A DNA stretch of 43,825 nt from positions 1 through 43,825 of the forward strand of contig JBMYNR010000012.1 of assembly GCA_049598495.1 (NCBI GenBank), in the 5' to 3' direction. Within the stretch, counting starts at the first letter, position 1; every line of letters starts with the position of its first letter. Shown one piece after another: positions 1-43,825 of this stretch. Source of the DNA: Opitutales bacterium. GTDB taxonomy: Bacteria > Verrucomicrobiota > Verrucomicrobiia > Opitutales > Coraliomargaritaceae. The notes under the pieces were generated by a model. That model saw nothing but the letters and a program-made list of their open reading frames with translations, made no database searches and was not told the DNA's origin. Both the position numbers and the translations under genes were made by a program.

Positions 1-218
1 GCACTTCCCTGAGCCGGTCGGCGTTCCATGATCTTGCGTCGGATTTCTTCCTGAATACGCCGCTGCCGCTCGATCACGTCGGCCTCCTCATCCTCGCCGC
101 GCCGGCCTCGTGCCTGTGTCGGCTCCGACGTATCTTCCTCCTTTCCGGAAAATACATTTCCAAAAAAGTAGAATGCCGCAAAGATCAGCGGGATAAGAAT
201 TTCCAGAAGATTATCCAT
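1..218 (-). CDS. Partial hypothetical membrane-anchored protein downstream of floA (YqfB-like position); runs off the window
   Basis: Manual translation from ATG at 218 gives MDNLLEILIPLIFAAFYFFGNVFSGKEEDTSEP...ERQRRIQEEIRRKIMERR: an N-terminal TM helix then a charged coil, with no stop before base 1. Confidence 0.7.
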   Translation of the reverse strand, partial: MDNLLEILIPLIFAAFYFFGNVFSGKEEDTSEPTQARGRRGEDEEADVIERQRRIQEEIRRKIMERRPAQGS

Positions 219-236
219 AGGGATTAGACTTAAGAG

Positions 237-325
237 AGTAGAATTAAGAAAGAAGAGAGACGAAATGAAACTCGCACGATGAATCCCGATCGCCCCTTTC
301 TTCTCTCTACTTTCTTATTTCTTCT
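237..325. repeat. Imperfect inverted repeat built from purine-rich heptamers
   Basis: 237-265 AGTAGAATTAAGAAAGAAGAGAGACGAAA matches the reverse complement of 297-325 (AGAAGAAATAAGAAAGTAGAGAGAAGAAA) at 25/29. Confidence 0.8.
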
Positions 326-331
326 TTGAAT

Positions 332-1384
332 CTACGCTTTCTCGTCTCCTTTAGAGATCGAGTCACGCATATCGGTATCGGCCTTGATGTTATTCAGGCG
401 GTAGTAATCCATCACACCAAGGTTACCGGAGCGAAAGGCTTCGGCGAGTGCGAGCGGGACCTGTGCCTCGGCCTCAACAACCTTGGCGCTCATTTCTTCA
501 ACACGGGCCTTCATTTCCTGCTCGAGAGCAACGGCCGCGGCGCGGCGCATTTCAGCCTTGGCTTGAGCCACATTCTTGTCGGCCTCCGCTTGAGACTCTT
601 GGAGTTGGGCACCAATATTTTGGCCAACGTCCACATCGGCGATATCGATGGAGAGAATCTCGAAGGCTGTGCCGACATCGAGACCGCGCTCAAGAACAAC
701 TTTTGAAATACTATCTGGGGACTCGAGCACACTCTTGTAGGAGTCCGCCGAACCGATGGTGGTCACAATGCCCTCACCCACACGGGCGATGATGGTCTCC
801 TCTAGAGCGCTGCCGACGTAATTATCGAGATTGGAGCGCACCGTCACGCGGGCGCGTGCCTTGACTTGAATCCCATCCTTGGCCACGCCGTCGATCGTTG
901 CACGCCCGCCTCCTGAGGCGGGACACTCAATAACTTTCGGGTTAATGGAGGTGCGTACCGCTTCAAGCACGGACTTGCCGGTGCCCTTGGTCGCGAGATC
1001 GATCGCGCATGCGCGCTGCCAATCCAGCGCGATGTTCGCTTTGTCAGCCGCGATCAGTGCCTGGACCGTTTGGATGACATTGCCTTCCGCAAGGTAGTGA
1101 GCTTCCAGATCATTCGCGCTCAGTTCGATGCCCGCCTTTACCGCGGTGATACGGGCATCAACAATAACCGACGCCGGCACACCCCGCAGACGCATCGCGA
1201 CCAGTGTGGGGAAGCCAACAGGGGCCCCGGCAAGTAAGGCTCTCAACCAGATACTGAAGAAAGAAATAATAATAAAGAACCCGATCAGAAGGATGAGTCC
1301 TAAGATGGCGGCCGCGCCGATTTGCCAACCGGCGAGTGCTAGTGGCCAGTCGGCCAATGCGATGGGGAGGATTGTGGATGTCAT
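332..1384 (-). CDS. floA: Flotillin-like protein FloA (YqfA/UPF0365)
   Basis: Motifs [68 protein letters not shown]; adjacent to nfeD genes. Confidence 0.95.
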
Positions 1385-1845
1385 AGTTTTTCGATGATGA
1401 GTTTAAAATTGTCACGCCCGGCGATACGGACGGGTTGATCGACTTCAATATAGCCGTCACGCGAATAAGCTACGTAGCTTTGCCCATCGATGGCAACCTT
1501 CCCGCTAGGATTTAAACGGGTCATCGTAATTGCTTCTCTGCCGACAATGGCATCCTCCGCCGGCGCCTCATTCGAATGGCCGGAGACAGAGGAGCGGAGA
1601 AAAAAAGCCGCGCCGATGGAAGTTCGAGCCAGCACTTTAAATTCAATGAAAACGAGGAGTGCCACGGCGAGAAGCGAGCCGACAAAAGTAAGACCCGCCG
1701 CGAGGGCACCGTACTGCACGCCGGCGATCCATGTGCCCAAAACCACGCAACCCGCCGCCACCAGACCGAGAATACCTCCGGGCAGGATGACTTCAAAAAA
1801 TACCAAGACAAGGGCCGCAGCGACCAATCCGATAATTGTACTCAT
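1381..1845 (-). CDS. Short NfeD-family protein (TM helices plus C-terminal OB fold)
   Basis: [14 protein letters not shown] motif and [15 protein letters not shown]-fold motif; 4-nt overlaps with both neighbours. Confidence 0.88.
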
Positions 1846-3281
1846 GCTTCGTCCTCCTCAACGACGAGACTGAAATCCGTGGACTGCTTCACGCGGACAG
1901 GGGTTCCCTTTTTAATGGTTCCCTGCGCACTGCGGGCTTCGTAGCGCTTGCCGTCGATCTCCACCCGTCCACTAGGAAAGAGATCCGTGACCGCAACGCC
2001 CCGCGCTCCCGACCTAGGGAGACACGACCGGCGAGCCCTGCGGATCACCTTGCCAGTGCCACCAGAGGCACTAGCGAGGACAAGTTTCCGCTCCATCCAA
2101 GAGCCCGGAAATAAGCGCGAAAGTAGTATCGCACCGAAGACCGCGATCGAGAGGCCAAAAACCAGATTAACCAATGGCTCCGCGAACAGCTCGGTCGAAA
2201 GCTTGATGGGCTCACCCGGCCAGATGTCGACCATCGCCCAAAGAAGCGAACCGAAGATCAGCAGCAGGCCGCTGATGGCAAAGACCAAGGTCCCGGGAAA
2301 GAAAAATACCTCGACAAGAACAAGGATGATCCCAAGGCCAAAGAAAACGATGATCTCGTTGCCCGCCAGCCCGGCGATGTATTGGCTGATAAAGAAGACG
2401 CCGAGCAGGACGATGCCGCCGATCCCGAAGATGCCAAAGCCGGGTGTCTTGAACTCGAAAAACAACATGAGCATGCCGATACCGAGCAAGGCAGGGGCAA
2501 AGGTGTTCATCCACTTGGCGATGTTCTCCGAGTAGGTAATGCTGAAATCCTTCACCTCGTAATTGCCCGGGCCAAAGCGGGCATCCAGTAAATCATCGAC
2601 CGAGTCGTGAATTCCCTTGCCGAGCAGTGGCTGGGCCGGCTCGCCATATTCCTTCATCGCTTCTTTCGCCGTGAGAGTCAGCAACTCCCCCGCTGGCTTA
2701 ATCACTTCGTCCCCAATCTTCAGTTCAAAGTCCGCGTCCAACATGGCTCGGATGACATCGGAGCGAAAAGGATAGTCTTCCGTCATTACCCGGATGTTGG
2801 CGCGCAGATAACTTTCGATTTTCATCCGCATGGCCTCCGGGACATCCTGCCCCGTGCCTTGAATGACGGCAGAAGACCCCATTTTTCCCTGAGGCGCGAA
2901 GTAGATCTCCTGGGTCGCTGCAGCAATAAAGGAGCCCGCGGAAATCGCATCGACATTAACGTAGGTCGCCGTGATGCCGTCGAACTTAGCCAACATCTCC
3001 ATCATCTCGATGGTAATATCAACCCGACCACCGGGCGTATCCATGTCGAGTAAGACCATCTCGACATCGTTCTCAATGGCTTCCTTCAGGCCGCGCCGGA
3101 GAATATACAGGTTTGGCTTGCTGATCGCATCGGTGATCGGAATCACGTAAACGTCGACCACGCCATCGCCGGATTTAATGACAGCAGGCAATGCCTCGGA
3201 GGCAGGTCTAGGCACCTCCCCTGAAGTGGTGAAGCTAAGACCGATGAAAAGCAAAAAAGCCGTTAGACGACGAAGGAACAT
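1842..3281 (-). CDS. Long NfeD-family membrane-bound ClpP-class serine protease (YqeZ-like)
   Basis: [32 protein letters not shown] and [13 protein letters not shown] motifs; start set at ATG 3281, which begins a signal-like sequence ([12 protein letters not shown]). Confidence 0.9.
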
Positions 3282-3395
3282 GTAGTTAAAATAAGTATAA
3301 TGGCTTCCTCGTGAAAGCAAGCACCCTTGAACAAATCGACCGATCTTAATCGCGGGTATAAGCGATACGTGTTGAGCGCGAAGTCTCGAACGAGC

Positions 3396-3527
3396 CAACC
3401 ACGCAGGCACGGCAACGGAGTGCCGTGGCTACACCCAACCAACGATGTAGCCGCCTCACTCTGTTGAGGCGCGTGTCGTGCTGGCCAACAACCACGCAGG
3501 CACGGCAACGGAGCGCCGCGGTTGCAC
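3396..3527. repeat. Cluster of three alternating GTAG-type REP-like hairpins
   Basis: Minus 3408-3432 GTAG-C-CACGGCA-CTCCGT-TGCCGTG; plus 3447-3471 GTAG-C-CGCCTCA-CTCTGT-TGAGGCG; degenerate minus copy at 3501-3525; 3396-3434 and 3489-3527 are direct repeats. Confidence 0.8.
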
Positions 3528-3581
3528 CTGCGCGTCAGATTCGACTTCCCTCAAAGAGAGAATGCGACTTACTGGGACGCT

Positions 3582-4508
3582 ATGGAAATCATCGACTATC
3601 ATGGTGTGCCGCTCCACCGTTGGAACTGCGGCCCGTCCACCTATCTTGCCCGGCCGGAGCTCGGCGCTCGGCTCATGAACTGGAACCTCAAGATGGCTGA
3701 CGGATCAGTAAGAGATATCATCCACTGGCCAGAAGATGCCGATTTTGATCGTTTTGCCAAAGTACGAGGCGGAAATCCAATTCTATTTCCATTTTCGGCA
3801 CGGACCTATAACGCGGGCAAGATCGGGGAGTGGAAGGACCAGAAAGGCATCGTCCGCCCCATGCCGCAGCACGGCTTTACTCGCAATGGACGTTTCAATA
3901 TGACCAAAGCTGACGAAACCGGTTTTACAGCGGAGTTGGTGCCTGATGCCGTCGACGACGAAGCCTACCCCTTCAACTATCGCTTCACCGTGCGCTATGT
4001 CTTCGAAGAAGTATCGCTGCGTGTCTACCTGAGGCTCGATAATCTCGGCGACGAGCCTATCCTGTGGTCGGCCGGGCATCACTTTTATTTTACCCTGCCC
4101 TGGCATGCGGGACTCAAGCGCTCTGATTATCGTTTCAAAATACCCGCAAAGAAGTGTTTCACCCATGCGCCCGACGGCAGCTTGCTGCCGGTTGAAAAAG
4201 GCTGGGAAAAGGACGGCTCTTTCGGAAACCCGGAAAATACAGATCGTATCTATACCCGGCTGAAGGGAGACACCGCGGTCTTTGGCCCCAATGGAGGGGA
4301 GGAGGATATCGGTATCCGAATCCTAAGCGATACGAGCACCTATTCCACATGGAATGCGTTCGTCGTCTGGACAGAGTCTGCGGGCAGCCCCTTCTATTGT
4401 GTCGAGCCCTGGATGGGGCCCCCGAACAGTCCCGAACACGGCAAGGGCCTCCACGCGGTAAGCGGCGGAGAAAAGGCAACTTTCGGAGTAGAAGTGGCGC
4501 TATTGTAG
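3582..4508 (+). CDS. Aldose 1-epimerase / galactose mutarotase-like protein
   Basis: [24 protein letters not shown] and FYCVEPW motifs; start set at ATG 3582. Confidence 0.9.
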
Positions 4509-4532
4509 CGGACGCAGTCCGCTACAATAGCG
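4498..4532 (+). terminator. Perfect 16-bp hairpin overlapping the epimerase stop codon (terminator-like or REP-derived)
   Basis: CGCTATTGTAGCGGAC-GCA-GTCCGCTACAATAGCG; no U-tract follows. Confidence 0.5.
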
Positions 4533-4650
4533 ATGGCGAATAAATGAGGAATGAAGACGGATTCACATCAGCTATCGCTGACGTGCTACACTTTTTGGCA
4601 TCCGTCATCATTCATTCGAGATCATTCATCATTCCTCCGCCATCATTTAT
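4532..4650. repeat. ATGA/TCAT short-period imperfect inverted repeat region
   Basis: Left arm GATGGCGAATAAATGAGGAATGAAGACGGAT; right arm ATCCGTCATCATTCATT...ATCATTCATCATTCCTCCGCCATC. Confidence 0.7.
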
Positions 4651-4707
4651 CCCTAAAATTAACTCTGGAAATGCGCCAAATGGCTGTCACAATACTGTTC
4701 TTCGTAT

Positions 4708-6054
4708 ATGAAGATCATCATTGTAGGAGCCGGCGAGGTCGGCCATAATCTGTGCCACACCTTGGCAGCAGCCGGGCACGATGTGACGCTGATAGAACAG
4801 TCCGAGCAGCGCTGCGAAACACTCGATGAAGAGCAGAACGCCCGCATCATACACGGCAACGGGAGCTCAGCGGGGCAGCTTGTTGACGTGGATGTGGCCG
4901 AGTGCGATGCCTTTCTCGCGATGACGAGTGATGACCGCACCAATATTATCTCCTGTTCACTGGCCAAGGGGCTGGGCGCAAAGAACACCATTGCTCGGAT
5001 TCACGACGAAACCTATAGCGACAACTCGTTCATCAACTACCAGCTACATTTCGGGATCGATCTTTTGGTGAATCCTGAAGCGATCTGCGCGGTCGAATTG
5101 GCCAAAGAAATACGCAGCGCCGGACGGGTCGCTGTAGAGAACTTTGCCCGCGGGCAAATTGAGGTACACCGACAGCGGGTGGCTCCCGGCTCAAAGCTGG
5201 TCGGCCGGAAACTGAAAGACATCAAGCTGGATAACCGCGTCCGCATCGGCTATATTCAAAGGGGTAGCGAGACCGAATTAGCCCATGCAGAATCGGCCCT
5301 CAAAGAAGGCGATACCGTTACCCTCTTCGGCCACCCCGATGCGCTCTTTACGCTGCGCGAGCGCTTCGACCCAAAGCATAAGATCGACTTTGCAAGAGTG
5401 GTGCTCTTCGGGGGCAGCGAGACCGCCATTAATCTCATCAAGCTACTGACGAATCCGCGCTTCAAAATTCGGGTCATCGAGAAGGATCCGGATCGCTGCC
5501 GAGACCTCGCTGAGCGCTTCCCACAGGTCACGGTCATTCATGGGGATGCCACTTCACTTCGCCTTCTTGAAGAGGAGCAAATCGGGAGCGCCAACTACTT
5601 CGTCGCTTGTACAAAGGACGACGAGGAAAATATCCTCACTTGCATCCAAGCCTCTAAGCTTGGGGCAGAACACGTGCAGCTCGTGATCAACAAGGGCGAC
5701 TACAATGACCTGTTCGACATGCTCAGGACGAGGCTCGACATTGAGGTCGTTGTCTCTCCACGCAGCGCAACGGCTGATTACATGCTGCGCAACCTATCCA
5801 CCGAGCCAATTGCCACTCTGGCCAAGATATCCGGCGGCGGACACGTCCTGGAAGTGCGCATCGGGCACTCGAGCCCGGTCGTCGGGCGCCAGATCCGGGA
5901 CATCCGCCTACCCCACGGCTGCCTCTTCGTCGCACTCCTGCATAAGTTCAAAGCCAAAGTGCCCGCCGCGGACGACACCATTCTCGCGGGCGACCGCGTC
6001 GTTGTTATCGTCGACAAGGATCAGGAGAAGGCGCTGAAAGAAGTGCTCGTTTAG
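4708..6054 (+). CDS. trkA: Trk potassium uptake NAD-binding subunit TrkA
   Basis: [12 protein letters not shown]ossmann motif; two RCK-N/RCK-C repeats over 448 aa; upstream of trkH. Confidence 0.95.
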
Positions 6055-6480
6055 ATGGAATAAGGGAAGCAGGAAACAAGGAAGATGGAACTGGAGAAAC
6101 TAACCGAAAAAGTAATCGGTTGCGCCATCAGAGTCCACAGATCACTCGGTCCCGGCTTTCTGGAGAGCATCTACGAGAATGCCCTCAAGGTTGAATTAAA
6201 GCTCAGCAATCTGGATTTCGAACATCAAAAGGAATTACCCGTCGTATACAATGGCCACGAGGTCGGCAGCCATCGCTACGACATATTGGTTTCCGGCCAA
6301 CTTATCGTGGAGCTCAAGGCAATTTCCGCATTACAAGACATCCACTTCGTACAAGTCCGTAGTTATCTAACCGCACTCAACCTTAAACACGGCCTGCTCC
6401 TAAAATTTTCGACCATGCCACTGACTATCAAGCGAGTGATTCGCTAATGTCTTTCATGCTTTCCTGCTTTCCTAATTCAT
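6055..6480. mobile_element. Putative inverted-repeat-bounded GxxExxY cassette between trkA and trkH
   Basis: 6058-6084 GAATAAGGGAAGCAGGAAACAAGGAAG matches the reverse complement of 6451-6478 (GAATTAGGAAAGCAGGAAAGCATGAAAG) at 23/28; 8-nt unit AGGAAAGC; mobility is inferred. Confidence 0.55.
6085..6447 (+). CDS. GxxExxY protein (PD-(D/E)XK nuclease-like family)
   Basis: VHRSLGPGFLESIYENAL (GxxExxY), YDILV...IVELKA (D...ExK), QVRSYL; 120 aa. Confidence 0.93.
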   Translation: MELEKLTEKVIGCAIRVHRSLGPGFLESIYENALKVELKLSNLDFEHQKELPVVYNGHEVGSHRYDILVSGQLIVELKAISALQDIHFVQVRSYLTALNLKHGLLLKFSTMPLTIKRVIR

Positions 6481-6496
6481 ACCCGCCGATTCTAAA

Positions 6497-7966
6497 ATGA
6501 ATACCGCGATCATATACAGACTACTTAGCATGGTCTTGCTCGCACTCTCAGGAGCCTTTCTCCTTTGCATTGCGGTCGGCCTGATCATGGGCGAGACACT
6601 CAGCAGCCCCTCATTGAAGGCCTTTGAGATCACTATTGGGGTTGCGATCGGTTTGTCAGTGATCTTTCACCTGCTCGGCCGCAGGGGGAAGGCGAAGCTC
6701 TTCCGCCGGGAAGCGCTCTGCGCAATTGGCCTTTCCTGGATCTTAGCGACGCTGATCGGCGCGATTCCCTATATCCTAACGGTGCGTTGCGACTTATCCG
6801 ATGGTCTCTTTGAAAGTGCCTCCGGACTGACCACGACGGGGGCGACCGCCTTCAATAACTTCGCCGAGTTTCCTGCCAGCCTACTTTTCTGGCGATCGCT
6901 CAGCCAATGGGTCGGCGGCCTTGGGGTCGTCGTTTTTTTCGTCGCCATCCTTAGTTCATTGGGTGCGGGCGCAAAGATTCTCTTCAGTAATGAATCCTCC
7001 GGCACCTCAGCGGATTTTGACCAAGGGCGCATTCAAAAAGGTGCCCGGGATCTGATGCTCTTTTATCTGGGTATTTCCGGTGCCTGTGTCCTTGCTTACC
7101 GGATTGGAGGGATGGACTGGTTTCAAGCCATCAACCATGCCATGACGACCGTAGCCACCGGTGGTTTCAGCACCGAGGCCGATAGCATCGGGGCCTTCCA
7201 AAGCGCAACCATCGAATGGATCGCGATCATCTTCATGGCGCTGAGCGCGACAACCTTTGTTTACATGATTCGACTCATTCGCGGTCGCTTCCACACAGCG
7301 ACACAAAACCGTGAAATCTTTTGGTTCTATACCATGCTCGTCGCCAGCACCGGTTTGTTAACTCTCTACCTGGTGGAACTCACGGGTAAATTGCCAAACG
7401 CCGACAGTATCCGCACTGCGGCCTTCCAAGCCACCTCAATCATGACGACAACGGGATATTCGTCCGTCGATTTCGACGCCTGGTTGGCACCTGCCAAAAT
7501 GCTGCTCATCATCCTTATGTTCATCGGAGGTTGCTCGGGTTCCACGGCCGGTGGCGTCAAGGTCGTTCGAATCGTCATCGCCCTTCGCGCGGCAGCTCGA
7601 AGTGTCGCCCAGGCGTTTCGCCCCAATGTGACGATTCCGATGCGCATGGGCGGCCAGCATCTCAGTGAGAACGCCATTCATAATGTCATCCTTTTTCTTG
7701 TATTGATGGCAGCACTACAGATATTCTCGATGCTCTTCGTTTCTGCACTGGAACCGAGCATAAGTTTTCTCGGGGTTTTCTCATGCGTGCAAGCGACCCT
7801 CTTTAATATCGGACCCGGCTTTGAGGCTGTTGGGCCAACCGAGAATTTCCACTTTCTACGGCCAACGACAAAGGTGTTCCTTAGCCTACTGATGATCCTC
7901 GGCCGCCTCGAACTCTATGCCGTGATGGTGCTCTTCATCCCTACCGTGTGGCGACGCTTCTCTTGA
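6497..7966 (+). CDS. trkH: Trk potassium uptake membrane subunit TrkH
   Basis: Four pore-loop motifs [32 protein letters not shown]; also [12 protein letters not shown] and GRLEL. Confidence 0.95.
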
Positions 7967-7989
7967 GCGGCCGGAGACTGCTCAAGAGA

Positions 7990-8090
7990 AGCGGAGGACG
8001 GATAGCTGAGGACAAATGGCCGAAACAGAAGTCACAGAGCCATCATTCATCCGTCATTTTCATCCGCCATCACTCATCATTCATCATCCC
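7990..8090. repeat. ATGA/TCAT short-period repeat region, same family as 4532-4650
   Basis: CCATCATTCATCCGTCATTTTCATCCGCCATCACTCATCATTCATCATCC shares CATCCGTCAT, TCCGCCATCA and ATCATTCATCAT with 4599-4648. Confidence 0.7.
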
Positions 8091-8370
8091 CACGGCGTAG
8101 CCATGCAATCGTCGCGCCCCAAGCGCCCTCCCCCTGGCCTGCTAACTCGAAGTGTTCCACACACGGATTCTTGCGTAAGATTGCGTGCACCCTGTCTCGC
8201 AAGGTGCCGATACCCTTCCCGTGGATGATCCTTACCCGAAAGAAGCCCTTATCCTGAGCTAGCTCGATGTAGTCAGGCACGAGTTCACCGACCTCCGAAG
8301 GGCGAAAGGTATGCAGATCGAGCTCATCGGTGATCTCGAATTCGATTGGTTCTTCGGAACTCTCAGGCAT
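8077..8370 (-). CDS. Smr/MutS2 C-terminal domain protein
   Basis: ELDLHTF, VRIIHGKGIGTLR and GAWGAT motifs; 97 aa. Confidence 0.92.
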   Translation of the reverse strand: MPESSEEPIEFEITDELDLHTFRPSEVGELVPDYIELAQDKGFFRVRIIHGKGIGTLRDRVHAILRKNPCVEHFELAGQGEGAWGATIAWLRRGDDE

Positions 8371-9103
8371 ACGCGCTGCTCCATTTCCAATCGGCAGGCT
8401 TTCTACAGAAGCCCGCCTTTACAGGGTTCATGTGAATATAATCGACGACATCATCGAAATGTTTTTCGTTGCGTATGTAACGATCCCAATACTCTGGATG
8501 CCATAATGGAGATTTGGCTGTTGTCCCGGGATCGCGAATCTCCGTATTCGCTCTAAGCCATTTCTGGATCTCCGTCGCGGTAAACTTTTTCCAAGAAGCT
8601 ACAATCTTCGCCATCGACCAATCTGATAATGGTTGAAAGAGAACATGAAAGTGATTTGGCATGACACACCACGCTAGGAGTCGGTAACGTAGGCCATCAA
8701 AGTGCAGAAAGGCATTTTCCACGATTTCAGCGCAAGCAGTCTCACGCAGATGGCAGGCCCCGTGCCCAGCATCGATCCATTCATTGAGCCGTATTCGTCG
8801 CTCAACAGCCCGCTCCTCGTCGGGCATCGCTTCAATCCTCTCATCAATGCGTTTAATCACCGACTTTGGTAAGCTATCCGCTAAATGCACAGTGACATGC
8901 TGGATATGCGTTCCACTATCGAAATGCGGGATGTAGCCTCGCGAATTCCAGCCTCTGGAGCAGCTCGGGAGAGCTGCGGTCCCGGGATCGCGAATCTCCG
9001 TATTCGCTCTTACAGCTGACTCCGACGCAGAGCAGCTCGGGAGAGCTGCGGTCCCGGGATCGCGAATCTCCGTATTCGCTCTTACAGCGGGATCAAGCTT
9101 CAT
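8363..9103 (-). CDS. REP-associated tyrosine transposase (RAYT, HUH/Y1 superfamily)
   Basis: WNSRGYIPHFD, HLADSLP, WCVMPNHFHVL (HUH), SWKKFTA, YWDRYIRN, YIHMNPVKAG (catalytic Tyr), WKWSS; ATG 9103 is preceded by AAGGAGGAGG and overlaps the rmuC stop. Confidence 0.9.
   Translation of the reverse strand: MKLDPAVRANTEIRDPGTAALPSCSASESAVRANTEIRDPGTAALPSCSRGWNSRGYIPHFDSGTHIQHVTVHLADSLPKSVIKRIDERIEAMPDEERAVERRIRLNEWIDAGHGACHLRETACAEIVENAFLHFDGLRYRLLAWCVMPNHFHVLFQPLSDWSMAKIVASWKKFTATEIQKWLRANTEIRDPGTTAKSPLWHPEYWDRYIRNEKHFDDVVDYIHMNPVKAGFCRKPADWKWSSAYA
8523..8554. repeat. Single REP-like hairpin inside the RAYT coding sequence
   Basis: GTCCCGGGATCGCGAATCTCCGTATTCGCTCT is identical to part of the 8958-9016 and 9030-9088 units. 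Confidence 0.9.
8958..9088. repeat. Two identical 59-bp back-to-back REP doublets, 72-bp period
   Basis: GAGCAGCTCGGGAGAGCTGCGGTCCCGGGATCGCGAATCTCCGTATTCGCTCTTACAGC at 8958-9016 and 9030-9088; hairpins GCAGCT/AGCTGC and GCGAAT/ATTCGC. Confidence 0.92.
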
Positions 9104-10346
9104 CAACCTCCTCCTTCGGCAAGGTCGGTTGCTTTTCGATCGCGCCGGGCTCAACCACAGGCTCGGGCGCGGCGCTCTCCAGGGCTTCGAATTTCCGAGC
9201 CGTCACCAGCAGGCGGCTTTCAACCGAGCTGATCGCCCTGTTGTAATGCCCCACGCTCTGATCGAGACTTTTTCCCAGTTTGGAAAAATGCCCGGTCACC
9301 ACGCCGATCCGCTCGTAGAGCTCCTTGCCCAAGGCACTGATCTCCTTTGCTTCCCGAGCGATCGCCTCCTGCTGCCAACCATAGGCAATGGCCTTAAGCA
9401 AAGCGATCAAAGTGGTGGGCGTGGCAAGGATGACCTTGTTGTCCACGCCGAGCTCAATCAACTGCGGATCTTGCTCAAGCGCGGCGCTAAAGATGGTTTC
9501 ATTCGGAATAAAGAGGACGACGAACTCCGGCGCGTTATCGAACTGGGTCCAGTAGGACTTGGCGGAAAGCCCCTTGATGTGATCCCGGATATGCCGGGCA
9601 TGGGCCTTCATCCGTGTCGTCTGCACCTCCGGGTCCTCAGCCTCGAGGGCATCCAGATAGGCGGCCAAGGGGACCTTGGAGTCGACGACTACCTGCCGTC
9701 CGTTGGGCAGATTGATCATCATATCCGGACGCTGCCTCCCCTCATCGGTATCGACCGAGGCCTGCTCGAGGAAATCCACGCGGTTGATCATGCCGGCCAT
9801 TTCAACCGTGCGGCGGAGCTGCATCTCGCCCCACTGGCCGCGGACCTGCGGCGCCCGCAAGGCCTGCACAAGACTGCCCGTAGTTTTGCTCAACTGCGCC
9901 TGTGATTGGGCCAGTTGCTGAAGTTGCTTCTCGAGGCCCGCACTCGAAGCGACCCGCTCTTTCTCCACTTGTTCGAGCTTTGCATTGAAATGCTTCAATG
10001 CCTCACCAACGGGTTCGACCGTCTTGTTGATCGCCTGTTGGCGTTTCTCCAGATCTCCTCTAGCGCCCTCCTGATACTTTTCGAGGGTCGACTTGGCAAG
10101 GTTGATGAAGGACTCGTTATTCTTGGAGAGTGCCTCCGATGAGAGCGCCTGAAAGCTCTCTTTTAACTGCGCGCGTGCCTGCTCTAAAAGGACGAGCTTC
10201 TCCTCGGCCGCTTTCAACTCAGCATCCCGCTGCGCTTGTAAGGCAGCCAATTCCTGACGACTCGCACCCAAGGCCCGCCCAATGAAAAAATAAACCACGG
10301 ACGCACCTAAGATTGTCCCCGTTAACAAGCCTAATACAGTGTCCAT
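9093..10346 (-). CDS. rmuC: DNA recombination protein RmuC
   Basis: N-terminal TM and coiled coil; RGQWGEMQL, RPDMMINLP, VVDSKVPL, PEFVVLFIP and ATPTTLIALL motifs; start set at ATG 10346. Confidence 0.95.
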   Translation of the reverse strand: MDTVLGLLTGTILGASVVYFFIGRALGASRQELAALQAQRDAELKAAEEKLVLLEQARAQLKESFQALSSEALSKNNESFINLAKSTLEKYQEGARGDLEKRQQAINKTVEPVGEALKHFNAKLEQVEKERVASSAGLEKQLQQLAQSQAQLSKTTGSLVQALRAPQVRGQWGEMQLRRTVEMAGMINRVDFLEQASVDTDEGRQRPDMMINLPNGRQVVVDSKVPLAAYLDALEAEDPEVQTTRMKAHARHIRDHIKGLSAKSYWTQFDNAPEFVVLFIPNETIFSAALEQDPQLIELGVDNKVILATPTTLIALLKAIAYGWQQEAIAREAKEISALGKELYERIGVVTGHFSKLGKSLDQSVGHYNRAISSVESRLLVTARKFEALESAAPEPVVEPGAIEKQPTLPKEEVDEA

Positions 10347-10410
10347 CCACCCATTGAGCCATGTTTGCGCCTCCAATCAACGGTTATCGATCACCATCGG
10401 CATGAAATTA

Positions 10411-10433
10411 TTAATGAAATAAGCTTGCATTAA
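10411..10433. promoter_or_regulatory. Putative Fur/Zur-family operator upstream of the TonB-dependent receptor
   Basis: Imperfect palindrome TTAATGAAA-TAAGC-TTGCATTAA ending 33 nt before the ATG; a similar site lies at 13888-13905. Confidence 0.5.
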
Positions 10434-10465
10434 GACACCCGCCATTAAAATAAGTCGCTTTCATT

Positions 10466-12598
10466 ATGAAGACCTATCACCGACTCACTCTGCTCGCACT
10501 GATCTGCGGCACGCTCCCGCTAACCGCTGAGGAGATCTATAAATTGGATGACTATACCGTTTCCGCCGGCCCGCTGGCCCGCGCAATCGACGATTTCGCC
10601 AGCCCGTTCTCGTCACTGGATGACGAGGCAATCCGGCAGAGTAATGCCGGCACCCTTGGCGAACTACTGAACGGCCAACCGGGCGTGACCGCCTCCAGCT
10701 TTGGCGGCGGTGCCAGTCGCCCGATCATCCGCGGTTTTGATGGCCCCCGGGTCAGTATCCTTGACTCCGGACTCGGCGCCGCGGATGTCTCCGAGACCAG
10801 CCCGGACCACGCGGTCACGGTGGAGCCGCTCCTCACTGAGCGCGTAGAGGTGCTTCGCGGCCCCGCGACCCTTCTTTACGGCAGTTCCGCAATTGGCGGT
10901 GTCGTCAATGTGGTCGGCCGCGAACTTCCCAGAGAGCAGCCCACCCGCACGCTCTCGGGCGCTTTTGAAGCCCGGCATGACACCGTCTCCGACGGAGAAA
11001 CACTGCTCGGTTACACAACTTTCAACGAGGGTCCTTTGGTGGTAACCGTCCAGGGTTTGAAACGTCGGGCTGACGATTACGAGATTCCTTCGCACCCCGA
11101 AGCAGTTCCCGATGAACCACAGGAGGGCGATACCCTCGCCTCCAGCTTCGTAGAGACCGATTACTACTCGGCAGGTGCGAGCTGGTTCTTTAACGAGCGC
11201 AACTACATCGGCCTAGCCGTGTCCGGCTACGATTCCTTCTATGGCATACCGGGTCACGAGCATCATCACGAGGAGCACGGTGAAGGAGATGAAGGCGGCG
11301 AAGAGGATGAAGAAGAACACGGCGACGAAGAAGTCGCCGCAATCGATTTGGAGCGTAGCCGCTTCGATGCTGAACTGGCTGTATTTGAACCGACGCAGTG
11401 GATCGAAGCCATTCGCGTCCGCCTTGGCTACACCGATTACGAGCACGTAGAGGGTATGGCTGATCACGCAACCACTTTTGAGCGCGAAAGCTGGGAGCTG
11501 CGCGCCGAAGCCGCACACGATGACTGGGCCATCTTCACGGAAGGCATTTTTGGTGTTCAGTTGGTCGATGCCGATTTTCAGGCAATCGGCGAGGAGATCG
11601 AGGCAGAGGATGGAGGTTTGGCCTTCGGCCCCCCATCTACTACCCGCAGCCAAGCCTTCTTCTTCTCGGAGCACATTCACAGCGATGAAAGCGACCTACA
11701 CTTCGACTTCGGAGGCAGGATCGAGCGCCAGACCGTCGACGCGGATGGCAGCAGCAACTACAGTGATACCGCATTCAGTCTGGGCTTCAGCACCATCTGG
11801 AAAATCGACGAGGACAACTCGCTTGCGCTCTCGCTTCAACGGACGGAACGGCATCCGAACGCCACCGAACTCTACTCTGCAGGCCCTCACATCGCGACCA
11901 GCCAGTTTCAAGTTGGCGACGAGGACCTCGAAAAAGAAACCGCCTACGGCGTGGACCTCACCTATCGTTATCGTAGCGATGACTGGGAAGCCAGCGCCGC
12001 CGTTTTCTACACCTACTTCGAGGACTATATCTTCGATGAAAACCAAGGCTTCCAGATTGATGACGAAGGAAGAACCAGCAACGGGGGGCCTGGTGGCGCT
12101 CCTGAAGCCGATTTCGAGGCGGGCCATGCGCTCGATGTCTACAATTACGTTGCCGCCGACGCCCTCTTCTACGGCTTCGAAGCGGAGATCGACTACATCG
12201 CCTACCGCTCCGGCGACACCACTGTCCGCCTTGGCGTCCTCGCCGATTATGTCGTCGCCGAGAACCGCGATGACAAGGAGGACCTTCCGCGGATCCCACC
12301 GTTCCGCCTGGGTGGCAAGGCCGAGCTTGAATACGGCAATTGGAATGCAGGCGTCTTACTTCGCCGCAGCTTCGACCAGAAAGATACGGCGCCCGGCGAA
12401 ACGGACACAGACGGATTTACCGAACTGGAGGCAGATCTCAGCTACAGCTACGACTTGGGCAACGGTATGCTGCTAACCGCATTCGCGCGTGCGAATAATC
12501 TGCTCAACGAGGAGATTCGCCACCACAGTTCGTTCATCAAGAACGAGGCGCCCCGCCCGGGACGGAACTTCACCATCGGTGCGCGAGTCGAGTTCTAA
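10466..12598 (+). CDS. TonB-dependent receptor, ZnuD-like (probable zinc/metal uptake)
   Basis: Signal peptide; plug motifs GGGASRPIIRG, SPDHAV, VEVLRGPATLLYGSSAIGGVVN; His/acidic loop HEHHHEEHGEGDE; ends PGRNFTIGARVEF. Confidence 0.88.
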   Translation: MKTYHRLTLLALICGTLPLTAEEIYKLDDYTVSAGPLARAIDDFASPFSSLDDEAIRQSNAGTLGELLNGQPGVTASSFGGGASRPIIRGFDGPRVSILDSGLGAADVSETSPDHAVTVEPLLTERVEVLRGPATLLYGSSAIGGVVNVVGRELPREQPTRTLSGAFEARHDTVSDGETLLGYTTFNEGPLVVTVQGLKRRADDYEIPSHPEAVPDEPQEGDTLASSFVETDYYSAGASWFFNERNYIGLAVSGYDSFYGIPGHEHHHEEHGEGDEGGEEDEEEHGDEEVAAIDLERSRFDAELAVFEPTQWIEAIRVRLGYTDYEHVEGMADHATTFERESWELRAEAAHDDWAIFTEGIFGVQLVDADFQAIGEEIEAEDGGLAFGPPSTTRSQAFFFSEHIHSDESDLHFDFGGRIERQTVDADGSSNYSDTAFSLGFSTIWKIDEDNSLALSLQRTERHPNATELYSAGPHIATSQFQVGDEDLEKETAYGVDLTYRYRSDDWEASAAVFYTYFEDYIFDENQGFQIDDEGRTSNGGPGGAPEADFEAGHALDVYNYVAADALFYGFEAEIDYIAYRSGDTTVRLGVLADYVVAENRDDKEDLPRIPPFRLGGKAELEYGNWNAGVLLRRSFDQKDTAPGETDTDGFTELEADLSYSYDLGNGMLLTAFARANNLLNEEIRHHSSFIKNEAPRPGRNFTIGARVEF

Positions 12599-12627
12599 TC
12601 GGCACCCGATGTAAGATCTCATTTCCG

Positions 12628-12660
12628 AGGCCGCATTCCCCAAAAGGAGTGCGGCCTTTC
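12628..12660 (+). terminator. Probable intrinsic terminator after the receptor gene
   Basis: AGGCCGCATTCC-CCAAAA-GGAGTGCGGCCT followed by a short T run. Confidence 0.65.
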
Positions 12661-12724
12661 ATTGTACGCTCAGCCAGCGGGTAATGAGTTGCAGAAAAGC
12701 AAAATTCTACTTTCTTGTTCTTCT

Positions 12725-13159
12725 ATGCCTGATCTCTCAAGCCAGCTTCTAGACATTATCCTTGATCGTCTCAAGGCCAGTGGCGGGCGCATGACCAAGA
12801 AGCGCGAGCGCATACTGGGCGCACTATTTACCATGGATCGTCCAGCCAGCGCCGAAGAGATCCGCGAGCGAGCAGAGCTACCCGAATCGGATTTGGTGAC
12901 GGTCTACCGCAATCTGGAAACCTTTGAGAAACTCGGCGTTCTTCAGCGCGTGCCTCTAGAAAGCGGCACGCATCTCTTCGAGCTCACCGCGCCGGACGAG
13001 CACTACCATCATCTCATCTGCCGGGAGTGCCACAAAGCCGAACGGCTCGATGTCTGCGTCAGCCACGACGTCGTCAATAAAGCGAAGAAACACGGCTATT
13101 CAGAAATCGCGCACGTGATGGAAGTCTACGGCCTCTGCGAAGAGTGCGCCGCGGACTAA
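12725..13159 (+). CDS. Fur-family transcriptional regulator, probably Zur
   Basis: RMTKKRERIL, VTVYRNLE, HYHHLICRECH and YGLCEEC motifs; adjacent to a ZnuD-like receptor; start set at ATG 12725. Confidence 0.9.
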   Translation: MPDLSSQLLDIILDRLKASGGRMTKKRERILGALFTMDRPASAEEIRERAELPESDLVTVYRNLETFEKLGVLQRVPLESGTHLFELTAPDEHYHHLICRECHKAERLDVCVSHDVVNKAKKHGYSEIAHVMEVYGLCEECAAD

Positions 13160-13358
13160 TCAGCGTGCTGAGTTCGAAGTTTTTGTCATAAAAGTCATCC
13201 TGCGCAGGATGGTATTTCAATTCTTCTGGTTCATGTAGCACAGCGGCGACAGCCGTTGTGAGATGCGGTTCGAAATGCGTGCTCTCACTGACTGTCGTCA
13301 GCGAGCTACAGAATTTATCGTTCGCATTATGTCGCGGACTTAGAACTCAGGACACTAG
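13160..13358. mobile_element. MITE-like element with degenerate terminal inverted repeats enclosing a convergent GTAG REP doublet
   Basis: Left end TCAGCGTGCTGAGTTCGAAGTTTTTGTCATAA versus right-end reverse complement CTAGTGTCCTGAGTTCTAAGTCCGCGACATAA; inner hairpins GTAG-CACAGCGGC-GACA-GCCGTTGTG (13235-13260, +) and GTAG-CTCGCTGAC-GACA-GTCAGTGAG (13284-13309, -). Confidence 0.6.
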
Positions 13359-13852
13359 TCGTGGTCGTGCTTGCAATTTTCCTTCCGGCAAAGGCGGAAG
13401 TTGCGGACATGGGCACCGGCAAGCAGCAGGCCGCCAATGGTGTTGATCCATCCGCCCGCATGCATCGGAAGGGGCTCTGAGAATACATCGCGCTCACAGG
13501 ATACGCAATGCGCTGCGTGCAGCTGGGCGTCTACACGCGCTGCGTTGTGCATGCGTTCGTGGACAAGCGCAGAGAAGAGGATCGAGATCCCGAGCGCACT
13601 CAAAACGGCAACCATACGGTCCTTGTGTCGACGACACCCCATGAAAATAGCGAAGCCTGTCGTCGGCAACACAAGTAATAACATCCAAAGGTGGAAGTCC
13701 TCATGTGCAAAGAAGCTCGTAGCGATGATTGGCAGGGCGATCATGAGCACCGGAGTGAGCAAACAATGCACGGCACACACGGTAGCCATCCCGATCGCAA
13801 AGTGATCGAGCCATCCGTGAATACGGCAGGTTCTCGTAGAGCTAGATTGCAT
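13355..13852 (-). CDS. MerC-domain membrane protein
   Basis: LDHFAIGMATVCAVHCLLTP, HEDFH, GCRRHK and GLLLAGAHVRN motifs; His/Cys-rich loop and tail; start set at ATG 13852. Confidence 0.85.
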   Translation of the reverse strand: MQSSSTRTCRIHGWLDHFAIGMATVCAVHCLLTPVLMIALPIIATSFFAHEDFHLWMLLLVLPTTGFAIFMGCRRHKDRMVAVLSALGISILFSALVHERMHNAARVDAQLHAAHCVSCERDVFSEPLPMHAGGWINTIGGLLLAGAHVRNFRLCRKENCKHDHD

Positions 13853-13887
13853 AATTCGAACAAACACTTGGCAACGAATCGGGCCAC

Positions 13888-13905
13888 ATGCAAGTCTCTT
13901 TCAAT
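13888..13905. promoter_or_regulatory. Putative Fur/Zur-family operator upstream of the MerC-like gene
   Basis: Minus strand ATTGAAA-GAGAC-TTGCAT has the same TGAAA-N5-TTGCAT layout as 10411-10433. Confidence 0.45.
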
Positions 13906-13949
13906 AAAAAACCCGATCAAGAATGAGCCCCTTTGCAGGGGCCGTAACC
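13901..13949 (-). repeat. Second, recoded copy of the truA 3' end
   Basis: Encodes [15 protein letters not shown] versus [16 protein letters not shown] in truA; 24-bp exact repeat AGCCCCTTTGCAGGGGCCGTAACC at 13926-13949 and 14020-14043. Confidence 0.9.
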
Positions 13950-13991
13950 CGTGCTTCGCTCTGCGAGCTACGCAGGGCAGGCCACCCGCAT

Positions 13992-14732
13992 TTATCTATA
14001 GAACACACGGTCGAGGAATAGCCCCTTTGCAGGGGCCGTAACCACCCGATGTGTGCGCTGGCGCGACTCCAGAATGTCGCGGATGTCATCGACCGTCAGC
14101 CGTCCTCGGCCGACGGAATAGAGCGCCCCCGCAAAGCTCCGCACCATTCGATAAAGGAAGCCACTCCCCTCCACGTCGAGGCGAATGTATTTGCCCCGTT
14201 GTTTCAGCTCGAGCCGGGTGACTGTCTTCACCGGGTTGGGATCACTGCCCTTGCCGTGGCTGGCGCTGAAGGCGGTAAAATCGTGCTTACCTGTTAATAC
14301 GTCGGCGGCCGCCCGCATGGTATCTAAATCGATCGGCAGGTCGCGGCAAGCCCACACATAGCGATCATCCAGGGGATCCGCACGACCCAGATAATAGCGG
14401 TATAAGTAGCGCTTCCCAATCACCGAAAAACGGGCGTGAAAATCATCGCGAACCGGTTGCACCGAGCACATCCGTATCGAGGTCGGCAGGATGGAATGGA
14501 GCGCGCGAAGTAACTTCTCCGGTGGATGTGGCCAGTCAGCATCGAAGTGGAAGCACTGGCCCCGCGCATGGACACCGGCATCCGTGCGTCCGCTCCCTTG
14601 GATCTCGAGCGGTGTATCGAATATCTGAGTGAGGGCGGCTTCGAGATGGTTTTGCACGGCACCGCCTCCGGGCTGGCGCTGCCAGCCATTGAAATTCGTG
14701 CCGTCGTAGGCACATGTGCATTTCCAACGCAT
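13992..14732 (-). CDS. truA: tRNA pseudouridine(38-40) synthase TruA
   Basis: [36 protein letters not shown] and TAPAKGL motifs; start set at ATG 14732. Confidence 0.96.
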
Positions 14733-14772
14733 GGGAAGGACTCTTGCCAAAGCCACCGCGAATGCAAGGCCG

Positions 14773-15038
14773 GGCAGTGTCTGAAAATTACCGCCTAGCT
14801 GGCTTGAAGCCAAATGTTGTCTTCGCAAGGCGACGGAGGCGGAGCGACATGAATGTCGTGACGCCTTCCGTGAACGCCGCGAGACGACATCTGGATCAAA
14901 TCGTTTCACGACAAAACCAAAATCCGACCGATCAGCGTTGTTCGCGCTTGGATGGGTTTCAACCCATCACAACACGAGCCGCCTTGTTCGCTCGGATTTT
15001 GAGAATTGCCAGCTTTGCGGGAATTTACAGACACTGCC
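14773..15038. mobile_element. 266-bp MITE-like element with 31-bp terminal inverted repeats and two internal hairpins
   Basis: GGCAGTGTCTGAAAATTACCGCCTAGCTGGC versus right-end reverse complement GGCAGTGTCTGTAAATTCCCGCAAAGCTGGC (27/31); hairpins at 14814-14890 and 14918-15001. Confidence 0.8.
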
Positions 15039-15046
15039 TAACAACG

Positions 15047-15799
15047 ATGGACTCTCTGGAACTCTGGCAATACGGCACAATTGCACTCGGCGCGCTGCTT
15101 GTTGGTTTCGGGAAAGGAGGCCTCCCGGGAGTGGGCAATCTCACGGTCGTGCTGATGGCACTGGTTTTGCCCCCAAAGGCCTCGGTCGGCGTGCTTTTAC
15201 CCATTCTAATCTCAGCCGATGTGATTGCGGTGCTGGTCTATCGACGGCACGCCGAGTGGCGCTATATCTTCAGATTGGCCCCGTGGATGGTCGCAGGGAT
15301 TTTGATCGGTTCCTTCGTTTTCGGCGCAGTCAACGACGCACAGGTGCGCTTTCTGATCGGCCTGATCCTACTGAGCATGACTGCGATCCATCTCTATCGC
15401 AAGTGGCTCCGCCGACGAAGCGATAGCGAAGATGCCCTCCCTCACCATCCTATATTCATCGCTTCGACTGGCATCATCGGAGGCTTCGCTACTATGATGG
15501 CCAACGCCGCCGGTCCAGTTGCGGCGCTTTACTTCATCGCCTCCGGGCTACCTAAATACGCCTATATTGGCACAGCCGCTTGGTTCTTCCTATTGGTCAA
15601 TCTGTTTAAGGTCCCCTTCATGATGCAGCTACAGATTATTGATACCCACTCGCTGCTGTTCAGCACCCGCTTCATGCTATTTTCGATACTCGGCGCGGCC
15701 ATCGCCCCATTTATTGTCAAACACATCAACCAAAAGGTATTTGAAATCCTGATCTGGTTCTTTGTGATCGTCGGCGGATTAAAACTTGTTATCCCTTAA
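15047..15799 (+). CDS. TSUP (TauE/SafE) family membrane transporter
   Basis: [34 protein letters not shown] and [11 protein letters not shown] motifs; multiple TM helices; start set at ATG 15047. Confidence 0.88.
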
Positions 15800-15804
15800 T
15801 CCCG

Positions 15805-16407
15805 ATGCCACACAAATCGACACGCAAACTCTGGGCCGAGCATCTAAGCCGACCTGGGCGCTCTGCTTCGGAGGAGACCGTATCAAACACACACCTAGGC
15901 AAGCCCTTCCGTGGCTGCGTACTGGGGATCGACCCGAGCTTGCGGGGGAGTGGCTTTGCCGTACTCGACTATGGAGAGGGCCACACGGCTCGTATTCTCG
16001 AGTCGGCGACCTTGAAATTAAAACCCTCACTCTCAATGGCGGAATGCCTCGGCGCGATCGGAAATCAAGTCGACGATTTCCTCAACCAACATTCAGCCGT
16101 CCACGTCGCCATAGAACAGACAATCTACGTTCAAAATTTCCAGACGGCTCAAATTCTCGGAGCCGCTCGCGGCGCGGCGATTGCTGCCGCGGCGATGCGC
16201 GGATTACCCGTCTTCGAATACGCACCACTACGGGTCAAGCAAGCGGTGGTCGGCCGGGGCCGCGCCAGCAAGGAACAAGTTGCGCGGACCATACGGAACA
16301 TCACGGGGATGAATTTCGAGCTTCGATTTGATGAGTCCGACGCAGCTGCGGTCGCTTTGTGCCACGCCTTTACATGGCGAGGGGAATCCATCAGCCGGAA
16401 GACATGA
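15805..16407 (+). CDS. ruvC: Holliday junction resolvase RuvC
   Basis: [40 protein letters not shown] and [12 protein letters not shown] motifs. Confidence 0.95.
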
Positions 16408-17132
16408 CCGCGAAACGAGTTTGTATTACTGGGGTCAGCTCAGGACTGGGACATGGGCTGGCTCAAAAATATCTGGAAGCAGGTGCCCGTGTCTATGGCT
16501 GTAGTCGGCGCAGACCCGAGGACTTAATCCAGCTTGGACTGCGATTCGCATCCGTCGACCTGAGCGATGAAAACACCGGCCCCGCGGGTTTTTCCGCGCT
16601 GATTGAGCCAGAGAAACAGTTTGACCTCGTCTTACTCAACGCGGGAAAACTCGGGCAAATACGCGACATACGAGATACTCCGTTGGACGACCTACGGGAG
16701 ACGATGGAGACCAATGTCTGGTCGAACAAGTGGCTACTTGATATACTCTACCGCGGGGACCGGACGATTGACCAGGTCGTCGCGATCTCTTCGGGCGCCT
16801 CCCAATCCGGCAGTCGTGGCTGGAACGGCTACAGCGTTTCGAAGGCGGCCCTCAACATGTTGATCAAGCTCTACGCCGGCGAATGCCCCGAGACACATTT
16901 TACCTCGCTGGCTCCCGGCCTTGTCGATACCGCCATGCAGGACTACCTCACAAATCTTCCGCCAGACCCACGCTACGCCCCTCTCGAAATACTCAAAGCA
17001 GCCAAAGGCACCGAAGCCATGCCCGACGGAAAGACCTGTGCCGAAAAACTGATGGAGGTTTTTCCGCGCCTTCTCGAACTGGAAAGCGGATCCTATGCGG
17101 ACATCCGTAAACTTTCAAACTCAGGGCACTAG
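16404..17132 (+). CDS. SDR-family oxidoreductase (benzil/sepiapterin reductase-like)
   Basis: [22 protein letters not shown] and [10 protein letters not shown] motifs; ATGA overlap with ruvC. Confidence 0.88.
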
Positions 17133-17350
17133 GCCGTGTCTAAAGCATTTCATTTGGTTCCCCGCCAAAGTAAGGGTAGGGATCGACCTCAATCGGTGCC
17201 GGGTTGGCACCACTATACACGCTGATCGTTCCCCGGAAAATGACGATACCCCCTTCATTTGAACTGCATTTGGGATAATCCACAGATGCTTTTTCGTGTC
17301 GACCTACAAGCAGGGCATGTCTTCATCAACAGGCGATAGCCCTTCCGAGA

Positions 17351-19672
17351 ATGCCCCAGCAAACACGCAGAGACGAAACGATCACCGGAGTCCTCGAGAG
17401 AATCATCTATTTCAACGAGGAAAACGCATACTGTGTCGCGGAAGTGCACACGCCCGAAAGCAAGCACCCCGTGACTGTACTTGGCCCTCTCCCGGGAGTA
17501 CAGTGCGGAGAAACACTGAAACTGCACGGCGAGTGGACCCGCCACCCGACGCACGGCAATCAATTTAAGATTGCCGAGTTCAAGTCGCAGTTACCCGCAT
17601 CGGTTCACGGGATACGAAAGTATCTCGGCAGCGGCTTGATACATGGCATCGGCAAGTCCTACGCAAAAAAGATCGTCGACCACTTCGGTGCCGACACACT
17701 CCGCATCATCAGCGAAGAATCCGGACGGCTGCACGAGATTCCGGGCATCGGGAAACAGCGGGCGAAGTCCATCAAAGCCGCATGGGACGAGCAAAAAGCC
17801 GTGCGCGACGTCATGATGTTTCTCCAGACCTATGGCGTGACGCCCTCTCAGTGCGTGCGCTTGGTCAAAAAATACGGGAGCGGCGCCAAGAGGATTCTTC
17901 AAGACGAGCCCTACCGACTGGCAGAGGATATCGAGCGTATCGGGTTCAAGACCGCCGATAAAATCGCCCTGAACCTCGGGTTTCCGACCAACTCGAAAGA
18001 ACGGATTGACGCCGGCATTCTTCATACCATGCGTCAACTGGAAGACGATGGCCATACACTCGGCACCGAGTCGATGATCCTGGAAAGTGCGACCCGCTTG
18101 CTCTCGCTCGATCCAGCTCAAATTCAACAGCGCATCCTTGCACTCAAAAAGAACGAAAAGTTGTATGGTATACAGGCCTACAATCTTAAGCAGGAGTCGA
18201 TCGGGCCCGCCTACCAATTACCCGCCAGCGCAGGCGCGGAAACGCGTATCGCCGCGGCCATCGCTCGCATCGCCAAAACCCAGTCGATTCTCCCGTCCAT
18301 CAAGGTCGATGCGGCCATTGAATGGGCACAGGCCCGTGCCGGATTCGACTTTGCCGACCAGCAAAGAAGTGCGCTCAGCAACACACTGCGCGCGAAGGTC
18401 TCCATTATCACGGGCGGCCCCGGCACAGGGAAGACCACCATCCTTCGCGCGGTGGTCGATATTGTCCGGGCAAAACGTGCCCGTATATTACTCGCCTCTC
18501 CCACTGGTCGAGCAGCTCAGCGCCTTTCTGAAGCATCCGGTGCGCCCGCCAGCACGATTCATCGCCTGCTCAAATACGATGCAGCCAGCCACCGCTTCAC
18601 CTACAATGAGGAGAACCCCCTGCCCTGTGATTTCTTAATTCTCGACGAGACCAGTATGCTCGACACCCGACTCGCCGCGAACCTCTTCCAGGCGATACCC
18701 TCGGGTGCTCATCTCCTGCTCGTCGGCGACGCAGATCAACTCCCCTCTGTCGGAGCCGGGAACGTTCTCGGGGACCTTATGGCTGCACCACCCGCAACCG
18801 TGACTCGCCTGGATACCATCTTCCGACAAGGAAAGGAAAGTGGGATTGTGACAACCGCGCACGGAATCCTCCACGGAGAGACCCACCCGGGTCGTACCTT
18901 TCGAAGCCTGAAGGACTTGGAAGCCGAGCTCGACTTCACCTTTATCGAAGCCGAAGAACCGGAACAATGTGTCCAGGCGATCAAGTATCTTGCCCGCGAA
19001 TATCTGCCAAAGACACATCAAATCGATCCCATCAAGGATCTACAGATTATGTCTCCGATGCACCGCGGCAGCGGAGGAATCACACTATTGAATACCGAAC
19101 TGCAAGAGGCACTTAACCCAAAAAGCAAAGCAGAATCACGCCTGCGCTCCGACCCGGACTACACCCCCGCCGCGCAGACTCATTTCCGCGAGAAAACACG
19201 CAAGCCACTACCCGTGGAAATTGAATACGGAAATAATCACTATCGAATCGGCGACAAGGTCATCCAGACCCGCAACAATTACGATAAGAACGTTTTCAAC
19301 GGGGACACAGGCATTATCAGGGGTATCGCCGCAGATCGTTCGACCATCCGCATTGAATTCGACGAATTGGTCGAATACTCAAAAGGCGAGCTCTCCGAGA
19401 TTCAGCATGCCTACGCCATCTCAATCCATAAAAGTCAGGGCAGCGAATATCCCGTCGTTGTGGTACCTCTGCTCAAACAACACTTTCTACTCTTGCAGCG
19501 CAATCTCGTCTACACCGGCATCACCCGCGCCCGGCAAAAAGTTTACATCGTCGGCTCGCTCGATGCCTATGCCATGGCGATCAAAAACAATGAGCAACAG
19601 GTGCGCATGACCCATCTGAGCACTCGCTTACGGAAAGCCGTGGAAACTCAGGAGACGGAGGCCAACTCCTGA
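17351..19672 (+). CDS. recD2: ATP-dependent RecD-like helicase RecD2
   Basis: N-terminal OB and HhH regions ([11 protein letters not shown]), [48 protein letters not shown]. Confidence 0.95.
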
Positions 19673-21291
19673 ATCGCGCGCAAATCCAGCTTCCCCGTCG
19701 CCAGGATGGGGATACTCTCCACTCGGACAATCTCCTTGGGTATCCAGAGATTGCTCAGGCCCGCAGCCGAAAGTTTTGAGCGTACGTCATCTACCTCCAG
19801 GTCGATCGCACTGAGCAGAACGAGCGCCTCACCCTTGGCTTCGTCCGGGCGCCCGGACACCGCCAGTAATGGCACCTCCTCATCAAGCAGGTCATAGGCA
19901 TTATTCAGGGCCTCCTCAATGGTTCCATGTGGCACCATCTCCCCCCCGATCTTCGAGAAGCGGGAGAGCCGCCCCTCAATATAGAGAAATCCGTCTGCAT
20001 CAAACCGGGCAAGATCCCCCGTGATAAACCAGTCGCCATCCTTTACCTCCGCTGTGCGCACAGCATCATCGAGATAACCATTGAAAATATTCGGCCCTTT
20101 CAACGCGAGGAGACCAACCGAATGAATATCTAGATCTTCACTTGTATCCGGGTCGAGGATACGGGCAGCATGCCCGGGCATAAGCCGCCCCACGGAGCCG
20201 CGACGATTGCCGTTCTTCACGCCGCCCGGGTATTCTACACCCGCGGGGGTCTCGGGCAAGTTCACACTGACTACAGGTGAGGTTTCCGTAAGGCCGTAGC
20301 CCTCAAGGTAGGTGCTTCCGAAACGTGCCTCCCATGCGTCCGCAAAGCCCTCAGGCGTCTTTTCCGCCCCGGCGATTACATAACGAAGCGACTCCAATGA
20401 CTCCGGATCAACCCGCTTCAGGTAGGGTTTGAAGAAAGTCGGGGTGCCGACGAGGATCGAAGCTGATTCCTCTTTGATCACGCCCGCGATCTTCTTAATC
20501 TCCAATGGAGACGGCACGGTGATCACCCCGCATCCTCGAAGCAGCGGATACCAGAGAGTGACGGTGAAGCCAAAACTATGGAACATCGGGAGATTCACCA
20601 GTAGCTTCTCCTCTTCGGGCAATAGACCGGAAGCATCGATTTGCCCGCAATTCCCAAGAATGTTCCGATGCGTCAGAGCAACGCCCTTGGGGTCGCCCGA
20701 ACTACCACTCGTGAAAAGCAAGCCCGCTTCCACATCGCCACCCTCCTTAGGGATTTTTAGTAGGCTCGCGAGTATTTTGGCCGGGCACACAAAAATAGCA
20801 GCCAGAAGCAAGAGCGTCTTCACCTTCGGCAGGGCCTTCATTTCCTCAACGAGGTCGACGACACCACTCTCCGGCCAAGGGAAACCGCTTATCATCTGCC
20901 GGACTCGCTCGGTCGAAAGCAGGCAGTCGATATCGGCTTTCCTAAGGCAAGCCTCAGCGCTTGCCGGGCCCAAAGTAAAATTAAGATTTACCGGCACCTT
21001 GCCCGCGAGCACGACAGCCAGGTTCGCAATGTAGCCGCCCAACCCCGGTGGAAAGAGAATACCAACTCTGGTCTTTGACGTCCATTCACGGATTCTTCGG
21101 GAGAGCATATACGAGGCCGCAAGTAAAAAGCCCTTCTTCATGCCGCGACGTTGCAAAGTGCAGTCGACAATCAACTCGCGCCCCGGCTTTTTCGCCAGCG
21201 AGCGGAAACACTCATATGCGAGATGGCTCTCCAGTTCCGGCCGCTTTTGAAATGCCGCTTCGCCAACGTCAATTTGCTTAGAGGCAGTCAT
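19648..21291 (-). CDS. AMP-binding enzyme resembling the acyl-ACP synthetase domain of Aas
   Basis: [47 protein letters not shown] and TGKLD motifs. Confidence 0.85.
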
Positions 21292-21331
21292 ACTTGGGAT
21301 TCAAAAAGACTAACAAGAATGCCTGTTCCGC

Positions 21332-22354
21332 TCAATCTTCCGCAGCGGCTTCTTCCTCCTTGCGCACTTGAAGAACGGCTTCAAGTAGAGCCTGTTTGAG
21401 TGCTTCAAAGCCCTCATCCGAAACGCAGGAAATCGGATAAACCGGATGCTTCACCTTCTTGAGAAAGTGCTTCAAATTTTCAGGTGCGTCGGGCTCATCC
21501 ATCTTATTCGCGCAGATCAACTCGGGCTTACGCACGAGGCAGGGCATGTAGAGTTTGAGTTCATTCATCAGCACCTTATAGTCGCCGATTGGCTCCCGCC
21601 CGTCCGTGCCCTGCATGTCGATCATGATGAGCAGCACCTTGCAGCGCTCCACGTGCTTCAAGAAACGATGCCCGAGCCCTCGATTCTCGCTCGCACCCTC
21701 GATCAGACCAGGAATATCAGCCACGGTAATACGCTCAAACTGATCAGGATACTCGAGAACTCCCACCGTGGGAAACATGGTGGTAAAGGGATAGGCGCCT
21801 GTCTTCGGGTGCGCGTTGGTCACCATATTGAGAAGGGTCGATTTCCCCGCGTTAGGAAACCCGATCAGGCCAACATCCGCGATGGTCTTGATCACAAGGC
21901 GAAATTCGCCCTCCTCGCCCAGCTTGCCCAGAGTAAACTGGCGAGGTGCCTGGTTCGTCGATGATTTGAAAACCGTGTTGCCCTTGCCGCCTTCACCTCC
22001 TTCGAGAAGCAGAAACTTCTGGCCATGCTCCAGTACCTCGGCCACGGGCTCGTCCGTCTCCCGGTCCACGACAACAGTACCAATCGGCAGCTTGAGGATG
22101 ATGTGCGCCCCGTTGGCACCGTGTTGGTCACTGCCACGACCGGGCTCACCGTTCTTTGCCTGCCACCCCGGCTTGAAGTAAAAGCCAGTAAGATCTGCAA
22201 CATTGGTGTCCCCCACGATATAGACATTCCCGCCACGGCCGCCATCACCGCCATCCGGACCGCCCTTCGGCTCATACTTCGCGCGGCGAAAGCTAAAACA
22301 GCCATCACCGCCCTTGCCGGCCTTGAATTTGACTTTTACTTCGTCGTAAAACAT
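21332..22354 (-). CDS. obgE: GTPase ObgE/CgtA
   Basis: Gly-rich Obg fold ([12 protein letters not shown]); [17 protein letters not shown] and NKMD motifs. Confidence 0.97.
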
Positions 22355-22390
22355 GCCCCGTTTTCAAGCGAGGCGGCATGCTTTGCAAAT

Positions 22391-24559
22391 CTAATACGAC
22401 TTCGAATGCATTCCGGTATCCGTGCCCAACGCTTTCTCGACCGCGTCTCGGACAAGGCCATTGGTTAAACTCTGGGGCAGGACGCTTATCTCACCATGGG
22501 GAGTGTAGAGCACGTAGAGAGGCACCCCTAACCGATCGAAGCTTTCCAGTGCGGACGTAATCTTCGGGTCATAGCGGGTCCAGTCAGCCGACAGTGCGAC
22601 CACGTTATATTCTTCGAAAAGTTGCTTGGTCGCTTCCGTGCGCAGGGCCACGCGCTTATTGACCTGACAGATCAGGCACCAAGTCGCGGTAAAATCAACG
22701 AAAACAGGGCGCCCCTGCGCGAGGATCGATTCTACCCGCTCCGCCGACCAGGGTTGCCACTGCTCGGAAGCGTCCTCCACCGGGGCAACATCCGTATTGG
22801 CATGGGCAGCTTTCGTTTCGGAAATGGCCCATGCGATCGAGGATAGCACCAGCACCGAGGCGGCTAACCTAGCAGTCATTTGCACACGTTTCGAGCGCAC
22901 GGCAGCGCCCCACCGGCCAAAGATCCAAGCCGCCACCGCCAAGGCAAGCATCAGCATAAGCAACACAATAATCGCATCGACCCCTCCCTGGCGCCCGGCG
23001 ACGAGGGCAAGAAAAACTACCGCAGCCATCAACAGGAAACCCATACCCTGTTTAAACGATTCCATCCAGAGACCTGGCTTCGGAAGGAACGCGATCAGCT
23101 TTGGGAAAACAGACAGAAGAAGAAACGGAGAGGCCAAACCAAGACCCATCGTTCCGAAAATAAGTAGGCCCGTGCCCGCATTGGTCTGGACGGCCACCCC
23201 GCTGACGCCCGCAACGAGGGGCCCAATGCAGGGCGCACCCACCACGGCCGCAAGAATCCCCATCCCGAAGGAACCAAAAAGATCTTTCCTTTGAGCAAGC
23301 TGGGTATCGGCGCCGACCAGACGGCCGCCCAACTCGAAAACGCCCATCAGATTGAGGCCGAAGAGGAAGAAAACCGCCGTCAGCACAACAATGAAACCCG
23401 GGCTCTGGAGCTGAAAGCCCCACCCGATCCGCTCGCCAAAAGAACGCAGGACGAGCAATACGCCGGCGAGCAGAAGGAAGCTCAACACAACGCCCACAGT
23501 GTAAGCCAATCCATGCTTCAATGCATCCACTCGAGTCTGCCCGACATGCTTCAGAAGGGAGAACACCTTGAGTGAAAGAACCGGTAGAACACAGGGCATG
23601 ATGTTCAGAATCAGCCCCCCGAGAAATGCCAGCGCAAGAAAGCCGGGAAGCCCAAGCGCAAGCAGACGCTGCTCGAATCCGACAGGATCCGGGGCGGCCA
23701 TTACAGTTACCGTTCTCGGCTCAACTGCCGACCGGACCTGCGGCGGCGCATCGCCTATCTGAACTTCGACCGACCAGGCATCCGCTCCCGACCTCAGCAA
23801 TCCAGAGACCGAGCCGAGGGGATCCGCTAGAAAAACCGGATCCGCCGACAGATGCAGCTCCACACGATCGACTGCCGGGTAGCTCAAGATCTGCTCAGCG
23901 CTCGGATCCACGACCCCCTCCGATTCGGCATAAAAATAAAGGTCCGCCGGAATATTCACACCCTCCACAAGCAGCATGAGGGTTTCGCCATCGACTCGAC
24001 CCGTTACCGACCAGTCCGCGGATGGCTCTGGCTGGCCGGCACGGGCAGCTTCAAACAACGCGGCATTTACGCCGGGCTTGGCAAGGTCGGCCACAGGCAA
24101 GGTCAATTCCAGCCCAGCGTTTCCAGGCAAACAGAGATCCTTGCAGATCAGGAAGAAGAGATCGACCGCGAGGGTGATCTCGGTCCCTGATTTTAGACTC
24201 TCTGGAGCTGTCATCGGGATAATGAGCGTGGCCTCATTTTCGTAGCCGTAGTTGATCAATCCAGCCATCTCGATGCGCTCCGGCACCGGCCATTGAATGT
24301 TGCCTGCCTCAAACCCCTCGGGAAGCTTCCAATCCAACTGTGGCGCCACACCACTCGCCCCCGGATTCGCCCAGTAAATATGCCAGTGCTCAACCAGTTC
24401 GAAGTGCACCGCTACATCGAATGTGCTACCTGCTACGATCGCATCGTTCTCGGCCAGCAATTCAACCGTCGCGTAATCTGTCTTCACGGAAGCGGCATGA
24501 CCCAATGTCGACAGAATGAGGGCAGGTAATAAGCAAAAATACGTTACGATATTAAACAT
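22391..24559 (-). CDS. dsbD: Protein-disulfide reductase, DsbD family
   Basis: WHIYWANPG, ICKDLCLP, LNIMPCVLPVL, APCIGP and thioredoxin motif DFTATWCLIC; start uncertain (24559 or 24583). Confidence 0.88.
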   Translation of the reverse strand: MFNIVTYFCLLPALILSTLGHAASVKTDYATVELLAENDAIVAGSTFDVAVHFELVEHWHIYWANPGASGVAPQLDWKLPEGFEAGNIQWPVPERIEMAGLINYGYENEATLIIPMTAPESLKSGTEITLAVDLFFLICKDLCLPGNAGLELTLPVADLAKPGVNAALFEAARAGQPEPSADWSVTGRVDGETLMLLVEGVNIPADLYFYAESEGVVDPSAEQILSYPAVDRVELHLSADPVFLADPLGSVSGLLRSGADAWSVEVQIGDAPPQVRSAVEPRTVTVMAAPDPVGFEQRLLALGLPGFLALAFLGGLILNIMPCVLPVLSLKVFSLLKHVGQTRVDALKHGLAYTVGVVLSFLLLAGVLLVLRSFGERIGWGFQLQSPGFIVVLTAVFFLFGLNLMGVFELGGRLVGADTQLAQRKDLFGSFGMGILAAVVGAPCIGPLVAGVSGVAVQTNAGTGLLIFGTMGLGLASPFLLLSVFPKLIAFLPKPGLWMESFKQGMGFLLMAAVVFLALVAGRQGGVDAIIVLLMLMLALAVAAWIFGRWGAAVRSKRVQMTARLAASVLVLSSIAWAISETKAAHANTDVAPVEDASEQWQPWSAERVESILAQGRPVFVDFTATWCLICQVNKRVALRTEATKQLFEEYNVVALSADWTRYDPKITSALESFDRLGVPLYVLYTPHGEISVLPQSLTNGLVRDAVEKALGTDTGMHSKSY

Positions 24560-24656
24560 TTCTGAATGTAGGGATAGCATCACGCCGCGCTTTATTCCAG
24601 AAGAACCGAGCTTTTGCCTTCTGTAAGGAAAACTGCCCCCAAAAGATCGTTACAGT

Positions 24657-25199
24657 ATGCGCATTTTACTCCCATTGATCGCAATCACAACAACCCCACT
24701 CATGAGCTTTGCCTACGAACAAGCCTTCCCAAAAACCGACATCGACAGGTATGAGATCAAGACGCTCCCGAAAGCGCGTCTCGTAGCCAGCCAAACAGAC
24801 AAAGCTTACTTTGAGGCAAACGGTGACCTATTCCGGCCTCTTTTCCGCTATATTCAACAAAACGATATCCCCATGACGACACCCGTGGAGGCAGAAATGG
24901 ATCCGGGAGTCATGTATTTCTACATCGGCACAGACGCCGATGATGCCGTTCTCAAGGAAACCGAGCAAGTGACGGTCCACGAGCTGCCCGAACGAGTCGT
25001 CGCCAGCTTCGGCGTGCGCGGTGGCTACAGCGAGCAAAACTTCCATGAAGCATCCGCCAAACTGGAAGCATGGCTGCGACAAAACAACGACTACGAGGCA
25101 GCAGGCCCCCCGCGTGGTATTTTCTGGAACGGCCCCTACGTCCCGGGCTTCCTGAAACGTTTCGAAGTGCATATACCTGCAAAAAGCACCGAGAACTAG
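24657..25199 (+). CDS. SOUL-family heme-binding protein
   Basis: LFRPLFRYI, IPMTTPV and WNGPYVPGFLKRFEV motifs. Confidence 0.85.
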   Translation: MRILLPLIAITTTPLMSFAYEQAFPKTDIDRYEIKTLPKARLVASQTDKAYFEANGDLFRPLFRYIQQNDIPMTTPVEAEMDPGVMYFYIGTDADDAVLKETEQVTVHELPERVVASFGVRGGYSEQNFHEASAKLEAWLRQNNDYEAAGPPRGIFWNGPYVPGFLKRFEVHIPAKSTEN

Positions 25200-25201
25200 A
25201 T

Positions 25202-25933
25202 ATGCCACTCGACTACTCCATCGTCATCCCCGCTTATAATGAGGCCGCCGAGCTGCCCAGGACTCTGGCCTACGTGCGCAGAGCGATGGCTGCGATTGAT
25301 TTGCATGGCGAGTGTGTCGTCGTAGATAATAACTCAAGCGATGGAACCGAGGCGGTCGCCCGGGATCACGGAGCGGATCGGGTGGTCTTTGAACCGATCA
25401 ACCAAATCGCCCGCGCGAGGAATGCAGGCGCCGCCGAGAGCACCGCTCGCCATCTTGTTTTTATTGATGCCGACACGCGCATCGCTCCCGCGCTTTTAAA
25501 GGAGGCAATTCGCCGCCTCGAGAGCGGGAGCTGCGTGGGCGGTGGATCTGTGGTCGAATTTGAAGGCGAGGTCAGCTGGATCGGTCGTTTCGGGATCGCA
25601 CTTTGGGAGCAAATATCTAAGCTCACCCAAATTGCCGCGGGAAGCTTCCTCTACTGCCAGAGAGAAGCCTTCAATGACGTTGGCGGCTACGATGAATCTC
25701 TTTACGCGAGTGAAGAAGTGCGTTTCTCCCGCCTCATAAAAAACTGGGGCAAGAACCGGGGTCTCCGATTTGATATCCTAGATCACGCTCCCGCGCAAAC
25801 TTCGGCCCGCAAACTGCAGTGGTATTCAGGCCCGCAGATCCTTGGCTGGGTCAGCCTCATGATTCTTATGCCGTTGGCCGTTCGTTCGCGCAAATTCTGT
25901 GGTTTCTGGTATAAACGTCCTAAGTCCGTCTAG
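25202..25933 (+). CDS. Glycosyltransferase family 2
   Basis: SIVIPAYNE, VVDNNSSDGT, ARNAGA, FIDAD and GGYDE motifs; start set at ATG 25202. Confidence 0.9.
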   Translation: MPLDYSIVIPAYNEAAELPRTLAYVRRAMAAIDLHGECVVVDNNSSDGTEAVARDHGADRVVFEPINQIARARNAGAAESTARHLVFIDADTRIAPALLKEAIRRLESGSCVGGGSVVEFEGEVSWIGRFGIALWEQISKLTQIAAGSFLYCQREAFNDVGGYDESLYASEEVRFSRLIKNWGKNRGLRFDILDHAPAQTSARKLQWYSGPQILGWVSLMILMPLAVRSRKFCGFWYKRPKSV

Positions 25934-26041
25934 CCTCGAGCCCATCTCAATCCTTGCCCTTTGGGGAACAGGTTGTCACGCTGGGGGTCTTTTTTATTCG
26001 AAGCGCACACGCTCACGCTGATCAGATCCACTTCCACTCAA

Positions 26042-26992
26042 ATGCTTTACGACCGCCCTTACATGCGCCGGACCTCTCAGGGATCTGTCGATAGCAAAGC
26101 CTCGATGGTCACCACCCTGCTCGTCATCACGATCGGGGTCTTCGTGCTCCAACAAGTCCTCAATGTATTCTTTCCGGCACCCGGCGGGATGGAGAACCGC
26201 GTGATGGCTGATTGGTTCGCGTTAAGCGGTAACAACTTTCAGGAACTGAAGCTCTGGACCATTCTGAGCTACGGCCTCCTTCACAGCACTTCGGGCTTTC
26301 TACACATCCTTGGAAACATGGTGGGGCTTTATTTCATTGGTCGCATGATAGAACCCCTGCTCGGCCGCGAACGCTTTCTCCTTCTTTATGTGGCCGGCTC
26401 ACTTCTCGGAGGCATCACTTATCTGGCCTTTCATTTCAATGACCCGCCGATCGCCCTCTATAACGGAGTCCCGATTTATCAGGTAATGGTCGGCGCATCC
26501 GCCTCGGTGATGGCGATTCTGGCCCTCTTCTGCATACTGTATCCCGAGCGTCCGATCACGCTTCTGCTCTTCTTTGTATTGCCCGTCACGATGAAGCCGA
26601 AATGGATACTACGCATCACTTTGGCAGTTTCCCTTGGCGGCCTTCTGCTCCACGAGATTCCCAATGATCCGTCCGGGCTTGGGAGTGTCGCCCACTCTGC
26701 GCACTTGGGCGGGCTGCTGACGGGCTTTCTCTATTATCGCTTCGTTCACAACCGCGCAGGGAATCTTTTCGGATCAACCGCCGCCAAGCCCTCGGTCGAG
26801 CTGCCGGATTGGTTCAAGCGCAAGCAGAAGGCGCAACGCTCCATAAGCTACAAAGTCAACCGCTCGAGTCGTGACGATTTGCAAAAAGAGGTCGACCGCA
26901 TTCTCGATAAAATCAATGCCACGGGGTTCGGCTCGCTCACAGAGGCCGAGAAGAAAACCCTCGACCAAGCCAAAGATATTCTAAGCCGCTAG
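26042..26992 (+). CDS. Rhomboid intramembrane serine protease with C-terminal VDRILDKI helical domain
   Basis: HILGNM, GASAS (catalytic Ser) and AHLGG (catalytic His) motifs; start set at ATG 26042. Confidence 0.92.
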   Translation: MLYDRPYMRRTSQGSVDSKASMVTTLLVITIGVFVLQQVLNVFFPAPGGMENRVMADWFALSGNNFQELKLWTILSYGLLHSTSGFLHILGNMVGLYFIGRMIEPLLGRERFLLLYVAGSLLGGITYLAFHFNDPPIALYNGVPIYQVMVGASASVMAILALFCILYPERPITLLLFFVLPVTMKPKWILRITLAVSLGGLLLHEIPNDPSGLGSVAHSAHLGGLLTGFLYYRFVHNRAGNLFGSTAAKPSVELPDWFKRKQKAQRSISYKVNRSSRDDLQKEVDRILDKINATGFGSLTEAEKKTLDQAKDILSR

Positions 26993-27028
26993 CCTAAGCG
27001 CATGCCTGACGACCGTTCCAAACTACGT

Positions 27029-29458
27029 ATGAATAAACGAATTTTCCGAATTGTATTGGTCTTTTCGGGAGCGCTTGCCTTCGCTCTCTCGACCCATGCT
27101 AAGCTGGAGCCAAGCGATGAAATGGCGTCTCAGACCCGTTGGGTGGTCAATACGATCAACGCACGCCACTACCTTCGCGGCAGCATGGATCGCCTCGACG
27201 GCAAAGAGATGGTAGAAGCGTATATCGAGTCCTTCGATTATGGCCGGATGTATTTCACCCGCCCCGAGGTGGATGATTATATCTTCCGTTTCGCAGAGGC
27301 CATGGAAGCCTTCCTTGAAAAAGGAAATCTCTATGCTGCCTTTGAAATCTACGAGGGCTTCAAACGAAACGCGATTGAGCGGGCCAAATGGGCCTACCAA
27401 CGCCTGGAGCAGGACTTCGATTTTACCGCGGAGGAAACCTTCCGGCCTGACCGCCGGGAGGCCGAGTGGCCGGCCAGCGCTGATGAGGCCGATGTATTAT
27501 GGCTGCAGCGCCTGAAATACGAGTTGCTCAATGAAATCCTCTCGCTCGCATCCGAGGACGATGAGGACGGAGAGGCATCGCTTACGCCTGAAAATCCAGA
27601 CCTCATCGCCCCGAATGAAGACGAAGAAGAGGAGTTTGATCCCAGCAAACTCCGACACCTGCTCGAAGATGAGGCCTTCTACACCGAGACACTTGACGCC
27701 GCACGTGAGAAAATCCGCCGTCGCTATGAGCGGAATTTGAACCACACGGTCACCCGCGAAGAAGCCGAAGTCCAGGAGTCCTTTATTAATTCAATGACCC
27801 AACTCTTCGACCCGCACTCGACCTTCCTCTCCTCCGACACACTGGAAAGCTTCAATTCTTCCGTGCAAAACTCATTCGTGGGAATTGGAGCCCTTTTGGA
27901 AGACGATGATGGAATTTGCACCATCAAGGAGGTCCTTCCCGGGGGGCCCGCCGAGCGCTCCCGCCTGCTCGAGGCAGAGGATCAGATCCTCGGGGTGGCA
28001 CAAGGTAACGCCGATTTTGAAGACGTGGTCGATATGCAGCTTCGCCACATCGTGCGCAAGATTAAGGGAGAAAAGGGCACGACGGTGCGCCTCTTGATTC
28101 GCCCGGGCGATGCAGCCGATCCTTCTGCCCGGAAGATCGTGCCCATCATTCGCGACGAGGTGAAACTGATCGCAAACCTCGCCACCGGAAAACTCATTCA
28201 AATCCCCCAAACGGATGGCAGTTCCATTCCTGTTGGTGTCATTGAACTCCCCTCTTTTTACGGTAATATCGGAGCCGGCAACACCCTGACAACGACCAGT
28301 GAGGATGTAACTGAACTGGTCAATAAGCTTCGTGATGCCGGGGCCGAGGGGATCATCCTCGACCTCCGAATGAATGGTGGCGGCCTCCTCAGTGAGGCCG
28401 TAAGCGTCGCCGGCCTCTTCATTCCGGTCGGCCCTGTCGTTCAAGTTCGCGACAGCTCCGGCCGAAAGGACATTCTCTCGGACCATAACCCCAATATGCT
28501 GTGGGATGGGCCACTTATCGTCCTCACCTCACGCTTCAGCGCATCGGCATCGGAGATTGTTGCTGGCGCGCTCCAGGATCATGAGCGTGCGCTCATCGTC
28601 GGCAACCGCTCAACCCACGGAAAGGGCACCGTGCAGGAGGTCTATCATATGAACAACCGCCTGCCGTTTTCATACTTCAAAACAACCGGGCCCCAGGCTC
28701 GCCCCGTCGCCTCTAAGATCACAATCAAACAGTTCTACCTGCCCGACGGCAGCTCCACACAGCTGAAGGGTGTGCCGTCCGATATTGCCCTCCCGTCGGT
28801 CAACGAATTCCTCCCAATCGGTGAAGACGACCTTCCCCACGCCTTGCCCTGGGATGAGATCGAACCGATCGACTGGATCAATGACTGGGCGAAGCTGGAT
28901 GTTGCCAGCCCCGAAGACCCGGCTTTGATCGAGCAATTGGCTCAAGCCAGCATGGCGCGGCAGACCGAACTCGAGGAGTTCCGCTTCCTGAAAGAACAGA
29001 TCGAATGGCGACGCGAACGCTATGAAGAAAAGGAGATTTCAATCAACCTCGCACATCGTATTCAGCGCAAGATTGATGAAAAGGGCTACATCGATGAACT
29101 CGATGCCACTTACGAGGCTCTTAGTGAAAATGACTACGACGCGCAGGAGTTTCTACTCAAGGTCGCTGAAGAGCAGGACGCCCTTTCAAAAGAGAACCTC
29201 GCACAGCCAATGATTGAGACAGCGACAACTCTTCCAGGCGAACAAGAATCTTCAGAGGCGGTGGTTAACAATCCGGTCACTGCCACCGATCAGACAGTCG
29301 AAACGGAGATAGAGGAGGAAGAAGAACAAGAAGAAGAGGAAGCCAATTACGATATCCATCTTCGCGAGAGTGCTCGGATCATGGCCGACTGGGTCAAGCT
29401 GCTCCGCAAGCCAGGGACCATGACTGCACTGAGCCGCAGATTAACGTCTTCGCGGTAA
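27029..29458 (+). CDS. prc: Carboxy-terminal processing (tail-specific) protease, S41A
   Basis: DPHSTF, PDZ motif [39 protein letters not shown]; start 27029 or 27002. Confidence 0.9.
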
Positions 29459-29514
29459 TGCCACTTAGAGCACATCGCAAAAAGACCGTCGCATTGGAAT
29501 TTTTGCAATGGGCC

Positions 29515-30678
29515 TTAGGCACTGGCGTGCTTGGCGACCATCTCGTAGAAATCCATAAAAAGAGGGTCGGCATCATTCGGACCGGGCGCTGCCTCGGGGT
29601 GATACTGCACCGAGAAGACCGGTTTATCCTTGAGCCGGAGCCCCTCAACCGTTCCGTCATTTAGATTGATCTCGGTCACAATCGCACCGGCCTTTTCGAG
29701 CTCTTCACGAGTCGAGGCGAAACCATGATTTTGAGAGGTGATCGATACTTTGCCGGTTTCTAAGTTCTTGACCGGTTGGTTGCCTCCACGGTGACCAAAC
29801 TTCAGCTTAAACGTCTCTGCGCCCAAAGCGTGCGTGATGATTTGGTGCCCAAGGCAAATCCCGAAGGTGGGATACTCTTCGATAAGCTCTTTGACCGTAG
29901 CATGCGCATAATCAACCGCCCCCGGATCGCCCGGACCATTCGAAAGGAAAACTCCGTCCGGCTTGAAGGCGCGAATCTCGTCGGCTGATGTATCCGCCGG
30001 AAAGATATGCACATCAAAGCCGTGATGCTGAAGTTTGCGGTAAATTGAATATTTAGCCCCAAAGTCCAGAGCCGCCACCTTGTAGCGCGTCTTGTCCGAC
30101 TGTTCACCCTTTAAGTCAGTACCAACCACAGTGAACGGTGTGGATTGCTTCATCCCGGGATCCCATTGATACGGCTCGCCGGCAGTCACTTCCTTCACAA
30201 AATCCACCCCGATCAAGCCACCGAAGTCACGGGCCTTCTGAATGGCCGCCTCATCCGAGATCTCTTCGGTGCTGATGCAGGCCTTCAGCGCACCGCTCAC
30301 TCGAAGCTTCTTCGTGATCGCCCGGGTATCCACACCCTCGATGCCAGGAATCCCGGCATCTGCCAGGTAGCTCTGAATCGACTGGTTACTCCGCCAGTTA
30401 CTGGCCACCGGGCTGACCTCACGAACAACAAATCCCCGTACCTTCGGGCCGTCAGATTCGACGTCTTCAGGACTGATCCCATAATTGCCAATCTGAACGG
30501 CCGTCATCGTCACAATCTGCGAAAAATAGGAAGGATCCGTCAGTATCTCCTGATATCCAGTCATGCTCGTGTTAAAGCAAGCCTCCCCAACATTCGTGGC
30601 CACTGCGCCAAATCCACGGCCCCGAAATACGGTTCCGTCTTCAAATGCGATGAGTCCTGTACGAGTCGATTCTGCCAT
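29515..30678 (-). CDS. carA: Carbamoyl-phosphate synthase small subunit
   Basis: [38 protein letters not shown] and [10 protein letters not shown] motifs; start set at ATG 30678. Confidence 0.97.
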
Positions 30679-30731
30679 CTTAACGGTGGAGCCAAACGAG
30701 AATCCCGCGCCATGCAAATCAAAAGCACTCC

Positions 30732-31034
30732 CTAGGACCGCAAGAGCACCTCGTCCAATTCTTCGCGGACGGCAGCCGCCGCTTCGAGGTCGACCCAGTA
30801 GATCATATCGCGGCACTTTTTCCGGTTCGTGATGATTCCGGCTTGGCGCAGAATTCTGAGATGATGCGAGGTTGCCGGTTGTGAAAGGCCGATCCGCTCG
30901 GCTATTGTGGACACATTGCAGGCATTATGGCAGGTCGGCTCTGCCGGAAGGATGCGCAAAATTTCCAGCCGCACGGGATCACCCAGCGCCCACAGTTGTT
31001 TGGCGAGTGTATCTAGGTCCAAATTAGTTCCCAT
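30732..31034 (-). CDS. ArsR/SmtB family transcriptional regulator
   Basis: [11 protein letters not shown] and [16 protein letters not shown] motifs; Cys pair CHNAC; start 31034, 31043 or 31049. Confidence 0.9.
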
Positions 31035-31046
31035 CGCAGACATTGA

Positions 31047-31068
31047 CATATTTAAGTATATGAATACG
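31047..31068. promoter_or_regulatory. Putative ArsR autoregulatory operator
   Basis: AT-rich imperfect palindrome CATATTTA-AGTATA-TGAATACG in the arsR/kamA divergent region. Confidence 0.4.
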
Positions 31069-31140
31069 ACTAAACGTCAACTTCAGATCGTGGGTCCTTC
31101 CCGCGCCTCGCTACTTCGAACTACCAACTTCTCTTTTTGA

Positions 31141-32331
31141 ATGTATCCGAATGATTCACTCGACAACTGGTCACACGGCCAAGGCCTTTGGGCCGATGTG
31201 CCTAGCGAAGACTGGAATAGCTGGGCGTGGCAGCTGAGAAACCGGATTACGAGTCTCGAGCAGTTGGAGACTTACATGGAACTGACTCCCGATGAACGTG
31301 CGGGCTGTCTCTTTGCCAATAAGAAGCTCGCGCTGGCAATCACTCCTTATTTTTTCAATCTGATCAACCGCGAGGACCCAAACTGCCCAATCCGTCGGCA
31401 GGTAATCCCCAGGAGTGGCGAGATGCACACCGCACCAGAGGAGATGCTGGATCCCGTGGGCGAAGACAATTCCAAGCCGGTCGAAGGCATTGTCCACCGA
31501 TACCCAGACCGTGTCCTTTTCCTTGTCACGGATCGCTGCGCCGCCTACTGCCGCTACTGCACCCGCAGCCGACTCGTCTCCAACGCGCAGGACTACAACT
31601 TTCATCCTGAATTCGAAAGCGGGCTCGAATATATCCGCTCCCATCCGGAAATCCGCGATGTTCTGCTCAGCGGGGGCGACCCGCTACTACTCTCCGACAA
31701 AAAACTGGACTACTTGCTCGGTGAGCTGCGCAAGATTCCACACGTGGAGTTCATCCGCATCGGTTCGCGGATTCCGGTTTTTCTCCCACAGAGAATCACC
31801 TTCGGACTGTGCGGAATTTTCAAGAAACACGGCCCGATCTGGTTGAGCATTCACGTAAACCATCCAAATGAGTGCACCCACACCCTGCGCGATGCGTGTG
31901 AGCGCCTCACCTATGCAGGCGTGCCGATTGGCAACCAATCCGTCCTGCTTAAAGATGTGAACGACCATGCCGATGTCATGAAGTCACTGATCCACCGCTT
32001 GCTCATGATGCGAGTACGCCCCTACTATCTCTATCAGTGTGATTTAATCACAGGGAGCGCCCATCTTCGGGCCGACCCCCGAAAGGGCATCGAGATCATC
32101 CGCAATCTGCGCGGGCACACCAGTGGGTATTCGATTCCACAATTCGTCATCGATGCGCCCGGAGGTGGCGGCAAAATCCCGATCAACCCTGAATATATCA
32201 AGGAAATCACAGAGGAAGCCATCATCATGCAAAATTTCAGTGGCGAGGAATATCGCTACCCTTTGAAGCCCGGAGCTAAGTTCGAGGCGGATCCGAACAC
32301 ACCGCGCTTAGAGCCCCTGCTGGTCGAGTGA
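31141..32331 (+). CDS. KamA-family radical SAM enzyme (lysine 2,3-aminomutase-like)
   Basis: HRYPDRVL, CAAYCRYCTR (CxxxCxxC), LSGGDPL, NQSVLL, YQCDL and IDAPGGGGKIP (PLP Lys) motifs. Confidence 0.92.
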   Translation: MYPNDSLDNWSHGQGLWADVPSEDWNSWAWQLRNRITSLEQLETYMELTPDERAGCLFANKKLALAITPYFFNLINREDPNCPIRRQVIPRSGEMHTAPEEMLDPVGEDNSKPVEGIVHRYPDRVLFLVTDRCAAYCRYCTRSRLVSNAQDYNFHPEFESGLEYIRSHPEIRDVLLSGGDPLLLSDKKLDYLLGELRKIPHVEFIRIGSRIPVFLPQRITFGLCGIFKKHGPIWLSIHVNHPNECTHTLRDACERLTYAGVPIGNQSVLLKDVNDHADVMKSLIHRLLMMRVRPYYLYQCDLITGSAHLRADPRKGIEIIRNLRGHTSGYSIPQFVIDAPGGGGKIPINPEYIKEITEEAIIMQNFSGEEYRYPLKPGAKFEADPNTPRLEPLLVE

Positions 32332-32378
32332 GCGTCAGGAAGTCATACACTTCCTACTTTAATCGTAGAGGTGCCCGA

Positions 32379-33404
32379 TCAAAAATAAACAACCAGTGCG
32401 TTGCGCCACTGGGTGTCGTCCTTCGACCTGCCATTGCCGATATCGTTATCAAAGTTCTTGTTATAGGAGAACTCAAAGCCCAGTAGATCGGTAAAGCGAA
32501 CGCGTATTGCTGTGGTCAATACATAGTTGTATTGATTGGAATCTTCAGCATTCCAATAAAAGTTGAACTTTTGGACAATCGAGGTCCGGCGAAGCGGTCG
32601 CCATGTCGCTTCCTGAAAAATGTTCACAATCGGATTCAACCCTTCTCGGCTATCGTCAAATGCCGCTTCATAGTCCTCGATGCCGCCACCGCCGCCAACC
32701 AGTAATTCAAACTTATCTGAAAGCTTGTAGCGATAACCGAGTCCGATCGTTTCCTGTAGCTCGTGATCGATCCCCTTTACCTGGTCGACACGCCCGCCCA
32801 TGGCATTTTGGAAAAACCAGTCCTTTCTGAATGTCCGCCGATAGATAAATTCGCCGTCATATTTATCGGTCGACTTGAAAGTCGTCCCATTCGACCGCTC
32901 CGTCTCCCTAGTGATATAGGAGCCGGCAAATCGATAAAAATGGGGGCTCTTCTCCGGCTTAACCTCCAATTTCCCCCGCGCGTAGGTCTCGGCCCACTTG
33001 CGATCGCCCCCGCTAAGATTGATCCCGATGCGAAGGTTTCCAGACCAGGAATCCGGCGCTCTAAACTCACGAAGGGCATCCATAATCTCTTTCTCCTCCA
33101 TCGCTTCAGGCACCTCGGATGAAACGGGCGGAGGAATCGCAGCGGCCTCGGATGTCGGCACTGGCGCCGGGGCAAAAGGCCCCGGCGCAGCCTCGGCCTG
33201 CTCCTGGATGGAAATTACCCTAAGCCGAGGCACCTCCAACTGGCCGAGCAGACTTGATTTGACAACAAGTGTTTTTGTATTGGACCGAGGGAGAATCTCC
33301 CCAATCAGCTGCTCCCCGCTATCAAGAGTCACGAGCGAGGGAACCCCGTGCGTCGGACCAAGGGCAAGAACAAGAAAAAGGGCCGCGTAGACGGGGTGCT
33401 TCAT
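32379..33404 (-). CDS. Outer-membrane beta-barrel protein, DUF481/YdiY-like
   Basis: Signal peptide, [12 protein letters not shown]-domain, Pro/Ala linker, amphipathic beta strands, terminal VVYF. Confidence 0.7.
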
Positions 33405-34927
33405 ACTGCAGTCTCCGTATAGCGTTGCTCTCGAATCACGGTGATCTCGACCGAACCGGGGTAGTTTAGTTCCTCTTCGATCCGATGTCGAATCCTGCGC
33501 GCCAATTGCCGCGCTTCTTCGTCGCCAATTACTTCGGGCTCAACGATGACCCGCACCTCGCGCCCAGCCTGAACGGCATAGGCCTCACTGACCCCATGCT
33601 CCGCAGCAGCAATTTCCTCAATACTCCGTACCCGCTGAATAAACCCGTCGATCGAGGAAGCGCGGGCTCCAGGGCGCACAGCAGAAAGCGCATCGGCAAC
33701 CATGACCAAGCCCGCGTAGGCACTCTCAGCCGGAACCTCTTGGTGGTGCGCAGCTGCGGCATTCACAACCCGCGGGTCTTCACCATGCTGCTTGATGATA
33801 TCCGCGCCCGCCGCCGCGTGACTGCCATCATAGTCTTCGTCCACCGCCTTGCCAATATCGTGAAAGAGCCCGGCCCGCTTCGCGATGGCCGGATCCAGAC
33901 CCATCTCGGAAGCAATTAAGGCGCATAAATTCGCAACTTCGACAGAATGAGCGAGTGTATTTTGATTATTTGAAAGTCGGTAATGGAGTCTTCCCAGCAA
34001 GGCGACCACTTCAGGGTGCACCTCATGGAGGCGCAGCTTACGGAGCGCGCCCTCCCCCAGCTCGATCACATTGGCGCGCATCTCTTCCTCGGCCTTCACC
34101 ACTTCGTCCTCGATGCTCGACGGATGAATTCGTCCATCGCGCAGGAGCGCTTCAAGTGCGATTCTGGCGATCTCTCGACGGACGGGATCGAAGCAGGAAA
34201 TCAGCACGGAGTCCGGCGTCTCGTCGATCATCAATGTGGTGCCTGTCGCGTGCTCAAAAGTCCGAATATTTCGTCCTTCCCGGCCGATAATCCGCCCCTT
34301 CATCTCTTCGCTGGGTAGATTCACTACGGTCGCCGTCGCGTCATTCATGGGCTGACTGGTAATACGCTGCATCGCGGCTAACAGAATCCGTTTTGCTTCA
34401 TCAGACACTTCCGACTCAGCGCGGCCCAATTTACGGCGACGCAGGTCGCGGATCTCAAGTTCACACTCCTTCTCCGTATTGCGAAGCAAGAGTTGCCGGG
34501 CCTCATCACGCTCCATCTGCGTGATTTGGTGGAGCTTCAAACGATACAACCGCCGAACCTTTTCCGCCTCATGCTCGGCATCCCCCAGTAGTCGCTGCTC
34601 GCGACTCAACTCCTTTTGCTTCGAGTCGATCTCTGCTTGAATCTCTTTCTGGCGTTCGCCCTCGCGTTCAAGCTCACGCGCACGGACCTGAAGTTCGTCC
34701 TCACGAATGGAAACCGAACGATTGAGCTCCAATTCCTTATTTTTGAAGGCCAACTCCATCTCCGCCCGCGACTCTTTGCTCGACAATTGCGCCTCCCTTA
34801 GGGCGACGTCGAGTTGGCTACGGCTCAATTCTTCTACCCGGGAAGCACGTCGTTTCATCCCAAGAAGGATCGCAGTCGCACCGGCAACCGCACCTCCGAA
34901 AACCCCGATAATAAGATCTAGATTCAT
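33401..34927 (-). CDS. rny: Ribonuclease Y
   Basis: N-terminal TM, coiled coil, KH motif [15 protein letters not shown] motif [25 protein letters not shown]. Confidence 0.96.
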
Positions 34928-35185
34928 GTCATTCGACTTCCTTGACAGGCCGCCGAGAGGGGGAAATCGGCTATCTGCTTCACTGTGAGCGACCTGCGGG
35001 GCGACAGGTCATACTTTTAGTTTTCGGCGGATTGTGCCGAGCGTAGTTCATAAATCAAGGGAAAGTTACTGGATAGATGCCCGCCTTTTTCTGGAAACAT
35101 AGACCCTCTTTCTCAAAACTGCTAGGTAGAGATGCGCTTTTTCCTTCCCCCGCAGGCATTCTGCATTATCCATTCTCTAATCCAG

Positions 35186-35725
35186 ATGACACTCTACCAA
35201 GCCACTCTTTTCACCGGTCTTTTTCTGATCGCATTCGGTGCCCATTTTCTCGTGCACGGCATACGCACTGCCGAGAGGGTACAAGCGTTCCCGCGTTCGC
35301 TACTGGCGGCTTATGTGCTCATGGGGACCGCCACCGCTTGGTTTCTCTATCATGTCACACAACTCGGACCCGCTGACTTCGGCCAATACAAGCACCTGCT
35401 CTTTGCCCTCTTTCTCACCGTCGCAGTCGGTGCCTTTTTTGTCGTGCCTGACTTTCTCGCCGTGCGTGGCCTCGCGGCCTTGATTCTATTACTGGCCGGC
35501 GTGCTTCTGGATGCGGGCTTTATGCAGGCGCCCAAATCGATCCCGTTAAACATTTTTGTTTATTTCGCGATTGTCATCGCGATCGTCCTTGGCGCGACCC
35601 CCTATAAACTCCGTGATTTCTTTGAGTGGCTCTACCGCAAGGATATACGCCCGCGCGTCTTGGGTGGCGTATTTGCTACCTATGGCGTGCTGCTGCTCGC
35701 CGTTGCGTTTTCTTACAATGGCTAG
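35186..35725 (+). CDS. Hypothetical integral membrane protein
   Basis: About six hydrophobic helices; DFLAVRGLA and PYKLRDF segments; start set at ATG 35186. Confidence 0.75.
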
Positions 35726-35848
35726 CTTCGCGACGTACCGGCTTCTGCAGACGACAGTTATCCCCAGGGACGAAGCACCAGTCATCTCAATGTCTTTGGG
35801 ATTTAACCGCTTGCCCCTCGACCTTGCCGCCGCAAGCTTCCTGCAGAG

Positions 35849-36448
35849 ATGAAGCATCCGGTTCATAAGACGAGCGGCCACCTCATCATCGTTTCAGGCC
35901 CTGCCGGATCCGGCAAGACCACCGTCTGTGAGCGAATGCTTCAGGAGCTCGATGGCCTAGAACGCGTCGTCACCTCAACGACCCGCCCGCCACGAGGCGC
36001 CGAAATCGACCAGGTGGACTATTACTTTTTCGATCGCAAGACATTCGAGGCAAAGATTGAGGCGGGAGACTTTTATGAATATGCCCATGTCCACGGCCAC
36101 CTCTATGGAACCTTGAAGAGCGAGGTGCAGGAAAAACTGGCTGCCGGCACAGATCTACTTCTGAACATCGATGTGCAGGGGGCCGCGCAGATGCGGGAGA
36201 CCGCGAAATGCGACCCACTCCTTGAGGGGAGAGTCGCTACTGTATTCATCATGCCGGCGACACTGGGCGAACTTGAGGGACGACTCAGAGGGCGGGGCAC
36301 CGACAGCGGCGAGGAAATTGCCCGGCGTATGCAGGTCGCCGTCACAGAGATTGAACAGCAGGTGCACTACGATCACACCATTCTAAGCGGCTCTCGCGAC
36401 GAGGACTACCAAGCACTCCTCGGAATCTATAGAAGTCTAAACGCCTGA
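35849..36448 (+). CDS. gmk: Guanylate kinase
   Basis: [29 protein letters not shown] and RGRGTDS motifs. Confidence 0.96.
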
Positions 36449-36481
36449 ACTGGGGCGTGCCTGGGATTCTTAAAGTGGTAT

Positions 36482-37573
36482 TTACTTGTGCAGAGGGGGC
36501 TTCGCCATCTCCAGCGCAAGGAGATGACCGCGCAAATCAACAAAGAGCGCGCCTTCCTTGGCTTCTGTTTTAACGATCGCACTGCCGATCGGGCTGTTTA
36601 AAATCGGGGAAAGTGTGCCGGAGAGAACCTCGCCAACTGTATTTCCGGCTTCATCGACGACAGCTGTTCCCTCCCGGGCGATCCGGCGTCCCTGCAGTTT
36701 GAAATGCAACACCCGGCGAGGGACTCCCTTCTGCTTCTGCTCTGCGAGAGCGTTCATCCCGATAAAGTCCTCTTTATTCAATTTCACCGTCCAATCGAGG
36801 CTCGCTTCGAGCGGCGTGATTCGATCGCTCAATTCGTGCCCATAGAGGGGGAATCCTGCCTCCAGCCGCAAGCTATCCCGCGCCCCAAGCCCGCAAAGCT
36901 TGACCCCAAGCGGCTCTCCCTTGGCCAAAATCTGCTTGGCCAAGGCTGCCGCCGACTCGGGCGTGCAATAGATCTCAAAACCATCCTCACCCGTGTAACC
37001 CGTGCGGCAAACCCGAATTTTTTCGCCGCTAAAGGTGATCTGCTCATGCCAAAATCGCTTGATAGCACAGGCACTGCTCAGGCCAATCTCGGCCAACACG
37101 GATTCCGCCTTCGGCCCCTGGAGGGCGAGCAGAGCATACTCGTCAGAGCGATCCTCGACATCCACCTCGAGACCCCAGCGTTCCGCCTGCTTCAGGAACC
37201 AACCGAAGTCTTTTTCAATGTTGCTCGCATTCACACAGACAAGAAATTCATCCTCCCTTATTCTATAGACAATTAAGTCGTCGACCACCGTTCCGTCACT
37301 CTTGCACATTGGCGAATAGATGGCTTTGCCAATCGGCGCCTCGGCAATCGCATTGACCAGCAGTCGATCTAAAAAAACGGCGGCATCGCTGCCCGAGACA
37401 TAGAATTCCCCCATGTGGCTGACATCGAAAAGACCTGCAGCTTCGCGGACAGCCTTATGTTCCTCAAGAATACTGGTATATTGGACCGGCATGTTCCAGC
37501 CGCCGAATGCGACAAAACGCGCGCCTTGTGCGGCATGAAAATCATGAAGAGGGAGCTGAAGGACGCCTGCCAT
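36482..37573 (-). CDS. gcvT: Glycine cleavage system aminomethyltransferase T
   Basis: FGGWNMPVQY, GLFDVSHMGE, RTGYTGEDGFE and GLGARDSLRLEAG motifs; start set at ATG 37573. Confidence 0.96.
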   Translation of the reverse strand: MAGVLQLPLHDFHAAQGARFVAFGGWNMPVQYTSILEEHKAVREAAGLFDVSHMGEFYVSGSDAAVFLDRLLVNAIAEAPIGKAIYSPMCKSDGTVVDDLIVYRIREDEFLVCVNASNIEKDFGWFLKQAERWGLEVDVEDRSDEYALLALQGPKAESVLAEIGLSSACAIKRFWHEQITFSGEKIRVCRTGYTGEDGFEIYCTPESAAALAKQILAKGEPLGVKLCGLGARDSLRLEAGFPLYGHELSDRITPLEASLDWTVKLNKEDFIGMNALAEQKQKGVPRRVLHFKLQGRRIAREGTAVVDEAGNTVGEVLSGTLSPILNSPIGSAIVKTEAKEGALFVDLRGHLLALEMAKPPLHK

Positions 37574-37720
37574 AGAAGTGACTGAAAACGATGAAGGAAA
37601 GTGCTCTCTTTCTCGCAAAGATACTTGCGAAGGTTCCAGAGAAGATTTCTCTGACTATCACCGTATTTACGGGCGGCACAAGTCCGGATCGTCCGTTTTT
37701 CGAAACCTATCTTCAGCCAT

Positions 37721-40678
37721 ATGCCAAGCTCACCAGCCGACCAGCGCGAAAAAGCCCGCCACTATATTCCAGCAAGCGAACACGACATTCAGGAAATGCT
37801 CGAAACGGTTGGCAAGGAACGCTTCGATGATCTCTTCGACCACATTCAAGCGGACGTGCGCTTTGCCAAAGCGCCGGCACTGCCCGAGGAGCTCGAATAC
37901 GACGCATTGAAGGATCGCCTCAAAGAGATCGCCTCAAAGAACCGAATCGGCCCGAGTTTCCTTGGCGACGGCGTCCCCGATCTCGCGCCATCACCCGTCG
38001 TCGGTCCGATCTGCGATATCCGCAACCTAACCACGGCTTACACTCCCTACCAACCGGAACTCAGCCAGGGAACCCTGCTCGCCCACTGGATCTACCAATG
38101 CTCGATGGCCAAGCTGACTGGCTTCGAAGCCGTCAATGCCTCGCTCTACGACCGCTCGACCGCTATTTACGAAGGCATCTGCGCCGCCATCCGAATGAGC
38201 CGCGGCAAAAGCGCCGCCATCGTGCCGGAGACACTCTATCCAGGTGACCTAGAGGTTCTTGCCACGCTTTCCGAAGGCACGGAGATTGAGATTATAAGGG
38301 TGCCTGCCGATGCTTCGACCGGCCTCATCGACCAGGCGACCCTCGAAAAGACCGTTTCGGAATCCATCGACCGCCTCGCGGCAGTCGTTTTCCCTCAGGT
38401 GAATACCTTCGGGCTGCTCGAAGAGGTCGACCAGCTGACCAGATTTGCCGCCAAGCAGCGATTGAAGTCGATCGCAGTTATCGACCCATTGCTTTTGGCG
38501 CCCGGCGGCCTAAAGGCTCCGGCCGATTTCGGCGAGCAGGGCGTCGATATCATCGTTGGCGAGGCTCACCACATGGCCTTGGCGCCGAACTTCGGCGGGC
38601 CGGGCCTCGGGCTCTTCGGCGTGCGCTTCAGCTCAAAAAATCGAAATGGTGTCCGCGCCGCACCGGGTCGTTTCATCGGCAAGGCACGGGACTGCTCGGG
38701 CCGCGAGTGTCGTGTTGGCGTACTTTCAACCCGCGAGCAACACATCCGCAAGGATAAGGCCACGTCAAACATTTGCTCCAATCAAGCCTTTGTCGCGACA
38801 CTCGTCGGAGCCTCCCTACTTGAACGCGGCGATACGGGCCTGGGCACGATCCTGAGCGAACTCCGCAGCAAACTAAACGCGGCGGCGAAGATGCTTACTC
38901 GTTTCGAAGGTGTGCAAATCGCCTTCCCGCACTCGTCCAGCTACCACGAACTCACTCTCGAGCTGAGCCAGCCGGTTACAGCACTTTTCGATGCCGCGCG
39001 GGATGCGGGCCTTCTCGTGGGGGCCGATGTTTCCACTCGGATTTCCGGAGGGCGCAACCTGCTTAAGGTCTCCTTTTCTAATCGAGAGCAACCGATCGAA
39101 GCGCTCGCGACCGTTTTCGAATCCGTTTTCGGAAGCCCTACAGGCCACTCCCAACCGACGGCAGAGCCGCCAAAATATTTGCTACGCAAAGATAGCCCCG
39201 GGCTACCGAGCTATGAGGCCGATGTTGTCATCGACTATTACAAACAACTCGGCCACCTCAACGTCAGCCCGGATGGCGGTTGCTATCCACTGGGCTCCTG
39301 CACCATGAAATACAACCCCATGGTTAATGACTGGGCGGCATCACTCCCAGGCTTCACGGATCTACACCCACAGGCGCCTGTCGAAGACGCACAAGGATGC
39401 CTGATGGTTCTCCATGAGATACAGGAGTGGTTCAAGGGCATTACGGGCCTGCCCGGCGTGACCACGCAGCCACTCGCAGGTGCTCAAGGTGAGCTCGTAG
39501 GACTGAAGCTCTTTCAAGCCTACCACCGTGCGAAAGGAGAAACACGCGATATCATTTTGATTCCGAGCTCTGCACACGGCACAAATTTCGCCACCGCCAC
39601 GATGGCGGGGTTCGGAGGCAAGCAGGGTAAGATCGTTTATCTCGACGCCGACACCGAGGGCCGTGTGCTCAATGAAGACTTGGACCGCCGGATTGAAGAG
39701 TATGGGGAGCGGATCGCAGGGGTGATGATTACCAACCCGAACACCTCGGGTATTTTTGAAACCTCCTTCAAAGAAATCGCGGAAAAAATCCATGCGCTCG
39801 ATGGCCTGGTCTATATGGACGGAGCCAATATGAACGCGATCGCCGGCTGGATCGATCTCGGCGCACTCGGCGTCGATGCGGTCCACAACAACCTACATAA
39901 GACATGGACCATTCCGCATGGCGGTGGCGGCCCCGGCGATGCCATGGTCGCGGTGAGCGAAAAGCTCATCCCTTACCTCCCCGGCTATCAGATCGAATTT
40001 GATGGCACGACCTACACGCCCGTAAAAGCGGAAAAATCCATTGGCTCCTTTCACCGCCACTGGGGTAACTTCGCCCACAAAGTTCGCTGTTACACTTATC
40101 TACTCCGGCTCGGAAGGGAAGGTGTCCGCCGCATGTCGGCGATGGCAGTACTCAGCGCGCGCTATCTCCACGAGCAATTGCGCGATGACTACGCCACTCT
40201 ACCGGCTGGCTCAGATGCCGAGCCTCGCATGCACGAGTTTATCCTCACACTGAAACAGGAGGACTTCACATCACTGGAAAGCGTTGGTCTCCGCAAGACC
40301 GACGCCGCACCACGTATCGGCAAGCTCTTCCTTGATTTTGGCTTCCACGCCCCCACCGTCGCCTGGCCGGAGCCGCTAGGCCTCATGATCGAGCCCACCG
40401 AGAGCTACACGAAGGCAGAGCTCGACCGCTTCGCCGAAGCCGTCAAAGCCATTCTTCGCCTAATCAAAGAGCACCCGCAAGCGCTCAACTCCGCGCCGCA
40501 CTTCACCCCCATCGACCGCGTCGAAGAAGTCGAAGCCAACCGCGACGTTTGCCTCTCCGAGTCCTTAGAAACACTACCCTCGCTGAATGTGGCACGGATC
40601 CATTCCAGCGAACTCGCCAAAATGCCCGTCGAGGAAATCTATGCCAAAATTGTCGAGGCCATCCAGAGAGCCGCATAA
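37721..40678 (+). CDS. gcvP: Glycine dehydrogenase (decarboxylating) P protein, single chain
   Basis: TAYTPYQPELSQG, REQHIRKDKATSNICSNQ, PLGSCTMKYNP, SAHGTN and NLHKTWTIPHGGGGPG (PLP Lys) motifs. Confidence 0.95.
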   Translation: MPSSPADQREKARHYIPASEHDIQEMLETVGKERFDDLFDHIQADVRFAKAPALPEELEYDALKDRLKEIASKNRIGPSFLGDGVPDLAPSPVVGPICDIRNLTTAYTPYQPELSQGTLLAHWIYQCSMAKLTGFEAVNASLYDRSTAIYEGICAAIRMSRGKSAAIVPETLYPGDLEVLATLSEGTEIEIIRVPADASTGLIDQATLEKTVSESIDRLAAVVFPQVNTFGLLEEVDQLTRFAAKQRLKSIAVIDPLLLAPGGLKAPADFGEQGVDIIVGEAHHMALAPNFGGPGLGLFGVRFSSKNRNGVRAAPGRFIGKARDCSGRECRVGVLSTREQHIRKDKATSNICSNQAFVATLVGASLLERGDTGLGTILSELRSKLNAAAKMLTRFEGVQIAFPHSSSYHELTLELSQPVTALFDAARDAGLLVGADVSTRISGGRNLLKVSFSNREQPIEALATVFESVFGSPTGHSQPTAEPPKYLLRKDSPGLPSYEADVVIDYYKQLGHLNVSPDGGCYPLGSCTMKYNPMVNDWAASLPGFTDLHPQAPVEDAQGCLMVLHEIQEWFKGITGLPGVTTQPLAGAQGELVGLKLFQAYHRAKGETRDIILIPSSAHGTNFATATMAGFGGKQGKIVYLDADTEGRVLNEDLDRRIEEYGERIAGVMITNPNTSGIFETSFKEIAEKIHALDGLVYMDGANMNAIAGWIDLGALGVDAVHNNLHKTWTIPHGGGGPGDAMVAVSEKLIPYLPGYQIEFDGTTYTPVKAEKSIGSFHRHWGNFAHKVRCYTYLLRLGREGVRRMSAMAVLSARYLHEQLRDDYATLPAGSDAEPRMHEFILTLKQEDFTSLESVGLRKTDAAPRIGKLFLDFGFHAPTVAWPEPLGLMIEPTESYTKAELDRFAEAVKAILRLIKEHPQALNSAPHFTPIDRVEEVEANRDVCLSESLETLPSLNVARIHSSELAKMPVEEIYAKIVEAIQRAA

Positions 40679-40717
40679 AGACTCGCACTCCCACGCTCCT
40701 CTGTAATTCTCGGAGGC

Positions 40718-41341
40718 ATGGGAATCGAAGTCTATTTCATCATCGCGCTCACCGCATTGGTCGGTGCCAGCTTCTGGCTGATCCTGAGAAGATCGGCCGA
40801 CAAAATCGCAGCGCAATACGCGCTCCTGGCCGATCGATTCACCCTCCGGATAGAACAGCCCAAGGCACAGATGGCTGGATTCATGCGCCCCGAGCCCTCT
40901 GTTTACGGCAGTTACCGCGGCCGAGAGATGTCCATCTCCGCCCCAGGCAAAGGGCTCCAAAACACCCGACAGGTCGAGACTGTCCTAAAGGTTGAGGTTC
41001 GGAACTACTCACTCAGAGCCCAGCTCACTACGGCTGGCCCGCTCGGTGGCCTTCGCCAGCGCGATAGCGGCGGGCAGAGCAAATGGAAGAGCGGCGATCC
41101 GGGCTTTGATGCCGCCGTTGATATTCGAACCAATCAGGGAGAAGCCTTAACCGCTCTACTCGACGAGCCCTCTAAAGCATGGCTTGCCAGCACCCTCAAA
41201 AAGTCAAAAGCCACCCTCTATATCGGTGGCGGTAATCTAGCTTACGCCAGGCTGGGATTGATCGCAAACGAGGCCATTCGAGAGGACTTTGAGGCCGCCA
41301 CCGAATTTCTATGCGATTTGGCCGAAACACTTGAGGCATGA
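40718..41341 (+). CDS. Hypothetical protein with an N-terminal membrane anchor
   Basis: 207-aa ORF with GGAGG before the ATG and a single N-terminal TM helix; fills the gap after gcvP. Confidence 0.75.
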   Translation: MGIEVYFIIALTALVGASFWLILRRSADKIAAQYALLADRFTLRIEQPKAQMAGFMRPEPSVYGSYRGREMSISAPGKGLQNTRQVETVLKVEVRNYSLRAQLTTAGPLGGLRQRDSGGQSKWKSGDPGFDAAVDIRTNQGEALTALLDEPSKAWLASTLKKSKATLYIGGGNLAYARLGLIANEAIREDFEAATEFLCDLAETLEA

Positions 41342-41399
41342 GGCGCTGACACGACGAAGTCGTTTTCCCGCACCGGGGAACATCCCTGGTAGCAAAACG

Positions 41400-42440
41400 C
41401 TAATCAGTAATCGCCTCTGACTCCGGCGCATCACTACTTGGAGCGATGGTGGGATTCTTCTCCGGGCGCGGCAGTGTTTTCACCGAGAACTTGAGTGCCT
41501 CATCGCCACGCATCACTTCAACCGGCGTGAACTGATTTGCCCGGGTGAAGAAGATCGCGCCGGGGACGTCGAAGACATCCTCAATCGAGCGGCCGGCGAT
41601 CGAAACCAAGCGGTCACCCTCCAGCAGCCCTGCTTCCGCTGCGGGAGCATCTTCAACGACTTTTGAGAGATAAACGCCATGACTATCATCTTCAAGAAGC
41701 CGGGAGCTAACTTCAAAACCCATCCAGCCATGGATCATATGTCCGGAAAACAATAGATCATCCCGCACACGTATCAGCGCATCGACCGGCAATGAGAACG
41801 AGCCATCCAGTTCAGCAATGGAAGCCACAGACATTCCGATGAAGCGCCCGTTCAAATCAAGAATCGGGCAGCCCCCTTGCCCACCATCTACGGGGATCGA
41901 GGTGCGAATGTAGTTGGCCGGAAACACTTTATTGCCCAGTTTCTTTTCTACTCCGGTAAAGAGACCCATCACTGGAGTCGGACCGAAATCCAACGGGCAT
42001 GTAATCGCCACTGCGATCGCCCCGATCTCAGGGATCGGCTCCGTCGGATCGAGCTGGATAATCGCAAATTCCTCTGGCGGTTCCAACACGCGTAGAACTG
42101 AGACATTTGTCAGACGGTCGTGGCCGATCGCTTCGGTCGCGTAAGGCTTCCCATCGTGCTCAATCCAGACACGCGTCGCGCCCGCCGCCCGACTGGCGCT
42201 GACCAAAACGTGCCCTTCCTTACTTATGAAAAAGCCGGTCCCTACGCGAAGCATGACCTGCGTTTTTCCGTCAACTTCAGCGCCCGCATAAGCTGCCTTA
42301 ACACGAACAATCGCTCCCTTGTTTTGCTCGTAAATATCGAGCAACCTCTGCTCTAGGGCCATCGCATCGGCCGCATTGCCCATCGCAATGCATGCCGAAA
42401 AAACAGAAAGGGCCAGCAACCAAACTGTAACGCGGAGCAT
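41400..42440 (-). CDS. HtrA/S1C-fold protein with one PDZ domain; catalytic triad substituted
   Basis: GTGFFISKEG, GHDRLTNVSVL, IRTSIPVDGGQGGCPILDLNGRFIG; PDZ motifs GWMG and PAAEAGLLEGD; signal peptide. Confidence 0.85.
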   Translation of the reverse strand: MLRVTVWLLALSVFSACIAMGNAADAMALEQRLLDIYEQNKGAIVRVKAAYAGAEVDGKTQVMLRVGTGFFISKEGHVLVSASRAAGATRVWIEHDGKPYATEAIGHDRLTNVSVLRVLEPPEEFAIIQLDPTEPIPEIGAIAVAITCPLDFGPTPVMGLFTGVEKKLGNKVFPANYIRTSIPVDGGQGGCPILDLNGRFIGMSVASIAELDGSFSLPVDALIRVRDDLLFSGHMIHGWMGFEVSSRLLEDDSHGVYLSKVVEDAPAAEAGLLEGDRLVSIAGRSIEDVFDVPGAIFFTRANQFTPVEVMRGDEALKFSVKTLPRPEKNPTIAPSSDAPESEAITD

Positions 42441-42454
42441 CAGCTTTACGGCCC

Positions 42455-43003
42455 TTAATAGACGAAACCAGTGACGACACCAGCCACCGCAAACGTAGCC
42501 GCATCAGAGGTGTACGCTTCTATATCATAGCTCGCGACCTCGAAACCATCGAGTGAGTAGTCTGGTGTATATGTCATATTATCTGAAACAGGCGAAATTG
42601 ACTCCAGCTGATAATCCGGAGTCACCGCAGCATCCAGGTCAGACATAGCCACTTCAACCGACTGTATGAATGAGCCAGGAGTGCCAGGAGAGCCAGGAGA
42701 TGCCACAACGGCAAGCTGTGGCTCCGCCGGATTGGTGGCATCCACAAAGGCAGGGCGAACCACCATCATTGCCACAACCGCAGCTGCAGCCACAACCGCA
42801 GTCGTTTGCGAAATCCGACCGGAAAGCGCACGAAGGAGTTGAATGTACCAAGGATCCTTACGGACCAGGGTGCGCAACATGCGCTGATGAAGCTCGCGGT
42901 CAAAATCGCTCCAAAAAGCTTTATCGGGCTTCTCCGCACGTTTCATACGTAGAAGTTCTTCTAATTTAACTTCTTTTTGATGGGCCTTGTTCAAATGTGC
43001 CAT
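42455..43003 (-). CDS. Probable anti-sigma factor (single TM)
   Basis: Directly downstream of the ECF sigma gene; basic N-domain LEELLRMKRAEKPDKAFW, one TM helix, acidic C-terminus. Confidence 0.6.
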   Translation of the reverse strand: MAHLNKAHQKEVKLEELLRMKRAEKPDKAFWSDFDRELHQRMLRTLVRKDPWYIQLLRALSGRISQTTAVVAAAAVVAMMVVRPAFVDATNPAEPQLAVVASPGSPGTPGSFIQSVEVAMSDLDAAVTPDYQLESISPVSDNMTYTPDYSLDGFEVASYDIEAYTSDAATFAVAGVVTGFVY

Positions 43004-43024
43004 AGCTTGCTTGTAGAGGGTGCG

Positions 43025-43660
43025 TTATTTACCAATGTAGTCCTGCAGATAGGATTGAAGTTGTTGTTTTGCGTAGTGTAGCCGGGAACGAACCGTGCCT
43101 ACGGAAGTCTTCGTAATTTCCGCAATCTGAGCATGCTCGAGCCCTTCAATTTCATGTAAAATAACGACCGTGCGATGCTTAGGAGACAACTTTTGGAGCG
43201 CGTCGTTCAATTTTTCCTGTAATTCGCTCATCAAAACACCCTTTTCTGAGCGGGTTTTGGCCGTCAGTCTCTCAAAAATCTCCGTGTTCGACACCTCTTC
43301 GTCGATCTTCTCGTAGCTAATGAAGCGCCGGCGGTTGCGCTTCTTGAGAAAGGTCATGGTCGTATTGATGGCAATGCGGTAGATCCAAGTAAAGAAGGAC
43401 GAGTTCCCCTTAAAACGCCCGATCGCCTGAAACGCCTTGATGAAGGTCTCTTGAGTCAGGTCCGAGGCGTCTTCACGGTTACTCGTCATGTTGTAGATAA
43501 CCGAAAAAATATGTTCTCGGTATTTCTGTACAAGCTGGTCGAATGCGCCCACATGGCCCGCCTGAACCCGCTGGACAATGGCCCAATCGAGGTCTCGCTC
43601 AGAGCTCGTCTTCTCTTGAACGGAAATGATTGATTTTGTAACTGCTCCCGTATCGGCCAT
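43025..43660 (-). CDS. ECF-type RNA polymerase sigma-70 factor (RpoE-like)
   Basis: AFDQLVQKY, DLTQETFIKAF, FFTWIYRIAIN (region 2) and GTVRSRLHYAK (region 4) motifs. Confidence 0.95.
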   Translation of the reverse strand: MADTGAVTKSIISVQEKTSSERDLDWAIVQRVQAGHVGAFDQLVQKYREHIFSVIYNMTSNREDASDLTQETFIKAFQAIGRFKGNSSFFTWIYRIAINTTMTFLKKRNRRRFISYEKIDEEVSNTEIFERLTAKTRSEKGVLMSELQEKLNDALQKLSPKHRTVVILHEIEGLEHAQIAEITKTSVGTVRSRLHYAKQQLQSYLQDYIGK

Positions 43661-43825
43661 GAATTACCGACTAACTAAAGGGATTTAGGTCGAAATTGCA
43701 AAAGCTAATATCACCTACCAAAAGGTTCGTTTCGGTCGGGCGGTTTCGCCCTGCCCCGTCAAACCTTATTGGGCGTGTCGGACTTAGGAAGTCCTCCCCG
43801 CAGTTGAGTGTTTGCTAGTTGTTGA

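Follow-up and report, generated by a model that had tools for sequence, protein, structure and literature searches.

Why should the gene of a RAYT, a nuclease associated with short hairpin repeats, hold such hairpins in its own reading frame? The question is raised by a stretch of Opitutales DNA of 43,825 nucleotides (called the window here, at its full length), in which a minus-strand ORF contains three REP-like hairpin copies. According to the original prediction, these are REP sites of the encoded enzyme that have spread into their cognate gene and are translated as part of the protein.

The gene and the hairpins it encodes

The protein encoded by 8363-9103 reaches 96.5 bits with the profile NF047646 (curated cut-off 80) and 34.4 with Pfam Y1_Tnp (cut-off 23), and its sequence matches 4ER8, the TnpA-REP of E. 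coli, with an E value of 3.5e-8. The AF2 model (pLDDT 79, pTM 0.72) has 4er8_A as its best Foldseek match (E 4.7e-8, TM 0.65 on the target), followed by IS200/IS605 transposases. N226, which aligns with N119 of 4ER8, and P227 belong to the Y---NP helix, and both residues, as well as the HUH motif and Y222, are invariant in an alignment of 77 homologues. For the E. coli enzyme, the roles of the corresponding H59 and H61 are treated in the available text of Messing et al. 2012 (PMC3479197). Compared with orthologues, pN is 0.16-0.20, whereas pS is saturated at 0.77-0.83. Profile score, fold match and catalytic motifs confirm the prediction of a RAYT transposase gene; by sequence and model it is a RAYT/TnpA-REP nuclease gene of the domesticated HUH/Y1 single-strand-DNA type, with intact catalytic residues (Table 1).

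The start codon decides whether the first two hairpin copies are translated. No in-frame ATG, GTG or TTG is found between 9103 and GTG 8890, the next canonical in-frame start, which already lies beyond the conserved strand WNSRGYIPHFD. ATG 9103, preceded by AAGGAGGAGG, thus is the nearest start, as had been proposed, and a homologue with 90% identity (P0003) begins with the identical MKLDPAVRAN. As read from the ORF, the N-terminal array must be translated, being part of the frame that would open at ATG 9103. At its start the gene shares 11 nt with the end of rmuC, and at its stop 8 nt with the beginning of smr. In one metatranscriptome run (20% of words), two short contigs of depth 3-5 cover 8987-9249 only, by which transcription of the gene is neither shown nor excluded.

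Table 1 Features of the rmuC-RAYT-smr region in window coordinates
Feature	Position	Strand	Remarks
rmuC	9093..10376	(-)	Upstream gene, same operon-like run; Pfam RmuC 9.9e-102
Shine-Dalgarno-like AAGGAGGAGG	9107..9116	(-)	Upstream of ATG 9101-9103
RAYT / TnpA-REP gene	8363..9103	(-)	246 aa; Pfam Y1_Tnp 2.6e-8, NCBIfam NF047646
Hairpin doublet copy 1	9030..9088	(-)	hp1 9062-9079, CCCGGG spacer, hp2 9032-9049; encodes AVRANTEIRDPGTAALPSCS
Hairpin doublet copy 2	8958..9016	(-)	hp1 8990-9007, hp2 8960-8977; 100% identical to copy 1, 72 nt away
HUH motif codons H151-F-H153	8645..8653	(-)	Aligned to 4ER8 H59-M-H61
Third copy, half unit	8523..8554	(-)	hp1 8534-8551 and GATCCCGGGAC; 32 bases identical to doublets; encodes RANTEIRDPGT
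Catalytic Tyr codon Y222, in YIHMNP motif	8438..8440	(-)	Aligned to 4ER8 Y115
smr-domain gene	8077..8370	(-)	Directly downstream of RAYT; Pfam Smr 4.1e-20

The hairpin hp1, GCGAATCTCCGTATTCGC (18 nt, plus strand), occurs exactly three times in the window (8534, 8990 and 9062; shuffle expectation 0.01), each time in frame within the RAYT ORF, and the second hairpin hp2, GCAGCTCTCCCGAGCTGC, twice (8960 and 9032; expectation 0.00). A repeat search recovered the two predicted 59-nt doublets as identical copies at a distance of 72 nt, together with a third, 68% similar copy at 8502-8560. Each doublet consists of two inverted hairpins around a CCCGGG spacer, hp1 with a GGAG-type and hp2 with a CTCC-type loop. 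The 29 aligned units show GA(T/G)CCCGGGA(A/C)C next to the hairpins and in no case the GT[AG]G foot of canonical REPs. Downstream of the gene, no further hairpin is present in the window.

The copy number does not stem from assembly: in two independent seawater runs, contigs show the 32-mer common to the three copies at about three times the flanking depth (195 versus 66-70 and 97.5 versus 22-34). The contigs of four runs showed neither joints nor indels.

Translation yields AVRANTEIRDPGTAALPSCS twice at the N terminus and, in agreement with the prediction for the third copy, RANTEIRDPGT between SWKKFTATEIQKWL and LWHPEYWDRYIR. The hp1 of the third copy corresponds to residues 185-195, between H153 and Y222, and falls into a gap of the 4ER8 alignment, immediately following the counterpart of H86. 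In the AF2 model, the insert forms a coil (186-204) between helix 164-185 (αC) and strand 205-209 (β4), and residues 11-49, covering the N-terminal repeats, have pLDDT values below 50. The loop insert sits directly at the αC end. Folding energies of single units are not significant (z -1.26 and -0.85), whereas 150 nt give z -2.92. A stop-free design of the unit was also considered and rejected: four of the six frames are open, yet 29% of 20,000 shuffles equal this, which is not unusual.

The hairpin unit in relatives

The 1.75 Mb genome contains five hairpins of this family, namely the three intragenic ones and one extragenic doublet, which is symmetric and follows a terminator-like hairpin on another contig (C8). 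With one mismatch allowed, the hairpin is found in 7 of 41 genomes, all from one genus, with at most 15 sites per genome. The commonest distant hairpin has 17, 20, 5, 5 and 1 sites in five other genomes (genic and extragenic sites pooled), and those lineages are low-copy too. The RAYT-associated hairpin family is thus very low-copy, unlike the classical abundant REP, and for this reason we can only infer mobilisation by the RAYT enzyme. The notion that these are the enzyme's own REP sites is supported as to the REP-type hairpin doublets and fails as to abundance (five hairpins in the genome) and the GT[AG]G foot.

In an alignment with close RAYT homologues, both sites are occupied by this unit, with copy numbers from 0.5 to 5.5. 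In the loop there are 0.5 units in this genome and in P0003, 2.5 in P0004, 3.5 in G007 and 5.5 in P0002, the last of which is 97% identical in the aligned core and lacks about 90 N-terminal residues. Upstream, the number is two in this genome, one in P0003 and five in G007, where the array is extragenic and follows the rmuC stop ahead of the RAYT start. At both sites the orthologues differ by steps of 72 nt. The predicted REP-driven variation in protein length can hence be seen directly. That the copies lie inside the ORF rather than flanking it is true of all three in the window, but the comparison with G007 suggests that the N-terminal pair is an ordinary upstream flanking array that has been absorbed. 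Relatives also carry the unit in frame in unrelated proteins (DUF2339 and NfeD), and it occurs outside genes on contig C8 of this genome, in G016 and, ahead of the RAYT gene, in G007.

Among codons for the same amino acid, third positions of the loop hairpin are identical to those of orthologues in 10/10, 10/10, 9/9 and 8/9 cases, compared with a fraction of 0.44-0.47 in the RAYT core. Across 29 units of relatives, 99.5% of the stem cells pair, and 4 of the 13 stem pairs have changed on both sides, which none of 500 shuffles reaches. The comparison shows that it is the hairpin DNA, and not only the peptide, that has been conserved.

At these two sites, distant homologues from several phyla have perfect hairpins of other families, in both orientations and two frames; one hairpin is read as ANLPIG or ANREIG depending on its orientation, and as QSPDW or QSGDW in another frame. 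Some distant homologues, L046 and L050 among them, keep the peptide without a perfect stem. We counted hairpins in 38 of 80 homologue loci, those whose three motifs share an open frame, while the other 42 were left out as the motif patterns failed to find the gene in one frame. The upstream segment contains 71 perfect hairpins at 37 of the 38 loci (shuffle mean 6.8) and the loop segment 19 at 11 loci (shuffle mean 1.7), a perfect loop hairpin being absent from the remaining 27. The core, which here runs from W.SRGY to a point some 30 residues beyond HUH, has 19 versus 16.9 expected. The C-terminal segment is enriched as well (72 versus 19.0 expected), a count that may include downstream hairpins since the segment was read through to the next stop. 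Of 106 proteins, 32 have a 5-mer common to their N terminus and loop, whereas re-pairing gives 13.8 on average and 24 at most. At several loci (L030, L034, L037, L040 and L042), the loop hairpin is an exact inverse complement of the upstream copy. Across lineages, the loop and upstream hairpins of one locus match each other.

In relatives, rmuC adjoins smr at 18 of 30 smr loci. A full RAYT gene separates the two in four of these 18 (this genome, G002, G005 and G007), and in four others (G011, G018, G021 and G004) the upstream hairpin is fused directly to the C-terminal third of a RAYT. These remnants start at the loop array and lack the HUH-containing part. No RAYT match was obtained at the other ten; three of the RAYT-less junctions were read and proved to be an empty site where stop and start overlap (G010), a plain spacer (G008) and a solo hairpin (G016).

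Origin and role of the intragenic copies

On these comparative sequence data, we consider it probable that a REPtron, that is, a RAYT with its cognate doublets, resides between rmuC and smr, and that its upstream array was absorbed into the gene while a half unit came to lie in a loop. The element would have inserted between the two genes in an ancestor of the present group of marine Opitutales. Its cognate repeat would be a REPIN-like doublet of two short inverted hairpins around CCCGGG, 59 nt in a 72-nt period. The upstream flanking array of two units, which a spacer and the native start keep apart from the gene in relatives, would have lost both, so that an ORF opening at ATG 9103 includes the array as a disordered N-terminal tail of the protein. 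Another half unit, with one hairpin, would have been accommodated in frame in the αC-β4 surface loop, between HUH and the catalytic Tyr.

The copies may have entered by hairpin-directed strand transfer of the nuclease itself or by conversion from flanking copies, and persistence was presumably limited to in-frame, stop-free copies at structurally tolerant sites. Slippage or unequal recombination would alter the copy number, recombination between direct repeats may have created the truncated remnants, and the protein would stay functional. The prediction that REPs spread into the cognate gene, where only frame-preserving copies survive, fits the comparative data: the copy variation, the units outside genes and in other proteins, and the other hairpins at the same sites.

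The best surviving alternative is that the hairpin is a selected working cis site, at which binding or cleavage of the gene or its mRNA, by the nuclease or by some other factor, would limit expression. As variants of this idea, the CUCC-type loops could form pairs with the Shine-Dalgarno region; alternatively, the direct repeats could serve as a built-in deletion off-switch. The frozen synonymous sites of the loop hairpin in an otherwise saturated gene argue for such a site, as do the recurrence in the loop of a hairpin of the upstream copy's family at 11 of 38 distant loci, often as its exact inverse complement, and the four deletion remnants that start exactly at the loop copy. However, repeated conversion or re-insertion from sister copies could equally yield identity at the DNA level, 27 of the 38 loci do without a perfect loop hairpin, and a range of 0.5 to 5.5 loop units among near-identical strains looks neutral. 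Moreover, a scan of 7900-10600 returned no promoter-like site and three terminator-like ones (shuffle mean 2.5), none of them tied to the repeats. We therefore regard a selected cis site as unlikely.

Likewise, we doubt quite strongly that the loop hairpin is a functional part of the system rather than a tolerated passenger. If it were, it may be a site at which the nuclease acts on its own gene, either for feedback control or for programmed loss of the HUH part, which would proceed by joining the upstream and the internal copy. Alternatively, the loop peptide may help to recognise the hairpin that encodes it, and target and recognition loop would then change together. In E. coli TnpA-REP, the REP hairpin receives αC in its minor groove.

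That selection acts on the peptide, as a flexible linker or interaction motif, with hairpins merely incidental to the codons used, seems to us very improbable. The frame (..AN.EIRDPGNATLPSCSASES..) is the same in every unit-carrying protein of the genus, be it RAYT, DUF2339 or NfeD, and some distant homologues retain the peptide without a perfect stem. Across the family, on the other hand, one hairpin is read in both orientations and another frame, the unit also occurs outside genes, the stems vary by compensatory pairs while synonymous positions are frozen, and the repeat segments are predicted to be disordered. Finally, a decaying pseudogene or repeats made by misassembly, to which the truncated relatives at the rmuC-smr locus, the shortened P0002 and the breaking of Logan contigs at each repeat copy might point, is scarcely credible for a gene with 246 open codons, invariant catalytic residues and pN far below pS, whose shared 32-mer has threefold depth in two studies, whose arrangement in the window agrees with the contigs of three runs and whose architecture recurs in P0003.

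Relation to known systems

REPINs reportedly go back to Bertels and Rainey in 2011, and the E. coli TnpA-REP, or REPtron, is said to have been treated by Ton-Hoang in 2012. The absorbed REPtron that we favour here has its closest published counterpart in the work of Quentin, Siguier, Chandler and Fichant (2018, BMC Genomics 19:475; PMC6006769), the available text of which describes in-frame REPs inside tnpAREP genes of subclass 2.4, which equals RAYT Group 4. The phenomenon is thus already in print, and the Opitutales RAYT is a well-documented further example. In that text, the genes of subclass 2.4 likewise combine an in-frame REP insert with flanking REPs, and the insert is judged peripheral and tolerated. 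Their variable insert lies in the β3:αC loop (Table 1 of PMC6006769), whereas here it lies in αC:β4 and β3:αC measures only five residues; a GT[AG]G foot or double foot belongs to their REPs but is missing from the hairpins here. Of the subclass signature as given there (NH[IFV]H / WQ / YIxNNP), NHFH fits, but WH and YIHMNP differ. None of five hairpin fragments, four from distant homologues and one from this gene, appears in the REP table of PMC6006769.

Searches with the published repeat types led to distant genes. The Aggregatibacter locus L280, a listed 2.4 member found via a 2.4-type REP, is 23% identical over 88 residues. A 2.6-type REP retrieved RAYTs of Flavobacteriaceae (Flavobacterium) with 25-31% identity and without the W.SRGY.PH start. 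A 2.7-type REP gave no exact match, and its degenerate form retrieved mostly unrelated DNA plus one Bryobacter RAYT with 32% identity.

The E. coli TnpA-REP (4ER8; PMC3479197) shares the HUH/Y1 fold, the aligned catalytic residues and the association with hairpins. The REPs of that species are extragenic, abundant and GTAG-footed, whereas the hairpins here lie partly inside the ORF. In the present protein, moreover, the first strand is followed by some 45 additional residues in a helical segment that 4ER8 lacks, and the start is the conserved W.SRGY.PH. REPINs, as presented in the available part of Bertels et al. 2017 (PMC5581495), resemble the doublets in having two inverted hairpins and a conserved spacer beside a single-copy, vertically inherited RAYT. 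They are defined by high extragenic abundance, compared with one extragenic doublet in 1.75 Mb here, and the analysis, as far as that text goes, is limited to flanking extragenic 16-mers. Intragenic GTAG REPs are most numerous in Opitutus terrae according to the excerpted text of Di Nocera et al. 2013 (PMC3733652), where these and the Rickettsia palindromic elements stand in frame in functional proteins, often as dimers encoding 20-30 residues. The units in DUF2339 and NfeD proteins of relatives are alike in this respect; the elements of that text are GTAG- or CGTC-tagged, whereas the hairpins here are without GTAG.

What sets this case apart is the insertion loop, the hairpin type, the very low copy number and an array that needs translation. 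With it, the published finding of REPs within their own transposase genes now covers Verrucomicrobiota, a different loop and a different type of hairpin. Beyond the available text of PMC6006769, it adds the conservation of an intragenic hairpin as DNA at synonymous sites, copy change among near-identical strains at both sites, and repeated loss of the HUH part in relatives, where upstream hairpin and loop copy have become directly contiguous. A small genome that has three of its five family hairpins in the RAYT ORF also offers a simple case for the persistence or extinction of REP-RAYT systems. For annotation, ANREIGVPG, GNANLPIG and RANTEIRDPG at the ends or in one loop of 'transposase' proteins are to be read as translated hairpins, not as motifs.

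The gene and its in-frame hairpins

The genes rmuC, RAYT and smr run consecutively on the minus strand of the window, with overlapping stop and start codons at both boundaries. The middle gene matches Pfam Y1_Tnp (2.6e-8) and scores 96.5 bits with NCBIfam REP_Tyr_transpos against a cut-off of 80. E. coli TnpA-REP (4ER8) is its sole solved relative by sequence (E 3.5e-8), and an AlphaFold model built from 77 homologues (pLDDT 79, pTM 0.72) retrieved 4er8_A first in Foldseek (E 4.7e-8), followed by IS200/IS605 transposases. Residues H151-F-H153, Y222 and N226, invariant across the 77-sequence alignment, align with H59-M-H61, Y115 and N119 of 4ER8, whose functions are taken from the available text of PMC3479197. 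Sequence and model together identify this middle gene as a RAYT/TnpA-REP nuclease. Comparison with four orthologues (pS 0.77-0.83, saturated; pN 0.16-0.20) indicates that the protein evolves under purifying selection. Between the convergent ends of smr and a membrane-protein ORF lies an inverted repeat of perfect 14-nt arms separated by 11 nt, possibly a two-way terminator.

Coordinates of the features in the window, the own genome and relatives
Feature	Location	Strand	Remark
rmuC	9093-10376	minus	first of three consecutive genes
RAYT/TnpA-REP gene	8363-9103	minus	246 codons; between rmuC and smr
smr-domain gene	8077-8370	minus	last of three consecutive genes
Membrane-protein ORF	6497-7966	plus	489 aa
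Inverted repeat	7955-7993		possible two-way terminator
Extragenic doublet	own contig C8, ~34509-34570		
618-aa ORF	own contig C24, L003:1372-3228	minus	Pfam: AMP-binding 83-270; AMP-binding_C 317-385; Y1_Tnp 451-531
GGGAG/CTCCC-loop hairpins	C2:34117; C3:30333; C46:9059 and 9089; C5:425 and 480; C20:26495 and 26540		own genome
RAYT-like gene	C5:15-395		own genome
DUF2339 with doublet	L123:819-3866 (G007)		5 copies
DUF2339 with doublet	L121 (G005)		2 copies
DUF2339 with doublet	L096 (G018)		2 copies

The in-gene hairpins are well supported as a real feature. The window contains three copies of the 18-nt hairpin hp1, all within the RAYT gene (0.01 expected by shuffling), and two of its partner hp2. 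Together with a GATCCCGGGACC spacer they form a 59-nt doublet, present in two identical copies with a 72-nt period; a third copy has 32 bases in common with these (8523-8554) and contains hp1 without hp2. The reading frame is preserved across all three, as originally noted. The common 32-mer is found at about three times the neighbouring depth (contigs; two seawater runs from different studies), and the copy number is therefore real. The sequence also supports the prediction that the N-terminal repeats should be translated from ATG 9103: AAGGAGGAGG is located upstream of this codon, no in-frame ATG, GTG or TTG intervenes before GTG 8890, which is already past the conserved first strand WNSRGYIPHFD, and the 90% identical homologue P0003 begins MKLDP, as does the window protein.

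Comparison with relatives indicates that the hairpin is conserved at the DNA level. At codons for the same amino acid, third-position identity to four orthologues is 0.44-0.47 over 132 core codons and 10/10, 10/10, 9/9 and 8/9 in the ten loop-hairpin codons. Stems pair at 99.5% of positions in 29 distinct units from relatives (slid partners as control, ~30%), and changes on both stem sides in 4 of 13 pairs were reached by 0 of 500 shuffles. In relatives, the 72-nt doublet also lies, in the same frame as in RAYT, in a linker of DUF2339 membrane proteins and in NfeD-family proteins, where it forms part of the C-terminal tail (L120 of G007; L122 of G011).

Orthologues and the rmuC-smr junction

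The complete genome G007 preserves the rmuC-RAYT-smr order. Here, five 72-nt units come after the rmuC stop and are set off from a separate RAYT start by a unique spacer, and 3.5 units occupy the loop between helix alphaC and strand beta4. This identifies the N-terminal copies in the window as the flanking array normally found upstream, which the ORF has taken in. By sequence comparison, copy number varies in 72-nt steps: the loop holds 0.5 units in the window protein and P0003, 2.5 in P0004 (88% identical to the window protein over the aligned core) and 5.5 in P0002 (97%), in line with the proposed REP-driven variation of protein length. P0002, from a 1.28-Mb contig, is missing ~90 residues between its N-terminal array and ENAFLHFDG and is probably an inactive deletion variant.

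Among 30 smr loci of relatives, 18 have rmuC adjoining smr. A full RAYT is present in 4 of the 18; in 4 others (G011, G018, G004 and G021, the last from another genus) the hairpin or hairpins join directly to the RAYT C-terminal third, from the loop array on; and 10 lack a RAYT match. Three of these ten junctions were read, revealing an empty site (G010), a plain spacer (G008) and a solo hp2-type hairpin (G016). By this comparison, the RAYT unit entered an rmuC-smr junction that already existed. Separately, L128 (G023) and L144 (G024) have 600-930 nt between rmuC and smr without a RAYT match.

The same comparison shows the four shortened loci to be remnants that lack the HUH part and have the upstream hairpin abutting the loop copy. 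In the window, upstream and loop copies are direct repeats 456 nt apart, and the recurrence of such remnants points to recombination between them. We infer that copies may enter through strand transfer by the enzyme itself, or through conversion with flanking copies as the source, that only in-frame copies at tolerant sites would survive, and that remnants would arise by recombination between direct repeats. The RAYT protein itself may keep its activity.

Position of the insert and published precedents

In the HMMER alignment, RANTEIRD lies opposite a gap in 4ER8, immediately past H86. The model shows the loop insert as a coil (186-204) flanked by a helix (164-185) and a strand (205-209); pLDDT falls below 50 over the N-terminal repeats (residues 11-49). 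The available text of PMC3479197 describes alphaC as entering the REP hairpin's minor groove, with K81, K82, Q83, T85, H86, K91 and R97 among the contacts. This places the insert beside the surface with which the E. coli enzyme binds its hairpin.

In the accessible parts of Quentin et al. 2018 (PMC6006769), TnpAREP subclass 2.4, equivalent to Bertels' RAYT Group 4, has REPs inserted in frame inside the tnpAREP gene as well as flanking ones, and its insert, made variable by short DNA repeats, is modelled as a peripheral extension; REP insertion is also described in some 2.8 members. The core idea is therefore already published: the original interpretation, that REPs spread into their cognate gene, was right in substance, but the same kind of case was in print. 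We regard the feature as a further case of this phenomenon with some variant traits. As far as the available text of that paper goes, the subclass 2.4 insert site is beta3:alphaC (its Table 1), whereas the present insert occupies alphaC:beta4; the present hairpins lack the GT[AG]G foot of subclass 2.4 REPs; and translation of this gene has to pass through the upstream array. Its REP table lacks five hairpin fragments of the present family (four of them from distant homologues), and the fetched listed members of subclasses 2.4 and 2.6 are 23-31% identical to this protein. Di Nocera et al. 2013 (PMC3733652) report in-frame intragenic REPs, most abundant in Opitutus terrae, with no transposase among the listed targets in the text available; the analysis of Bertels et al. 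2017 (PMC5581495), likewise seen from the available text, is confined to flanking extragenic 16-mers. We found no closer precedent in the literature than these three papers.

Hairpins in the wider family and in the own genome

A homologue search returned 3235 proteins at E 0.001 or better. In the best 120, peptides such as ANREIGVPG, GNANLPIG, ERQSPDWP, SQSGDWRS and ARQESGDPG precede the W.SRGY.PH strand and recur in the loop. The DNA of 80 loci encodes them as perfect hairpins (for example, GCCAAT-CTCCCG-ATTGGC), translated in either orientation and also in another frame. Hairpins were counted in the 38 loci with all three gene motifs in one open frame, the other 42 being dropped for failing this. 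Of these 38 loci, 37 carry perfect hairpins in the 144 nt upstream, 71 in all against a shuffle mean of 6.8; the loop has 19, spread over 11 loci (shuffle mean 1.7), and the core from W.SRGY to ~30 residues past the HUH motif has 19 with 16.9 expected. The C-terminal segment gives 72 against a shuffle mean of 19.0, but it extends to the next stop and may thus count downstream hairpins too. Loop and upstream hairpins of one locus are often identical or exact inverse complements of each other, and 32 of 106 proteins share a 5-mer between their own N-terminus and loop (re-paired mean 13.8, maximum 24).

In four loci from Chloroflexi, Tectomicrobia and Chlorobium (L043, L057, L067 and L074), one open frame covers a long upstream protein, linkers encoded by hairpins and then the RAYT domain; judged from its translation, that upstream protein resembles a DNA methyltransferase. 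A 618-aa ORF of the own genome fuses an AMP-binding enzyme to a Y1_Tnp transposase domain.

The proposed genome-wide copy count turned out against dispersal. The own genome comprises 1.75 Mb in 73 contigs (95% complete), of which the window makes up contig C12 in full. No hp1 copy at ≤1 mismatch exists in it beyond the three in the gene; allowing 2 mismatches adds a single extragenic doublet, directly past a terminator-like hairpin, whose flanks and CCCGGG spacer match those of the in-gene copies. Across the own genome and 40 relatives, hp1 at ≤1 mismatch occurs in 7 of 41, all of the own genus, at ≤15 sites each. It is hardly a dispersed repeat. The extragenic doublet, the only such member in the own genome, is symmetric, with hp1-type hairpins in both orientations around GATCCCGGGAAC. 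The own genome also has further low-copy perfect hairpins with GGGAG/CTCCC-type loops, one family in 4 copies and several in 2; a further RAYT-like gene has the C5 pair immediately downstream of it.
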